Below, one piece after another: positions 1 through 64,000 of a stretch of 64,000 nucleotides of DNA. How positions within the stretch are numbered: position 1 is the stretch's first letter; every line of letters starts with the position of its first letter. This DNA comes from Rhizobium sp. GTDB lineage: Bacteria; Pseudomonadota; Alphaproteobacteria; Rhizobiales; Rhizobiaceae. Under the pieces are notes generated by a model. It ran no database searches, was not told the origin of the DNA, and saw nothing but the letters and a program-made list of their open reading frames with translations. The stretch covers positions 2,217-66,216 of the forward strand of contig JASGEG010000101.1 of the NCBI GenBank assembly GCA_047606605.1, read 5' to 3'. The translations under genes and the position numbers were made by a program.

Positions 1-1338
1 AAGCTGAAGCCCGGCCTGAAGTTTGCGTCCGGTAATCCGATCACCGCCGATGACGTTGCCTGGTCCTTCGAGCGCGTCGTCAAGCTCGACAAGAGCCCGG
101 CCTTCATTCTCACCCAGTTCGGCCTTACCGGCGACAACGTCACGGAAAAGGCCAAGGCGACCGACCCGAACACCTTCACCTTCACCGTCGACAAGCCCTA
201 CGCGCCGAGCTTCGTGCTGAACTGCCTGACGGCGACGGTCGCCGAAGTGGTCGATAAGAAGCTGGTTCTGCAGCACGTCAAGCCGGCGACGCCGACCGCC
301 GACTTCAAGTATGACAACGACTTCGGCAATGGCTGGCTGAAGACCGGCTTTGCCGGTTCCGGCCCGTTCAAGCTGCGCGAATGGCGCGCCAACGAAGCCG
401 TGGTGCTCGAGCGCAACGACAATTATTATGGCGACAAGACGAAGCTCGCCCGCGTCATCTACCGCTTCATGAAGGAAAGCTCGGCACAGCGCCTGGCACT
501 GGAGAACGGCGATATCGATGTTGCCCGCAACCTGTCGCCGACCGATCTCGCCGCCGTCGAGAAGAGCGAGAAGCTCGCCTCGACCAGCGCGCCGAAGGGC
601 ACGATCTATTACATCAGCCTCAACCAGAAGAACGCGAACCTCGCCAAGCCGGAAGTGCAGCAGGCGTTCAAATACCTGATCGACTATGACGCCATCGGCA
701 AGACGCTGATCAAGGGCATCGGTGAAATCCACCAGACCTTCGAGCCGAAGGGCCTGCTCGGCGCGCTGGACGAAAATCCCTTCAAGCTGGATGTCGCCAA
801 GGCGAAGGAACTGCTGGCCAAGGCCGGCCTGCCGGACGGCTTCTCCGTGACCATGGACGCGCGCAGCATCGAGCCCGATACCGGTATCGCCACCGCGATC
901 CAGCAGACGCTCGGCCAGGCCGGCATCAAGGTCGAAATCATCCCCGGCGACGGCAAGCAGAAACTGACCAAGTATCGCGCCCGCAATCACGACATCTATT
1001 ACGGCCAGTGGGGCAACGATTATTGGGACCCCCATTCCAACGCCGATACGTTCACGAACAATCCCGACAATTCCGACGCCGGCACCAACAAGACGCTCGC
1101 CTGGCGCAATACCTGGACGACGCCGGATCTCGACAAGGAAACGAAGGCTGCCCTGTTCGAGGTGGATACCGCCAAGCGCGCCGCCATGTATCAGGATATC
1201 CAGAAGAAATACCTCGAAGCCAGCCCCTTCGTCTTCCTCTATCAGCAGACGGAAGTGGCCGGCTATCGCAAGGACGTGAAGGGCTTCAAGCTCGGTCCGA
1301 GCTTCGACACCAACTTCGTATGGCCGATCTCGAAGTGA
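1..1338 (+). CDS. Peptide/dipeptide ABC transporter substrate-binding protein (family 5), 5'-truncated by window
   Basis: Frame open from base 1 (KLKPGLKFASGNPITADDVAWSF...); GSGPFKL motif; followed by two permeases and two ATPases. Confidence 0.9.
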   Translation, partial: KLKPGLKFASGNPITADDVAWSFERVVKLDKSPAFILTQFGLTGDNVTEKAKATDPNTFTFTVDKPYAPSFVLNCLTATVAEVVDKKLVLQHVKPATPTADFKYDNDFGNGWLKTGFAGSGPFKLREWRANEAVVLERNDNYYGDKTKLARVIYRFMKESSAQRLALENGDIDVARNLSPTDLAAVEKSEKLASTSAPKGTIYYISLNQKNANLAKPEVQQAFKYLIDYDAIGKTLIKGIGEIHQTFEPKGLLGALDENPFKLDVAKAKELLAKAGLPDGFSVTMDARSIEPDTGIATAIQQTLGQAGIKVEIIPGDGKQKLTKYRARNHDIYYGQWGNDYWDPHSNADTFTNNPDNSDAGTNKTLAWRNTWTTPDLDKETKAALFEVDTAKRAAMYQDIQKKYLEASPFVFLYQQTEVAGYRKDVKGFKLGPSFDTNFVWPISK

Positions 1339-1359
1339 TAATCCGGCAGGATTAGTCCT

Positions 1360-2427
1360 TTGAGCACCGTCGAACGGAAAATGGAGGCGCGGCCCAGGAA
1401 GGGCCGTGCCGCGCCCGTCATGATGGGCGTGCTGCGCTTCCTTGTCGTGGCCGTCACGACCTATCTCGGTCTTCTGGCCGTCACCTTCTTCATCGGGCGC
1501 GTCATCCCGATCGATCCGGCATTGGCGATCGCCGGCGACCATGCGCCCGCACAGGTGCTGGAGCGCCTGCGCCGCGAAATGCATCTCGATGAGCCGCTCT
1601 ATCGGCAATTCTACTATTATCTGATGAGCGCGCTCACCGGCGATTTCGGTACCTCCGTGCTGACGACCAATCCGGTGATGGACGACATCAAGCGCGTCTT
1701 TCCGGCGACGATGGAGCTTGCCACCGTCGGCACCTTCATCGGCGCGCTCATCGGTATTCCCTTCGGCGTGCTGGCCGCCGTGCGCCGCAACAGCCTGATC
1801 GACCAGGTCGTCCGCGTCGTCGGCCTCGTCGGCTATTCGGTGCCGGTGTTCTGGCTGGCGATGGTGTCGCTCGTCATCTTCTATGCGCAATTGCGCTGGG
1901 TGGCCTATCCCGGCCGCATCGACATCGCCTTCGAATACAGTTTCACGCCGGTCACCGGCTTCTACCTGCTCGACAGCGCCATGCAGGGGCAGTGGGACGT
2001 GTTCTGGGATGTGTTCCGCCACATCATCCTGCCGGCCGCGCTGCTCGGCTATTTGTCGCTTGCCTATATCAGCCGCATGACGCGCAGCTTCATGCTGAAC
2101 GAGCTCGGCCAGGAATATATCGTCGCGGCCCGCGCCAAGGGGCTGTCGGAAACGCGGGTGATCTGGGGACACGCGCTGCGCAGCGCCGTCGTGCCGCTGA
2201 TCACCGTGATCGCGCTGTCCTATGCATCGCTGCTGGAGGGGTCGGTGCTGACGGAGATCGTCTTTTCCTGGCCCGGCATCGGCTTCTACATCACCAGCTC
2301 GCTGCGCAATGCCGACATGAACGCCGTGCTCGGGGGCACCATCGTCATCGGCACGGTCTTCATCGCCATCAACCTGCTGTCCGACCTGCTCTATCGGACC
2401 CTCGATCCAAGGACGCGACGCAAATGA
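1360..2427 (+). CDS. Peptide ABC transporter permease (DppB/OppB-like)
   Basis: Hydrophobic segments, EAA-type loop YIVAARAKGLSE, C-terminal LDPR. Confidence 0.9.
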   Translation: MSTVERKMEARPRKGRAAPVMMGVLRFLVVAVTTYLGLLAVTFFIGRVIPIDPALAIAGDHAPAQVLERLRREMHLDEPLYRQFYYYLMSALTGDFGTSVLTTNPVMDDIKRVFPATMELATVGTFIGALIGIPFGVLAAVRRNSLIDQVVRVVGLVGYSVPVFWLAMVSLVIFYAQLRWVAYPGRIDIAFEYSFTPVTGFYLLDSAMQGQWDVFWDVFRHIILPAALLGYLSLAYISRMTRSFMLNELGQEYIVAARAKGLSETRVIWGHALRSAVVPLITVIALSYASLLEGSVLTEIVFSWPGIGFYITSSLRNADMNAVLGGTIVIGTVFIAINLLSDLLYRTLDPRTRRK

Positions 2428-3350
2428 CGGCTGAGATCACCCAATCCGGCTGGCGTGACTGGCTGCTGTCGGACCGGCCGCAGTCCCGGCGGCAGGCGAG
2501 GCTCGGGCGCGCCTATGTCACCTGGCGGCAATTCTCCGCCAATCACCTGGCTGTCGCCGGATTGCTGATCATCCTCGCTCTGGTGGCGGTCGCTGCCCTT
2601 GCCGACGTCATCGCGCCGCATTCGCCCGTCATCGGCGATCTCACCAACGCCTATCTGCAGCCGCCGGGCACCGGCAGCTATCTTCTCGGTACCGACGATC
2701 TCGGCCGCGATATCCTGTCCCGGCTGATCTACGGCTCGCGCTGGACGCTTTATATCGTCGTGCTGGTCGCGATCATTTCCGCACCGATCGGCCTCGTGGT
2801 CGGCATGGTGTCGGGCTATATGGGCGGCTGGATCGACACCGTCCTGATGCGCATCACCGATATTTTCCTCGCCTTCCCGAAGCTCGTCCTGGCGCTTGCG
2901 TTTGCCGGTGCGCTCGGCGCGGGCATCGAGAACGCCATCATCGCCATCGCCATCACCTCCTGGCCGCCCTATGCGCGCCTGGCGCGGGCCGAGACGATGA
3001 CGGTGCGGCGTTCGGACTATATCGCCGCCGTGCAGCTGATGGGCGCCTCGCCGCTGCGCATCATCTTCCGCCATGTCATGCCGCTTTGCGTTTCCTCGGT
3101 GATCGTCCGTGTCACGCTCGACATGGCCGGCGTCATCCTGACGGCGGCCGGCCTCGGCTTTCTCGGCCTTGGCGCGCAGCCACCACTGCCGGAATGGGGA
3201 GTAATGATCGCCTCCGGCTTCAAATATTATCTCGACCAATGGTGGGTGGCGGCCATGCCCGGCATCGCCATCCTGATCGTCAGCCTCGGCTTCAACCTGC
3301 TCGGCGACGGCCTGCGCGATGCGCTCGATCCGAAGGAGAGCGGCCAATGA
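2424..3350 (+). CDS. Peptide ABC transporter permease (DppC/OppC-like)
   Basis: ATGA overlap with upstream stop; LGTDDLGRD and FLGLGAQPPLPEWG motifs. Confidence 0.9.
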   Translation: MTAEITQSGWRDWLLSDRPQSRRQARLGRAYVTWRQFSANHLAVAGLLIILALVAVAALADVIAPHSPVIGDLTNAYLQPPGTGSYLLGTDDLGRDILSRLIYGSRWTLYIVVLVAIISAPIGLVVGMVSGYMGGWIDTVLMRITDIFLAFPKLVLALAFAGALGAGIENAIIAIAITSWPPYARLARAETMTVRRSDYIAAVQLMGASPLRIIFRHVMPLCVSSVIVRVTLDMAGVILTAAGLGFLGLGAQPPLPEWGVMIASGFKYYLDQWWVAAMPGIAILIVSLGFNLLGDGLRDALDPKESGQ

Positions 3351-4176
3351 CGGCGATGCTGACGGTCGAGAACCTCAGGGTTCGTTACCCCACCCGCACC
3401 GGCGTCATCGATGCGGTGCGCGGCGTTTCCTTCACGCTCGGCCGCGAGCGGCTGGGCATCGTCGGCGAAAGCGGCTCGGGCAAGTCGCAGACCGGCCGCG
3501 CCATCATGGGCCTGACGCCCGCGCACGGCATCGTCACCGCCGACCGGCTGAATTTCAGCGGCATCGACCTCTTGTCGATCTCCGCAAAGGAGCGGCGGTC
3601 GCTGCGCGGCAAGCGCATCGCCATGGTGCTGCAGGACCCGAAATATTCGCTCGATCCGGTCATGAGCATCGGCCGGCAGATCACCGAGACGCTGCGCACG
3701 CATGAGAAGGTGAGCAAGGCGGAAGCGCGCGAGCGGGCGCTTGCCATGCTGGAGGCGGTGCAGATCCGCGATCCCAGGCGCGTCTACGACCTGCATCCGC
3801 ATGAAGTCTCCGGCGGCATGGGCCAGCGCGTGATGATCGCCATGATGCTGATTGCCGGGCCGGAACTGCTGATCGCCGACGAGCCGACCTCGGCGCTCGA
3901 CGTGACCGTGCAGCTCGACGTGCTGAGAATCATGGACAAGCTGGTGTCGGAGCGCGGCATGGGGCTGATTTTCGTGTCGCACGATTTGAGGCTCGTCTCG
4001 TCCTTCTGCGATCGGGTGATCGTCATGTATGCCGGCAAGATCGTCGAGGAACTGAAGGCCTCCGAGCTCAACAATGCCCAGCATCCCTATACGCGCGGCC
4101 TCTTGAACTGCATGCCCGTGATCGGCGAGGACCGCCATCCGCTGCCGGTCCTCGACCGCAAGCCGGAGTGGGCGGC

Positions 4177-4180
<4 letters not shown>
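3347..4180 (+). CDS. Peptide ABC transporter ATP-binding protein (DppD-like)
   Basis: GESGSGKS Walker A, SGGMGQR signature, ADEPT; ATGA overlap. Confidence 0.9.
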
Positions 4181-4926
<746 letters not shown>

Positions 4927-5087
4927 GCTGACGGCGCTGGCCCGGCGGCCCATGTTAACGAATGCGGCGGCGAAACACGACCAATCGTATAGACTATTGA
5001 CTCCTGCCGCATTTCTGTCATGATCTCGTTAATGACGGTTAACTTTCGTGATCCCGGTTTCCGGGTCGGACGCGAGTGGAGGCAGGC

Positions 5088-5291
5088 ATGTTTTTCATGG
5101 GTGGCATGACCATGGGCTATCTTCATCCGCCGATGCCGGAGATGGAAGAGGATGTGGCAACCGTCACTCTGCCGGAAGAAAAGAGCCGTCGTCAGATCAA
5201 TGTGACGGAAACATCGGCTCGTGAGGCAGGCGCCGTGGAGCGCACCCTGACCTGGGCCCGCCGCATCTCCGCAGAGCTTCGGCTTCGCTGA
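5088..5291 (+). CDS. Small hypothetical protein (67 aa)
   Basis: GGAGG RBS 5 nt before ATG; no family recognised. Confidence 0.45.
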   Translation: MFFMGGMTMGYLHPPMPEMEEDVATVTLPEEKSRRQINVTETSAREAGAVERTLTWARRISAELRLR

Positions 5292-5455
5292 GTTCGGGAC
5301 GACCGGTTTTCAGGTCCGACTATTTCCAGAGGTTTATTTTTTCGCCAGCGGGCCTCTGGACGCAAAAACATCTCTACCTAATTGATAGAGAATATATGAA
5401 TGTCAGGCATGGGTTTATCCCGCAAGACATCGAAAAAGACCAACGGAGGCAACAC

Positions 5456-5614
5456 ATGGCGAATTTGGGTATGTCGAATACGCATGTGAATCAGTTCGAT
5501 GGTTCGAAGCGCGTCGCCACGACGCGGCATAAGATCCAGACGGCGATCCACGTTGCGCTGTTTTCCGCTGCTTTCCTGTTCGTCGCCGCCATCGTGTGCG
5601 GCATCGTCGTCTGA
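5456..5614 (+). CDS. Small membrane protein (52 aa, C-terminal TM helix)
   Basis: GGAGG RBS; hydrophobic C-terminus IHVALFSAAFLFVAAIVCGIVV. Confidence 0.65.
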   Translation: MANLGMSNTHVNQFDGSKRVATTRHKIQTAIHVALFSAAFLFVAAIVCGIVV

Positions 5615-6532
5615 GCGTTTCGCCGCGACGACGCAGCCGGTCCCCGGTGACGATCAAGGCGCGTAGTTCCATTTGCGCGCCAAACGCTTTCCCGATTTCT
5701 GATACTGCGATAGCTCATGGGCCGATGAACGGTCCGTGATCTCCTTCCATCGCGGCGCGCCTCTCGGGACGCCTTCTTTCCCGCATCGCCGGAACTTTGC
5801 CAGGCAAAGAAAATTTCCCGTTGCCGATAGAATGCGCGGCGGGAAAACAGTAAGCTCCGCAAAAATATAAAATAAAGAAGTGGGGCGGAGGCATGGCAAA
5901 AGCGGAGGCCGCGCACGACAGCGGACGGGATCGCGCTCATGGCGCGAGAGCAGTTTGGATGCCCGAAACCCCTCTATCGAAACGGAGACCGGCCACGAGG
6001 CCGGCGCGACCGTTGGAAGCCCGGCGCGCTCCTGCCTCGGCCGTCGGCATTTCCTGTCCGCCCCGCCGCTCCGCGCCCTGCCGCTCATTTCCCATCCGGA
6101 GAAAAACAGCGCCTGAGACGAATTTGCGAATCTTTTGAGGGAGTTCAGTTTAAGTTCATCTTCTCCGGGATATGCAGGGCTCAGTCTGTAATGCTCTGAT
6201 TCCTGATGTGGAAGTCAGCCAAGGAGAATGCCTCATGACCCTGATCGATTGTTTTTGACACATCGGGATTGCTGCCGGCGCCATCCGGCCGCGTCTCAAG
6301 TTTCATGGGAAGCCTGTCCCGAGTGATGGCCCGATTGCCATGATCCCGAGAAAGAGCCCGTGAAAATCTTCGCCTGAATGCGTTTGTTCTAAGCCGCCAC
6401 TTCGAGTTCACCCCCTTCGCGCGCCGGGAAGCGAAGCAAAAGGGTCCAAATGTGTGAATGGTCGTGTCGGACGGAGCAAAACGATAAGGGCGATAATGCC
6501 TGTCACTCTGTTTGGACCCAGAACCCGAATCC

Positions 6533-9500
6533 ATGACGTCTCAAAATCTCTCCACCGTTCCGCCGCGCGAATCTGAAGCCAAGCAGATCGATCATAATGA
6601 TTCGATCCGGGCTAGCTATTTCTCCAGCGAACAAATCCGGGAATGCGGCGCGAATTTCGCCCGCAACGGCGCCAAGACCAAGCTGCCGGGCTTCCAGCCC
6701 TTCGACTTCTTCGCGCGTCACAAGGAGAACGAGAAGGAGATCCTGCGGGTCTACCGTTCGGCCAATGCCGATGTCGACGCCGGCGAATCGATCACGCCGG
6801 CCGCCGAATGGCTGCTCGACAACCATTACATCATCGAAGAGGCGATCCAGGAAGTCCGCCGCGACTTCCCGAAGAAGTTCTACGACCAGCTGCAGAAGAT
6901 CACCATCGACGGCATGGTGATGCCGCGCACCATGGCGCTCGCCTGGCTCTATGTCGCCCACACGCACAGCACCGTGTCGCGCCAGGGCCTGCTGGCGCTG
7001 GTGGAGGGCTTCCAATCGCAGGACATGCTGAAGATCGGCGAGCTCTGGGCCGTTCCGTCGCTGGTGCGCTATATTCTGGTCGACAATCTGCGCCGCATCT
7101 CCAGCCGGGTCGAGCAGAGCCGCATCACGCGCAAGAAGGCCAACGAGGCCGTCGACGAGCTGATCCGCCTCAATGACGACGCCAAGGTCGCCGAGTTCCT
7201 GAAGACGCTCGAGCCCTATACGTCGGACAACACCTTCGCGACGCAGTTCCTCTATCGCCTGCGCGATGGCTCGCATACGTCGGGCCTTGCCATCACCTGG
7301 ATGGAAAAGCGCCTGGCGGACGCCGGCACCGACGCCGAAAGCGTCACGATGGCCGAGCACAATCGCCTGTCGTCGGGCAATGTGACGATGGGCAACATCA
7401 TCAAGAGCCTGCGCCTCATCGACGACACCGACTGGTCGGTCTGGGTCGAAGAGGTGAGCGCGGTCGACAAGCTGCTGTGGGACGAGACCGACTACGCCAA
7501 GCTCGATCCGGGCTCGCGCAACAGCTATCGCCGCCGCATCGAAAAGCTCGCCCGCCGCTCCGACAAGACCGAAATGGAGATCGCCCAGGTCGCCATGGCG
7601 ATGACCGACGCCGCCAAGGCTTCGGGCGATGCGCAATCGCGCGAGCCGAATATCGGCGATTTCATCATGGGCCAGCAGACCGAGAAGCTGGAAAAGGCGA
7701 TCGGCTACCGCGTGCCGCTGTCGGTGAGCTTCGTGCGCCAGTGGCGCAAGCTCAACTGGCTGTCGATCGCCGCTCCCGTGCTGCTGCTGACCGTCCTGGC
7801 CCTTGCCGTCGTCGGCTATTTCATGATCCAGGCCGGCATGGGCTGGGCCGAAACCCTGATCCTGCTGCTGATGTTCTCGCTGCCGGCCTCCGAAGGCGCC
7901 ACGGGTCTCTTCAACTTCTTCGTCACCATGTATCTGACGCCGGCGCGTCTCGTCGGCTATGAGTTCAAGGAAGGCATTCCCGAGGAAGCCCGCACCCTGG
8001 TCGTCGTGCCGACCCTGATCGGCAATCGCGACAGCGTCGATGAACTCGTGCGCAATCTCGAAGTCCATTACCTCGCCAATCCGGGCGGCGAGATCTACTA
8101 CGCGCTGCTCAGCGACTGGCCGGACAGCCAGGAGGAAGAGAGCGAGCGCGATCTGGAAATCCTCGATTATGCCCGCCGCGAAGTCGCCAATCTGGCGGCC
8201 CGCTATGACGAGGATGGCGTCCAGCGCTTTTATCTGCTGCACCGCCGCCGCCTCTACAATTCGGCCGAAGGCGCCTGGATGGGCTGGGAGCGCAAGCGCG
8301 GCAAGCTGCATGAGCTGAACCTTCTGCTGCGCGGCGACCGCGACACCACCTTCCTGCCCGGTGCCAATACCGTGCCGAAGGACGTGCAGTATGTCATGAC
8401 GCTCGATTCCGATACGCGCCTGGTGCGCGATACGGTGACGAAGCTTGTCGGCAAGCTGCATCATCCGATCAACCGCCCGGTCTTCGATGCCGAGGCCAAG
8501 CGCGTCGTGCGCGGCTATGGCGTTCTGCAGCCGCGCGTGACCCCGTCGCTGACGACCGGCAAGGACGCTTCGGTGTTCCAGCGCGTCTTCTCGGTCAATC
8601 GCGGTCTCGATCCTTATGTCTTCGCCGTCTCCGACGTCTATCAGGATCTGGTCGAAGAAGGCACCTTCACCGGCAAGGGCCTCTATCATGTCGATGCCTT
8701 CGAGGCGTCGCTGAAGGGCAAGATCGACGAGAATGCCGTTCTCAGCCACGACCTGCTCGAAGGCTCGATGGCGCGTTGCGCGCTGGTGACCGATTGCGAG
8801 CTCGTGGAAGATTTCCCGATCCGCTACGAAGTGGAAGTGTCGCGCCAGCATCGCTGGGCTCGCGGCGACTGGCAGCTCCTGCCCTATATCTTCAATCCGA
8901 AGCGCGGCGTCACCGGCCTCGGCCGCTGGAAGATGATGGACAATCTGCGCCGCTCGCTGACGCCGATCGCCTGGTTCTTCGCCTCCGTTCTCGGCTGGTA
9001 CTTCATGGGGCCGCTCGCCGCCCTCATCTGGCAGATCCTGCTGATCTTCTGCCTGTTCGTGGCGCCGACCCTGTCGCTGATCAACGGCATCATCCCGCGC
9101 ACCAGCGATATCGTCGCCCGCGCCCATCTCTATACGGTCTGGACGGATATCCGCGCCGCCAATGCGCAGGTCGCGCTGCGCATCGTCTTCATCGCCGACG
9201 GCGCCTGCATCATGGCCGACGCCATCGCCCGCTCGCTCTATCGCGCCTTCGTCAGCCGCAAGCTGATGCTGCAATGGCGCACTGCCGCCAGCGCCCAGGC
9301 GGCTGCCCAGACCACCATCCTCGGCCATTACCGCGTCATGTGGCATGCGCCGGTGCTGGCGCTGCTCGCGCTCGCCTTCGCGTCGCTGTCGGGCGACAAC
9401 GCCTTCCTCGTCGGCATTCCCTTCGCGCTGCTCTGGGTTCTGTCGCCGGCGATCGCCTGGTATGTCAGCCAGACGGCCGAAACCGAGGACAAGCTCGAAG

Positions 9501-12500
9501 TGCCGGAAAGCGTTTCGGCCGAACTGCGCAAGATCGCGCGGCGCACCTGGCGTTATTTCGATACGTTCGTGGTCGAGCAGCAGAACCACCTGCCGCCGGA
9601 TAACGTGCAGCAGACGCCGAATGCGGTGGTGGCCTCGCGTACCTCGCCGACCAATATCGGCGTCTACCTGCTGTCGGTCATTTCGGCGCGCCATTTCGGC
9701 TGGATCTCCTTCGAGGAGACCATCGACCGCATGGAAAAGACCATGGCGACGGTCGAAAAGCTCGAAAAGTTCCGCGGCCATCTGTGCAACTGGTATCACA
9801 CCGATACGCTGAAGCCGATGGGCGCACGCTATGTCTCGGCTGTCGACAGCGGCAATTTCGCCGGCCACCTGATCGCCGTGTCATCGGCCTGCCGCATCTG
9901 GGCGGAAGCGCCCTCCGCGCACATGCAGGGCAACCTCGACGGCATCGGCGACGTCGCCGGCATTCTCGCCGAAATCCTGGCCGAGCTGCCTGACGACCGC
10001 AAGACCGTGCGGCCGCTGCGCCATCGCCTGGAAGAGCGCATCGTCGGCTTCCAGAATGCGCTCGCCGCGGTCAAGCGCGAGCATGAATTCGCCTCGATCC
10101 GCATCATCAACCTCTCGGTTCTGGCGCACGACATCCAGAAGCTCGCCGCCAACCTCGACCATGAGGTCAAGTCGGCGCAGAGCGGCGAAGTGCTGACCTG
10201 GTCGCAATCGCTGGTGAAGGTCTGCGAAGGCCATATCGCCGACAGCGTCTTCGATCTTGCCAATGTCGACGCGCTGCGCCAGCGGCTCGCCAATCTGCGC
10301 GACCGCATGCGCAAGATCGCCTTCGGGATGGAATTCGCTTTCCTCTACCGTCCGGAGCGGCGCCTTCTCTCCATCGGCTTCCGCGTCGAAACCAACGAGC
10401 TCGATGCCGCCTGCTACGACCTGCTGGCCTCCGAAGCCCGCCTGACCAGCCTGTTCGCCATCGCCAAGGGCGACCTGCCGACCGAACATTGGTACCGCCT
10501 CGGCCGCCAGGTCGTGCCCGTGGGCTCGCGCGGCGCGCTGGTCTCCTGGTCCGGTTCGATGTTCGAATATCTGATGCCGCCGCTCGTCATGCAGGAGCGC
10601 CAGGGCGGTATCCTCAACCAGACCAACAATCTGATCGTCCAGGAACAGATGAACTACGCCAAGCGCCTCGGCGCCGGCATTCCCTGGGGCATTTCGGAAG
10701 CTGCCTTCAACGCCCGCGACCATCAGATGCAGTATCAGTACACCAATTTCGGCGTACCCTCGCTCGGCCTCAAGCGCGGCCTCGGCCAGAATGCCGTCAT
10801 CGCGCCCTATGCTTCGATCCTGGCCAGCCAGTATCGGCCGGAAGCGGCGCTGGAAAACCTCCAGAAGCTGCGCAAGGTCGGCGCGCTCGGCATCTACGGC
10901 TTCCATGACGCCGTCGACTTCACGCCGACGCGCGTTCCCGAAGGCAAGAAATGCGCGGTGGTCTACAACTACTATGCCCACCATCACGGCATGTCGATCG
11001 CCGCCGTCGCCAACGTCGCCTTCAACGGCCGCCTGCGCGAACTCTTCCATGCCGATCCGGTAATCGAGGCGGCGGAACTGCTGCTGCAGGAAAAGGCGCC
11101 GCGCGATATTCCGGTCATGGCCGCCAAGCATGAGAGCGACCAGCCGGCCAATATCCAGGAAGACATGCTGCGTCCGGAGATCCGCAAGATCGCCGATCCG
11201 GCCACGCAGGACCGCGAACTCGCCTTCCTCTCCAACGGTCACTACTCCGTCATGCTGACGGCGACCGGTGCCGGCTATTCGCGCTGGAACGGCCTGTCCG
11301 TCTCGCGCTGGCGACCCGATCCGACCGAAGACCGCTGGGGCACCTTCGTCTTCCTGCGCGATACGGTGTCCGGCCAATGGTGGTCGACGACCTCGGAGCC
11401 GCGCAGCATCGAGGGCGAAAAGGTCAAGGTCGCCTTCAGCGACGAAAAGGCGGAATACAGCAAGACCGTCGGCGATCTCACCAGCGAGGTCGAATGCATC
11501 GTCGCAACCGAGCACGATGCCGAAGGCCGCCGCGTGACGCTGCTAAACATGGGTACGGAGGACCGCTTCATCGAAGTGACCTCCTATCTCGAGCCGGCGA
11601 TCGCCAGCGACGACGTCGATTCCGGTCACCCCGTCTTTGCGCGCATGTTCGTGCGCACCGAGATCGGCGCCAGCGGCGACGTGATCCGCGCCGAGCGCAA
11701 CAAGCGCGACTATAACGAGCCGGATATGTCGATCGCCCATCTGGTCGTCGACAATGCCGGCTCCGAACGCCCGACGGAATTCGAGACGGACCGCCGCAAG
11801 TTCCTCGGCCGTGGCCGCACGCTGGCGGAAGCCGCAGCCTTCGATCCGGGCGCGACGCTCTCCGGCACGGATGGCTTCACCATGGACGCCTGCCTGTCGC
11901 TGCGCCGCGTGGTGCGTGTGCCGGCCGGCAAGAAGGTCAGCGTCATCTTCTGGACGATTTCCGCGCCGAACCGCGAAGAGGTCGACAAGGCGGTGGAACG
12001 CTACCGCAATCCGGATGCCTTCGGCGTCGAGCTGACGCAGGCCTGGACGCGCACGCAGATGCAGATGCGCCATGTCGGCGTCACCTCGCAGCAGGCGGCC
12101 GCCTTCCAGAAGCTTGCCCGCTACCTCGTCTATCCCGACATGCATCTGCGCGCCGACGGCGCCACCGTTCAGGCCGGACTGCATTCGCAGTCGGCGCTCT
12201 GGCCGGTGACGATTTCGGGCGATTTCCCGATCTTCACCCTGCGCATCAATGACGATATCGATCTCGAAATCGCTAAGGAAGCGCTGAGTGCGGCGGAATA
12301 TCTGCGCTCGCGCGGCATCGCTGCCGATCTGGTCATCCTCAACGAACGCGCCGCCGAACTGGCGCAGGACATGCAGCAGGAGCTGGATGGCCTGGTCGAC
12401 CATATCCGCCACAACCAGGGCGAAGGGCTGCGCCAGCATATCTTCGCCGTGCGCAAGGACCTGATCGAGAACGAAACCTACCAGCAGATCCTCGCCGCCT

Positions 12501-15046
12501 CGCGCGTGGTCTTCCATGCCCGCAACGGCAAGCTGGTCGATCAGATCGCCCGCGCGGCGACGCTGTTCGGCTCGGTCCAGCAGCAGGGCGATCAGTCGCC
12601 GGTCGATCGCCGCGCGGTGCCGCTTGCGCTGCAGGACTCGGTGTTTACGGCCGACGCACCGGAAGCCCAGGACGATCTCGATTTCTGGAACGGCTATGGC
12701 GGGTTCGCCGGCACTGGCCGCGAATATGTCGTTCGTCTCGCCGGCGGCCAGTCGACCCCGCATCCGTGGATCAACGTCATCTCCAACGAGCGCTTCGGCT
12801 TCCATGTGCCCGCCGAAGGCGGCGGCTTCACCTGGAGCCACAATTCGCGCGACTATCAGCTGACGCCATGGACCAACGACATGGTCATCAACCGTCCAGG
12901 CGAGGCGCTCTATGTGACCGACCTCGACAGCAACACGGTGATGACGCCCTATGCCGGCCTGTCGCGCAATCCGAAGGTGCGCTATGAGGCCCGCCACGGC
13001 CTCGGCTACTCGGTCTTCTCGAGCGAAGAGAATGACATCGCGCTGGAGCTGACGCAGACGATCGACCGCGAGCGTCCGGTCAAGCTCTTCCGCCTGCGTC
13101 TCAGCAACAAGGGCAAGGGCAGCCGGCGTCTGCGGCTCTACAATTATGCGGAATGGGTGCTCGGCACCAATCCGCACAAGACCAAGCCTTTCATCCTGTC
13201 GTCGCTGGACGAGGAGACGGGCGCTTTGTTTGCCAACAACCGCTACAGCATCGATTATTCCCAGCGCATCGCCTTCATGGCGGCGAGCGAGGCGCATTCG
13301 AGCTTCTCGGCAAGCCGCCGCGAGTTCATCGGCCGGCATGGCACGGTGCAGCTGCCGGAAGCCGTGGTTTCCGGTGCCGCACTCTCCAACTCGACCGATC
13401 TCGACGGCGATCCCTGCGCGGCGCTCGCCTTCGATCTGACCATCGGCGCGGGCGAAGAGAAGGAAATCTGCTTCTACATGGGCGATACTGCCTCGCTCGA
13501 AGAGGCGCGCGCCCTGGTGGCCGATATCCGCAAGGCCGATTTCGAGGCCGTGCTCGCCGCCAGCCGCGGCTTCTGGGACGGCTTCACCGGCCGCCTGCAG
13601 ATCTCGACGCCGGACAAGGCGATGAACAACATGATCAATGCCTGGCTCCCCTATCAGAGCCTCGGCTGCCGCATCATGGCGCGTACCGCCTTCTATCAGG
13701 CCTCGGGCGCCTTCGGCTTCCGTGACCAGCTCCAGGATACGCTGGCCTTCCTGATGCATGCGCCGGAACTGGCCCGCAAGCAGATCCTGAATGCGGCGCA
13801 ACGCCAGTTCCGCGAGGGCGACGTGCAGCATTGGTGGCTGCCGGGCAGCGGCGCCGGCGTGCGCACGCATATCTCGGACGACGTCGTCTGGCTTGCCTAT
13901 GCGATCGATCAATATTGCACGGTGACGGGCGACAAATCGCTTCTCGACGAGGAACTGGCCTTCGTCGAAGGTGCCGCGCTGATGCCCGGAACGCACGACG
14001 CCTTCTACCAGCCGACCGTGTCGAAGGATAAGGTCAGCGTCTACGAGCATGCGGCACTCGCGCTCGACCTTGCCATCAAGCGCAAGGGCGGCAACGGCCT
14101 GCCGCTGATCCTCGGCGGCGACTGGAACGACGGCATGAACCGCGTCGGCATCCAGGGCCGTGGCGAAAGCGTCTGGCTCGGCTGGTTCCTGGCCGGTACG
14201 CTCACCGCCTTCCTGCCCTATGCCGAAGCGCGCGGCGACAAGGAGCGCGTCGAGCGCTGGACCAAGCATCTGCCGGAACTGCGCAAGTCGCTGGAAACGG
14301 CGGGCTGGGTCGGCGGCCATTATCGCCGCGGCTATTTCGACGACGGCAGCCCGCTCGGCTCGAACGAGAATTTCGAATGCCAGATCGATTCGATCGCGCA
14401 GTCGTGGAACATTCTCTCCGGCGAAGGCGACCGCGAGCGCGGAGAGAAGGCGATGAACGCCGTTCTTGACAAGCTGGTCGACGACGACAACCGCATCATC
14501 CGGCTGTTCACGCCGCCCTTCTCCAAGTCGGCGCGCGATCCGGGCTACATCAAGTCCTATCCGCCGGGCGTGCGCGAAAATGGCGGGCAATATACCCACG
14601 CCGCCACCTGGGTGGTCATGGCGCTGGCGGAGATGAACCGCGGTGACGATGCCTGGCATTGCTTCGAGCTGCTGAACCCGGTCAACCACGCACTTGATCG
14701 CGATCAGGCCGATACCTACCGCGTCGAGCCTTACGTCATCGCCGCCGACGTCTATGGCGAGGGGCAACTGACCGGCCGCGGCGGCTGGACCTGGTACACC
14801 GGCTCGGCCGGCTGGTTCTATCGCGTGGCGATCGAGGGCATTCTCGGCATCCGCGTCAAGAACGGCCGTCTCTACGTCAAGCCGGCACTGCCTTCGACCT
14901 GGGACGGCTTTGCGGCGGACCTCGACCTGCCGAGCGGAAAATACCGCATTTCGGTCTCAAAAGCGCCCGATGCAGACGGATACTCAGTCTCCGTGAATGA
15001 TAGGGCACTTGCCCATCCCGAAGAGGGCTATCCGATCGGACAGTAA
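6533..15046 (+). CDS. ndvB: Cyclic beta-1,2-glucan synthase (NdvB/ChvB/Cgs)
   Basis: ~2840 aa; WERKRGKL, RQHRWARGDWQ, SWSGSMFEYLMP and C-terminal GH94-like motifs (GFRDQLQD, GDWNDG, ENGGQYTHAA). Confidence 0.95.
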   Translation: MTSQNLSTVPPRESEAKQIDHNDSIRASYFSSEQIRECGANFARNGAKTKLPGFQPFDFFARHKENEKEILRVYRSANADVDAGESITPAAEWLLDNHYIIEEAIQEVRRDFPKKFYDQLQKITIDGMVMPRTMALAWLYVAHTHSTVSRQGLLALVEGFQSQDMLKIGELWAVPSLVRYILVDNLRRISSRVEQSRITRKKANEAVDELIRLNDDAKVAEFLKTLEPYTSDNTFATQFLYRLRDGSHTSGLAITWMEKRLADAGTDAESVTMAEHNRLSSGNVTMGNIIKSLRLIDDTDWSVWVEEVSAVDKLLWDETDYAKLDPGSRNSYRRRIEKLARRSDKTEMEIAQVAMAMTDAAKASGDAQSREPNIGDFIMGQQTEKLEKAIGYRVPLSVSFVRQWRKLNWLSIAAPVLLLTVLALAVVGYFMIQAGMGWAETLILLLMFSLPASEGATGLFNFFVTMYLTPARLVGYEFKEGIPEEARTLVVVPTLIGNRDSVDELVRNLEVHYLANPGGEIYYALLSDWPDSQEEESERDLEILDYARREVANLAARYDEDGVQRFYLLHRRRLYNSAEGAWMGWERKRGKLHELNLLLRGDRDTTFLPGANTVPKDVQYVMTLDSDTRLVRDTVTKLVGKLHHPINRPVFDAEAKRVVRGYGVLQPRVTPSLTTGKDASVFQRVFSVNRGLDPYVFAVSDVYQDLVEEGTFTGKGLYHVDAFEASLKGKIDENAVLSHDLLEGSMARCALVTDCELVEDFPIRYEVEVSRQHRWARGDWQLLPYIFNPKRGVTGLGRWKMMDNLRRSLTPIAWFFASVLGWYFMGPLAALIWQILLIFCLFVAPTLSLINGIIPRTSDIVARAHLYTVWTDIRAANAQVALRIVFIADGACIMADAIARSLYRAFVSRKLMLQWRTAASAQAAAQTTILGHYRVMWHAPVLALLALAFASLSGDNAFLVGIPFALLWVLSPAIAWYVSQTAETEDKLEVPESVSAELRKIARRTWRYFDTFVVEQQNHLPPDNVQQTPNAVVASRTSPTNIGVYLLSVISARHFGWISFEETIDRMEKTMATVEKLEKFRGHLCNWYHTDTLKPMGARYVSAVDSGNFAGHLIAVSSACRIWAEAPSAHMQGNLDGIGDVAGILAEILAELPDDRKTVRPLRHRLEERIVGFQNALAAVKREHEFASIRIINLSVLAHDIQKLAANLDHEVKSAQSGEVLTWSQSLVKVCEGHIADSVFDLANVDALRQRLANLRDRMRKIAFGMEFAFLYRPERRLLSIGFRVETNELDAACYDLLASEARLTSLFAIAKGDLPTEHWYRLGRQVVPVGSRGALVSWSGSMFEYLMPPLVMQERQGGILNQTNNLIVQEQMNYAKRLGAGIPWGISEAAFNARDHQMQYQYTNFGVPSLGLKRGLGQNAVIAPYASILASQYRPEAALENLQKLRKVGALGIYGFHDAVDFTPTRVPEGKKCAVVYNYYAHHHGMSIAAVANVAFNGRLRELFHADPVIEAAELLLQEKAPRDIPVMAAKHESDQPANIQEDMLRPEIRKIADPATQDRELAFLSNGHYSVMLTATGAGYSRWNGLSVSRWRPDPTEDRWGTFVFLRDTVSGQWWSTTSEPRSIEGEKVKVAFSDEKAEYSKTVGDLTSEVECIVATEHDAEGRRVTLLNMGTEDRFIEVTSYLEPAIASDDVDSGHPVFARMFVRTEIGASGDVIRAERNKRDYNEPDMSIAHLVVDNAGSERPTEFETDRRKFLGRGRTLAEAAAFDPGATLSGTDGFTMDACLSLRRVVRVPAGKKVSVIFWTISAPNREEVDKAVERYRNPDAFGVELTQAWTRTQMQMRHVGVTSQQAAAFQKLARYLVYPDMHLRADGATVQAGLHSQSALWPVTISGDFPIFTLRINDDIDLEIAKEALSAAEYLRSRGIAADLVILNERAAELAQDMQQELDGLVDHIRHNQGEGLRQHIFAVRKDLIENETYQQILAASRVVFHARNGKLVDQIARAATLFGSVQQQGDQSPVDRRAVPLALQDSVFTADAPEAQDDLDFWNGYGGFAGTGREYVVRLAGGQSTPHPWINVISNERFGFHVPAEGGGFTWSHNSRDYQLTPWTNDMVINRPGEALYVTDLDSNTVMTPYAGLSRNPKVRYEARHGLGYSVFSSEENDIALELTQTIDRERPVKLFRLRLSNKGKGSRRLRLYNYAEWVLGTNPHKTKPFILSSLDEETGALFANNRYSIDYSQRIAFMAASEAHSSFSASRREFIGRHGTVQLPEAVVSGAALSNSTDLDGDPCAALAFDLTIGAGEEKEICFYMGDTASLEEARALVADIRKADFEAVLAASRGFWDGFTGRLQISTPDKAMNNMINAWLPYQSLGCRIMARTAFYQASGAFGFRDQLQDTLAFLMHAPELARKQILNAAQRQFREGDVQHWWLPGSGAGVRTHISDDVVWLAYAIDQYCTVTGDKSLLDEELAFVEGAALMPGTHDAFYQPTVSKDKVSVYEHAALALDLAIKRKGGNGLPLILGGDWNDGMNRVGIQGRGESVWLGWFLAGTLTAFLPYAEARGDKERVERWTKHLPELRKSLETAGWVGGHYRRGYFDDGSPLGSNENFECQIDSIAQSWNILSGEGDRERGEKAMNAVLDKLVDDDNRIIRLFTPPFSKSARDPGYIKSYPPGVRENGGQYTHAATWVVMALAEMNRGDDAWHCFELLNPVNHALDRDQADTYRVEPYVIAADVYGEGQLTGRGGWTWYTGSAGWFYRVAIEGILGIRVKNGRLYVKPALPSTWDGFAADLDLPSGKYRISVSKAPDADGYSVSVNDRALAHPEEGYPIGQ

Positions 15047-15072
15047 CGTTTTCGTGCACTGTTTTGAATCGA

Positions 15073-15110
15073 CGATCGGGGCCAAAGGGGGAACTCTTTG
15101 GCCCCGATCG
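15073..15110. other. 15-bp perfect-stem hairpin between ndvB and opgC
   Basis: cgatcggggccaaag ... ctttggccccgatcg. Confidence 0.7.
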
Positions 15111-15139
15111 CATTTGATTGTCGGAACAGGAGAGGGCTC

Positions 15140-16354
15140 ATGAACCCCAGGGCAGATGTCGCGACGATTTCGGCAAACCGGATCAGCGTGCCGACGGCGG
15201 CGACAGGACGTGATACGCGGCTGGACGTCCTGAGGGGCCTCGCCCTGATCTCCATCTTCATCAACCATGTCCCCGGCCAGTTCTTCGAGCATCTGACGAC
15301 AAAGAATTTCGGCTTTTCCGATGCGGCAGAAGCCTTCGTTCTGATCTCCGGCATTTCCGTCGGCCTTGCTTATGGCACGCGGTTCAAGCCCGGCAACCGG
15401 CTCTCCATGGCCTGGAAAGCGATCAAGCGCGCCTTCACGCTCTATACTGCGCACATGATCACCACCTTCATCACGCTGGTGCTGTTCATCTCCGGTGCCT
15501 GGATATTCCGGCAGGTGGGCCTGCTGTGCGAGGTCAACATCCTCGCCGTGCTGATGGACCCGGCACGCGGCATTCCGGCGCTGCTGACGCTCGGCCACCA
15601 GATCGGCTACAACAATATCCTGCCGATGTACGGCGCGCTGTTCCTGATGCTGCCGCTGATGCTGGTGCTGGAGGCGAAAAGCCCGCTGCTGCTGCTGACG
15701 CTGTCCGCCGGCGTCTGGCTGCTGGCCGGCATCTACCAGATCGCGCCGCACACGACGCTGCTCGACGGCTTCTGGTTCCTGAACCCGCTGTCCTGGCAGT
15801 TCCTGTTCGTCATCGGCTTCGTTGCGGTGATGCATGTGAAGCGCGGCGGCCGGATCGGCTACAATCCGGTCCTGTTTACGCTGTCGCTCGCCTATGTACT
15901 GCTGTCCTTCATCTGGGTCACCGACAAGCTCTGGGTGCTCGGCGATCAGCTTGCCACCCTCGGCCTGCCCACGGTCATCACCGGTTTCGACAAGACCTTC
16001 CTGTCGCTGCCCCGGCTGCTGCATGTGCTGGCGCTCGCCTATCTCATCCTCTGCATGCCCTCGGCCTCGCGCCTGCTGCGCCGGTCGGCCGACCATCCGC
16101 TGACGATCCTCGGCCGCCATTCGCTGAGCATCTTCGTGGCCGGCACGATCCTGGCCATGGCCGGCCAGGTGATCCTCTATGTCACGGAAAAGGACCCGGC
16201 CGTCGGCGGCGCCTATGTACTCGTCGGCATTGTCGCGCAGTTCGCCTATGCCTATTATCTCGAGCACCGGCGGCTGGATTCGGCCGGCGATCGCCCCGCG
16301 GCCACGCCGGTACGACGCGTGGCTTCGCCGGTGCGCGTGCAGCGGCACCCGTGA
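15140..16354 (+). CDS. opgC: OpgC-family glucan succinyltransferase/modifier
   Basis: RDTRLDVLRGLAL, FGFSDAAEAFV, NILPMY, NPLSWQFLF motifs; adjacent to ndvB; AGGAGAG RBS. Confidence 0.85.
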   Translation: MNPRADVATISANRISVPTAATGRDTRLDVLRGLALISIFINHVPGQFFEHLTTKNFGFSDAAEAFVLISGISVGLAYGTRFKPGNRLSMAWKAIKRAFTLYTAHMITTFITLVLFISGAWIFRQVGLLCEVNILAVLMDPARGIPALLTLGHQIGYNNILPMYGALFLMLPLMLVLEAKSPLLLLTLSAGVWLLAGIYQIAPHTTLLDGFWFLNPLSWQFLFVIGFVAVMHVKRGGRIGYNPVLFTLSLAYVLLSFIWVTDKLWVLGDQLATLGLPTVITGFDKTFLSLPRLLHVLALAYLILCMPSASRLLRRSADHPLTILGRHSLSIFVAGTILAMAGQVILYVTEKDPAVGGAYVLVGIVAQFAYAYYLEHRRLDSAGDRPAATPVRRVASPVRVQRHP

Positions 16355-16699
16355 TCGTTTGCCGGCCGCTCAGGCCGCAATTCATAGCTCCTTGATTCTC
16401 ATCGGCAATTCCTTCACGACATTTTCGTGAAGGAGAGGTGACGTGCTGTTTTTGCAACGCGACATCGTTTCGCTGCGTCACGCCAGAGATTTCATTGTCC
16501 GAAATCTTGTTGTGCAAAATTGAAATGCCTACATCCTGCCCGTGACGGCGCTCGGGGAGTGTCGCCACCCCGGCGCCATGTGCGCCCGAACGGGTGCATG
16601 ACGCAATCGTGGGGATTGTCAAAACGGGGAATGGGGTAGGGAACGTCGAATTTTCGGCGCGATAACTCATGCCCAATCGATACTGGATTGGAGTGATCT

Positions 16700-17790
16700 A
16701 TGAATATCAGAAGTCTTCTTCTCGGTTCGGCCGCGGCACTCGCCGCCGTCTCGGGAGCGCAGGCGGCTGACGCCATCGTGGCCGCGGAGCCGGAACCGCT
16801 TGAATATGTACGGATCTGCGACGCCTATGGCGCCGGTTACTTCTTCATTCCCGGCACCGAGACCTGCCTGAAGGTCGGCGGCCGCGTTCGCACCGAGGGC
16901 GAATGGTATGACGCCTACAACGCCAACAGCAAGAACGGCACGCTCTGGCATACCCGCGCGGAACTGAATGTCGACACCGCGACGGATACCGAATATGGCC
17001 CGCTGAAGACCAATACGGTCGTCCGTTGGGACTGGAACGACGGCAACACGACCAGCCCAAGCTGCTCTGGGCCAATATCAGCCTCGGCGGCTTCCTGGTC
17101 GGCAAGGCGGATTCGCAGTACAACGCCTATACGAACTATGCCGGCAACGTCATCAACGACGACGTCATCTATGACGGCCCGAAGGAACTCAACCAGCTCA
17201 CCTACAAATATGATGCCGGCAACGGCTTCACGGCCGTGATCTCGCTGGAAGATTCCAACTCCTCGAGCAACACTTCGTCCTATGGCGGCGCATGGCAGAC
17301 CGGCAAGGCCAACCACTATGCTCCGGACGTCGTTCTCGGTGCCGGCTACAAGACGGGTGCATGGACCCTGCGCGTCATCGGCGGCTATGACAGCGTCGTC
17401 GAGGAAGGCGCGATCAAGGCGCGCATCGATGCCGATTTCGGCGACTTCAAGGCCTTCCTGATGGGCGGCTGGAACACCGACGGCGACAGGCTGAACAAGT
17501 ATGCCGGCTCCTATCTCAACAGCAACCGCGCCGCATGCCCGACCGACGGCGCCGATTGCGGCTGGGGCGACTGGGCCTTCTGGACGGGTGCCAGCTACCA
17601 GCTGACGCCGAAGCTGCAGGCCAATGCCCAGGTGGCCTACACCGATACGAAGATCTTCGCCGCCACCGCCAATGTCGCATGGCGCCCGGTCAAGGATCTG
17701 CTGGTCGAACCGGAAGTGTCCTACACCAACTGGGATGCCGCCGACGCCGACCAATGGGCCGGCGTGCTGCGCTTCGAACGCAAGTTCTGA
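16700..17790 (+). pseudogene. ropA: RopA/Omp2-family alphaproteobacterial porin, frameshifted near 17056
   Basis: N-terminus MNIRSLLLGSAAALAAVSGAQAADAIVAAEPEPLEYVRICDAYGAGYFFIPGTETCLK; second frame ends RFERKF; frames join if one base is added near AGCCCAAG. Confidence 0.8.
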
Positions 17791-17884
17791 TCTGATCCCG
17801 GTTTGACGCCAGTCACAACCGGTTTGACGCCCGTCATGACTCCGCGGACGTCAAGACCGATTTGACCTCCGATCAGAGATGGAG

Positions 17885-17920
17885 AAAGGCCCGGTTTTCC
17901 CTGCCGGGCCTTTTTTATTT
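17885..17920 (+). terminator. Rho-independent terminator after porin
   Basis: aaaggcccgg-loop-ccgggccttttttattt. Confidence 0.85.
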
Positions 17921-17966
17921 TTGATTCAGCTCATCTATTCTGCATGCAGTCACCGAGAGAGCGAAA

Positions 17967-18497
17967 ATGGGTGTGAGGAACTATTTGATCGAAGGCGTTT
18001 CCGGGACCGGCAAGACCTCGGTCGCCACGGAACTGCAACGGCGGGGTTATCATGTCATCCATGGCGACCGCGAGCTGGCGTATCAAGGCGACCCCCGGAC
18101 GGGCGACCCTCTGGACGAGGCAGCGCGTGAGCAGATCCTCTTGGACGTGGTCCTCAGCCACAAGCACCATCTTTGGAATGTCGACAAGGTCAAATCCCTG
18201 GTGGCCGATCGATGTCATCCGATCTCCTTCTTTTGCGGCGGCTCAAGGAATTTCCATCGCTTCATTGATCTGTTTGACGGCGTCTTCGTTCTCGATGTCG
18301 ATCTGGACACGTTGAAAAGGCGGTTGGCCGGCCGAGCTGAAGACGAATTCGGCGGAAAACCAGCCGAGCGAGACCTGGTTATCCGAGTGCATGCGACGAA
18401 AGAGGATATTCCCGGGAGCGCGACGACCATCGACGCCACCGCGCCGCTCACCCGGGTCGTCGACGATATTCTCTCGAAATGCGGAGTGGTCGACTAG
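17967..18497 (+). CDS. P-loop nucleotide kinase-like/AAA family protein
   Basis: N-terminal IEGVSGTGKT Walker A; 176 aa. Confidence 0.75.
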   Translation: MGVRNYLIEGVSGTGKTSVATELQRRGYHVIHGDRELAYQGDPRTGDPLDEAAREQILLDVVLSHKHHLWNVDKVKSLVADRCHPISFFCGGSRNFHRFIDLFDGVFVLDVDLDTLKRRLAGRAEDEFGGKPAERDLVIRVHATKEDIPGSATTIDATAPLTRVVDDILSKCGVVD

Positions 18498-18600
18498 GGC
18501 AATTCCGGGAAAAGTGCGTGAGCCGCTTTCCGTCCGGAATTGCGTCAAAACAAAAAGTTAGAGCGTTTCAGCGATTTCATGAAGCACTGAAATGCCCTAA
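18494..18600 (+). repeat. RIME/MITE-like rhizobial intergenic repeat, copy 1
   Basis: Terminal inverted repeats tagggcaattc...gaaatgcccta; first half near-identical to 41799-41904. Confidence 0.8.
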
Positions 18601-18650
18601 GGGCCGTCGCCACTGAAGGATGGTATTGCTCTGTCGGAAATCCGGCCGCA

Positions 18651-18682
18651 AAAAAGCCGGGGGAACGTTGCTCCCCCGGCTT
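18651..18682 (-). terminator. Rho-independent terminator after ndvA
   Basis: aagccggggga...tcccccggctt hairpin with A-run on + strand (U-tail on -). Confidence 0.8.
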
Positions 18683-18707
18683 CGATCTTTGGGCCCCATT
18701 CGAAAGA

Positions 18708-20477
18708 TCAGGCGGCTTCGTGTTCCGTGGTATGGGCCTTGCGGACTTCCTCGTCCGTCAGGATGCCGCTGGCGCGCAGCAGGGCGGCGAAGCGGCCGTT
18801 GCTCTGGCTGAGCTCGTTGAAGCTGCCATTCTCGATGATGCGGCCGTTATCGAGGAAGAGGACGATATCGGCTTCGCGGACCGTCGACAGGCGGTGCGCG
18901 ATGATGAACGTCGTGCGGTTCTGGCGCAGGTTGTCGATCGCCGCCTTGACGCGGTTCTCGGTCTCCACATCGAGCGCGCTCGTGGCTTCGTCCAGCACGA
19001 GGATCGGCGCGTCCTTGAGGATGGCGCGGGCGATCGCGATGCGCTGGCGCTCGCCGCCGGAGAGCTTGTTGCCGCGCTCGCCGACACGGGTCTCGTAGCC
19101 GCTTTCACGATTCTCGATGAAGTCGTTGGCGGCGGCGGCCTGTGCGGCGCGCATCATTTCCTCTTCGGTCGCACCTTCGCGGCCGAGGCGGATGTTGTCG
19201 CTGATCGAGCGGTTCAGCAGGCCGGCATCCTGGAAGACGGTGGCGATGTAGCGGCGCAGCGACTTGCGCGTCACCTTGGTGATGTCGTTGCCGTCGACGA
19301 GGATCTGGCCCTGCTGCGGGTCGAAGACGCGCTGCAGCAGGTTGACGAGCGTCGTCTTGCCGGCGCCGGTCGGGCCGACGATGGCGACGGTCTGGCCGGC
19401 CTTCACCTTGAAGGAGATGTCGTGCAGGCCCTGGGCGCTGTTGGCGAAGCCGAAGGAGACGTCGCGGAACTCGACTTCGCCCTTGACGTCCTTGATCTCG
19501 GCAAGGCCGGCCGGCTCTTCGCGGTCGCGGACGGAATCTTCCAGCGTGTAGAAGTCTACCAGCTTGGCGCGGGCCTCGAAGATCTGGTTGGCGAAGTTGC
19601 GCAGCTGCTCCAGACGGCCGATCAGCACGTTGGCGAAGGCGATGAAGGTGATGAGCGCGCCGAGGCTCAGGCTGCCGGCTTGGACGAGCACGGTGCCGAT
19701 CATCAGGATCGCCATCATCGCGACGGTCGAGGCCGTACGGTTCAGCGCGCCGGCAAAGGCCCACCAGTCGAGGACCGGATACTGGGCGGCCAACAGGCGT
19801 TCCGTGAAGGACTTGAGCGCCTTGGTCTCGGCTTCGATGCGGTTGTAGCTGTGCAGCACCGAGACGTTGCTGATCGAGTCGCTGACATGCGAGAAGACGG
19901 TGTTGTAGTGGCTTTCGACCGAGGTCTGGCCATCCTTGGTGCGGCTCATGACCAGCTGGCCGATGATCCAGTAGAAGATGCCGAGCAGGATGAGAACGGC
20001 CGAAAGGCGCAGGTCCATCGACATGGCGGTCGGGATCATGACGACGAGCGCCACGGCCGTTGCCAGGTGGTTGCGCATGAATTCGAGCCACAGGCCGAAC
20101 AGGGCTTCGCAAGCGCGCAGCAGCGTGTTCAGCGCGCTGGCGGTGCCGCGCTGGCTATGCCAGGACAGGGGCATGGAGATGATGCGGCCGAAGGCTTCCG
20201 TCAGCAGCGACGCGCGGCGTCCATGCGCCAGGCGATCGGCTTCGCGGGAGACGACGATGAAGGCGACCGCGCTGAAGACGGCAAAGCCGGCCCACAGCAT
20301 CATGGTCGGCGTCACGGCCTCTTTCTTGGCAATGGCGTCGAAGATGCGGCCGAACAGAACCGGCTCGTAAATCGTGGCCATCGCCAGTGCGACGTTTGCG
20401 ATGACAACCATCCACACGCGATAGCGATACGCGCCAAGATACTTCAGGGCTCTTGCATAGACTTTGAACAGCGACAC
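18708..20477 (-). CDS. ndvA: Cyclic beta-1,2-glucan export ABC transporter (NdvA/ChvA)
   Basis: Fused TM+ATPase, GPTGAGKT, LSGGERQR; N-terminus VSLFKVYARAL; linked to ndvB and expR. Confidence 0.92.
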   Translation of the reverse strand: MSLFKVYARALKYLGAYRYRVWMVVIANVALAMATIYEPVLFGRIFDAIAKKEAVTPTMMLWAGFAVFSAVAFIVVSREADRLAHGRRASLLTEAFGRIISMPLSWHSQRGTASALNTLLRACEALFGLWLEFMRNHLATAVALVVMIPTAMSMDLRLSAVLILLGIFYWIIGQLVMSRTKDGQTSVESHYNTVFSHVSDSISNVSVLHSYNRIEAETKALKSFTERLLAAQYPVLDWWAFAGALNRTASTVAMMAILMIGTVLVQAGSLSLGALITFIAFANVLIGRLEQLRNFANQIFEARAKLVDFYTLEDSVRDREEPAGLAEIKDVKGEVEFRDVSFGFANSAQGLHDISFKVKAGQTVAIVGPTGAGKTTLVNLLQRVFDPQQGQILVDGNDITKVTRKSLRRYIATVFQDAGLLNRSISDNIRLGREGATEEEMMRAAQAAAANDFIENRESGYETRVGERGNKLSGGERQRIAIARAILKDAPILVLDEATSALDVETENRVKAAIDNLRQNRTTFIIAHRLSTVREADIVLFLDNGRIIENGSFNELSQSNGRFAALLRASGILTDEEVRKAHTTEHEAA

Positions 20478-20839
20478 GTCTGGCACCCTCTGTGCATCAA
20501 CAGATTTCGGAATGACCCGGATGCTACAGATTGCTACCTGAACCGGCGATTAACGGAATCCGGCGCCGCTTTTCCAGGGGCTTCCGCGGTTTTTCCGCAC
20601 TGCGGCAAACCGGATTCGGCGGGCGCTTGAGAAATGTGATAAATTTAGAATACTTATTTTCCAATAGCATTGCAGGGGTGCAAAGTGGTTGCTATTCACG
20701 GTTGCCATTCGAATTTTTCGCCGCTGACGTTTAATTTCCTATTGGCCGGAGTCTGCCCGCCACCCGCCGCCGCGGAGGCAGGGCGACATCTACGACCGTA
20801 TCCTGACGAACAACCAGGCCTTCGGGCCAGGGGGTATAT

Positions 20840-21580
20840 GTGAATATTCACTCGTTAATACAATTGCTTGTGGTCATCGAGGAGTGCAGGCACGCCAACA
20901 ATGTCATCACCGAACTGGAACTGGTGCTGCGCTCCTACAAGTTCGATTTCTATGGTGTGCTGAAGCATCCGCGGCCGGCGGGCGATCTGCTCGGCCTCAT
21001 GCTCGCCGGGCGCTGGCCGGACAATTGGCCGCTCACCTATGTCTCGAAGAAATATATTCTGTCCGATCCGACCGTACGTTATCTGGGGCAGGCGCAGCGG
21101 CCCTTCCGCTGGAGCGATGCCATGTCGGCGCTGAAGGACGATCCGTTGCGGCGGCGCATGGAGCAGATGATGGAAGACGCCCGCGCCAATGGGCTCGTCG
21201 ACGGCTACATCTTCCCGATCCACGGCCGCAACGGCCTGCTGGGCACGATGACGATCGGCGGCAATGCGATCGATCTGTCGCCGGTCGAGCTGTCGCTTTT
21301 CGATGCCGTGGCCAAAAAGACCTTCTGGAAGCTCCTGGAATTGCGGGACGAAGCCCAGATGCTGGAAGACGCCCCGGCCGTCAAGGCAAAGCTGACCCGG
21401 CGCGAGATTGAAGTGCTCAACCATCTGTCGGAGGGCATGACCTCGATGGATATCAGCCGAAAGCTGAAGATCTCAAATCACACCGTCGATTGGTACATGA
21501 ACAGTATCCAGGATAAGCTGAATGCCCGCAATCGCCAACATATCGTCGCGATTGCTTTCAGAAACGGGCTTGTTCCGTGA
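20840..21580 (+). CDS. expR: LuxR-family AHL-binding regulator, ExpR/AviR orthologue
   Basis: AGRWP..W...Y..KKY...DPT autoinducer-binding domain, LTRRE/ISNHTVDWYM HTH; ndvA-expR-pyc synteny as in Sinorhizobium. Confidence 0.85.
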   Translation: MNIHSLIQLLVVIEECRHANNVITELELVLRSYKFDFYGVLKHPRPAGDLLGLMLAGRWPDNWPLTYVSKKYILSDPTVRYLGQAQRPFRWSDAMSALKDDPLRRRMEQMMEDARANGLVDGYIFPIHGRNGLLGTMTIGGNAIDLSPVELSLFDAVAKKTFWKLLELRDEAQMLEDAPAVKAKLTRREIEVLNHLSEGMTSMDISRKLKISNHTVDWYMNSIQDKLNARNRQHIVAIAFRNGLVP

Positions 21581-21693
21581 CGCAACTATTTTGATTTCCG
21601 ACGCGGCAAGAAATTGAACTTCTCGTGACAAGAAGTTAAGGGTTTTCTTCGCGGGTGCAGCATTGCCCGTTCCGATGCCGTGAGGAGACTGCA

Positions 21694-24600
21694 TTGCCCA
21701 TTTCCAAGATCCTGGTTGCCAACCGATCCGAGATTGCGATCCGCGTGTTTCGCGCCGCCAATGAGCTCGGGATAAAAACAGTGGCCATCTGGGCCGAGGA
21801 AGACAAGCTGGCGCTGCATCGCTTCAAGGCGGATGAGAGCTATCAGGTCGGCCGTGGGCCGCATCTTGCCAAGGATATGGGACCGATCGAGAGTTATCTT
21901 TCGATCGACGAGATCATCCGCGTCGCCAAGCTGTCGGGCGCCGATGCCATCCATCCCGGCTATGGCCTGCTGTCGGAAAGCCCGGAATTCGTCGACGCCT
22001 GCGATGCCGCCGGCATCATCTTCATCGGTCCGAAGGCCGATACGATGCGCCAGCTCGGCAACAAGGTGGCCGCCCGCAATCTGGCGATCTCGGTCGGCGT
22101 GCCCGTCGTGCCGGCGACCGATCCGCTGCCCGACGACATGGCCGAAGTCGCCCGCATGGCCGAGGAGATCGGCTATCCGGTCATGCTCAAGGCCTCCTGG
22201 GGCGGCGGTGGCCGCGGCATGCGCGTCATCCGCTCCGAGGCCGATCTCGCCAAGGAAGTGACGGAAGCCAAGCGCGAGGCCAAGGCCGCCTTCGGCAAGG
22301 ACGAGGTCTATCTGGAAAAGCTCGTCGAGCGCGCCCGCCACGTCGAAAGCCAGATCCTCGGCGACACCCACGGCAATGTCGTGCATCTGTTCGAACGCGA
22401 CTGTTCGGTGCAGCGCCGCAACCAGAAGGTCGTCGAGCGCGCGCCGGCGCCCTATCTTTCCGATGCGCAGCGCCAGGAGCTGGCCGCCTATTCCCTGAAG
22501 ATCGCCGCCGCGACCAATTATATCGGCGCCGGCACCGTCGAGTATCTGATGGATGCCGATACCGGCAAGTTCTACTTCATCGAAGTCAATCCGCGCATCC
22601 AGGTCGAGCATACCGTGACGGAAGTCGTCACCGGCATCGATATCGTCAAGGCACAGATCCATATTCTCGACGGCTTTGCCATCGGCACGGCGGAATCGGG
22701 CGTGCCGAAGCAGCAGGATATCCGTCTCAACGGTCATGCGCTGCAATGCCGCGTGACGACCGAGGACCCCGAGCATAATTTCATTCCGGACTATGGCCGC
22801 ATCACCGCCTATCGCTCGGCCGCCGGCTTCGGCATCCGTCTCGACGGCGGCACCGCCTATTCCGGCGCCATCATCACCCGCTTCTACGATCCGCTGCTGG
22901 TCAAGGTCACGGCCTGGGCCTCGACGCCGGCAGAGGCCATCAGCCGCATGGACCGCGCCCTGCGCGAATTCCGCATCCGCGGCGTGGCGACGAACCTGAC
23001 CTTCCTCGAAGCGATCATCACCCACCCGAAATTCCGCGACAACAGCTATACGACGCGCTTCATCGACACGACGCCGGAGCTGTTCCAGCAGGTGAAGCGC
23101 CAGGACCGCGCCACCAAGCTGCTCACCTATCTCGCCGACGTCACCGTCAACGGCCATCCGGAGGCCCGCGGCCGGCCGGCGCCGTCGCCGAAGGCGGCCG
23201 AGCCGGTCTTGCCCTATATCGAAGGCAAGGTTCCGGACGGCAGCAAGCAGCGTCTCGACCGGCTCGGCCCGCAGAAATTCGCCGAATGGATGCGCAACGA
23301 GAAGCGGGTGCTGCTGACCGATACGACGATGCGCGACGGCCATCAGTCGCTGCTGGCGACCCGCATGCGCACCTTCGACATCGCCCGCGTCGCCGGCACC
23401 TATGCGCGCGCCCTGCCGCAGCTCCTGTCGCTGGAATGCTGGGGCGGCGCCACCTTCGACGTCTCCATGCGCTTCCTGACCGAAGATCCGTGGGAGCGCC
23501 TGTCGCTGATCCGCGAGGGCGCACCCAACCTGCTGTTGCAGATGCTGCTGCGCGGCGCCAACGGCGTCGGCTACACCAACTATCCCGACAATGTCGTCAA
23601 ATACTTCGTCCGCCAGGCGGCCCGAGGTTCGTCAAAGGGGGGCGGCATCGATCTCTTCCGCGTCTTCGACTGCCTGAACTGGGTCGAGAACATGCGCGTG
23701 TCGATGGACGCCATTGCCGAGGAGAACAAGCTCTGCGAGGCAGCCATCTGCTATACGGGCGACATCCTCAATTCCGCCCGCCCGAAATACGACCTGAAGT
23801 ACTACACCGACCTCGCCGTCGAGCTGGAAAAGGCCGGTGCCCACATCATCGCGCTGAAGGATATGGCCGGCCTCCTGAAGCCCGCCGCTGCCAAGGTGCT
23901 GTTCAAGGCGCTGCGCGAGGCGACCGGGCTGCCGATCCATTTCCACACGCATGACACCTCGGGCATTGCGGCGGCAACCGTGCTTGCGGCGGTCGATGCC
24001 GGCGTCGATGCCGTGGATGCGGCCATGGATGCGCTGTCGGGCAATACCTCGCAGCCCTGCCTCGGCTCGATCGTCGAGGCCTTGAAGGGGTCGGAGCGCG
24101 ATCCGGGCCTCGATCCCGAATGGATTCGCCGCATCTCCTTCTATTGGGAAGCGGTGCGCCACCAGTATGCCGCCTTCGAAAGCGACCTCAAGGGACCGGC
24201 TTCCGAAGTCTATCTGCACGAGATGCCGGGCGGCCAGTTCACCAATCTCAAGGAGCAGGCCCGCTCGCTCGGCCTCGAGACCCGCTGGCACGAGGTGGCG
24301 CAGGCCTATGCCGATGCCAACCAGATGTTCGGCGATATCGTCAAGGTGACGCCGTCCTCCAAGGTGGTGGGCGACATGGCGCTGATGATGGTGAGCCAGG
24401 ACCTGACGGTCTCCGACGTCGTCAGTCCGGACCGGGAGGTTTCCTTCCCGGAATCGGTGGTTTCCATGCTGAAGGGCGATCTCGGCCAGCCGCCGTCCGG
24501 ATGGCCGGAAGCCTTGCAGAAGAAGGCGCTGAAGGGTGAAAAGCCCTATACGGTGCGCCCCGGCTCGCTGCTGGCGCAGGCCGATCTCGATGCCGAGCGC

Positions 24601-25170
24601 AAGGTCATCGAGACCAAGCTGGAGCGCAAGGTCGACGATTTCGAATTCGCCTCCTATCTGATGTATCCGAAGGTCTTCACCGACTATGCCCTGGCCGCCG
24701 ATACCTATGGCCCGGTCTCGGTGCTGCCGACGCCCTCCTATTTCTATGGTCTCAAGGAAGGCGACGAGCTGTTTGCCGAGATCGAGCGCGGCAAGACGCT
24801 GGTGGTGGTCAACCAGGCGATGACGGCGACCGACGACAAGGGCATGGTGACGGTGTTCTTCGAGCTCAACGGCCAGCCGCGCCGCATCAAGGTGCCGGAC
24901 CGCGCCCATGGCGCTTCCGGCAGCGCCATCCGCCGCAAGGTCGAGACCGGCAATGCCGCCCATGTCGGCGCGCCGATGCCGGGCGTCATCTCCAGCGTCT
25001 TCGTCGCGCCCGGCCAGGCCATCAAGGCCGGCGATGTGCTGGTGTCCATCGAGGCCATGAAGATGGAAACGGCGCTGCATGCGGAAAAGGACGGCACGAT
25101 CTCCGAGGTGCTGGTCCGCGCCGGCGACCAGATCGACGCCAAGGACCTGCTCGTCGTCTACGGCGCCTGA
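21694..25170 (+). CDS. pyc: Pyruvate carboxylase
   Basis: KILVANRSEIAIR, DTTMRDGHQSL, EAMKME biotin site; GAGGAG RBS before TTG. Confidence 0.97.
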   Translation: MPISKILVANRSEIAIRVFRAANELGIKTVAIWAEEDKLALHRFKADESYQVGRGPHLAKDMGPIESYLSIDEIIRVAKLSGADAIHPGYGLLSESPEFVDACDAAGIIFIGPKADTMRQLGNKVAARNLAISVGVPVVPATDPLPDDMAEVARMAEEIGYPVMLKASWGGGGRGMRVIRSEADLAKEVTEAKREAKAAFGKDEVYLEKLVERARHVESQILGDTHGNVVHLFERDCSVQRRNQKVVERAPAPYLSDAQRQELAAYSLKIAAATNYIGAGTVEYLMDADTGKFYFIEVNPRIQVEHTVTEVVTGIDIVKAQIHILDGFAIGTAESGVPKQQDIRLNGHALQCRVTTEDPEHNFIPDYGRITAYRSAAGFGIRLDGGTAYSGAIITRFYDPLLVKVTAWASTPAEAISRMDRALREFRIRGVATNLTFLEAIITHPKFRDNSYTTRFIDTTPELFQQVKRQDRATKLLTYLADVTVNGHPEARGRPAPSPKAAEPVLPYIEGKVPDGSKQRLDRLGPQKFAEWMRNEKRVLLTDTTMRDGHQSLLATRMRTFDIARVAGTYARALPQLLSLECWGGATFDVSMRFLTEDPWERLSLIREGAPNLLLQMLLRGANGVGYTNYPDNVVKYFVRQAARGSSKGGGIDLFRVFDCLNWVENMRVSMDAIAEENKLCEAAICYTGDILNSARPKYDLKYYTDLAVELEKAGAHIIALKDMAGLLKPAAAKVLFKALREATGLPIHFHTHDTSGIAAATVLAAVDAGVDAVDAAMDALSGNTSQPCLGSIVEALKGSERDPGLDPEWIRRISFYWEAVRHQYAAFESDLKGPASEVYLHEMPGGQFTNLKEQARSLGLETRWHEVAQAYADANQMFGDIVKVTPSSKVVGDMALMMVSQDLTVSDVVSPDREVSFPESVVSMLKGDLGQPPSGWPEALQKKALKGEKPYTVRPGSLLAQADLDAERKVIETKLERKVDDFEFASYLMYPKVFTDYALAADTYGPVSVLPTPSYFYGLKEGDELFAEIERGKTLVVVNQAMTATDDKGMVTVFFELNGQPRRIKVPDRAHGASGSAIRRKVETGNAAHVGAPMPGVISSVFVAPGQAIKAGDVLVSIEAMKMETALHAEKDGTISEVLVRAGDQIDAKDLLVVYGA

Positions 25171-25190
25171 GCGTTCATGATGCGATAAGA

Positions 25191-25224
25191 GAAAGGGGCG
25201 GGCTCTTGGGTCTGCCCCTTTTCG
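25191..25224 (+). terminator. Terminator after pyc
   Basis: gaaaggggcgggc...gtctgccccttttc. Confidence 0.7.
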
Positions 25225-25253
25225 GTTTGGCAAGCAGAGATGAAGGCGCATCC

Positions 25254-26075
25254 ATGACCGACAGTGTCCGCCGTTTCGGGCAATATGACGTTATCCTCCT
25301 GCGCGACGGTCTCTTCGAGGCGCCGGCGGACGTGCTGATCCATGCGGATGGCGATGCCGCCCGGCAGCGCGCGATCGAGAGCTGGGGCAAACCGACGCTG
25401 CAGGTGGACGTAAACTGCTTCGCGCTGCGCGATGGGGCCGACATTACCCTCGTGGATGCCGGCACTGGGACGTCGTGGGGGCCGAAATACGGCCATGCGC
25501 GAACGGCGCTGCGGGAGGCCGGCATCGCGCCCGATCAGGTCCGGCGCATATTGCTCACCCATATCCATGGCGACCACGCGCTCGGCCTCTTCGATGGAGA
25601 CGCGGCCTATTTCCCTCATGCCGAGGTGTTCGTGCCGGAGCGCGATTTCGCCTTTTTCACCGATCCCGCCGTCCGGCAGACGATACCGGAGGCGCGGCGC
25701 GGCGGTTTTAACATAGCCGAGCAGCTCCAGCGGACCTATGGGCCGCGCATTCGGCGGATCGGGGACGGGCCCGTCCTCGCCGGCATAGAGGCGCGTCCGC
25801 TACCGGGGCATACGCCCGGCCATACCGGTTACCTGCTGCGCGGCGGGAACGAGAGCCTCCTGATCTGGGGCGATGCCCTGCATCTGGGTGGCCTTCAGCC
25901 CGGCGATCCGAAGATCGGGCTGGTCTTCGATCTCGATGCCGGGATGGCGGCGCGAACGCGCCGAACCGTGCTGGAAGATGCATCCCGTGAGGGCTGGATA
26001 GTCGCCGGCGGTCATATCACCGGCTTCAGCCGCGTGGAGCGGCTTTCCGAAGCCTACCGGATCGTGCCGGCGTAA
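25254..26075 (+). CDS. MBL-fold metallo-hydrolase (methyl-parathion-hydrolase-like)
   Basis: THIHGDH, GHTPGH, WGD and terminal GGH motifs. Confidence 0.85.
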   Translation: MTDSVRRFGQYDVILLRDGLFEAPADVLIHADGDAARQRAIESWGKPTLQVDVNCFALRDGADITLVDAGTGTSWGPKYGHARTALREAGIAPDQVRRILLTHIHGDHALGLFDGDAAYFPHAEVFVPERDFAFFTDPAVRQTIPEARRGGFNIAEQLQRTYGPRIRRIGDGPVLAGIEARPLPGHTPGHTGYLLRGGNESLLIWGDALHLGGLQPGDPKIGLVFDLDAGMAARTRRTVLEDASREGWIVAGGHITGFSRVERLSEAYRIVPA

Positions 26076-26082
26076 GGCCGCA

Positions 26083-27342
26083 TCACGAAACCGGTTCGGT
26101 CGCGCGCCGCTCGATGAGCGCCGCCCAGAATGCCGCCAGCAATGCCAGGAACGCCGATGCGAGCATCACGGTGAACAGGGCGGGAATTGTCGCCGATTGC
26201 GCGAGCGCCAGGCCGGCGGCCGAGCCGAGAAGCGCGCCGCCGGCGATCCGCATGGCGGCGGCGAGCCCCGCCGCGGTGCCGACGAGATCGGGCCGGACGG
26301 ATAGGGCGCCGCTATTGGCGACCGGCATGGTCAGGCCGTTGCCGATGCCGATGAAGATGCAGGGGCCGAAGAATGCTAGGCTGTGGGTGATGCCCGACAG
26401 CGACAGGATCAGGCCGGCCGACAGACCCAGGCAGGTCAGCAGCCGCGCGACGATGAGGATCGCGCCGAGCGACATTCTCGCGGCGTAGCGGCCGGCCAGA
26501 TAGCTGCCGAAAATGAAGCCGGCGGGGACCAGTCCCATATAGAAGCCGAGCATCGCGCTCGATCCGCCGAGCGCATTGCCGATGGCGAGCGGCGCACCGC
26601 CGAGAAAGGCATAGAGTACGCCCATCGAGCAGGCCATGCATGCGGTATAGGCCCAGAACCGGGCCGAACCCAGGAGCAGCCCATAGGAGGCGAGATAGCG
26701 CCTGCCCGGTTGCGGCGCGGGCGCGGCCGACCCTTTCAGTTCGCGCATCGACAGGACGAAGGCGCCAAGCCCGAGGATCGCCAGCGTGACGAAGCTCGCC
26801 TGCCAGCCGAACAACTCGTCCAGCGAGCCGCCCAGCAGCGGCCCGACCATCGGCGCAAGCGCCCATCCCATGGCGAGATAGCCGAACTTGCTGGCGGCTT
26901 GCCGGTCGTCGGATGTTTCCTTGATGACGACCAGGGCGACGGAATAGCAGGGGCCGATGCCTGCCTGCAGCGCGCGAAACAGGAGAAAGGTGCCGATGTC
27001 CGGGGCCAGAACGCAGCCGATGGAGGCGACGATGAAGATGGAGAGCGAGATCAGGACGACAGGCCTGCGGCCGAACCGGTCCGATATCGCTCCGCCGATG
27101 ATTTCCAGAAAGGCGGTGACGAGCGAATAGCCGGCAACCGAGAGGTTCACCAGCGCGATATCCGCCTGGAAGGCCGCGGCGATCTTCGGCAGTGACGGCA
27201 GGATCATGTTCACCGGCAGCACGGCGAGCGCCGAAAGCAGGATGAGGGTCGTCAGCCGCGGCGGCGCGGCCGTCCCGCCGCTGTCCGGTGTCTCCGTCGT
27301 CTGGGTGTCCGAAATGTCGATGCGGTTGTCGGTGCGCGTCAT
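26083..27342 (-). CDS. Bcr/CflA-family (DHA1) MFS transporter
   Basis: NMILPSLP, GAISDRFGRRPV, multiple hydrophobic segments. Confidence 0.85.
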   Translation of the reverse strand: MTRTDNRIDISDTQTTETPDSGGTAAPPRLTTLILLSALAVLPVNMILPSLPKIAAAFQADIALVNLSVAGYSLVTAFLEIIGGAISDRFGRRPVVLISLSIFIVASIGCVLAPDIGTFLLFRALQAGIGPCYSVALVVIKETSDDRQAASKFGYLAMGWALAPMVGPLLGGSLDELFGWQASFVTLAILGLGAFVLSMRELKGSAAPAPQPGRRYLASYGLLLGSARFWAYTACMACSMGVLYAFLGGAPLAIGNALGGSSAMLGFYMGLVPAGFIFGSYLAGRYAARMSLGAILIVARLLTCLGLSAGLILSLSGITHSLAFFGPCIFIGIGNGLTMPVANSGALSVRPDLVGTAAGLAAAMRIAGGALLGSAAGLALAQSATIPALFTVMLASAFLALLAAFWAALIERRATEPVS

Positions 27343-27411
27343 GGCCTTGTCCGTCTCGTGGATGGGAAGTCGGGGAAGATCTGACGAGGCGAAGCCCGGA
27401 TTCCGGGCAAT

Positions 27412-27434
27412 AAAAAAGGCCCCGTCAGGAGCCT
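27412..27434 (-). terminator. Attenuator terminator upstream of MFS gene
   Basis: Minus strand aggctcc-tgac-ggggcct followed by a U-run. Confidence 0.8.
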
Positions 27435-27466
27435 GCTTACCGCGCATGGGTGCTTTCGCCGGATGG

Positions 27467-27523
27467 CTACGCCACCCTGCCCATGCGCCTTCCTACCACT
27501 ACGAGAACCAATGCCGTGTTCAT
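27467..27523 (-). CDS. Leader peptide MNTALVLVVVGRRMGRVA (branched-chain amino acid attenuator type)
   Basis: 18 codons with run TTG GTT CTC GTA GTG GTA; followed by complementary segments and a terminator. Confidence 0.75.
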   Translation of the reverse strand: MNTALVLVVVGRRMGRVA

Positions 27524-27606
27524 GACATTAGAGCTAACCCACAAAGACGCGCATCGTCAATGCGCGTCCTGCCCGGACGATTGGTGTTTCGCCGCGGCGC
27601 TCTCGC

Positions 27607-28368
27607 TCAAATGTCGTAGCTATGCCCGGCATTCAGCGTCGAGATGAATTGTTTCGTCCGCTCCTGCTGCGGCGTGCCGAAGATGGTGCGCGACGAGCCG
27701 GTCTCGACGATGCTGCCGGCTTCGAGGAAGACGACATTGTTGGCGATCTTCGAGGCCAGCCGCAGGTCGTGCGTCGCCATGACCATGGTCGTGCCCTCAT
27801 TGGCGAGCTTGCCCAGCACATCGACGACCTCGGCCGCCAATTCCGGATCGAGCGCCGAGGTCGGCTCGTCGCAGAGCAGCACGCGCGGCGAAGGGGCAAG
27901 CGCGCGGGCGATCGCCACGCGCTGTTGCTGGCCGCCCGACAGCGTCGCGGGCCAGGCGTCCATCTTGTGCGCCATGCCGACCTTGGTCAGCAGTTCGACG
28001 GCGCGGGCGCGGGCCTTGTCTTGCGGCCAGCGCAGCACGGTCGTCAGGCCTTCCATGACATTCTCGATGGCGGTGCGGTGCGGGAAAAGCTGGAAATTCT
28101 GGAAGACCATGCCGGTCTGGCGGCGGATCTTCTGGATGTCCTGCCAGGTGGTCTTCCGGCCCGGCTGGAAGGTTGCCGTCTCCCCGCCGATGCGGATCGT
28201 GCCGGCGGTCGGGATTTCCAAGAGGTTGATGCAGCGCAGAAGCGTGCTCTTGCCGCCGCCGGAGGGGCCGACAAGCGCCGTCACCGTGCCTTCGGGGATC
28301 AGCAGGCTGATATCTTTCAGGATGACGTTGTCGCCGAAGCGCTTTTCGATATGCGACAGCTCGATCAT
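27607..28368 (-). CDS. Polar amino acid ABC transporter ATP-binding protein (TcyC/YecC-like)
   Basis: [26 protein letters not shown]. Confidence 0.9.
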   Translation of the reverse strand: MIELSHIEKRFGDNVILKDISLLIPEGTVTALVGPSGGGKSTLLRCINLLEIPTAGTIRIGGETATFQPGRKTTWQDIQKIRRQTGMVFQNFQLFPHRTAIENVMEGLTTVLRWPQDKARARAVELLTKVGMAHKMDAWPATLSGGQQQRVAIARALAPSPRVLLCDEPTSALDPELAAEVVDVLGKLANEGTTMVMATHDLRLASKIANNVVFLEAGSIVETGSSRTIFGTPQQERTKQFISTLNAGHSYDI

Positions 28369-29048
28369 GCGCGTGCCTCCTCCAGCGTGCCGCCATAGCG
28401 CGCGAAGCGGCGCTCGAGCCGGCCTTGCAGCGCCGACAGGAACGAGCTCATGACGAGATAGATCAGCGCGGCCTCGACATAGAGGATCAGCGGCTCATAG
28501 GTCGTCGCGACGATGCGCTGGGCGGCCTGGAACATTTCCGGCACGGTGATGGCGGCGGCAAGCGACGTGTCCTTGACCAGCGAGATGAAGGTGTTCGACA
28601 GCGGCGGCACGGCGACGCGGGCCGCCTGCGGCAGGATGGTGCGGCTCATCGCCTGGCGCCAGTTCATGCCGATGGAATAGGCTGCTTCCCACTGACCCTT
28701 CGGCACGGAGGAGATGACGGCGCGGATGATTTCCGACGTATAGGCGCCGACGCTGAGCGTGAAGCCGATGACGGCGGCTGGGAAGGCATCCAGCAGGATG
28801 CCCATGCTCGGCAGGCCGTAGAAGATGACGAAGAGCTGCACCAGAAGCGGCGTGCCGCGGATCACCCAGACATAGAAGCGCGCGACGGCCACCAGCGGCG
28901 CCGGCCCGAACAGCCGGATGACGGCGGTCAGCAAGCCGAGCAGCAGGCCGAGGACGAAGGTGATGAGGGTAAGGGGGATGGTGAAGACGAGCCCCGCCCA
29001 CAAGAGCGTGCCCAGGGATTCCCCCATCAATTGCAGCCAGTGCTCCAC
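28365..29048 (-). CDS. Amino acid ABC transporter permease (TcyB/YecS-like)
   Basis: RGTPLLVQLF, GQWEAA, LVKDTSL. Confidence 0.9.
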   Translation of the reverse strand: MEHWLQLMGESLGTLLWAGLVFTIPLTLITFVLGLLLGLLTAVIRLFGPAPLVAVARFYVWVIRGTPLLVQLFVIFYGLPSMGILLDAFPAAVIGFTLSVGAYTSEIIRAVISSVPKGQWEAAYSIGMNWRQAMSRTILPQAARVAVPPLSNTFISLVKDTSLAAAITVPEMFQAAQRIVATTYEPLILYVEAALIYLVMSSFLSALQGRLERRFARYGGTLEEARA

Positions 29049-29135
29049 GCAGAAGCGACCTTTCCATAACAGAATGCGTCCGGGATGGCCCCGGACGCAT
29101 CTTTTTCACAATTTGGCGTTTCTGCCTATTCCCTC

Positions 29136-29909
29136 TTACTTCGAAACGTCCTGTCCGAAGTATTTCTGGGAGATCTTGGCATAGGTGCCGTCGGCCTTGA
29201 TGTCGGCCAGCGCCTTGTTGATAGCGGCCTGCAGCTCCGGCTCGCCCTTGCGGAAGATGACGGCGGAGAAATCGGCATTGGCCTGCTGGGCGACGATCTT
29301 CACCGGCGCGTCGGGCTTGTGCTTCTTGAAGTCGAGGAAGGACAGGCTGTCGTTGATCGTCGCATCGGCGCGACCGGTCAGCACCAGCTGGATCGACTGG
29401 TCGAAGCCGTCGGTGCCGACGAGCTCGGCGCCGGACGCTTGAGCGAGCTTGCCGAAATTGCTGGTCAGCGACTGGGCGGCCTTCTTGCCCTTGAGGTCGG
29501 CGAAATCCCTGATGTCGCTGTTGCCTTCCTTGACGATCAGCACGGCCTTGGAGGCGATGTAGGGCTCGGAGAAATCATATTTCTGCTTGCGGGCCTCGGT
29601 GACGCCGACTTCGTTGATGACGGCATCGTAGCGCTTGGCGTCGAGGCCGGCGATCAGGCCGTCCCACTTGCCTTCCAGGAACTCGGCCTTGACGCCGAGC
29701 TTGGCGGCGATCGCCTCGGCGATCTCGACGTCGAAGCCGGTGAGCTTGCCGCTTTCGTCATGATAGGTGAAGGGCGCATAGGTGCCTTCCGTGCCGACCT
29801 TGAACACGCCGGCCGACTGGATCGCCTTCAGGTTTTCGCCGGCATGCGCCGGCAGGAGGAATGCGGCCTGCACGAGGGCGGCAGCGGCAACGGTCTTCAA
29901 CCAGTTCAT
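29136..29909 (-). CDS. Amino acid (cystine-type, FliY/TcyA-like) ABC substrate-binding protein
   Basis: Signal peptide, GTEGTYAPF, SQKYFGQDVSK; start could be any of three tandem ATGs. Confidence 0.88.
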   Translation of the reverse strand: MNWLKTVAAAALVQAAFLLPAHAGENLKAIQSAGVFKVGTEGTYAPFTYHDESGKLTGFDVEIAEAIAAKLGVKAEFLEGKWDGLIAGLDAKRYDAVINEVGVTEARKQKYDFSEPYIASKAVLIVKEGNSDIRDFADLKGKKAAQSLTSNFGKLAQASGAELVGTDGFDQSIQLVLTGRADATINDSLSFLDFKKHKPDAPVKIVAQQANADFSAVIFRKGEPELQAAINKALADIKADGTYAKISQKYFGQDVSK

Positions 29910-30198
29910 CATCATCTTCCGTTTCTGGAGCGGTTTCATTCAATGTCGCATAGATCGCAGAAAAAATGGACGGGGGAAGCGTAGAAAACTGCGAAAGGAA
30001 TGGGCAATTGCGAATATTTTTCTCAAAGGGGGAGGGGTGATGACTCTTTTGGCGGAGTGCAAGTGAGTCACCGTGTTGTGTCATTCGGTTTAGAAACCAT
30101 CGATACTTCCGCTTTCGCCCCAAACCCGCCATTCCCATATTCGTCTGTCCGGGTGGTCCCCCGGTGCGGGTTGATGATCACGTCCATTCATCGCCTTC

Positions 30199-31098
30199 CT
30201 AGCCTGCCATGCGCGCATATCGGGCCGGCGGCATCCCGGCATGCCGCGCAAATGCAACGCTGAAGGTGCTTGCCGACCCGTAACCGACGCGTTCCGCCAC
30301 TTGATCGATTCCGAGATTCCGATCCCGCAACAGCTGCTTTGCGAGCGCCATGCGCCAGGTCAGCAGATATTCCATGGGGGGTAGGCCGACGATGCGGTTG
30401 AACCGCACAAAGAAAGCCGAACGGGACAGCGCCGCTTCGTTCGCAAGATCGGCGACAGTCCAGGGATGTTCGGGGCGGGCATGCATCGCATGAAGCGCGG
30501 CCGCCAAGCGTTCGTCGCCCAAGCCACGGCTCAGGCCAGGCGCGGATGTGGGTTCCGTTCCGGATCGCAATGCTTCGATCAACAACACCTCGAGAAGCCG
30601 TTCCAGCACGAGCTCGCGTGCCGCTCGCTGCTCGCGCGTTTCCTCGTCGACCAACTGCATCAGCGTGGCAAGCCGGGGCCGATCGCGAACGAGAACCACG
30701 TCCGGCAACAGTGAGACAAGCAGCGCCGAATCCGGCGCGCCGAAGCTGCAATGGCCGATCCGCATGCGCAGATCGGCAGGGCCGTCATGATATCCGACTC
30801 GGAAATGTCCTTCGCTGACCTGTCTCGGGACTGTGGCTGACAGATCGGCCGGCGCATCGATGCTCTCGTTGACCAGGTTCCGCATCGCGGGCGCGAGGAC
30901 AAAGTCGCCGGCCTGAAGGACGAATGATTGATGGCTGCCGAACGTGACGCGGCAACTCCCCTCCAGGATCGCGCAATAGAATGGTTCGCCCGTCGCCTCG
31001 CGATGAATTCGCCACGGACCCGCACATTCCACCAGCTTCGAGAAGCGGGCGGCAGGTTGTAGTAGAGTGACGATTTCTGCAAGAGGATCGACGGCCAT
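30199..31098 (-). CDS. AraC-family regulator with cupin domain
   Basis: MHARPEHPWTV..LA, VGYGSASTFS..F HTH; divergent from SDR. Confidence 0.88.
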   Translation of the reverse strand: MAVDPLAEIVTLLQPAARFSKLVECAGPWRIHREATGEPFYCAILEGSCRVTFGSHQSFVLQAGDFVLAPAMRNLVNESIDAPADLSATVPRQVSEGHFRVGYHDGPADLRMRIGHCSFGAPDSALLVSLLPDVVLVRDRPRLATLMQLVDEETREQRAARELVLERLLEVLLIEALRSGTEPTSAPGLSRGLGDERLAAALHAMHARPEHPWTVADLANEAALSRSAFFVRFNRIVGLPPMEYLLTWRMALAKQLLRDRNLGIDQVAERVGYGSASTFSVAFARHAGMPPARYARMAG

Positions 31099-31195
31099 AA
31101 TCAGGACTAACGCTAAAGAAATACGGACTTCAGCCTATATTAAGTCTTTTGCCCGGTCACTACCATAGTGTCTTCACCTTTGTATGGAGATGCTT

Positions 31196-31948
31196 ATGCC
31201 TACGATATTGATCACCGGTTGCTCGTCCGGCTTCGGTCTGGAAACCGCAAAACTGTTCCTCGAAAGGGGCTGGGATGTGATCGCGACCATGCGAACACCC
31301 AACGAAGATCTGTTACCGGCCTCCGAGCGCCTGCGCGTGCTTGCGCTCGACGTCACCGATTCGACAAGCATCGCACAGACAGTGGAGGCGGCAGGCCGCG
31401 TCGATGTTCTGGTCAACAATGCCGGCTTCGGCGCGCCATCTCCGGTCGAACTGACAGCGCCGGAAACGGTCCAGGCACTGTTTCAGACGAATACGATCGG
31501 AACGCTGGCGATGGTTCAGGCTGTCGTGCCGCAAATGAGGCGGCGCCGGGCCGGAGTGGTCATCAACGTCACCTCCACGGTGACGGTCAAGACATTGCCG
31601 GTCGTCGGTGTTTACCGCGCGAGCAAGGCGGCGGTAAACGCCTTCACCGAGTCGCTGGCGGTGGAAATGAAGCCATTTGGTGTGCGCGTGCACATCGTTT
31701 TGCCGGGCCGTTCGCCGGAAACAAGCTTTGGCGCCAACGCCCGTCCGCATCTGCGCGGGATGGACGACCCGGACTATGCGCCGCTGCTCCAGCAGTTCGT
31801 GAAGAGTGTGCAGCAAGATACAGGTCCAGTGACCCATGCAGCCGACGTGGCAGAGGCGGTTTGGCGAGCTGCCACCGACCCATCTGCTCCGCTGCGTATT
31901 CCCGGTGGCGCGGACGCAGAGCTCTGGATGGCCGAGGCAGGTTTGTAA
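31196..31948 (+). CDS. SDR-family oxidoreductase
   Basis: TGCSSGFG, NNAG, YRASK. Confidence 0.9.
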   Translation: MPTILITGCSSGFGLETAKLFLERGWDVIATMRTPNEDLLPASERLRVLALDVTDSTSIAQTVEAAGRVDVLVNNAGFGAPSPVELTAPETVQALFQTNTIGTLAMVQAVVPQMRRRRAGVVINVTSTVTVKTLPVVGVYRASKAAVNAFTESLAVEMKPFGVRVHIVLPGRSPETSFGANARPHLRGMDDPDYAPLLQQFVKSVQQDTGPVTHAADVAEAVWRAATDPSAPLRIPGGADAELWMAEAGL

Positions 31949-32008
31949 CCGAAGCTGCGGTCGCCAAAGCGGTGCCGCAGTTTCCGCTAATCCCTGTCGG
32001 CGTCCACC

Positions 32009-32881
32009 TCAAACCGCCGCGGCCCGCCGCTTCATCCTTTCGCTGACAATGATAATCAGCCCCGCGCTCAAGATCAGAACAGCGCCGATAAATGTGTTGG
32101 CCGCCGGCACATCGCCCCAGATCAGGTAGCCGAGCAAGAAAGCCCAGACCAGCGACGTATATTCGAATGGCGCCAGCACCGATACGGGGGCCTGGCGCAT
32201 GCCTTCGAAAAGGGCGAGCTGGCCGGCGCCGGCGATGAGGCCGGTCAGCGCCAGGAGGACGATCTGGAAGGGCGTCGGCGTCTGCCAGTGGGCGATCGCC
32301 ATGCCGGCGGTCAGGATGATGAAGAGGATATTGGAGACGGCCATCTGGATATGGCTCTTCTCGTGCAGCGCCGTCTTGCGCAACAGCACCATGCCGCTCG
32401 CCCAGAGGACGGCGGCCTGCAGCGCCAGATAGACCGGCCAGGAGATCGACAGGCCCACCGGGTTGGAGGCGATCACCACGCCGCAGAAGCCGACGCCGAC
32501 CGCCATCCAGCGGGCGAAGGTGACCTTCTCGCGCAGCACGATGGTCGCGAGGATCGTGCCGACGATCGGGGCTGCGTAATAGAGCGTCGTCACCTCGGCG
32601 AGCTGCAGATAGCGGGCCGCCGAATAATAGGAGATCCAGGCGATCAGGATCAGGATGCTGCGCAGGATCATCGGCTTGATGATCGGCGAGCGCGCCACCT
32701 TGTGGACGAGGGAAGGCCCCTCGAAGAGGAAGCAGCCGGCCAGGATGGTGCAGCTTCGGATGAACAGGACCTGCCAGACCGGGATGGAGGCGACGAGCAG
32801 CTTCACCGTCGAGTCATGGGCAGTGAACAGCATATAGGCAAACACCGTCAGCAGGATGCCGTAGCTGGTGGAATTTTTCAC
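32009..32881 (-). CDS. DMT/EamA-family transporter
   Basis: About 10 TM segments, LREKV, APFEYTSLVWA; start uncertain. Confidence 0.85.
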   Translation of the reverse strand: MKNSTSYGILLTVFAYMLFTAHDSTVKLLVASIPVWQVLFIRSCTILAGCFLFEGPSLVHKVARSPIIKPMILRSILILIAWISYYSAARYLQLAEVTTLYYAAPIVGTILATIVLREKVTFARWMAVGVGFCGVVIASNPVGLSISWPVYLALQAAVLWASGMVLLRKTALHEKSHIQMAVSNILFIILTAGMAIAHWQTPTPFQIVLLALTGLIAGAGQLALFEGMRQAPVSVLAPFEYTSLVWAFLLGYLIWGDVPAANTFIGAVLILSAGLIIIVSERMKRRAAAV

Positions 32882-33136
32882 GGGGATGCACCAAGGGGAG
32901 GCCGAAAGCCGGCCGGTCGGACAATCTTTCAAAGCTCAAGCGATAGGAGCCTAGCTTTTCGCCGTCAATAGGCCATGGAGGCCGGCGATACCGGCCCTCA
33001 CTCATTTCTGAGCGGTTGTGTTCTTCGCGCCCGCGCTTTAACAGTCGGAGATGAAATGTGACCGTTGGCGCCTGTTTCGGTCATTGAGATTTCAATCGAT
33101 TTAAATATCCTGCCGCCACCGATTGGGGGTGTTTTC

Positions 33137-34339
33137 ATGGACAATATGACGAAATCCGGGAGCTCTCAGGCTCGCAGGAGCGGATTTTTCACGAAATCGC
33201 GCGCAGCCGTCTCGCTGCTGTTTCTGATGAACGGCTTCACGGTCGGCTGCTGGGCGCCGAAGATTCCGGAATTCGCCGAGCGGCTGCAACTGAGCAAGTT
33301 CGAGCTCGGCCTGATGATCCTGGTCTTCGGCGTGGGCTCGCTGGTCATGATGCCGATCGCCGGCGCGCAGATCGCCGGGCGCGGCTCCAGGGTCGTCGTC
33401 AGGGCCTTTGCCGTATTGCTGGTGCCGATGCTGCTCGCCCTGACCTTGGCTCCGAGTGTCTGGACGGCGGCGATCTCCCTGTTTCTGTTCGGCGGCTTCA
33501 TCGGCGCCATGGACGTGGCGATGAACGCCAATGCCGTCTCGGTGGAAAAATCCATGCACCGGGCGATCATGTCCTCCTGCCACGCCTTCTGGAGCCTCGG
33601 CGGCCTCATCGGTTCGGCGCTCGGTGGCCTGTTGATCTCGCGCTGGGGCATTCTCGGCCATGCCGAGGTCTCGACCGTGCTGGCCGCCCTGTTCCTGATC
33701 GTCGCCTGGCCGATGATCCTCGGCGACCAGCCGCATCCGGACGAGGCCAAGCCCAAGGCGCGGCTGCCCATGGTGCCGCTTCCCTGGCTGCTCGGCGTCA
33801 TCGCGCTGTTCTGCATGGTGCCGGAAGGCGCTGTGCTCGACTGGAGCGCGCTCTATCTCGGCCAGGAGAAGGGGGCGTCGGTGGCGCTGTCGGGCTTCGG
33901 CTTCGCCGCCTTCTCGGCCACCATGGCGACGATGCGCTTTGCCGGCGATTTCGTCCGCGACTGGCTGGGCGCGGTCCGCACGCTGCGGGTCTGCACGGTC
34001 TTCGCCATCGTCGGCATGCTGACGGCCGCACTCGCGCCCAACGCCGAGATCGCCATCCTCGGCTTCGCGCTCTGCGGTATCGGTATTTCCAACATGGTGC
34101 CGATCGCCTTTTCCGCTGCCGGCAACATTCCCGGTCTACAGCCGGGCATCGCCATTTCCGTTGTCACCACGCTCGGCTATTCCGGCATGCTGGTCGCGCC
34201 TTCGGCCATCGGCTTTGCCGCCGAACATGTCGGCTTCTCGCCTGTTCTGATGGCGCTGCCGGTGTTGCTGCTGGTCGTGCTGGCATTGTCGTCGCTTGCG
34301 CGCTACGCTGACGGCATCGGCGGCGGTTCGCATGGATAG
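33137..34339 (+). CDS. MFS transporter
   Basis: DVAMNA, MSSCHAFWSLG, EGAVLDWS motifs. Confidence 0.85.
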   Translation: MDNMTKSGSSQARRSGFFTKSRAAVSLLFLMNGFTVGCWAPKIPEFAERLQLSKFELGLMILVFGVGSLVMMPIAGAQIAGRGSRVVVRAFAVLLVPMLLALTLAPSVWTAAISLFLFGGFIGAMDVAMNANAVSVEKSMHRAIMSSCHAFWSLGGLIGSALGGLLISRWGILGHAEVSTVLAALFLIVAWPMILGDQPHPDEAKPKARLPMVPLPWLLGVIALFCMVPEGAVLDWSALYLGQEKGASVALSGFGFAAFSATMATMRFAGDFVRDWLGAVRTLRVCTVFAIVGMLTAALAPNAEIAILGFALCGIGISNMVPIAFSAAGNIPGLQPGIAISVVTTLGYSGMLVAPSAIGFAAEHVGFSPVLMALPVLLLVVLALSSLARYADGIGGGSHG

Positions 34340-34477
34340 GTTCGCATTAATTTGGTCGCTTTCGCCTGCTATTGCGGTGCCCGCGCCCAAACAAACTCAT
34401 CAGCGGAGCGGTTGACAACGACCGTTTCGTGATCCACCTGAAAAGCATCCGTTTCCCGAGACCAACAAGAGCTTTCC

Positions 34478-35731
34478 ATGTCGTCCGCCACTGATTTCGA
34501 TCCGAAGCCGCGCCGTTCCTCCGTTGCCGTCGATGTCGGCGGCGTCATCGTCGGCGGCGGCGCGCCCGTGGTCGTGCAGTCCATGACCAATACCGACACC
34601 GCCGATATCGATTCGACCGTGGCGCAGGTGGCGGCGCTCTACCGGTCCGGCTCGGAGCTGGTGCGCATCACCGTCGACCGCGACGAAAGCGCTGCCGCCG
34701 TGCCGAAGATCCGCGAGCGACTGCTGCGCCTCGGCATGGACGTGCCGCTGATCGGCGATTTTCACTATATCGGCCACAAGCTCTTGGCCGATCATCCGGC
34801 CTGCGCCGAGGCTCTGGCGAAATACCGCATCAATCCCGGCAATGTCGGCTTCAAGGACAAGAAGGACAAGCAGTTCGCCGAGATCATCGAGATGGCGATC
34901 CGCTACGACAAGCCGGTGCGCATCGGCGTCAACTGGGGCTCGCTCGATCAGGACCTGCTGACCGCGCTGATGGACAAGAATGCCGCCGAAGGCTCGCCGC
35001 TGTCGGCCCGGCAGGTGACGCGCGAGACGATCGTGCAGTCGGCGCTGATCTCGGCCGATCTCGCCGAAGAAATCGGCCTGCCGCGCAACCGCATCATCCT
35101 CTCGGCCAAGGTCAGCCAGGTGCAGGACCTGATCGCCGTCTATTCCATGCTGTCGGAGCGCTCCGATCATGCGCTGCATCTCGGCCTCACCGAGGCCGGC
35201 ATGGGCTCCAAGGGCATCGTCGCCTCGTCGGCGGCCATGGGCTATGTGCTGCAGCACGGTATCGGCGACACGATCCGCGTTTCCTTGACGCCGGAGCCGA
35301 ATGGCGACCGCACCCGCGAGGTGCAGGTGGCACAGGAGCTGCTGCAGGTCATGGGCTTCCGCCAGTTCATCCCGGTCGTCGCCGCTTGTCCCGGCTGTGG
35401 CCGCACGACGTCGACGGTCTTCCAGGAACTGGCGCAGAACATCCAGAACGACATCCGCAAGAACATGCCGGTCTGGCGCGAGAAATATCCGGGCGTCGAG
35501 GCGCTGAACGTCGCCGTCATGGGCTGCATCGTCAATGGTCCGGGCGAGAGCAAGCATGCCGATATCGGCATTTCGCTGCCGGGCACGGGCGAGACGCCGG
35601 CCGCCCCGGTCTTCATCGACGGCCAGAAGGCGATGACGCTGCGCGGCCCCAACATCGCCTCGGATTTCGAGGCGCTGGTGACCGACTATATCGAGAAGCG
35701 GTTCGGCCGGAAGGATGTCGCGGCGGAGTGA
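34478..35731 (+). CDS. ispG: HMBPP synthase (GcpE)
   Basis: [37 protein letters not shown]. Confidence 0.96.
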
Positions 35732-35750
35732 TCCGCCGCTTGATCCGGCT

Positions 35751-36392
35751 TCAGATATTGCTCGTCAGCAGCTTGATGCCGGCGAAGCAATAGAAGCCCG
35801 CCATGGCGCCTTCGATCCAGCGGCGCGCATTGCGGTAGATCTTCAGCGCGTGCGGCGTCGAAAACAGCACCGCATAACCCATGAACACGATGAAGCCGGT
35901 CGTGCCGCAGACGGCGATGATCAGCACGGCGACCGAGGCCGGCGCGCCCTGCGGCATGCCGAGCGCGATGATGGCGAGCCAGGCGAAGATCGCCTTCGGA
36001 TTGGTGACGTGGATGCCGTAGCCGCGCAGGACCAGCGATTTGAAGCCGGGCGTCTTCGGCCCCTCGGCGGCGGCCGGCAGTTCGCCGCTCGCCCGCACGG
36101 CGCGAAAGGCCTTGTAGGCGAGATAGAGCAAATAGAGCCCGCCGAAGATTTTCAGGACCTCCAGCGCCATCGCATAGGTCTGCAGCAGCGTGGCAAGGCC
36201 GGCGGCGGCAGCGATCGCCCAGGTCAGCGAACCGCCGAAAATGCCGAGCGACAGCGTCATGCCCGCCTTGCGGCCATGGGTCATCGATGTGCCGATGATG
36301 GCCATGATCGCCGGGCCGGGGCTGGCGACGGCAACGAGATAGGCGATATAGGCCGGCACGATCTGCGGCAGATAGGCGAGCGCCTCATGCAT
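35751..36392 (-). CDS. LysE/RhtB-family exporter
   Basis: SPGP, GGLYLLYLA, NPKA motifs. Confidence 0.88.
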   Translation of the reverse strand: MHEALAYLPQIVPAYIAYLVAVASPGPAIMAIIGTSMTHGRKAGMTLSLGIFGGSLTWAIAAAAGLATLLQTYAMALEVLKIFGGLYLLYLAYKAFRAVRASGELPAAAEGPKTPGFKSLVLRGYGIHVTNPKAIFAWLAIIALGMPQGAPASVAVLIIAVCGTTGFIVFMGYAVLFSTPHALKIYRNARRWIEGAMAGFYCFAGIKLLTSNI

Positions 36393-36542
36393 GGGGATAG
36401 TCCTGAAACTGCGGCCGGCGCGGGCTATTCCGCGCCTGGGGTCATTCTGACGCGGGAAACTGCCACGAAACACGCGAAAAATCATCCGTTCATGCCGGAA
36501 TTCTTGTCATGGTGACATTCGGCTTGCCCGAGCGGGAGCGGA

Positions 36543-37457
36543 TCAGTTCCTGCGATTGGCGACGAAGCGGGCCGTCTCGATCAGGGTCGCCGCTTTCGCG
36601 CCATAGGGCGACAGCAGTTCGGCGGCTTCCGCCACCAGCCTTGCCAGCGTCGTTTCTGCCCAGGCCTGGCCATGCAGCGCCACCAGCGTGCCCTTGCCGC
36701 GCGCCGCGTCCTTGCCGGTCGCCTTGCCCATGGTGACGGCGTCGGCGGTGAGGTCGAGCAGGTCGTCGGCGAGCTGGAAGGCAAGGCCGATCTTTTCGCC
36801 GAAGCTGCGCAGCCGCTTCCGGTCTTCCGCCAAGGCGCCGGCAACGATCGCGCCCGCCTCGCAGGCGAAACGGATCAGCGCGCCGGTCTTCATCGCCTGC
36901 AGCGTGGTGATGCCTTGTTCGTCCGGCGCCACCTTTTCGGCGGCGAGGTCGAGCGCCTGGCCGCCGGCCATGCCGCCGATGCCGGAGGCGCGCGCCAGCG
37001 CCAGCACCAGCGCCATCTTGCGGTCCGCCGGCAGGTCCGTGTCCGGCGCGGCGATGATGTCGAAGGCATAGGTCAGCAGGCTGTCGCCGGCGAGGATCGC
37101 CGTCGCATAGTCGAAGGCGATGTGCACGGTCGGCTGGCCGCGGCGCAGATCGTCGTCGTCCATGGCCGGCAGGTCGTCATGCACCAGCGAATAGCAATGC
37201 ACGCATTCGAGCGCCGCGCCGATCCGGAGCGCCGCATCCGCGCTACCGTCGAGAAGAGCCGCGGTTTCCATCACGAGAAAGGGCCGCAGCCGTTTGCCGC
37301 CGTTCAGCACGCCGTGGCGCATCGCTTCGAGCAGGCGGGTAGGGCGGGTGATCTCGTCCGCCAGGCTGGCATCGGCCAGAAGCCGGCTCAGGACAGCCTC
37401 GACCTTGCCGGCATTGTCCCTGAGGCGACGTTCGAAGGAGGAATTGGTGCTGTCCAT
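36543..37457 (-). CDS. ispA: Farnesyl/geranylgeranyl diphosphate synthase
   Basis: [31 protein letters not shown]. Confidence 0.92.
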
Positions 37458-37620
37458 GGCCGCTGTTTGGCACGAGTGCCGGTCGCTGGCAACGAGAATT
37501 GTCAACAGCCGGTGGGGGAATCTCGTCGCACTCTGGTCATCGCTTTGTGTAGACGGTATGACAAATGGAGCATTCCCGGCGCGTTCCCCGAATGCGCAAG
37601 GAGCGCCGCGGGACAGGGCG

Positions 37621-38385
37621 ATGGTGGACCTAGGGCAATTGGACATATCGACGGACAGCGAGGAGGAAGCCGAGATGCCGAGACGGTCGGCCCTCGTCGC
37701 GCGCTTCATCGACCGCCCGCTCTGGCAACGCATCGGTCTTGCCGTCCTCGGTTTTGTGCTGCTGCCCTATCTGCTCATCGTTTTCTACCTCCTGCCTTTC
37801 GTTCATCCGATCTCCACGCTGATGCTGCGCGATGCCGCCACCTTCCAGGGCTACGACCGGCGCTGGGTGCCGCTCGACCAGATATCTCCGGTGCTGGTGA
37901 AGTCGGTCATGGTGTCGGAGGACGGGCAGTTCTGCTTTCACGGCGGCGTCGACTGGGGCGAGATGCGCGCGCTGGTGCGCCAGACGCTCAAGGGGGAGGC
38001 GACGCGCGGCGGCAGCACCATTCCGATGCAGACGGCGAAGAACCTGTTCCTCTGGAATGGCCGTTCCTTCGTGCGCAAGACGCTGGAGCTGCCGCTTGCC
38101 GTCACCTCCTCCTTCGTCTGGTCGAAGCGGCGGATGATGGAGATCTATCTGAATATCGCCGAATGGGGCCCGGGCATCTACGGCATCGAGGCCGCCGCCC
38201 GCTACCATTTCAAGGTACCGGCCTCGAAGCTGACGGCCCGCCAGGCGGCATTGCTCGCCGTTTCCCTGCCCAACCCGATCGACCGGGTGGCGAGCAAGCC
38301 CGGGCGGGGCCTGCGCCAGCTCGCCTCGCTGATCCAGCGGCGGGCGGCCAATTCCGGCGAATACATCAAGTGCCTTTATAACTGA
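37621..38385 (+). CDS. mtgA: Monofunctional peptidoglycan transglycosylase
   Basis: [30 protein letters not shown]; start uncertain. Confidence 0.9.
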
Positions 38386-38534
38386 TATCAGAACTTGTCG
38401 TTCGATCGGGCGGCCGTCATCCGGCATTCTTCGCTGGCGAAGGATGCCGGCGCCCCGCGTTCGCCCTTCGCCCATCGCAACAGGACGTTTTCAAGAAACG
38501 CCTCGTTTCAAAATTGAGGCCAGAGGGACGAACC

Positions 38535-39182
38535 ATGGACAAGCTCACGCTCTATATCGGCAACAAGAACTATTCCTCCTGGTCTCTGCGGCCGTGGATC
38601 GCGCTGGAAGGATGCGGCATCGCCTTCGAGGAGGTGCTCATCCCCTTCGATTTCGCCGCCGGCAATCCCCGTATCCGCGAGGTCTCGCCGACCGGCCGGG
38701 TGCCGATGCTGGTGCATGGCGATCTCAAGGTCTGGGAATCGCTTGCCATCATCGAATATGCGGCGGAGCTTTTCCCGGATGCCGGTCTCTGGCCCAAGGA
38801 CAGGCGGGCGCGGGCGCTGGCGCGGTGCTATAGCATGGAGATGCTTTCGGGCTTCCGCGCCCTGCGCAACGCCTGCCCGATGAACATGCGTCGCCCGGTC
38901 AGCCCGCTCAATCTGCCGGAAGGCGTCATGGAGGACGTGGCGCGCATCGAGGAGATCTGGCGCGAGGCGCGCCGCTCTTCCGGCGGCCCCTTCCTGTTCG
39001 GCGCGTTTTCCGGCGCCGATGCCATGTTTGCGCCGGTGGTCAGCCGTCTCGAAAAATATGATATTGCCGTTGCGGCCGATACGCGCGATTACATGGCCGC
39101 CATGAAGGCGCTGCCGGCCTGGAAGGCATGGGAAGAGGCGGCACTGAAGGAAACATGGATCGTGCCGGTCGATGAAGCCTGA
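38535..39182 (+). CDS. Glutathione S-transferase family protein
   Basis: GNKNYSSWSLRPW, WESLAI, ADAMFAPV. Confidence 0.9.
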   Translation: MDKLTLYIGNKNYSSWSLRPWIALEGCGIAFEEVLIPFDFAAGNPRIREVSPTGRVPMLVHGDLKVWESLAIIEYAAELFPDAGLWPKDRRARALARCYSMEMLSGFRALRNACPMNMRRPVSPLNLPEGVMEDVARIEEIWREARRSSGGPFLFGAFSGADAMFAPVVSRLEKYDIAVAADTRDYMAAMKALPAWKAWEEAALKETWIVPVDEA

Positions 39183-39361
39183 TGGCCGATTCGATCCGAA
39201 TCGGAGGGAATCAGGCGCCACCGGCAAAAAATGCTGGGAGGGACTGGTCAAAGCCGCATAAGCCATGTATAAGCCGGCCCAATTTCCGAAATTGATGCAT
39301 GTCTGTTTCGGCCGCCAGGCTGGCCGCTGATATGTTTCGTCCGCAAAGTGGAGTAACGAAA

Positions 39362-39547
39362 ATGGCTGTACCGAAGAGAAAAACGAGCCCGTCCAAGCGC
39401 GGTATGCGCCGTTCGGCTGATGCGCTGAAGGCTTCGACCTACGTTGAAGACAAGAACTCCGGCGAACTGCGTCGCCCGCACCACATCGACCTGAAGACCG
39501 GCATGTACCGCGGCCGTCAGGTTCTGACGCCGAAGGAAAGCGCATAA
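39362..39547 (+). CDS. rpmF: 50S ribosomal protein L32
   Basis: [18 protein letters not shown]...GMYRGRQVL. Confidence 0.96.
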
Positions 39548-39574
39548 TCTAGCGCTGCCTCAGGGCTGAGATTG

Positions 39575-39603
39575 AAAGGCTGGCGTTTCGCCGGCCTTTT
39601 TCT
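39575..39603 (+). terminator. Terminator after rpmF
   Basis: aaaggctggcg-ttt-cgccggccttttt. Confidence 0.85.
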
Positions 39604-39623
39604 GTTTTGATCGGGATGTTTCT

Positions 39624-39772
39624 ACCCTCACCCCAACGGGGAGAGGGTAGCGCGGCACGCGCGGATGGGGGGCGTTACCGGGAAACGTTTGTCGGCATAG
39701 CAGATCGACCCGGAATATACCGCGCGCCCCTTATCCGACCCTTCGGGCCACCTTCTCCCCAAAGGGAGAAGG
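39624..39772. repeat. REP-like inverted pair of hairpin repeats
   Basis: ccctcaccccaacggggagaggg ... ccttctcccccaaagggagaagg; related to 51292-51442. Confidence 0.65.
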
Positions 39773-39779
39773 ATAGATC

Positions 39780-40352
39780 TCACAAGCTGTCCAGCTTGTT
39801 CTGCATGGCGCGCAGCTGTTCCTTCAGCTCGTCGATGTCCTTCGCCTCCGCCTTGCGGCTTTCCTTGACCGGCGGCTTCATGAAGGGGGAGAACATCTGC
39901 ATGGCCTGCTGGAACATTTCGGTATTGCGCCGAACCTGTTCCTCGACCATCTGCATGGGAAGCTGCAGGTTCTTGCCGAGCGGCGTTTCGCCGAAGGCGC
40001 GGTTGATCTGTTCGCGCATCTGCGTCTGCTGTTCGGTGAAGGCGCGCATGGAATGTTCGAGGAAGCTCGGCACGACCATCTGCATCTGATCGCCGTAATA
40101 GCCGATGAGCTGCCGGAGGAAGGAAATCGGCAGCAGCGTATTCCCGGTCTTCGATTCCTGTTCGAAAATGATCTGCGTCAGGACCGAATGCGTGATGTCT
40201 TCGCCGCTTTTCGCATCCTGGACGGTAAATTCCTCGCCCTTTTTCACCATTTCCGCCAGGTCATCCAGGGTCACATATGTGCTGGTGCCGGTATTGTATA
40301 GGCGGCGGTTGGCATATTTCTTAATTACGATCTGGCCGTCAGTCTTTGCCAT
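39780..40352 (-). CDS. phaR: PHA synthesis repressor PhaR (AniA)
   Basis: IKKYANRRLYNTGTSTYVTL, DITHSVLTQII; divergent from phbA. Confidence 0.95.
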   Translation of the reverse strand: MAKTDGQIVIKKYANRRLYNTGTSTYVTLDDLAEMVKKGEEFTVQDAKSGEDITHSVLTQIIFEQESKTGNTLLPISFLRQLIGYYGDQMQMVVPSFLEHSMRAFTEQQTQMREQINRAFGETPLGKNLQLPMQMVEEQVRRNTEMFQQAMQMFSPFMKPPVKESRKAEAKDIDELKEQLRAMQNKLDSL

Positions 40353-40437
40353 TATCAGTCTCCTGGCCCCCATCTGATTGCATGGAAGTTCCTCCGTTTA
40401 TGAGTGTAGACGGAAAAGAAGCTTGGTGACAATCGGT

Positions 40438-40454
40438 TTGTGCGATGCGGCAAG
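40438..40454. promoter_or_regulatory. Putative PhaR operator
   Basis: ttgtgcgatgcggcaa, a TGC/GCA-rich box in the phaR-phbA intergenic region. Confidence 0.45.
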
Positions 40455-40593
40455 CCCTTTCTCACGGTTGTATTTTTCGCTGGCGATGACGGCATGATGA
40501 AATCTGCGGGAGCAGGAAGTCTTGCAGTTTGACTCAGGCGCAAAGCTTTGCCAGTTTCGCCTCATATACTTGTTCATTTGTGAGGAGGCTTCC

Positions 40594-41775
40594 ATGAGCA
40601 ATTCATCCATCGTCGTCGCCGGCGCGGCCCGTACCGCCGTCGGTTCCTTCAACGGCGCCTTTGCGAGCGTTGCGGCGCACGAGCTTGGTGCGACCGCCAT
40701 CAAGGGAGCCCTGGAGCGCGCCGGCGTCGACGCCAAGGAAGTCGACGAGGTCATCCTCGGCCAGGTTCTGCAGGCCGGCGAAGGGCAGAATCCGGCCCGC
40801 CAGGCCGCGATGAAGGCCGGCATCCCGCAGGAGGCGACCGCCTGGAGCGTCAACCAGCTTTGCGGCTCCGGCCTGCGCGCCGTCGCACTCGGATTGCAGC
40901 AGATCGCGACGGGCGACGCCAAGATCATCGTCGCCGGCGGCCAGGAGTCCATGTCGATGGCCCCGCATGCCGCCCATCTGCGCGCCGGCACCAAGATGGG
41001 CGACATGAAGATGATCGACACCATGATCAAGGACGGCCTGACGGACGCCTTCTACGGCTATCACATGGGCATCACGGCGGAGAACATCGCCCGCCAGTGG
41101 CAGCTTTCGCGCGACGATCAGGACCAGTTCGCCGTCGCCTCCCAGAACAAGGCCGAGGCCGCGCAGAAGGCCGGGCGGTTCAAGGATGAGATCGTTCCCT
41201 TCACCATCCAGACCCGCAAGGGCGACGTCACCGTCGATGCCGACGAATACATCCGCCATGGCGCGACGCTCGACGGCATGACGAAACTGCGCCCGGCCTT
41301 CGACAAGGACGGCACGGTGACGGCGGCCAATGCGTCCGGCCTCAACGACGGTGCGGCCGCGGCCGTGCTGATGACCGAGGCGGAAGCCTCGCGCCGCGGC
41401 ATCCAGCCGCTTGCCCGCATCGTGTCCTGGGCGACGGCCGGCGTCGATCCCAAGATCATGGGCACCGGCCCGATCCCGGCCTCGCGCAAGGCGCTGGAAA
41501 AGGCTGGCTGGTCCGTCGGCGACCTCGATCTCGTCGAGGCCAACGAGGCCTTCGCCGCCCAGGCTTGCGCCGTCAACAAGGATCTCGGCTGGGATACGTC
41601 GATCGTCAACGTCAATGGCGGCGCCATCGCCATCGGTCACCCGATCGGCGCATCCGGCGCCCGCATCCTCAACACGCTGCTGTTCGAAATGAAGCGTCGC
41701 GGCGCCCGCAAGGGTCTCGCCACGCTGTGCATCGGCGGCGGCATGGGCGTTGCCATGTGCTTCGAGGCGCTGTGA
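40594..41775 (+). CDS. phbA: Acetyl-CoA acetyltransferase (beta-ketothiolase)
   Basis: [24 protein letters not shown]. Confidence 0.95.
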
Positions 41776-41798
41776 CGCGCCTTTGCGCGTCGGCGTCG

Positions 41799-41904
41799 CA
41801 GAGCAATTCCAGGAAAAGTGCGTGAGCCGCTTTCCGTCCGGAATTGCGTAGCAACCAAGAGATAGAGCGTTTTCGCGATTCGGCGAAAAGCGGAAATGCT
41901 CTAG
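41799..41904 (+). repeat. RIME/MITE-like repeat, copy 2
   Basis: gagcaattccaggaaaagtgcgtgagccgctttccgtccggaattgcgt...ggaaatgctctag. Confidence 0.8.
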
Positions 41905-42003
41905 AAGACAGTCTCGAATTATTGTCCAGAAGAAACGGCAAAGGCGGAGCGGGCGACCGGAGGATCGGTCGTCCCGTCCCCGCCGCAACAAGGGGAGTGG
42001 CAC

Positions 42004-42729
42004 ATGAGCAGAGTGGCGTTGGTGACGGGGGGGACGCGCGGCATCGGAGCGGCGATTTCGATGGCGCTGCGCAATGCCGGCTATAAGGTTGCGGCGACCT
42101 ATGCCGGCAACGAGGAGAAAGCCCGCGCCTTTCATGAGGTGACGGGCATTTCCGTCTACAAGTGGGACGTGACGAGCTACGAAGACTGTGGCAAGGGCAT
42201 CGCCAAGGTCGAGGCCGAACTCGGCCCCGTCGAGATCCTCGTCAACAATGCCGGGATCACCCGCGACGCCATGTTCCACAAGATGACGCCGCAGCAATGG
42301 AACGAGGTGATCAGCACCAACCTCACCGGCCTGTTCAACATGACGCATCATGTCTGGCAGGGCATGCGCGACCGCAGTTTCGGCCGCGTCATCAATATTT
42401 CCTCGATCAATGGCCAGAAGGGTCAGATGGGCCAGGCGAACTATTCCGCCGCCAAGGCCGGCGACCTCGGCTTCACCAGGGCGCTTGCCCAGGAAGGTGC
42501 TGCCAAGAACATCACGGTCAACGCCATTTGCCCCGGCTATATCGGCACGGAAATGGTGCTTGCGGTGCCGGAAAAGGTGTTGAACGAGCGCATCATCCCG
42601 CAGATCCCGGTCGGACGCCTGGGCGAGCCGGAAGAGATCGCCCGCGCCGTCGTCTTCCTGGCCGCCGACGATGCCGGCTTCATCACCGGATCGACGATCA
42701 GCGCCAATGGCGGACAGTTCTTCGCCTGA
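42004..42729 (+). CDS. phbB: Acetoacetyl-CoA reductase
   Basis: TGGTRGIG, NGQKGQMGQANYSAAK; follows phbA. Confidence 0.95.
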   Translation: MSRVALVTGGTRGIGAAISMALRNAGYKVAATYAGNEEKARAFHEVTGISVYKWDVTSYEDCGKGIAKVEAELGPVEILVNNAGITRDAMFHKMTPQQWNEVISTNLTGLFNMTHHVWQGMRDRSFGRVINISSINGQKGQMGQANYSAAKAGDLGFTRALAQEGAAKNITVNAICPGYIGTEMVLAVPEKVLNERIIPQIPVGRLGEPEEIARAVVFLAADDAGFITGSTISANGGQFFA

Positions 42730-42743
42730 TTGCGAAAAGCGAT

Positions 42744-42776
42744 ACGGTGATTGCCGGGGCTCCCGGCAATCACCGT
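42744..42776. terminator. Hairpin between convergent genes (possible bidirectional terminator)
   Basis: acggtgattgccggg-gct-cccggcaatcaccgt. Confidence 0.65.
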
Positions 42777-42943
42777 GCGCGGGAATTCGTGGAGTGCGGC
42801 TGTCTCGGTTTGAATTCGAGGACGACGGGCTTGAAGACCATGCGGCGCATTTCCCGGTCGCGGACCCGCGACGCATAGATGAGCACGACGAAACTCGTGC
42901 CGACGAGGGCGAGCGCTGCGATGCTTGCGATGATCAAGACCAT
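42770..42943 (-). CDS. Small single-TM protein (57 aa), absent from ORF track
   Basis: AAGGAGG RBS; MVLIIASIAALALVGTSFVVLIYASRVRDREMRRMVFKPVVLEFKPRQPHSTNSRAR. Confidence 0.65.
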   Translation of the reverse strand: MVLIIASIAALALVGTSFVVLIYASRVRDREMRRMVFKPVVLEFKPRQPHSTNSRAR

Positions 42944-43103
42944 GATGCCGTTTCCTCCTTACATCATTTCCCGCGCGGCTGGCGCGCGGTAAACCTCTCG
43001 TCGCGGTCATCTCCTCAAAATGGTGCCGCGGCGACTTCGGCCGGTCGCCAATGGTACATAGGCAACCGGCCGCGCACAACCGGCTTTTACCGGTCAGACC
43101 TTC

Positions 43104-43197
43104 GAGCGTTTCAGAGAATCGCTGAAACGCTCCAACTTTTCGCTTCTATGCAATTCCGAACGGAAAACCGCTCTGCGCTTTTCCTGGAATGGCTTTA
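43104..43197 (-). repeat. RIME/MITE-like repeat, copy 3 (diverged)
   Basis: Minus strand taaagccattccaggaaaag...ttccgttcggaattgc...gagcgtttcagcgatt. Confidence 0.7.
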
Positions 43198-43449
43198 GCG
43201 GCAACGAGCCTCGTAGCGGTTGCCGTAGCGGTCGCGGTAGATGCAATAGCCGCGGCGCTCATGGGAGCGGCCGATGAGATTGCCGACAACACCGCCCGCA
43301 ACCGCGCCGACCGCGGCACCGCCCCAGCTATTGGTGGCGACGCCGCCGATCAGCGCGCCGGTTCCCGCGCCGATGGCCGTCCCTTTTTCCGTTGCGGTGC
43401 ACGAGGCGAGTGCCCCGACCAGCGCAATCGCGACGATGACTTTCTTCAT
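43195..43449 (-). CDS. Glycine-zipper lipoprotein
   Basis: MKK..LASC lipobox, GAGTGALIGG/GAVAGGVVG repeats, Cys-containing C-terminus. Confidence 0.85.
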   Translation of the reverse strand: MKKVIVAIALVGALASCTATEKGTAIGAGTGALIGGVATNSWGGAAVGAVAGGVVGNLIGRSHERRGYCIYRDRYGNRYEARCR

Positions 43450-43496
43450 GGTGGTTGCTCCCTGATGTAGCGAGGTTTTCAACATTATTCGCCGGA

Positions 43497-43652
43497 TCAG
43501 ATCCGGCCCATCAGCAATAGAATGAGAACAATGACGAGAACGAGGCCAAGACCGCCAGATGGACCATATCCCCAGGCTCGGCTGTATCCCCAGCTCGGGA
43601 GAGCGCCGATCAGCATGAGAATCAGGATGACGAGTAATATCGTGCCAAGCAT
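43497..43652 (-). CDS. DUF3309-family small membrane protein
   Basis: MLGTILLVILILMLIGALPSWGYSRAWGYGPSGGLG; GGAGG RBS. Confidence 0.88.
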   Translation of the reverse strand: MLGTILLVILILMLIGALPSWGYSRAWGYGPSGGLGLVLVIVLILLLMGRI

Positions 43653-43785
43653 GGCTTGTTTCCTCCGCGTCCAGCGTCCGGAGCATCCGCCCGAATGAGA
43701 TTTCACCCGTTCAACGCCGCTCCGGCCGATGCACCGCTTTTTCGCTCCTACCAAGCGAAGGGCGCATCAGTTTCGCTAGAGACAG

Positions 43786-43810
43786 AACTCGTACCGGAAG
43801 AAATTGTTCC
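43786..43810 (-). promoter_or_regulatory. Putative EcfG/RpoE2 promoter for the small-protein genes
   Basis: Minus strand GGAAC-N16-AGTT. Confidence 0.5.
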
Positions 43811-43863
43811 GGCTCAGAAATAACAGCGGCCGCGAAAGCAGGTCGAAACGCCTCACCAAAATA

Positions 43864-44758
43864 TTAACGAACGATGCCGCGATGCCGGTAAAATCAGGCC
43901 CGCACAGCTTGAGCGTATGGTTAAAAATATATTTAAATACAATATGTTGCGGTGAGCGAAACGAGAAAGTTCCGATGTCCGTGATTCGTCAGCGATTCGT
44001 TCCGCATTTGGCCCTTGGTTAACGTCGGGGCGCCGTCGAAGGCAAAAGGGCCGGCCTCCAACGCCTGCGTAGCGTCGGACTCGATCGCCGAAAAGTGGTG
44101 CTGCATCATCGCGAGAGGTTAAGATCGGGCGTGCCGCCGGTCGATCTGGCTTCGCACCTCCCTCTCGATCTGGAGGGGTCTTGCGACTGGTCCGCTACAT
44201 CTAGTCGTGAACAAATGCGATACCCGATGGAATCAGCGATTCGTCGCCGATTCGTTCCGGCTTTGGTCGAAGTGTTAATGAGTTCAATTTTTACGCGAGT
44301 TTTCCAATTCGGATTGCTTCATTTCGCTCAAAGGTTAATTGCAATCCACGATTCGGTCCGAATCAACGCTTCTACCATGCAGAGTCCTGTGTATTTTGCT
44401 CGTCGAGACGCTAGATCTTGTGGGGAACAAACAAGGAATTTGTCGAAGTCGGCGATTCGTCGCCGATTCGTTCCGGCTTTGACCCGAATCTTAACGGAGC
44501 GGCTTCCTGAGCCGGATTCGGCAGAAAATTATGGGAATTTACAATTGGTTAACCATGTTCTCCGGTCCGCCTTCCAGCTTCGGGCGAATCCTTGCTTGAC
44601 TCTGTTTCCTCGAAAAATGCGGGTCTGGGCATGATTCAGTATCTGGTGGGAATCGGTGCCGGAAAATCCATATATAGCGGTGAACGGAAAGGGAACGATG
44701 GGGAGTCAGCGATTCGTCGCCGATTCGTTCTCAAGCTGTTCCGGACTCGCCGGGACTC
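43864..44758. repeat. Four-unit non-coding array of fixed-spacing motifs, GANTC-rich
   Basis: Units start at 43937, 44192, 44408 and 44665; shared core GATTCGTC(GC/AG)CGATTCGTTC at offset +46 in all four. Confidence 0.9.
44682..44741. promoter_or_regulatory. Two consensus alphaproteobacterial LexA (SOS) boxes in inverted orientation
   Basis: GAAC-GGAAAGG-GAAC (44682-44696) and GTTC-TCAAGCT-GTTC (44727-44741). Confidence 0.55.
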
Positions 44759-44938
44759 GCCCTGGCTGTGGCCGCAATGTAGCCTGTGGTTGAGGTTGCC
44801 AATTATAAAATCGAATGTTGTGGCCGTTGTTTTTGCATTCAGGTCTTGCCTTTGTCACATATGGTCGTCATCTGTTCTTCTCTTCCCTGGGGAGCTTGCT
44901 GATCGGAAGACGGTGGTTTCTCGCGCATGCATGGACCT

Positions 44939-47900
44939 ATGACTCAAACCTCGCAGCCAATGATCCTGAGCGGACGCGGTGTGACCGCGGTGCTCGGGCC
45001 GACCAATACCGGCAAAACCCATTACGCCATCGAGCGCATGGTGGCGCACGGCAATGGCGTGATCGGCCTGCCGCTGCGGCTGCTGGCGCGTGAGGTCTAT
45101 GGCCGCGTCGTCGAGAAGGTCGGCGTCCAGAACGTCGCGCTGGTTACCGGCGAGGAAAAGATCTCGCCGCCGAATGCGCGCTATTCGGTCTGCACCGTCG
45201 AAGCCATGCCGCGCGACACGCGCGCCTCCTTCGTCGCCATCGACGAGGTGCAGCTTGCCGGCGATCTGGAGCGCGGCCATATCTTCACCGACCGCATCCT
45301 GCATCTGCGCGGCCGCGACGAGACGCTGCTGCTCGGCGCCGGCACGATGCGGCCGATCCTGGAGCAGCTCTTGCCGGGGATCACCGTCGTCGAACGGCCG
45401 CGCCTGTCGCATCTCTTCTATGCCGGGCAGAAGAAGATCACCCGCCTGCCGCAGCGCACGGCGATCGTCGCCTTCTCGGCCGACGAGGTCTATGCCATCG
45501 CCGAGCTCATCCGCCGCCAGCGCGGTGGTGCTGCCGTCGTCCTCGGCGCGCTCAGCCCGCGCACCCGCAATGCCCAGGTGGCGCTCTATCAGGCGGGCGA
45601 CGTCGAATATCTGGTGGCGACCGATGCCATCGGCATGGGCCTCAACCTCGATGTCGATCATGTCGCCTTCGCCCAGGACCGCAAGTTCGACGGCTATCAG
45701 TTCCGCAATCTCAATCCGGCCGAGCTCGGCCAGATCGCCGGCCGCGCCGGCCGTCACCTCAAGGACGGCACTTTCGGCGTCACCGGCCATGTCGATCCCT
45801 TCGACGACGAGCTGGTGCGGCGGATCGAAGGTCACGAATTCGATACGGTCAAGGTGCTGCAATGGCGCACCAAGGAATTCGATTTCTCCTCGATCGCCGC
45901 GCTGCGCGCGAGCCTCGAAAGCGCGCCGCGCGTTCAGGGCTTGACGCGGGCGCTGCCGGCGGTCGACCAGCAGGCGCTGGACTATTTGTCGCGGGATCTG
46001 GAGATCGCCGATCTTGCCAGCAATCCGGCGCGCGTGGAAAAATTATGGGAAGCCTGTGCGCTTCCCGACTATCGGCGCATTACGCCCGCCCAGCATGCCG
46101 ATCTTATCGCAACCCTCTTTTCCGACCTCGTGCGCTATGGCACGGTGAAAGAGGACTTCCTTGCCGAGCAGGTGCACCGCGCCGATCGCACGGATGGCGA
46201 GATCGACACGCTTTCGGCGCGAATCGCGCAGATAAGGACTTGGACCTATGTGTCGAACCGGCCAGGTTGGCTTGCCGATCCGACACACTGGCAAGAAAAG
46301 ACGCGGGAAATCGAAGATCGATTGTCCGATGCGTTACATGAGAGGTTGACGAAACGCTTTGTTGATCGCAGGACATCTGTGCTCATGAAGCGCCTGAGAG
46401 AGAATGCGATGCTGGAAGCTGAAATCAGTGTGAATGGGGATGTCTTCGTTGAGGGGCATCATGTGGGACAGTTGACCGGATTCCGGTTCACGCCAATCGC
46501 GGGAACCGAGGGGCCGGACGCCAAGGCTGTCCAGACCGCCTCGCAGAAGGCGCTGGCGCTGGAGTTCGAGGCGCGCGCCGCCCGTATCCATGCGGCCGGC
46601 AACAGCGATCTGGCGATCAGCGCCGATGGACTCGTCCGTTGGCTCGGCGATCCCGTGGCGCGCCTGTCGGGCAGCGATCATGTCATGCGCCCGCGCGTCA
46701 TCCTGCTCGCCGACGAGCAGCTGACGGGCAATGCGCGCGACCATGTCGCCGCGCGCATCGAGCGTTTCGTGAACCATCACGTCAGCACCATCCTGAAGCC
46801 GCTCGACGATCTCCAGCGCGCCGAGGACCTGCAGGGGCTGGCCAAGGGGCTGGCCTTCCAGCTCGTCGAAAATCTCGGCGTTCTGTTCCGCCGCGACGTC
46901 ACGGAAGAAGTGAAGTCGCTGGATCAGGATGCGCGCGCCTCCATGCGTCGCTACGGCGTCCGCTTCGGCGCCTATCATATCTTCGTACCGGCTCTCCTGA
47001 AGCCGGCGCCGGCCGAACTCATCACCCTGCTCTGGGCGCTGAAGAACGACGGCCTCGACAAGCCGGGCTATGGCGATCTGATTCCGGTTCTGGCCGCCGG
47101 CCGTACCTCCGTCGTCACCGATCCGAGCTTTGAGCGTACCTTCTACAAGCTCGCCGGTTTCCGGTTCCTCGGCAAGCGCGCCGTGCGCATCGACATCCTC
47201 GAGCGCCTGGCGGATATCATCCGTCCGCTGCTGCAGTGGAAGCCCGGCCAGGCCTCGCGTCCGGAAGGCGCCTATGACGGCCGCCGCTTCACCACCACGA
47301 CGGCGATGCTCTCGATCCTCGGCGCGACGCTGGAAGACATGGAAGAAATCCTCAAGGGTCTCGGCTATCGCGCCGATGCCGTGAAGGCGGAGGAGGCGGC
47401 AGCCTTCCTCGCGCAGCAGGACGCTTCCTCGGCTCCGGCGCCGCAGGCCGCCGAAGCATCGGCCGAAAAGGCCGATCATGACGACGCCGACGGCGCGGGC
47501 GATGAGCCGGCTACGGAAGGTGCGGCCGCCGTACAGGATGCGGCTCCGGCCGCGGATGTGCCGGCCGAGCCGGTTGCCGCCGCCGAGGACACCGCAGCCG
47601 TTGCCACCGACCCGGAGGCTGTCGCCGCCGAGCCGGTCGAACCGAAGCCGGTTCTGTTGTGGCGCCTTGGCGGGCGCGGCGACAACCAGCAGCGCCAGGG
47701 CGGACGCGGCCATGGCGATCGTCGCGGCCAGCAGGGCCAGGGCGAGGGACGCGGCTATCAGGGCAACCGTCGCGGCGGTGAGCAGGCGCAGGCAAGCGGC
47801 GAAGGCCGACGCGACGGCCGCGACAACCGCGAGGGGCGCGAAGCGCGCGGCGACAACAAGGGTCCGCGCGGCAATCGCGACGGCGGCCGTCCGCAGAACC

Positions 47901-48088
47901 AGGGCAATCGTTCCGACCGCAACGACCGTCAGGATCGCGGCGAACGGAAGGATCGCAATGACCGCAACAACCGCGGCGCATCGCAGCCGCTGCGCTTCGA
48001 GGCCAAGCCGCCGCGCAAGGAGAAGCCGATCGATCCGGATTCACCTTTCGCCAAGCTCGCTGCCCTCAAGGAGCAGATGAAGAAATAA
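44939..48088 (+). CDS. SUV3-like SF2 helicase (MgpS-like) with acidic/RG-rich disordered C-tail
   Basis: GPTNTGKT, DEVQ, ATDAIGMGLN, QIAGRAGR; ends DPDSPFAKLAALK; start 44939 or 44960. Confidence 0.9.
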   Translation: MTQTSQPMILSGRGVTAVLGPTNTGKTHYAIERMVAHGNGVIGLPLRLLAREVYGRVVEKVGVQNVALVTGEEKISPPNARYSVCTVEAMPRDTRASFVAIDEVQLAGDLERGHIFTDRILHLRGRDETLLLGAGTMRPILEQLLPGITVVERPRLSHLFYAGQKKITRLPQRTAIVAFSADEVYAIAELIRRQRGGAAVVLGALSPRTRNAQVALYQAGDVEYLVATDAIGMGLNLDVDHVAFAQDRKFDGYQFRNLNPAELGQIAGRAGRHLKDGTFGVTGHVDPFDDELVRRIEGHEFDTVKVLQWRTKEFDFSSIAALRASLESAPRVQGLTRALPAVDQQALDYLSRDLEIADLASNPARVEKLWEACALPDYRRITPAQHADLIATLFSDLVRYGTVKEDFLAEQVHRADRTDGEIDTLSARIAQIRTWTYVSNRPGWLADPTHWQEKTREIEDRLSDALHERLTKRFVDRRTSVLMKRLRENAMLEAEISVNGDVFVEGHHVGQLTGFRFTPIAGTEGPDAKAVQTASQKALALEFEARAARIHAAGNSDLAISADGLVRWLGDPVARLSGSDHVMRPRVILLADEQLTGNARDHVAARIERFVNHHVSTILKPLDDLQRAEDLQGLAKGLAFQLVENLGVLFRRDVTEEVKSLDQDARASMRRYGVRFGAYHIFVPALLKPAPAELITLLWALKNDGLDKPGYGDLIPVLAAGRTSVVTDPSFERTFYKLAGFRFLGKRAVRIDILERLADIIRPLLQWKPGQASRPEGAYDGRRFTTTTAMLSILGATLEDMEEILKGLGYRADAVKAEEAAAFLAQQDASSAPAPQAAEASAEKADHDDADGAGDEPATEGAAAVQDAAPAADVPAEPVAAAEDTAAVATDPEAVAAEPVEPKPVLLWRLGGRGDNQQRQGGRGHGDRRGQQGQGEGRGYQGNRRGGEQAQASGEGRRDGRDNREGREARGDNKGPRGNRDGGRPQNQGNRSDRNDRQDRGERKDRNDRNNRGASQPLRFEAKPPRKEKPIDPDSPFAKLAALKEQMKK

Positions 48089-48091
48089 GCC

Positions 48092-48496
48092 ATGACGGAC
48101 GAAAGGCAGCCATTTTCCGGTTCGCGCCAGCGCATCGACAAATGGCTGTTCTTTGCCCGCATGGTAAAATCCCGCTCGCTGGCGCAGGTCTATGTGCAGA
48201 ACGGCAGCGTGCGGGTGAATGGCGAGCGCGTGGTTCAGCCGAGCCATGGCGTCAAGGTGGGCGACCGGATCGAGCTTTCGCTGGAGCGGCGCGACGTCGT
48301 CCTGATCGTGCGCCAGCCGGGCGAGCGCCGGGGTCCCTTCGAGGAAGCGAAGCTGCTTTACGAGGATCTGACGCCGCCGCCGGATGAGACAAAACGTCTC
48401 ACGCCCTTCGAGCAGGCGCTGCGCGCGCCGGGCAGCGGCCGGCCGACCAAGCGCGATCGGCGCGCCATCGATCGGCTGACATCCGACGACGATTAG
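48092..48496 (+). CDS. hslR: S4-domain RNA-binding protein (Hsp15-like)
   Basis: RIDKWLFFAR..KSRSLA, GRPTKRDRR. Confidence 0.85.
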   Translation: MTDERQPFSGSRQRIDKWLFFARMVKSRSLAQVYVQNGSVRVNGERVVQPSHGVKVGDRIELSLERRDVVLIVRQPGERRGPFEEAKLLYEDLTPPPDETKRLTPFEQALRAPGSGRPTKRDRRAIDRLTSDDD

Positions 48497-48707
48497 AAAA
48501 CTCTGTGCGACCACCGGGCTTTTCCGGATTGTTTCTCCTTGAAATTGGCGGATAAAGTCGATACCTGACGGTCAACCCGCTGGTAACAAGCTGGGCGGCA
48601 TGCCTGCGCTCACGCGCATCGGCCTGTCCGCTCCGGCTTCCGAGGGCAAGGCGCGACGTTCCAGGTTGCGCGCCCACGGAAAACTAGAGCCATTCCTGGA
48701 GTGCTTC

Positions 48708-49046
48708 ATGACATATGTCGTGACCGATAATTGCGTTCGCTGCAAATATACCGATTGCGTGGAAGTCTGCCCCGTCGACTGCTTCTACGAAGGCGAGAAT
48801 TTCCTGGTCATCCATCCCGACGAGTGCATCGATTGTGGTGTTTGCGAGCCGGAATGTCCCGCCGAGGCGATCAAGCCGGATACCGAGCCGGGCCTCGACA
48901 AGTGGCTGAAGATCAACGCCGAATATGCGGCGATCTGGCCGAACATCACGGTGAAGCGCGATGCCTTGCCGGAGGCCAAGGAAATGGACGGCGAAGAGGG
49001 CAAGTTCGAGAAGTATTTCTCGGCCAATCCCGGTTCCGGCGACTGA
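48708..49046 (+). CDS. fdxA: 7Fe ferredoxin
   Basis: [36 protein letters not shown]. Confidence 0.93.
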
Positions 49047-49446
49047 TCGAAGGTCGTGACAGACCGGCGATTAAGGTGTAGTCGGTAGGACATCGAGACG
49101 AATCATTGCCGTTGGCCGACAAGCGCGGTCAACGTCGCCAATATGGCGCGTGTAAAGCAAATTATTGATTTCCTCAGATTTTTGTGATAGCTTCCTCACA
49201 CTGATCCACCTGCGGCATTTCGCGTGCCCCAAACCATCACGAAAGCAAATAACCAATCCGTACGCGGTTTCCTTGACATATCAACGATTTGAGTTGTCGG
49301 GTCTGGGATCGCGATGAACGGATTTCTTTTTGCATGCGTCTGGCTGGACCAGGATGAAGTCACCCGACGGTGCTTCCGTCTCATCCGGGCCTGACTGACC
49401 CGGCCCCGGTCCTTGCCGGGTGCGTAACAGGGAGTTTTTGAAAAGA

Positions 49447-50019
49447 ATGACGACCCAGCAGAAAAAACCTTCAGCAGCACGCCATGGCTTCAAGAATGGT
49501 GAATCGATCGTATATCCGGCGCATGGCGTTGGTACGATCACCGCAATTGAAGAGCAGGAAGTCGCAGGCATGAAGCTTGAGCTTTTTGTGATCGACTTCG
49601 AAAAAGACAAGATGCGTCTGAAGGTGCCCGTGGCCAAGGCCATGAGCATTGGTATGCGTAAGCTTTCCGAGACGGATTTCGTCGATCGTGCTCTGAAGGT
49701 CGTCCAGGGCAAGGCCCGCGTGAAGCGTACCATGTGGTCGCGCCGTGCCCAGGAATACGATGCCAAGATCAATTCCGGCGATCTGATCTCCATTGCCGAA
49801 GTGGTTCGTGATCTCTATCGCGCCGAAAATCAGCCGGAGCAGTCCTATTCCGAACGTCAGCTCTATGAAGCTGCGCTCGATCGCATGGCGCGCGAGATCG
49901 CCGCCGTCAACAAGATGTCCGAAACCGAGGCCGTTCGTCTCGTCGAGGCCAATCTGAACAAGGGCCCGAAGCGTGGCAAGATCGTCGAGGAAGACGATTC
50001 CCAGGACGAAGCCGCATAA
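49447..50019 (+). CDS. carD: CarD/CdnL-family transcription factor
   Basis: VYPAHGVG, WSRRAQEY..KINSGD. Confidence 0.92.
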   Translation: MTTQQKKPSAARHGFKNGESIVYPAHGVGTITAIEEQEVAGMKLELFVIDFEKDKMRLKVPVAKAMSIGMRKLSETDFVDRALKVVQGKARVKRTMWSRRAQEYDAKINSGDLISIAEVVRDLYRAENQPEQSYSERQLYEAALDRMAREIAAVNKMSETEAVRLVEANLNKGPKRGKIVEEDDSQDEAA

Positions 50020-50042
50020 GCCGAAGCCAAAATATCATCTCC

Positions 50043-50076
50043 AAAAAACCCGGCCCTCGTGCCGGGTTTTTTCTTT
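50043..50076 (+). terminator. Terminator after carD
   Basis: aaaaaacccggc...gccgggttttttcttt. Confidence 0.85.
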
Positions 50077-50101
50077 GGAACCTTTTGCCGTCTGCTGCGT
50101 T
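50077..50101 (+). promoter_or_regulatory. EcfG/RpoE2-type promoter upstream of rpoH2
   Basis: GGAAC-N16-CGTT exact match; rpoH2 is RpoE2-dependent in Sinorhizobium. Confidence 0.75.
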
Positions 50102-50428
50102 TATGCCTCGTGTTTTGCGGCGGGTTGCGGGTTTTCGCGTGATGCGAGTCTTCTCAATCAGTCGTTTCCATTGACGCCACGAGGACCGGCCCATGCATTC
50201 TGATTGGAGATTTCCCGGCGATCCGAAGCCACTTCGCTCGCCAGGTTATTTCAGCGAAATCGAGCTAGACCTGTAACCGACCGTCCGGATTTTCCGGGCA
50301 TCGGTCTCCAATTGCGTTCCATTCATAGATTTTCATCCGCGCAGCAATGTTCGGAAATGATGTTTGCTGCCTTTTTCATCGACCGCGGCACGGAAACGAT
50401 CATTGGGCCGAATTTTAGGGAGATGCAT

Positions 50429-51289
50429 ATGAATATGTCCGCAGATCGGCGCATGATAAAGATCGCAATGGCGGCTCCTTATCTCGCCCGCGACGAGGAA
50501 CATGATCTCGCCATCCGCTGGAAAGATCACGACGACCGTAGCGCCCGCAACCAGATCGCCACTGCCCATATGCGGCTCGTCATCTCCATGGCGGGGAAAT
50601 TCCGCAATTTCGGTCTGCCGATGAGCGACCTGGTACAAGAAGGCTATGTAGGGCTCCTGGAAGCGGCGGCAAGGTTCGAACCGGAACGGGAAGTGCGTTT
50701 TTCCACCTATGCAAGCTGGTGGATCCGCGCCTCGATCCAGGATTATATCCTGCGCAACTGGTCGATCGTGCGCGGTGGCACGAGCTCGGCGCAGAAGGCG
50801 CTGTTTTTCAATCTTCGCCGGCTGCGCGCCAAGCTTGCCAGGGGCAATACCGGCGTCACCGTGCAGTCCATCCATGAGGAAATCGCCGTCGCCCTCGGGG
50901 TCAGCCTTGCCGATGTGCAGACCATGGATGCCCGTCTTTCCAGCAACGACGCCTCGCTGCAGGCGCCGTCGATCTCGGGCGATGCCGAAAGTGCGGAACG
51001 GATGGATTTCCTGATCAGCGACGAGCCTTTGCCGGACGAGCAGGTCTCCAACATGATCGACGGCGAACGCCGCCGCATCTGGCTGGCCTCCGCGCTGAAG
51101 CATCTCAACGAGCGCGAAATGAAGATCATCCGCGCCCGCAGGCTGGTGGAGGACGGTGCGACGCTGGAGGAGCTGGGCGCCGATCTCGGAATTTCCAAGG
51201 AACGCGTGCGCCAGATCGAAAGCCGCGCCATGGAAAAGCTGCGCAGCGCGCTGGTCGATGCCGATCCGCGCATGGCGAGCTATGCGTGA
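50429..51289 (+). CDS. rpoH2: RNA polymerase sigma-32 paralogue RpoH2
   Basis: RpoH box QKALFFNLR, DLVQEG, ISKERVRQIE; N-terminus ADRRMIKIAM. Confidence 0.9.
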   Translation: MNMSADRRMIKIAMAAPYLARDEEHDLAIRWKDHDDRSARNQIATAHMRLVISMAGKFRNFGLPMSDLVQEGYVGLLEAAARFEPEREVRFSTYASWWIRASIQDYILRNWSIVRGGTSSAQKALFFNLRRLRAKLARGNTGVTVQSIHEEIAVALGVSLADVQTMDARLSSNDASLQAPSISGDAESAERMDFLISDEPLPDEQVSNMIDGERRRIWLASALKHLNEREMKIIRARRLVEDGATLEELGADLGISKERVRQIESRAMEKLRSALVDADPRMASYA

Positions 51290-51291
51290 TA

Positions 51292-51442
51292 CACCTTTCT
51301 CCCCTCGGGGAGAGGGTGCCGGGGGCGAATAAGGGGACGAGGAGCGTTCGTTCCCCAACGTCTTTGGTGCGGGCGAAGGGCGTTGCTGCGGCTATGCCAG
51401 TCGACCTGCGCACACCGAGCACCTTCTCCCCGTTGGGGTGAA
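51292..51442. repeat. REP-like inverted hairpin pair
   Basis: cctttctcccctcggggagaggg ... ccttctccccgttggggtgaa. Confidence 0.6.
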
Positions 51443-51477
51443 ACTGGGCTCCCCGTTGGGGCGAAGCCGAAGCCTTC

Positions 51478-53010
51478 CTATTCCGAGATGATCTTGACCC
51501 TGTCGCCGGGCGCGATCGAAGCGCCGGTCGGCAGCGCGTTGATCAGCTTGAACAGATCGAGCTTGCGGTCGGTGCCCATCATGCGGGCGGCGAGCGTCGT
51601 GATGGTGTCGCCCGCCTTGACGGTGACGACCCGCACGCGCAGCGGCTTCAGCGACGAGGCCTCGTCCGGCGTCATGTGCCGGAAGCTCGAGCGCAGCACA
51701 TTGGCGGCCTGCTCCAGCTGCGTGACATTGCCCTTCGGCACGGCGGTCAGGAAGCGGAAGATCTGCGAGCGGTCGCGCACGACGGTGACGTCGAAATCCC
51801 AGCGGTCGGCCGAGGCGCGCGCGGTGGCCGCTTCCATGCCGTTGACCGTGATCGCCCGGATCGAATTGGGATCGAGGCCGGTGACCCAGCCGCTGGAAAT
51901 ATAATTCGTGAGATTCTGGTTCTGGCTGTCGGCGACGCCGTCGAAGCGGATGGCGATATCGCCGGGGCCGGTCGCCATGACGGCTTCGACCTTGTTGTCG
52001 ATGCGGAAATCGGGCGGCACGTCGAAGCGGATGCCGAGGCCGCCATGCAGGAAGGTCTGGCCGCGCACATAGCCCTCTTCCGGGCTGTCGCCGTAAAGCA
52101 GGCCGTCGATGCCGTTCAGATAATAGTCGCGGCCGGTGTCGCCGACCTTGCCTTCCTCACCGAATTCGCGCGCATGACCTTTGGCAAGGTCGATGCGCTG
52201 CGGCGTGCTGGGATGGCTCGACAGGAAGTCCAGGCTCTGGTCGGCGTCGGAATTGGCCGTCATGAAGCGGCTGTAGTCTTCCATGGCATTGAGGAAGCGG
52301 GCGGCGGCATAGGGATCGTAGCCGGCCTGGCCGAGCGTGCGGATGCCGATCTCGTCGGCCTGCAGCTCCTGCTGGCGCGAGAAGGCGGCGAGCCGCAGCT
52401 TGCCGCGCGCGAGCGCCTGCTTGCCGGCAAGATCGCTGGACAAGACTTCCGCGACGACGCGGCTGGCGATGACCTCGGCCTCTTCACGCTTCTGCCGTTC
52501 GATGCCGTGATTGGCGGTGACGTGCGCCATCTCGTGCGACAGCACCGCGGCCACTTCCGAGGCGTCGTTGGCAAGCGCCAGCAGGCCGCGGGTGACGTAG
52601 AGATAGCCGCCCGGCAGCGCGAAGGCGTTGATCGACGGCGAATTGAGGATGGTGATGCGATAGGACTGCTGCGGATTTTCCGAGACGCTGGTCAACGCGC
52701 CGGCGATGCGGGCGACGAGGCGCTCGGTCTTGGCGTCCTTATATTCGCCGCCATAGCTCGCCAGGATGCGCGGATGCTCGCGGGCCCCCATCTGCGCGCG
52801 GGGATCGTTCTTCTGCACTTCGGAGACGATCTGCGGATTGGCCGAGGGCGACACGTTCGGCTGATAGGACTGGTCCATCACCGACTGGCAGCTGTTGAGC
52901 ATGGCCGCGGCCAGGAGGACGACGGCGAAGCGGCGCGCATGAGCGGCGGCAGTCGTGTGCATTCGTCCTGCTGCGTGCTTGCTCTGCTTCAGTTCCTGTG
53001 TCCCACTCAT
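51478..53010 (-). CDS. M48 metalloprotease lipoprotein with C-terminal LysM-like domain
   Basis: NAFALPGG, HEMAH, FSRQQELQAD, SSHP; VKAGDT LysM-like tail; start uncertain. Confidence 0.88.
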   Translation of the reverse strand: MSGTQELKQSKHAAGRMHTTAAAHARRFAVVLLAAAMLNSCQSVMDQSYQPNVSPSANPQIVSEVQKNDPRAQMGAREHPRILASYGGEYKDAKTERLVARIAGALTSVSENPQQSYRITILNSPSINAFALPGGYLYVTRGLLALANDASEVAAVLSHEMAHVTANHGIERQKREEAEVIASRVVAEVLSSDLAGKQALARGKLRLAAFSRQQELQADEIGIRTLGQAGYDPYAAARFLNAMEDYSRFMTANSDADQSLDFLSSHPSTPQRIDLAKGHAREFGEEGKVGDTGRDYYLNGIDGLLYGDSPEEGYVRGQTFLHGGLGIRFDVPPDFRIDNKVEAVMATGPGDIAIRFDGVADSQNQNLTNYISSGWVTGLDPNSIRAITVNGMEAATARASADRWDFDVTVVRDRSQIFRFLTAVPKGNVTQLEQAANVLRSSFRHMTPDEASSLKPLRVRVVTVKAGDTITTLAARMMGTDRKLDLFKLINALPTGASIAPGDRVKIISE

Positions 53011-53299
53011 TTCGCTGCCATATCGGCTGGACGCCAAATTCGCTTGATCATGCCAGACTTGCTTGAGCACGATCGGGCCGATCATCGCCGCGTTGTGTCA
53101 AAGGTTGCATCCATCGCGGTCAGACCTGGGTTCAACCGGATAGCCCCGCCCTTTGCTGTAGCCGATTTCGGCATCCGTTGCATAGCGAGACTCCGTTTAA
53201 TTGTGACTGCGTTGTATTTTAGCAAGCATTTCCCAGGACTTTCAGCCGGATGCGGCGACGAAATTATGGCAAAATCGCCGCGGGAATGCTGCATTGCAC

Positions 53300-54028
53300 T
53301 TAATGTTGCAAAAATGTGGTCAGCGCCGGGATGCCGTCCTGCGCCAGAAAGTCGCCGATCGGCGCCGAAAGCCGGATCGTGCCGCCTTCGATGAAGATCG
53401 CATGGTCGGCAAGGCGACGGACTTCGGCCGGATCGTGCGACACCAAGAGCACGGTATTGCCGGTCTCGCGGTGAAGTGCCGTCAGAAGTTCGGCCATGCC
53501 GGCGCGCAGGCCGGGGTCGAGCGCGGCGAAAGGTTCGTCCAGGAGTAGGATCGGCTTGTCGCGCACCAGCGCCCGGGCAAAGGCGGCGCGCTGCCGTTCA
53601 CCGCCGGACAGCGTGCCGGGTAAGCGCTTTTCGTAGCCGGCGAGGCCGACACGCGCCAGGGCCTGCGAAATCCTCTCGCGGTCGCGCGGCGACAGTCTCA
53701 GCGATGGATGGATGCCGAGCCCGATATTGGTGAAGAGGTCGAGATGGGCGAAGAGGTTGTTGTCCTGAAAGACCAGCGAGACCGGCCGCTCCGAGGGATG
53801 CCGGGCCGTGACGTCCTGCCCGGCGAGCAGGATGCGGCCGCGGTCGGGCGGCTCGAAGCCGGCGAGCAGGTTGAGGAAGGTCGACTTGCCGGAGCCGGAG
53901 GGGCCGGTGACCGCGATGATCCTGCCCGGCGGCAGGGCGCAGTCGAAGCGGAAATCATGGGTGCCGAGACGCAATTCGACGCCGCGCATCGCAATGCCCC
54001 CATCTGCAATCGCCCGCCCGTCAGTCAT
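53300..54028 (-). CDS. thiQ: Thiamine ABC transporter ATP-binding protein
   Basis: GPSGSGKS, FQDNNLFAHL, DEPFAALDP. Confidence 0.9.
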   Translation of the reverse strand: MTDGRAIADGGIAMRGVELRLGTHDFRFDCALPPGRIIAVTGPSGSGKSTFLNLLAGFEPPDRGRILLAGQDVTARHPSERPVSLVFQDNNLFAHLDLFTNIGLGIHPSLRLSPRDRERISQALARVGLAGYEKRLPGTLSGGERQRAAFARALVRDKPILLLDEPFAALDPGLRAGMAELLTALHRETGNTVLLVSHDPAEVRRLADHAIFIEGGTIRLSAPIGDFLAQDGIPALTTFLQH

Positions 54029-55661
54029 TCCGTCCGCTTTCGTTGTCGCGTAGTCCCTGGCCGGCCGTGCCGGCAATGGTCAGCAGAAGACATATCAGCC
54101 CGAGGATGAAAGCAAGCCCGTCGGCATCGTTGGTGCGGTAGCTGCCGAGCTTGCTGTAGAGCAGCCAGGGCAGGGTCATCAGGCTGTCGGAGCCGAAGAG
54201 GGCGACGGCGCCGAGATCGCCGAGCGACAGAGCCATGGCAAAGGAGAGTGCGGTGAAGAAAGGCTTGCGCAGGCCGGGCCAATCGATCAGCCGCAGCCGG
54301 GCAAGGCCGGTCAGCCCGAGGCTCGCCGCCAGCCGTTCCGTGCGGCGGCGATGGACGGCATAGGCCGGCTCGACGACGCGGATGACGAAGGGCAGCGCCA
54401 TCAGGGCATTGATGGCGACGATCAGGAGTGCCGCGAAACGGGCGGGATCGCCAAGGGGGCGCAGCGCCAGGAACCATCCGGTTGCCAATACGATCGGCGG
54501 CACCAGCAAAACCAGCGAGGAGGTGCCGCTGAGGCCGATCGCCAGACCGCGCAGGCCGGCGGCGCCTCGGCGCTCGGCAGCGATGACGGAGCGGGCGCGG
54601 ACAATGGCGAAGGAGGCGAGAACCGCAAGGAGACCGGCGGCAAGGGCGATGGCGAGGCTGGTGGCGGTTGCCTGCAGGAAGATCGGCTGGACGACGAGCC
54701 GGGCGAGATCGGCCTCCAGCCCGGTGACGACGACGGAGGCCAGCGGCAGGCCGATGAACAGGGTGGCGGCAAGCAGCAGCGCGGCGTCCGCCCAGCGGGC
54801 GAAGGAGAGGGAACCGTCGATGCGCCTGACAGCGCGGCCGCTGGTCAGCCCGTGATCGTCCGGCGCCGGCAGCAGCGCCATCAAGGCGAGCACCGCGGCT
54901 GTTATGACGATCTGCAGCAGCGACAGGACGACGGCCCGGCCGGGATCGAAGTCGAAGCGCAGGGCCTGGTAGATCGCCACCTCGATCGTGGTGGCGGCCG
55001 GGCCGCCGCCAAGGATCAGCACCAGCGTGAAGCTGGTGGCGCAGAGCATGAAGATCAGGCCGGCAATGCCGGGAATGAGGCCGCGCAGCACCGGCCACTC
55101 GATGAAGCGGAAGACCGAAGCCGGGCGCATGCCGAGGCCGCCGGCCATCAGCCAGTATTCCGCCGGCACGCGCTCAAGCCCGGCCAGCATCAGGCGGGTG
55201 GCCAGCGGCAGGTTGAAGAAGACGTGTGCGAGCAATATGCCCGTCAGCCCGTAGATGCTGACCGGCTGCGTCAGGCCAAGCCCGGTCAATAGCTGATTGA
55301 GGATGCCCTGGCGTCCCCAGATGCCGAGTAGGCCGAGCGCGCCGATCAGCACCGGCAGTCCCATGGGAACGGCCATCAGCCGGATCAGCCAGAGCCGGCC
55401 GGGAAAACGCGGCTGACGCGCCAGCGCGCGGGCGACCGGGATCGCCAGCGCCACGGACAGCAGCGTGGAAAGCGTCGCCTGCAGCAGGGTGAAGCGCAGC
55501 ACCCGCAGCAGATAGGGATCGGTCAGCGGATTGCCGCCGGAGGATTCGATGCCGGCGGTCAGCAGGGTGATGACGGCAAGGCCGATGAAAAGCGCGATGC
55601 CGGCGAGGCTGAACGCTCCGCCGGCAACGGCATGTCTTCTCTCGGATGCGGTCAGTATCAT
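54021..55661 (-). CDS. thiP: Thiamine ABC transporter permease
   Basis: AHVFFNLP, LSLGDLG, LGSYR. Confidence 0.9.
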   Translation of the reverse strand: MILTASERRHAVAGGAFSLAGIALFIGLAVITLLTAGIESSGGNPLTDPYLLRVLRFTLLQATLSTLLSVALAIPVARALARQPRFPGRLWLIRLMAVPMGLPVLIGALGLLGIWGRQGILNQLLTGLGLTQPVSIYGLTGILLAHVFFNLPLATRLMLAGLERVPAEYWLMAGGLGMRPASVFRFIEWPVLRGLIPGIAGLIFMLCATSFTLVLILGGGPAATTIEVAIYQALRFDFDPGRAVVLSLLQIVITAAVLALMALLPAPDDHGLTSGRAVRRIDGSLSFARWADAALLLAATLFIGLPLASVVVTGLEADLARLVVQPIFLQATATSLAIALAAGLLAVLASFAIVRARSVIAAERRGAAGLRGLAIGLSGTSSLVLLVPPIVLATGWFLALRPLGDPARFAALLIVAINALMALPFVIRVVEPAYAVHRRRTERLAASLGLTGLARLRLIDWPGLRKPFFTALSFAMALSLGDLGAVALFGSDSLMTLPWLLYSKLGSYRTNDADGLAFILGLICLLLTIAGTAGQGLRDNESGRND

Positions 55662-55668
55662 CCGGCCG

Positions 55669-56694
55669 TCAATTCGCGCTGGTGGCCGCCAGCCATTCGT
55701 CGATCCAGGCCTTGCGGTTCTTCTCGACTTCGTCGGGGCTCATGAGGAAGGTCTTGGTGGGAACGACCAGCTTGCCGAAAGCCTCCGGCAAAGGCTCGGA
55801 GGTGGCGGCGACCGGCATCATCCAGTTGTTGGTCGGGATCGTGTCCTGGAAGCCGGGCGAGATCATGAATTTCAGGAAGTCGCGGGCGAGATCCTTGTTG
55901 GCGGAGGATTTGATCAGGCCGGCCACCTCGATCTGGATGTAGTGGCCTTCCGAGAAGGCGGCGGCCTGGTAGCGGTCCGTCTTGTCGGCGATCATGTGAT
56001 AGGCAGGCGACGTCGTGTAGGAGAGCACCATCGGCGCCTCGCCCTTGGTGAAGAGGTCATAGGCTTCCGACCAGCCGGGCGTCACAGTGAGAATGCGGCC
56101 TTTCAGCTTCGTCCAGGCATCCGCCGCCTTGTCGCCATAGACCGACTTGACCCAGAGCAGCAGGCCGAGGCCCGGCGTCGAGGTGCGCGGGTCCTCGATG
56201 ACGATCTTCTGCTGCGGATCGCCCTCGACCAGATCCTTCAGGCTCTTCGGCGGGGTCTTGATCGCCTGGGTGTCGTAGACGACGGCGAAGTGGCCGTAAT
56301 CATAGGGCACGAAAACGTCGTCCTTGAAGTCGCCGGGGACCTTCAGCGCGGAGGTGTCGATGCCGCTCGCCTCGAACAGGCCGGTATCCTTGGCCTCGTC
56401 GACGAGATTGGTGTCGAGGCCGAGAACGATATCGGCCTTGGTGCCTGTGCCCTCCAGCTTCAGGCGGGAGAGCAGCGCCACGCCGTCGGTGACGCTGACA
56501 TAGTTGACGGTGCAGCCGCAGGTCTTCTCGAAGGCGGCCTTGACCTTGGGGCCGGGACCCCATTCGGCAGTGAAGCTCTCATAGGTGTAGATGGTGAGCG
56601 TCTTGTCGGCCGCTTCGGCATGGGCGGAAAAAAGCGCGGCACCGGCGGCGAAGGCCAGGCCGGTGAACAAGGACAGCAGTGATCGGTTGGGCAT
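55669..56694 (-). CDS. thiB: Thiamine ABC transporter substrate-binding protein
   Basis: [29 protein letters not shown]. Confidence 0.92.
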
Positions 56695-56751
56695 GGCAGA
56701 GCCTCCTCTTGGGTTTCGTCTTGAAGGGGAAAGGGCGCCATGATTTCGTCA

Positions 56752-56860
56752 CGCGTCTAATCCCTCCGCCGGTGTTAGCCGGATCAGGTTCCGCGGGTTG
56801 GCTGGTGAAGGCCTCTCAGCCAGATGTCTTTGAAAGACATAAGGCACCCCGTTAGAGCGT
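56752..56860 (-). ncRNA. TPP riboswitch
   Basis: Minus strand GGGGTGC...CTGAGA...ACCCGCGGAACCTGATCCGGCTAACACCGGCGGAGGGA upstream of thiB. Confidence 0.95.
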
Positions 56861-56932
56861 TGGCAGATTTAGCCCCGTGACGAAGGGATGACAAGGGGAA
56901 TGATTCCCCTGCCGATTGCAGCGATACCGGGC

Positions 56933-58468
56933 CTATTCGGCCGCCTGGGCGGCGGCATTGCTCTCGAGCTTCTTCGTCGCGCTGGGGAGCTGGACGTTCT
57001 TCAGCGAGATGGCGGTGACGAGACCGACAAGGCAGAAGGCGGCGGCGGTCAGGAACAGCGGGCTGAAGGCGCCGGCATAGGCGTTGGCGACGGCGTCGCG
57101 CGTGGCGTCCGGCAGGGCGGCCATCATCTTCGGCGTCAGCTCCTTGATGTCGGGAACGCCGGCGATGGAAAGGCCGGGACCACCGAGCTTGGCGGCGATG
57201 ATGGCGCCGTAGATGGAGATGGCGATCGAGGCGCCGCCCATGCGCGAGAGCGTCACGGCGCCGGTGGCCGCGCCGACGTCGCGGCTGCCGGCGGTATTCT
57301 GCACGCCGATGACCGGCACCTGCTGCGCAAGGCCGATGCCGATGCCGTGCAGCAGCATCAGGGCGCCGATGAAGACGATGGGCGTGCCGGCATGGACAAA
57401 GGCGAGCGTGGTGAAGGCAACGGTGCTGCAGGCGGCGCTGGCGATGGCGAAGGGCTTGTAGCGGCCCTTGGCCGCGATCAGCCGGCCGGCCGAAAGCGAG
57501 CCGCAGACGATGCCGCCGGTCAAAAGGATGAACAGCAGGCCGGCCATCGACGGCGACAGGCCCGTGGTCGTCTGCAGGAAGAGCGCGAAATAATTGACCA
57601 TGCCGATGGCGACCGTGCCGCTGGTGACCGAAATGATCAGCAGCAGGCTAAAGGTGGGATTGCGGAACAGCGTCATCGGCACGATCGGTTCCGGGGCGCG
57701 GCGTTCGACGAAAACCCAGGCGCAGGCGCAGAGCACGCCGAAAGTGATGATGCCGAGGCATTGCGGCGACAGCAGCGAACCGAAGAGTTCCGTGCCGTCG
57801 GCGGCCAGCACGATGCTGGTGGTGGTCATCGCCAGGAGCAGCGCGCCGGCATAATCGATCTTCGGCTTGCGGGCGGGCTTGCGATAGGGGAGCATGACGG
57901 CGAGGCCGGCCAGAACGACAAAGCCGATCGGCACGTTGACGAGGAAGATCGAACGCCAGCCGAAGAGATCGCTCATCGTGCCACCGAGCACCGGGCCGAT
58001 GGCGCCGGAGGCCATCAGCACCAGGCTGGAATAGCTCTGGTAGCGGGCGCGCTCGCGCGGCTCGAAGAGATCGGCGTTGACGGCGAAGATCGACACCAGA
58101 ATGCCGCCGCCGCCAAGGCCCTGCAGCACGCGGGCGGCGATCAGCGTGTTCATCGACACCGCAAGGCCGCAGACGGCCGAGCCGACGGTGAAAATGGCGA
58201 TGGCGGCCATCATCACATATTTGCGGCCGAAGAGATCGCCGAATTTGCCGTAGACCGGCATGGAGGCGGACAGCGCGAGCAGATAGGCCGAGCCGATCCA
58301 GCCGAAGCGCTCCAGATGCCCGAATTCGCCGACGATGGTCGGCAGCGCCGTCGAGACGATCTGGTTGTCGAGCGTCGCCATGAACATGGCGGTCATCAGG
58401 AAGAGAAACAGGATCAAGCGGCGGCGGTGATCCGCCACAAGCGGCGCGGGCGTGATGTGCATATCCAT
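56933..58468 (-). CDS. DHA2 (14-TM) MFS efflux transporter
   Basis: LDNQIVSTALPTI, GDLFGRK, WRSIFLVNVP. Confidence 0.9.
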   Translation of the reverse strand: MDMHITPAPLVADHRRRLILFLFLMTAMFMATLDNQIVSTALPTIVGEFGHLERFGWIGSAYLLALSASMPVYGKFGDLFGRKYVMMAAIAIFTVGSAVCGLAVSMNTLIAARVLQGLGGGGILVSIFAVNADLFEPRERARYQSYSSLVLMASGAIGPVLGGTMSDLFGWRSIFLVNVPIGFVVLAGLAVMLPYRKPARKPKIDYAGALLLAMTTTSIVLAADGTELFGSLLSPQCLGIITFGVLCACAWVFVERRAPEPIVPMTLFRNPTFSLLLIISVTSGTVAIGMVNYFALFLQTTTGLSPSMAGLLFILLTGGIVCGSLSAGRLIAAKGRYKPFAIASAACSTVAFTTLAFVHAGTPIVFIGALMLLHGIGIGLAQQVPVIGVQNTAGSRDVGAATGAVTLSRMGGASIAISIYGAIIAAKLGGPGLSIAGVPDIKELTPKMMAALPDATRDAVANAYAGAFSPLFLTAAAFCLVGLVTAISLKNVQLPSATKKLESNAAAQAAE

Positions 58469-58678
58469 GGGGCGAGAAATCCGAGCTTGCCCGGAACGCC
58501 ATACGTTCGGCCGAACGCATGGGAACGTGCCGGTTCATCAATCCGGAACAAGGCGTCTTCGGAGGGATTTTCGAAAGCGGAATGTCCCGAGGCAATATGT
58601 GCTATCAGCATATAATTGTCAACAGCAGATGGTTGCCGTTTGCATGTTTTAATTCCGGCCCGTCTCTGATATATTGAA

Positions 58679-59209
58679 ATGATGACATCAGCCACGAACA
58701 CACGGGAAATCGAGGCCCCGACGCTGCCCGAAGACGAGAATCTCCTGCGCATCGGCCAGGCGATGTCGCGCATGCGCGTGCTGACCGGCCGCCGCATGAT
58801 CGGCAGGCTCGCCATTCAGAATGTCGCCCCGGGGCTCGAGCTTTCGCATCTCGACGTGCTCGACGTGGTGAGGCGGGCGGAGGCCACCGGTGAGGTGACG
58901 GTCGGGACGATCGCGGACAATCTGCGGATCGATCCGTCGCGGGCGAGCCGCATCGTTGCCGACATGGTGACGCGCGGCGTTCTGCGCCGCAAGGCGTCAC
59001 AGGCGGATGCGCGGCGCATCGTCGTCGTGCTCACCGCGCTCGGGCAGCGGCTCCTGTCGGAGATCCAGGCGCAGAAATACGCCGTCATCGGCGGCATATT
59101 CGCCGATTGGACGCCCGAGGAGATCGAGCACTTCTCGCTGCTGTTCGACCGGTATGTGACGGGCTACGAGAATATTTTCCAGGCGAGCATCCGGGACGCG
59201 GGCGACTGA
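58679..59209 (+). CDS. MarR-family regulator
   Basis: wHTH with DARR motif; divergent from MFS. Confidence 0.85.
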   Translation: MMTSATNTREIEAPTLPEDENLLRIGQAMSRMRVLTGRRMIGRLAIQNVAPGLELSHLDVLDVVRRAEATGEVTVGTIADNLRIDPSRASRIVADMVTRGVLRRKASQADARRIVVVLTALGQRLLSEIQAQKYAVIGGIFADWTPEEIEHFSLLFDRYVTGYENIFQASIRDAGD

Positions 59210-59274
59210 ATGATGCCCGGGGGCTGAACGGCGCTCTTCCCTAGGGCCATGTCTTTGCGCTATGGGCTTGGCGC

Positions 59275-59928
59275 ATGAGCCGATCCACGACCTTCACCAT
59301 CCTTCTCGGCGGCGAGCTGCGCCTGACGGAGCGGCTGCGCTCTGCCGTCGCCGGCAGCCGTTTCATCGCGGCGGATGGCGGCATGCGCCATGCGGTAGCG
59401 CTGAACGTGACGCCCGAGCTCTGGGTCGGCGATTTCGATTCGACGCCGGCGGATCTGCGCGGCGCCTTTCCCGATGTGCCGAAGCAGCCCTATCCGGCCG
59501 CCAAGGCGGCGACCGACGGCGAGATCGCGGTCAGCGAAGCGATCGATCGCGGCGCCAAGCGGCTGATCCTTGCCGGTGCCATGGGCGGGGAGCGCTCGGA
59601 TCATGCCATCCAGCATCTGCTCTACGGTATCCGGCTGGCCGAAAAGGGCTTTGGCGTGCTGTTGACCTCGGGCGACGAGGAGGCCGTGCCCTTGCTGCCG
59701 GGCGACCTGGAGCTGGTGTTGCCGGCGGGATCGCTGTTTTCCGTTCTCGGATTCAGCGATCTGACCCGTCTGTTCATCGACAATGCCCGTTATCCCCTGC
59801 GCGATTTCCATCTGCCCTTCGGCGCATCGCGCACCATTTCCAATGTGGCGGAAGGCCCCTTGCGTCTTTCGCTCGGCAGCGGCAGGGCCATCGTCCTTGC
59901 CCGCCCCTATGATTTTACCGGAGTCTGA
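59275..59928 (+). CDS. thiN: Thiamine diphosphokinase
   Basis: AADGG, GDFDS, TDGE, GGERSDH. Confidence 0.9.
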   Translation: MSRSTTFTILLGGELRLTERLRSAVAGSRFIAADGGMRHAVALNVTPELWVGDFDSTPADLRGAFPDVPKQPYPAAKAATDGEIAVSEAIDRGAKRLILAGAMGGERSDHAIQHLLYGIRLAEKGFGVLLTSGDEEAVPLLPGDLELVLPAGSLFSVLGFSDLTRLFIDNARYPLRDFHLPFGASRTISNVAEGPLRLSLGSGRAIVLARPYDFTGV

Positions 59929-59930
59929 TC

Positions 59931-61763
59931 TTGGCCCCCCCCATCCTGAAACTCGACGATATCTTCCTGAGCTTCGGCGGCGCGCCGCTTCTGGCCGGCG
60001 CCGGGCTGCAGGTCGAGCCGGGCGACAAGATCTGCCTGGTCGGCCGCAACGGTTCCGGCAAATCGACGCTTTTGAAGATCGCGGCCGGCATGGTCGAGGC
60101 GCAGTCCGGCGAAGTCTTCCGTCATCCCTCATCGACCGTGCGCTATCTCGAGCAGGCCCCGGATTTCGCCGGCTACAAGACGGTGGCAGCCTATGCCGAG
60201 GCCGGGCTCGGACCGGGCGACGATCCTTATCGCGTCACCTATCTGCTGTCCCATCTCGGCCTCACCGGCGAGGAAGATCCGAAGAACCTCTCCGGCGGCG
60301 AGGCCCGACGCGCCGCCCTCGCGCGCGTTCTCGCGCCGGAGCCGGATATCCTGCTGCTGGACGAGCCGACGAACCATCTGGACCTGCCGACCATCGAATG
60401 GCTGGAAGGCGAGCTGCAGAAGAGCCGCAGCGCGCTGGTGCTGATCTCGCACGACCGCCGTTTCCTCGAAAAGGTCTCGACGGCGACCGTCTGGCTCGAC
60501 CGCGGCACCTCGCGCCGGCTGGACCGGGGCTTTGCCCATTTCGAGGCCTGGCGCGATCAGGTGCTGGAAGCCGAAGAGTTGGAGCAGCACAAGCTCGGCA
60601 AGGCGATCGAGCGCGAGGAACATTGGCTGCGCTATGGCGTGACCGCGCGGCGCAAGCGCAACATGCGCCGCCTCGGCGAGCTGCAGGACATGCGCGCCCG
60701 CCATCGCGGCCATAAGGGCGCTCTCGGCACGGTGCAGGCGGCAGCCGCCGACGCGCAGGAAAGCGGCAAGCTGGTGATTGAAGCGGACAAGATCACCAAG
60801 ACCTATAATGAGCGCCTCATCGTCGCGCCGTTCTCGATCCGCGTGCATCGCGGCGATTGCATCGGTCTCGTCGGCCCGAACGGCGCGGGAAAGACGACGC
60901 TGCTGAAGATGCTGACCGGCCAGCTGGCGCCCGACAGCGGCACGGTGAAGCTCGGCACCAATCTGGAGATCGCCACCCTCGACCAGAAGCGCGAGGAGCT
61001 CAATCCGGAGGATACGCTCGCCAATTATCTGACGGACGGCCGTGGCGAAAACCTGCTGGTCAACGGCGAGCAGCGGCATGTGACCGGCTATATGAAGGAA
61101 TTCCTGTTCCAGCCGGAACAGGCGCGCACGCCGATCAAGAACCTCTCCGGCGGCGAGCGGGCCCGGCTGATGCTGGCGCGCATCCTGTCGCGGCCGACCA
61201 ATCTGCTGATCCTCGACGAACCCACGAACGACCTCGACATCGAGACGCTCGATCTGCTGCAGGAAATCGTCGCCGGCTTTTCCGGCACGGTCATCCTCGT
61301 CAGCCACGACCGCGATTTCCTCGACCGCACCGTGACCTCGACCATCGCGCCCGCCAATCCGGAGGAGCCGGACGGCCGCTGGATCGAATATGCCGGCGGC
61401 TACTCCGACATGCTCGCCCAGCGCAAGGGCGCGATCGAGGAGCGCAAGCGGGCGGAGAAGGCGGCCGAGAAGCCGAAGGCCGCGGACACGACGGCTGCCC
61501 CTGGCGCCGAGCCTTCGAAGGGCAAGGGCAAGCTTTCCTACAAGCAGAAATTCGCGCTGGAGAACCTGCCGAAGGAGATGGCCAAGGCCGAAGCGGAAAT
61601 CGCCACCCGTGAACAGAAGATGGCCGATCCCAACCTCTTTACCAAGGACCCGGCAACCTTCAACCGGCTTGCGGCCGAAATGGAAAAGCTGCGCGACAGC
61701 CTGACCAGGATGGAAGAGGAATGGCTGGAACTGGAGATGCTGCGGGAAGAGCTGGAAGGCTGA
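59931..61763 (+). CDS. uup: ABC-F family ATPase (Uup-like)
   Basis: Two ABC domains, GVTARRKRN linker, LSYK C-terminal domain. Confidence 0.85.
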   Translation: MAPPILKLDDIFLSFGGAPLLAGAGLQVEPGDKICLVGRNGSGKSTLLKIAAGMVEAQSGEVFRHPSSTVRYLEQAPDFAGYKTVAAYAEAGLGPGDDPYRVTYLLSHLGLTGEEDPKNLSGGEARRAALARVLAPEPDILLLDEPTNHLDLPTIEWLEGELQKSRSALVLISHDRRFLEKVSTATVWLDRGTSRRLDRGFAHFEAWRDQVLEAEELEQHKLGKAIEREEHWLRYGVTARRKRNMRRLGELQDMRARHRGHKGALGTVQAAAADAQESGKLVIEADKITKTYNERLIVAPFSIRVHRGDCIGLVGPNGAGKTTLLKMLTGQLAPDSGTVKLGTNLEIATLDQKREELNPEDTLANYLTDGRGENLLVNGEQRHVTGYMKEFLFQPEQARTPIKNLSGGERARLMLARILSRPTNLLILDEPTNDLDIETLDLLQEIVAGFSGTVILVSHDRDFLDRTVTSTIAPANPEEPDGRWIEYAGGYSDMLAQRKGAIEERKRAEKAAEKPKAADTTAAPGAEPSKGKGKLSYKQKFALENLPKEMAKAEAEIATREQKMADPNLFTKDPATFNRLAAEMEKLRDSLTRMEEEWLELEMLREELEG

Positions 61764-62111
61764 GCGGCGGGCGCAGCCTCCGTTTCGCACCCTCGATCTT
61801 TGATCGCGGCCGCCGGCATAATTGCATGATCGACCTTCAATATTAGAGAAAACAAACAGTTGCGGCGAGCCGTATCGCGCTATTGCCTGTTGTCGAATTC
61901 GACAAAGGGTTTATACATTACGCATAAATTACCGGCCTCGTGCGGCCGGACGATCGATGGGCCGGCGCGGCCCGCGATGCATGGGGAAGCCTGAAGGAAC
62001 CTGCGGGGGTTTCGTGATGGGCGACAGATTCCCTACAGAGAATTGCAAGGCAGACATGATGAACAATTGACGCGACGGCTTCGATGCCGCCGGTTTACTT
62101 GGGGGGCCTTC

Positions 62112-63290
62112 ATGACGCTGGCGCGTGTTGCTTTCTTCAGCTGTGCAATTGCCGTTCTTACCGCATCCCCGGTGCTGGCGCAGGGCGCCCCGCCCGCGGC
62201 CCCGGTCACGGTCGCCAAGCCCGTCGTCCGGGACGTCATCGACAGCGACGAGTTCATCGGGCGCTTCCAGGCGGTCGACGAGGTCTCCGTCCGCTCGCGC
62301 ATCGGCGGCTATCTGCAGGGCGTGCATTTCGAAGACGGCACCATGGTCAAGCAGGGAGACCTGCTCTTCGTCATCGACCAGCGGCCCTATGTCAACGCGC
62401 TGAACGAAGCCACGGCGTCGCTGGAGGTCGCCAAGTCGACGCTGACGAATGCCGAGGCGCAATTTACCCGCACGCAGGCTTTGGCGGGCACCGGCAGCCT
62501 GTCCGCCTCCAATCTCGACGACCGCCGCCGCGACCTGATCTCGGCGCAGGCCAATGTCCGCGGCGCGCAGGCCTCCGTCGATCGGGCCACGCTCGACATG
62601 GAATATACCAAGATCACCGCGCCGCTCAGTGGCCGTATCGACCGCCGCCTGATTTCGGTCGGCAATCTCGTGCAGGCCGACCAGACGGTCCTGACCACCA
62701 TCGTTTCGCTCGATCCGATCGATTTCTATTTCGATGTCGACGAGCGCCGCCTGCTGTCCTATGCCGACGAGGCGCGCAAGCATGGCAGCGCCCTGCAGCA
62801 GGGCGGCGGCGGGCTCAACGTCACCGTGACGATTGCCGATCGGCGCCAGAAGCCGTTCAAGGGCAAGCTCGACTTCTCGGAGAACCGCGTCGACAACGAA
62901 ACCGGCACGATGCGCGTGCGCGCCCGCTTCCCCAATCCGGATCTGGTCCTGCAGCCCGGCCTCTTCGGGCGCATCCAGGTCGAAGGTTCCAACAGTTACA
63001 AGGCGATTCTCGTTCCCGATGAAGCCATCGGCTCCGATCAGAGCCAGCGCGTCGTCTATATCGTGGGCGCCGACGGCAATGTGACGCCGAAGGCCGTCCG
63101 GCTCGGGCCGAAGCTTTACGGCTACCGCGTCATCCGCGAGGGCATGACCGGCGACGAGACCATCGTCGTCAACGGGCTGATGCGCATCCGGCCGGGCGTC
63201 AAGATCGCGCCGCAGCTGATCGAGCTGCCGCAGGAAGCGCCGAATGACGAGGCGCCTGCCCAGGCAGCGGCGCAGGGGACCGACCAATGA
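62112..63290 (+). CDS. RND efflux periplasmic adaptor (MexE-like)
   Basis: VKQGDLLF.ID, I.APLSGRI, DNETGT..VRA. Confidence 0.9.
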   Translation: MTLARVAFFSCAIAVLTASPVLAQGAPPAAPVTVAKPVVRDVIDSDEFIGRFQAVDEVSVRSRIGGYLQGVHFEDGTMVKQGDLLFVIDQRPYVNALNEATASLEVAKSTLTNAEAQFTRTQALAGTGSLSASNLDDRRRDLISAQANVRGAQASVDRATLDMEYTKITAPLSGRIDRRLISVGNLVQADQTVLTTIVSLDPIDFYFDVDERRLLSYADEARKHGSALQQGGGGLNVTVTIADRRQKPFKGKLDFSENRVDNETGTMRVRARFPNPDLVLQPGLFGRIQVEGSNSYKAILVPDEAIGSDQSQRVVYIVGADGNVTPKAVRLGPKLYGYRVIREGMTGDETIVVNGLMRIRPGVKIAPQLIELPQEAPNDEAPAQAAAQGTDQ

Positions 63291-64000
63291 GGTTCTCCCA
63301 TTTCTTCGTCGACCGGCCGATCTTCGCCTCGGTCCTGTCCATCCTGCTGCTGATCATCGGCGGCCTTGCCTATTTCCAGCTGCCGGTGGCGCAATATCCG
63401 GAGATCGCGCCGCCGACCATCGTGGTGCGCACCTCCTATCCCGGCGCCGACTCCCAGACCATCGCCGATACGGTGGCGACGCCGATCGAGCAGGAGGTCA
63501 ACGGCGTCGAGGACATGCTCTACATGTCCTCCTATTCCAGCGCCGACGGCTCGATGGCGCTGACCATCACCTTCAAGCTCGGCACCGATCTCGACAAGGC
63601 GCAGGTGCTGGTGCAGAACCGCGTCTCGATCGCCGAGCCGCGCCTGCCCGAGGAGGTCCGCCGCATCGGCATCACCACGGTCAAGAGCTCGCCAGACCTG
63701 ATGATGGTCGTGCATCTGCTGTCGCCGGACAACCGCTACGACCAGCTCTACATCTCCAACTATGCCCGCACCCGCATCCGCGACCTTCTCGTCCGGCTCG
63801 ACGGGGTCGGCGACGTCCAGCTCTTCGGCGAGCGACAATATTCGCTGCGCATCTGGCTCGATCCGGAAAAGCTCGCCGCCTATGGCATGACCGCCGGCGA
63901 TATCGTTCAGGCGCTCCGGGACCAGAACGTACAGGTCTCCGGCGGTTCGATCGGCGGCCCGCCGGTCTCCGGCACCAACGCCTTCCAGTATACGGTGACG
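63287..64000 (+). CDS. RND efflux inner-membrane transporter (MexF-like), 3'-truncated by window
   Basis: MRFSHFFVDRPIFASVLS..LPVAQYPEIAPPT; ATGA overlap. Confidence 0.92.
   Translation, partial: MRFSHFFVDRPIFASVLSILLLIIGGLAYFQLPVAQYPEIAPPTIVVRTSYPGADSQTIADTVATPIEQEVNGVEDMLYMSSYSSADGSMALTITFKLGTDLDKAQVLVQNRVSIAEPRLPEEVRRIGITTVKSSPDLMMVVHLLSPDNRYDQLYISNYARTRIRDLLVRLDGVGDVQLFGERQYSLRIWLDPEKLAAYGMTAGDIVQALRDQNVQVSGGSIGGPPVSGTNAFQYTVT

Follow-up and report, generated by a model that had tools for sequence, protein, structure and literature searches.

Four tandem non-coding units lie ahead of a Suv3-like helicase gene in this stretch of Rhizobium DNA (the window, 64,000 nucleotides in all), and they share a 20-mer core, GATTCGTCNNCGATTCGTTC. 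In our preferred reading, to which we give about an even chance, the array is a tandemly amplified composite operator and promoter that would make expression of the helicase depend on DNA damage, on dNTP status and on the state of methylation. The comparisons described here establish the architecture of the sequence, how it has been conserved and duplicated, and its likeness to NrdR and SOS sites native to this genome. A first-pass annotation of the window overlooked that the unit is evidently the ancestral single-copy module of the helicase gene. The units, their core and the gene are as follows.

43906..44023, + strand: unit 1, farthest from the helicase, distal type, in register with the other units
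44161..44278, + strand: unit 2, distal type, in register with the other units
44377..44494, + strand: unit 3, distal type, in register with the other units
44634..44751, + strand: unit 4, helicase-proximal and of the apparent ancestral type, ortholog of the single module in other Rhizobiales families
43983, 44238, 44454 and 44711, + strand: core GATTCGTCNNCGATTCGTTC, four exact matches in the 64-kb window with spacings of 255/216/257
44927..48088, + strand: Suv3-like helicase gene (Pfam DEXQc_Suv3 1.6e-25, plus Helicase_C), likely true start ATG 44939

The four copies of the core compare with 0.14 expected from shuffled sequence, and none of 100 shuffles reached four; the core is otherwise confined to this locus in the 5.44-Mb assembly, bar one match with two mismatches. 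Relative to the 20-mer, the alignment of the units is gap-free from about -77 to +40, and sequence beyond +45 is not kept between them. The first-pass annotation had described four units in fixed register, and all of its coordinates and offsets hold: its unit starts at 43937, 44192, 44408 and 44665 coincide with the NrdR-like box B considered below, and counted from these a GAAC-N7-GAAn repeat stands at +17, GATTC at +46 and +57, GTTC-N7-GTTC at +62 (perfect in unit 4 only), and TTAA at -73 and +82/83 in units 1–3. Its observation that filler diverges while motif positions stay constant is true of the window and extends to 76 units from 25 genomes of the genus and to 285 distinct units of the family. 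The copies are not equivalent, a point that the first-pass annotation also missed: the distal ones lack the second LexA half-site and a good NrdR-like box A. The distal units have a signature that is kept across genera (acaC.A.AT.TTG, GTGAAC, the YGATTCG pair, CTTTG..C and GTTAAC). Within the genus the distal units are positional orthologs; unit 1 has its counterpart in R. leucaenae and in an R. etli-like genome, and the spacing between units 2 and 3 is 216 bp (215 once) in all nine four-unit arrays checked.

A coding reading was rejected: the 203-aa stop-free stretch (listed as an ORF at 44095–44634, 179 aa) is not kept in relatives, the SAIRRRFVPAL frame is not conserved, and the two variable core positions change non-synonymously. 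The first-pass annotation did not recognise the array as a described element, and we likewise found no published description; a literature search with sequence strings returned no relevant paper on the module.

The array is present in all 24 genomes of the genus that were compared, and within the family the 20-mer (with two or fewer mismatches) is found in 149 of 201 genomes, from 106 of 135 genera, counts that include scattered two-mismatch matches outside the array. At every compared locus with the helicase gene on the same sequence, the array adjoins that gene on its upstream side and is co-oriented with it, the last 20-mer lying about 140–400 bp before the gene; the neighbour on the other side of the array differs between genera. 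In S. meliloti the orthologous locus is the phbB–SMc03877 intergenic region. Beyond the family, about 22 of 29 other Rhizobiales families have a single module ahead of their helicase ortholog, and in most of these YGAKTCK stands 17 nt ahead of GTTC-N7-GTTC with a variable N7; of the motifs, the first YGAKTCG and the GTTC-N7-GTTC are kept but not the second GATTCG. For some families the module is estimated to lie within 35–100 nt of the helicase start (extrapolated from protein alignments), which leaves scant space for another promoter. Among other alphaproteobacterial orders, 42 of 70 genomes have the helicase and the module is absent, the 29 upstream regions there containing one LexA-type repeat (GAAC-N7-GAAC at -368) and between 0 and 5 GANTC sites. 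Conservation over genus, family and order backs the earlier suggestion of selection rather than recent duplication.

Tandem copies, from one to four or more, occur in one large family (Rhizobium, Ensifer, Mesorhizobium, Brucella, Bartonella, Hoeflea). In a tree of units, most helicase-proximal units group with the single-copy modules of seven other families in a clade with support 97/91, in which the proximal units come from Rhizobium, Ensifer, Mesorhizobium, Pseudaminobacter and Ciceribacter. By this phylogeny the helicase-proximal copy is evidently the ancestral one.

Two of the motifs in unit 4 are candidate LexA sites, and lexA is encoded in the genome.

44682..44696, + strand: L1, GAAC-N7-GAAC, a LexA-type direct repeat in unit 4
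44727..44741, + strand: L2, a perfect GTTC-N7-GTTC in unit 4, of the alphaproteobacterial SOS box type

The equivalents of L1 in units 1–3 (43954, 44209, 44425) are imperfect, reading GAAC-N7-GAAn or worse, and those of L2 (43999, 44254, 44470) have GGCC, GGTC or GACC as the second half-site. Of 116 proximal units, 93% have a perfect GTTC-N7-GTTC, against 15% of 128 distal units. A perfect repeat is no rarer than chance, the genome containing 130 LexA-type repeats (GTTC-N7-GTTC or GAAC-N7-GAAC), about the number expected, so the case for LexA, which the first-pass annotation had also made, rests on conservation and not on the match: in the same roughly 22 of 29 families the GTTC-N7-GTTC recurs in one position ahead of the helicase, a constant distance from YGAKTCG and with a variable spacer. 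At recA and the dnaE2 cassette, the genome's own SOS boxes have the form TTTGTTC-N7-GTTC, and the TTT flank is present in the order-wide module consensus (TTtGTTCc.gactcGTTC) as well. GAAC followed by AAA, which is typical of family units and is seen here in units 2 and 3 (unit 4 reads GAACGGA), also agrees with these boxes.

The alphaproteobacterial SOS box (the LexA operator GTTC-N7-GTTC; PMC3323433) is the same direct repeat, in which the tetranucleotides are invariant while the spacer varies, and SOS boxes are likewise placed just upstream of a gene plausibly tied to nucleic-acid metabolism. The module differs from them in having two repeats in opposite orientation that flank a methylation-site core, in N7 spacers that often contain GANTC and are not AT-rich, unlike those at recA and dnaE2, and in being intact only in the proximal copy of the array. 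We found no report in the literature that places the helicase in the SOS regulon.

The NrdR-like boxes are distributed differently, with a strong box B in each distal unit and a pair of boxes in unit 4.

43937..43952, no strand assigned: box B of unit 1, ATACAATATGTTGCGG, score 14.7 under a matrix trained on nrdJ and C268 boxes, genome-wide p = 2.8e-6
44192..44207, no strand assigned: box B of unit 2, CCGCTACATCTAGTCG, score 12.0 under that matrix, p = 9e-6
44408..44423, no strand assigned: box B of unit 3, ACGCTAGATCTTGTGG, score 15.9 under that matrix, p = 1.8e-6
44634..44680, no strand assigned: NrdR-like pair of unit 4, box A at 44634–44649 and box B at 44665–44680

The matrix was trained solely on the boxes upstream of nrdJ and on C268, with the array's box B excluded, and was scored genome-wide. 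A simple count of matches to the NrdR core does not discriminate between box pairs, since about 150 pairs in the genome reach an equal score, and it was therefore replaced by matrix p-values. With these, the first-pass comparison of box B to NrdR sites is strengthened (p = 2e-6 to 9e-6 in units 1–3), and a reciprocal matrix built from the array's box B alone places the nrdJ-upstream boxes in about the top 10 of 10.9 million positions, which suggests that box B is an NrdR-type site. In unit 4 the two boxes score p = 1.3e-4 (A) and 6.9e-4 (B) and are separated by 31 bp centre to centre, with a 15-bp spacer; box A has 12 of 16 bases in common with one box of the nrdJ operator pair. The 15-bp spacing applies to every unit, and an acceptable box A is found in unit 4 and in proximal units generally, the box A of units 1–3 being weak or absent (p at least 0.002 under the nrdJ/C268 matrix). 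Canonical NrdR sites have a spacer of 15–16 bp and NrdR operators usually require two boxes (PMC12051234). A spacer of 25–26 bp would also be acceptable. In the order-wide comparison, read by eye and unscored, boxes A and B occur together in about 12 families and both are absent in about seven. A further NrdR-like pair, on contig C157 upstream of an RpiR-family regulator at the contig end, was uninformative.

Both nrdR and nrdJ are encoded in this genome, nrdJ on another contig, and the nrdJ leader resembles the array in several respects. It contains a proximal pair and single boxes 246 and 251 bp upstream, so that boxes are strung along a long leader in both cases (255/216/257 bp apart in the array), and both have GANTC-rich surroundings. 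These operators and the distal and proximal pairs of Listeria monocytogenes nrdAB (PMC12051234) have the same 16-bp palindrome, acaCwAnATnTwGtgt, and the 15-bp spacer is likewise present in the array's proximal unit. They control RNR genes, whereas the array precedes a Suv3-like helicase; the array's distal units hold just one good box each; and its NrdR-like boxes are set in a fixed-geometry repeat with LexA- and GcrA-type sites.

Each unit also has a pair of GANTC sites.

43982..43999, + strand: YGATTCG-N4-YGATTCG pair of unit 1, two GANTC sites with the GcrA-type extension, 11 bp apart
44237..44254, + strand: YGATTCG pair of unit 2, motif match
44453..44470, + strand: YGATTCG pair of unit 3, motif match
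44710..44727, + strand: YGATTCG pair of unit 4, motif match
43983..44758, no strand assigned: GANTC super-cluster, 22 sites in 776 bp, the densest in the genome

The best 800-bp window at the array contains 21 GANTC sites, compared with 8 at the next-best locus and a genome mean of 1.2 per kb, and for YGAKTCK the array is again the top cluster of the genome (9 per 800 bp against a mean of 0.21). The first-pass annotation had likened the GANTC sites to those of CcrM; the paired YGATTCG in addition corresponds to the published GcrA consensus, TGATTCG or YGAKTCK (PMC4647560). Genes for gcrA and an N6-adenine methyltransferase are present, as in the Caulobacter GcrA/CcrM system. The GcrA-activated, CcrM-methylated promoters of Caulobacter, such as ctrA P1 and PmipZ, have the same extended motif (YGAKTCG/TGATTCG), and the two GcrA boxes of PmipZ at +4 and +12 may be compared with the two nearby boxes of the array (PMC4647560, PMC9976885). 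A GcrA box would be expected around -20/-30, or between +5 and +30, of a sigma-70 start site, and a weak RNA 5' boundary near the first YGATTCG box in an R. etli-like data set (run X23) would fit a box downstream of the start. In the literature we found no described counterpart to the density of 22 GANTC in 776 bp and to the tandem repetition.

For CtrA, only the half-sites named in the first-pass annotation are present. TTAA is 27-fold enriched, but the full TTAA-N7-TTAA occurs in only 10 of 136 arrays, and for TTAA-N7-TTAA(C) the array in the window has half-sites and two one-mismatch sites only.

The first of the alternative explanations, which we consider unlikely, is that the units bind a dedicated protein, for instance one resembling a response regulator, that reads an 11-bp direct repeat, GTCnnCGATTC, and through which the array controls the helicase or local DNA structure; the NrdR, LexA and GcrA likeness would then be partly coincidental. 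The 20-mer is nearly invariant across the family, more so than is typical of sites for shared global regulators, and the paired YGATTCG motif is confined to the array in five genomes of four genera, as for a one-target regulator. This invariance and restriction to a single locus would also fit a dedicated binding protein. GTC or GTT recurs with an 11-bp period (-6, +5, +16, +27), and distal units retain the core while LexA and box A features are lost. LexA and NrdR cannot explain the conservation of the distal copies, which lack the second LexA half-site; this counts against our preferred reading. Against such a protein, no candidate regulator gene is linked to the array, whose upstream neighbour varies, and outside the family it is the second GATTCG that is lost and the GTTC-N7-GTTC with the first YGAKTCG that is kept. 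The independent matrix tests connect box B to nrdJ operators, and the TTT flank connects L2 to the genome's own SOS boxes.

Second, and also unlikely, the array may be no promoter but, along the lines of the hub proposed in the first-pass annotation, an origin-proximal nucleoprotein or epigenetic device, which titrates or stores NrdR, LexA or GcrA, or reports fork passage by the change from full to hemi-methylation. Its status as the densest GANTC and YGAKTCK cluster is consistent with this, as are the amplification of sites with no matching increase in transcription and the recurrence of strong NrdR-type boxes every ~250 bp, common to the array and the nrdJ leader. E. coli datA (for DnaA) and SeqA-bound GATC clusters show a similar local pile-up of sites for a replication-linked factor or for methylation; they involve other factors, whereas the array is bound to one downstream gene, and titration is suggested here by analogy only. 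The S. meliloti locus lies about 108 kb from coordinate 0 (phbB at 3,546,4xx), given the chromosome size and origin position that we assume, but origin proximity is not uniform among the complete genomes compared. At most two to five units, with about 10 sites per factor, would make a small sink, and many families have a single module. Strict linkage to and co-orientation with one gene across the order indicate cis-regulation of the helicase.

The helicase gene matches yeast Suv3 (6f4a) at E = 6.7e-36; its 770-aa C-terminal part has no family match, and residues 281–1053 have no Pfam match. The gene has a promoter of its own, which the first-pass annotation overlooked.

44845..44873, + strand: P1, sigma-70-type helicase promoter, CTTGCC, 17 bp, TCATCT, downstream of the array

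Transcription from P1 probably starts at about 44880–44896. The R. etli-like locus has a homologous P1 (CTTGCG-17-CCATGT), and in RNA-seq from that relative + strand 5' ends pile up at L010:2054/2062, where depth rises from about 20 to 200–500. The array is weakly transcribed in sense in this relative (about 5–30x, against 200–500x over the helicase), and helicase transcripts begin downstream of it. Of the readings offered by the first-pass annotation, a multi-promoter control region is the one that we consider likeliest. The R. etli-like RNA-seq placed no start site within a unit. We found no convincing -35/-10 elements within the unit; EcfG/ECF (GGAAC-N16-17-CGTT), sigma-54 and standard sigma-70 readings gave no consistent fit by eye, and a promoter consensus scan returned one weak site, at 44518–44545. 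The portions of the supplements to an S. meliloti TSS map, an R. etli RNA-seq study and a CtrA ChIP study that were available list no TSS or peak for the interval, and literature on SMc03877 contains unrelated mentions only. The genes around the array are phaR, phbA, phbB, a glycine-zipper gene, the helicase, an S4/Hsp15 gene, carD and a sigma factor gene. An oriC or iteron reading was rejected, as the neighbourhood is wrong (not hemE-type) and the array has no DnaA box within one mismatch. One RNA contig, from run X1, covers the whole stretch and cannot demonstrate transcription.

The low-level signals within the array bear on a third alternative, again unlikely, in which each unit is a promoter together with the 5' part of an unstructured ~100-nt transcript, forming a tandem family of stress-induced sRNAs or leader RNAs. 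Tandem paralogous sRNA genes are known in the Rhizobiales, AbcR1 and AbcR2 being examples, and head-to-tail intergenic repeats of 200–280 bp are common to such multi-copy arrays and to this one. Run X23 shows two discrete + strand signals, each about 100 nt long (L010:1496–1599 and ~1892–1979) and each beginning near a YGATTCG pair, with zero coverage between them. Their depth is only 10–35 reads, however, and the conserved part of the unit lies mostly upstream of the apparent 5' ends, with no unit-to-unit conservation past +45. AbcR-type arrays differ in their Rfam matches, conserved folds, terminators and abundant transcripts: no terminator-like hairpins follow the units here, RNAalifold gave no structure on either strand, no covariation was found, and Rfam returned nothing relevant for the region at E <= 10 or for eight orthologous loci at the gathering threshold. 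A core hairpin, GCGA-UUCG-UCGC, was discarded, its pairing frequencies being those expected of independent columns.

The composite control module that we favour has the following history. The ancestral single module arose in the order Rhizobiales, combining four site types: an NrdR-type box pair with a 15-bp spacer; a TTAA element; two opposed LexA-type direct repeats, GAAC-N7-GAAn and TTTGTTC-N7-GTTC; and, between and around these repeats, phased GANTC with the GcrA-type extension. In one large family it was then duplicated to two to five copies. The complete set stayed in the helicase-proximal copy, while TTAA, the YGATTCG pair, the GAAC half-site and a strong NrdR-type box were retained in the distal copies. 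As for its working, the binding proteins, a promoter within the module and its induction are inferred. As long as DNA is undamaged and dNTPs are plentiful, the module would be occupied by LexA dimers and by NrdR loaded with ATP/dATP, its promoter or promoters would be nearly silent, and the helicase would be made from downstream P1. LexA cleavage upon DNA damage, or release of NrdR at low dNTPs, would open the module to RNA polymerase; GcrA–sigma-70 would be drawn by methylated YGATTCG, with output dependent on the methylation state set by fork passage and CcrM, and transcripts would read through the array into the helicase gene. The distal copies would add NrdR- and GcrA-type sites, and perhaps start points, about 200–280 bp apart, a layout like that of the nrdJ leader.

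A fourth alternative, which we regard as doubtful, makes the array a replication-timed epigenetic switch co-occupied by NrdR, LexA and GcrA, with origin-proximal, helically phased GANTC. Fork passage, by converting full to hemi-methylation, would alter occupancy by all three regulators, and the amplified distal NrdR and GcrA sites would act as a buffer for the proximal operator or form loops with it, as might those of the similarly spaced nrdJ leader. If this were true, the onset of S phase, dNTP supply and DNA damage would all bear on the Suv3-like helicase, and possibly on the levels of free NrdR and GcrA. That the distal copies are functionless, neutral remnants of promoter duplication is disfavoured and very improbable: their loss of the second LexA half-site and of a good box A would fit, but they keep their own signature across genera, are positional orthologs between species and have a 216-bp unit 2–3 spacing fixed in the genus, while flanking filler has freely diverged.

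On the reading as an amplified control module, an order-wide conserved Suv3-like helicase is probably part of the Rhizobiales SOS regulon, and may possibly belong to the NrdR and GcrA/CcrM regulons. The Rhizobiales concerned include rhizobia, Agrobacterium relatives, Brucella and Bartonella. As the genome's strongest GANTC/GcrA-motif cluster, the array is therefore a natural test bed for the interplay of CcrM methylation, GcrA, LexA and NrdR on one piece of DNA, for why operator modules amplify in tandem, and for whether NrdR acts beyond RNR genes. These questions are testable in model strains because the locus is easily located, in S. meliloti between phbB and SMc03877.

The array lies in an intergenic region of ~1.2 kb with a GC content of 48–58%, compared with 60–70% in its surroundings, and is bordered by two genes:

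43195-43686, - strand: glycine-zipper outer-membrane protein gene, upstream border
44927-48088, + strand: Suv3-like helicase gene, downstream border

The 20-mer GATTCGTCNNCGATTCGTTC, the core of each unit, begins at window positions 43983, 44238, 44454 and 44711; 0.14 copies are expected, and at least four were obtained in 0 of 100 shuffles. The first-pass annotation described four units aligning without gaps, and the alignment bears this out from ~77 bp upstream to 40 bp downstream of the 20-mer; the offsets that it gave within the unit are all correct on re-reading of the sequence, and its question of whether the unit occurs elsewhere is answered by the 5.44-Mb assembly, where the 20-mer is confined to this locus. 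The array is present in 24/24 other genomes of the genus, with 1–5 hits spaced about 200–280 bp apart. The feature is real and, judged by conservation, functional; a literature search found no description of the element, and it is apparently undescribed.

Sites within each unit (coordinates counted from the first base of the 20-mer)
-77..-62: box A, NrdR-like box
-46..-31: box B, NrdR-like box
-29..-15: L1, LexA-type repeat, GAAC-N7-GAAn
-8..-4: GAGTC, in proximal units only
-1..5 and 10..16: YGATTCG pair, GcrA-type methylation sites
16..30: L2, LexA-type repeat, GTTC-N7-GTTC
about +37: TTAA element

Helicase-proximal and distal units differ in these sites. L2 is perfect in 93% of proximal but 15% of distal units, where its second half-site is GGCC, GGTC, GATC or GACC; box A has 5.6 core matches (of 8) in proximal and 3.9 in distal units, and GANTC sites number 5.6 and 2.6 per 140 bp respectively. 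TTAA near +37 shows the opposite bias (61% proximal, 91% distal), whereas box B (6.6 of 8), the GAAC half-site and the YGATTCG pair are kept in both.

The likenesses to LexA, NrdR and GANTC sites noticed in the first-pass annotation all hold, on different kinds of evidence. The alphaproteobacterial LexA motif is GTTC-N7-GTTC (PMC3323433). The genome has 130 LexA-type repeats when GTTC-N7-GTTC and its reverse, GAAC-N7-GAAC, are counted together, close to the number expected by chance; a perfect match is therefore not significant by itself, and the argument for LexA depends on the phylogenetic footprint across the order. The genome's own SOS boxes, at recA and before a dnaE2-type polymerase cassette, read TTTGTTC-N7-GTTC, and the TTT flank is shared with the order-wide module consensus. 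For the proximal unit, the putative LexA site is the most secure of the motif identities.

The genome encodes nrdR and the class II RNR gene nrdJ. A matrix built from array box B only places CCACAAGATATTGTGG and CCACTATATTTAGTGG upstream of nrdJ within the top ~10 of 10.9 million positions; reciprocally, a matrix trained only on six boxes from nrdJ and contig C268 recovers box B of units 1, 2 and 3 (p = 2.8e-6, 9e-6 and 1.8e-6), scores unit 4 at p = 6.9e-4 for box B and 1.3e-4 for box A, and finds box A of units 1–3 weak. Boxes A and B are separated by 15 bp, the canonical spacer for NrdR box pairs (PMC12051234), and in the order-wide alignment, read unscored, they occur together in about 12 families and are both absent in about 7. 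The NrdR part of the reading is secure at the level of sequence similarity. The nrdJ leader itself (~770 bp; G000:C28:10142-10685 in the window's own genome, locus L225:1142-1685) contains a canonical pair with a centre-to-centre distance of 31 bp, about 130–175 bp before the start codon. Two strong solitary boxes lie 246 and 251 bp farther upstream, a spacing of ~250 bp strikingly like the 255/216/257 bp of the array. The leader also has 8 GANTC sites and belongs to the loci ranking next after the array in GANTC richness. One of the genome's best NrdR-type pairs, CCACAAGATGTTGTGG and a second box 31 bp away (G000:C268:13019-13065; L191:2520-2566), is found between ahcY and a PAS/HisKA histidine kinase gene, with ~290 bp separating it from the kinase gene downstream. 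It may be an NrdR target outside the RNR genes.

The array stretch contains 22 GANTC sites, and its best 800-bp window has 21 compared with 8 at the genome's next-best locus; the genome averages 1.2 per kb, with about 3.4 expected from composition. Genes for GcrA and an N6-adenine methyltransferase are present. GcrA has the published consensus TGATTCG, in a broader form YGAKTCK (PMC4647560), and working GcrA boxes lie at -20/-30 or +5 to +30 from the start site (PMC9976885). Every unit has two YGATTCG sites 11 bp apart, and for YGAKTCK the array is also the genome's top cluster (9 per 800 bp; the genome mean is 0.21, and the next-best loci have 5). We regard the GcrA component as a motif match with extreme local enrichment. 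Of CtrA-type sites the array has only half-sites: TTAA, mostly as GGTTAA(C) at fixed offsets, is enriched 27-fold (8.7 per kb in positions 43700-44926 of the window and in 136 orthologous arrays, compared with 0.32 per kb genome-wide), and the full TTAA-N7-TTAA is rare (10/136 arrays). Between units 3 and 4, at 44538-44556, TTTACAATTGGTTAACCAT, which includes TTAACCAT, is a one-mismatch CtrA-type site (TTTA-N7-TTAAC), and several other members of the genus have ATTTACA-N5-TTAACC at the corresponding position.

Across the GTDB family the 20-mer (at most 2 mismatches) occurs in 149/201 genomes and 106/135 genera, a count that takes in some scattered 2-mismatch hits outside the array. The usual pattern is two or three tandem copies about 272–283 bp apart, and among the named records are Rhizobium, Ensifer, Mesorhizobium, Hoeflea, Brucella/Ochrobactrum, Bartonella, Nitratireductor, Martelella and Ahrensia. 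Copy number was counted in 116 non-redundant complete arrays, a sample biased by the search pattern: 27 have one copy, 61 two, 17 three and 11 four; the unit 2–3 spacing is 216 bp (once 215) in 9/9 four-unit arrays checked. YGATTCG-N4-YGATTCG is restricted to the array in five genomes of four genera. At every locus compared whose sequence includes the helicase gene, the array is directly upstream and co-oriented, with about 140–400 bp between the last 20-mer and the gene; the gene on the other side differs between loci.

Comparison of helicase upstream regions across Rhizobiales, as the first-pass annotation had advised, extends the module well beyond this family. The helicase is present in 57/60 other genomes of the order (one per family), and a single module is kept in ~22/29 families with the upstream region read, with the consensus c.a.at.t.g..ggGAAc.aA.c..gAa.c.....gaGTCagCGATTCGg.C....TTtGTTCc.gactcGTTCcg...gt.a. 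In most module-bearing families a YGAKTCK site precedes a perfect GTTC-N7-GTTC by exactly 17 nt, and the N7 spacer of this repeat differs among families. Outside the order the helicase occurs in 42/70 genomes, with 0–5 GANTC sites upstream and a LexA-type repeat in 1/29 regions (GAAC-N7-GAAC at -368). A weakly resolved maximum-likelihood tree of 140-nt units places the proximal units of Rhizobium, Ensifer, Mesorhizobium, Pseudaminobacter and Ciceribacter in a clade (97/91) together with single-copy modules from other families; it leaves the proximal units of some other genera unresolved and groups the window's distal units with the units at corresponding positions in R. leucaenae and an R. etli-like genome. 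These two patterns indicate an ancestral proximal unit and distal units that arose by old duplications and have persisted as separate lineages. In a genome from another family of the order, two 2-mismatch 20-mers form an inverted pair 25 bp apart (G038:C5:102959-103003; loci L006/L031), on a different contig from the helicase gene of that genome.

Raw stranded RNA-seq (three runs) was mapped to the orthologous locus of the R. etli-like relative (L010). Transcription of the helicase begins at about L010:2054-2062; this start lies downstream of the array and closely follows a CTTGCG-17-CCATGT promoter. The divergent gene on the upstream side has its start at L010:1306-1315. Coverage of the array is low (sense 5–30x, antisense 1–14x, compared with 200–500x for the helicase), and it thus yields no abundant RNA under the conditions sampled; this would fit a repressed promoter and proves nothing about induction. 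In one run, two discrete ~100-nt sense signals are seen, one starting close to the YGATTCG pair of the first unit and the other close to that of the last. Some other families have the module within an estimated 35–100 nt of the helicase start, as extrapolated from protein alignments, leaving little room for another promoter. Helicase residues 281-1053 (45767-48088), the C-terminal ~770 aa, lie within a helicase conserved across the order and gave zero matches in Pfam, NCBIfam and PDB sequences; the protein appears unstudied, its S. meliloti ortholog SMc03877 being found only in unrelated literature.

A replication origin is rejected, as the neighbourhood (phaR, phbA, phbB, glycine-zipper gene, array, helicase, S4/Hsp15 gene, carD, sigma factor gene, M48 peptidase gene) is not origin-type and a DnaA box is absent. 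The array had been called non-coding, and we agree: a 179-aa ORF through units 2 and 3 is not kept in relatives, and the core's two variable bases change non-synonymously. Nor is a structured RNA supported: canonical pairs in a core hairpin, GCGA-UUCG-UCGC, match independent-column expectation at variable positions over 285 distinct units (0.89 and 0.89, 0.58 and 0.57, 0.32 and 0.31). RNAalifold gave a structure on neither strand of the units, no terminator-like hairpins were found after them, and Rfam gave zero matches for the array region even at E <= 10 and for eight orthologous loci at gathering score. Nearby, 43048-43205 (-), directly downstream of the glycine-zipper gene, has a weak, sub-threshold Rfam match to the Brucella sRNA CI27 (RF02600; 23 bits, gathering score 59.8, E = 0.034). 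The match spans the whole model and includes several hairpins, and the stretch could be a diverged sRNA or a 3' UTR element. A 757-aa ORF at 40603-42876 (-), without a family match, is a spurious high-GC ORF, since it overlaps the real + strand genes phbA (40522-41775, thiolase) and phbB (42004-42729, SDR).

There is room for a dedicated factor binding the core, which is near-invariant and unique to one locus, and likewise, given the tandem amplification and the density of methylation sites, for a titration or epigenetic role. The best-supported reading is that the array would serve the helicase gene as a composite operator and regulated promoter, combining LexA-, NrdR- and GcrA/CcrM-type sites. 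Multi-regulator operator and promoter regions are a known kind, to which the array would belong, and the composite module is best read as having originated in Rhizobiales and then having been amplified in tandem in one family.
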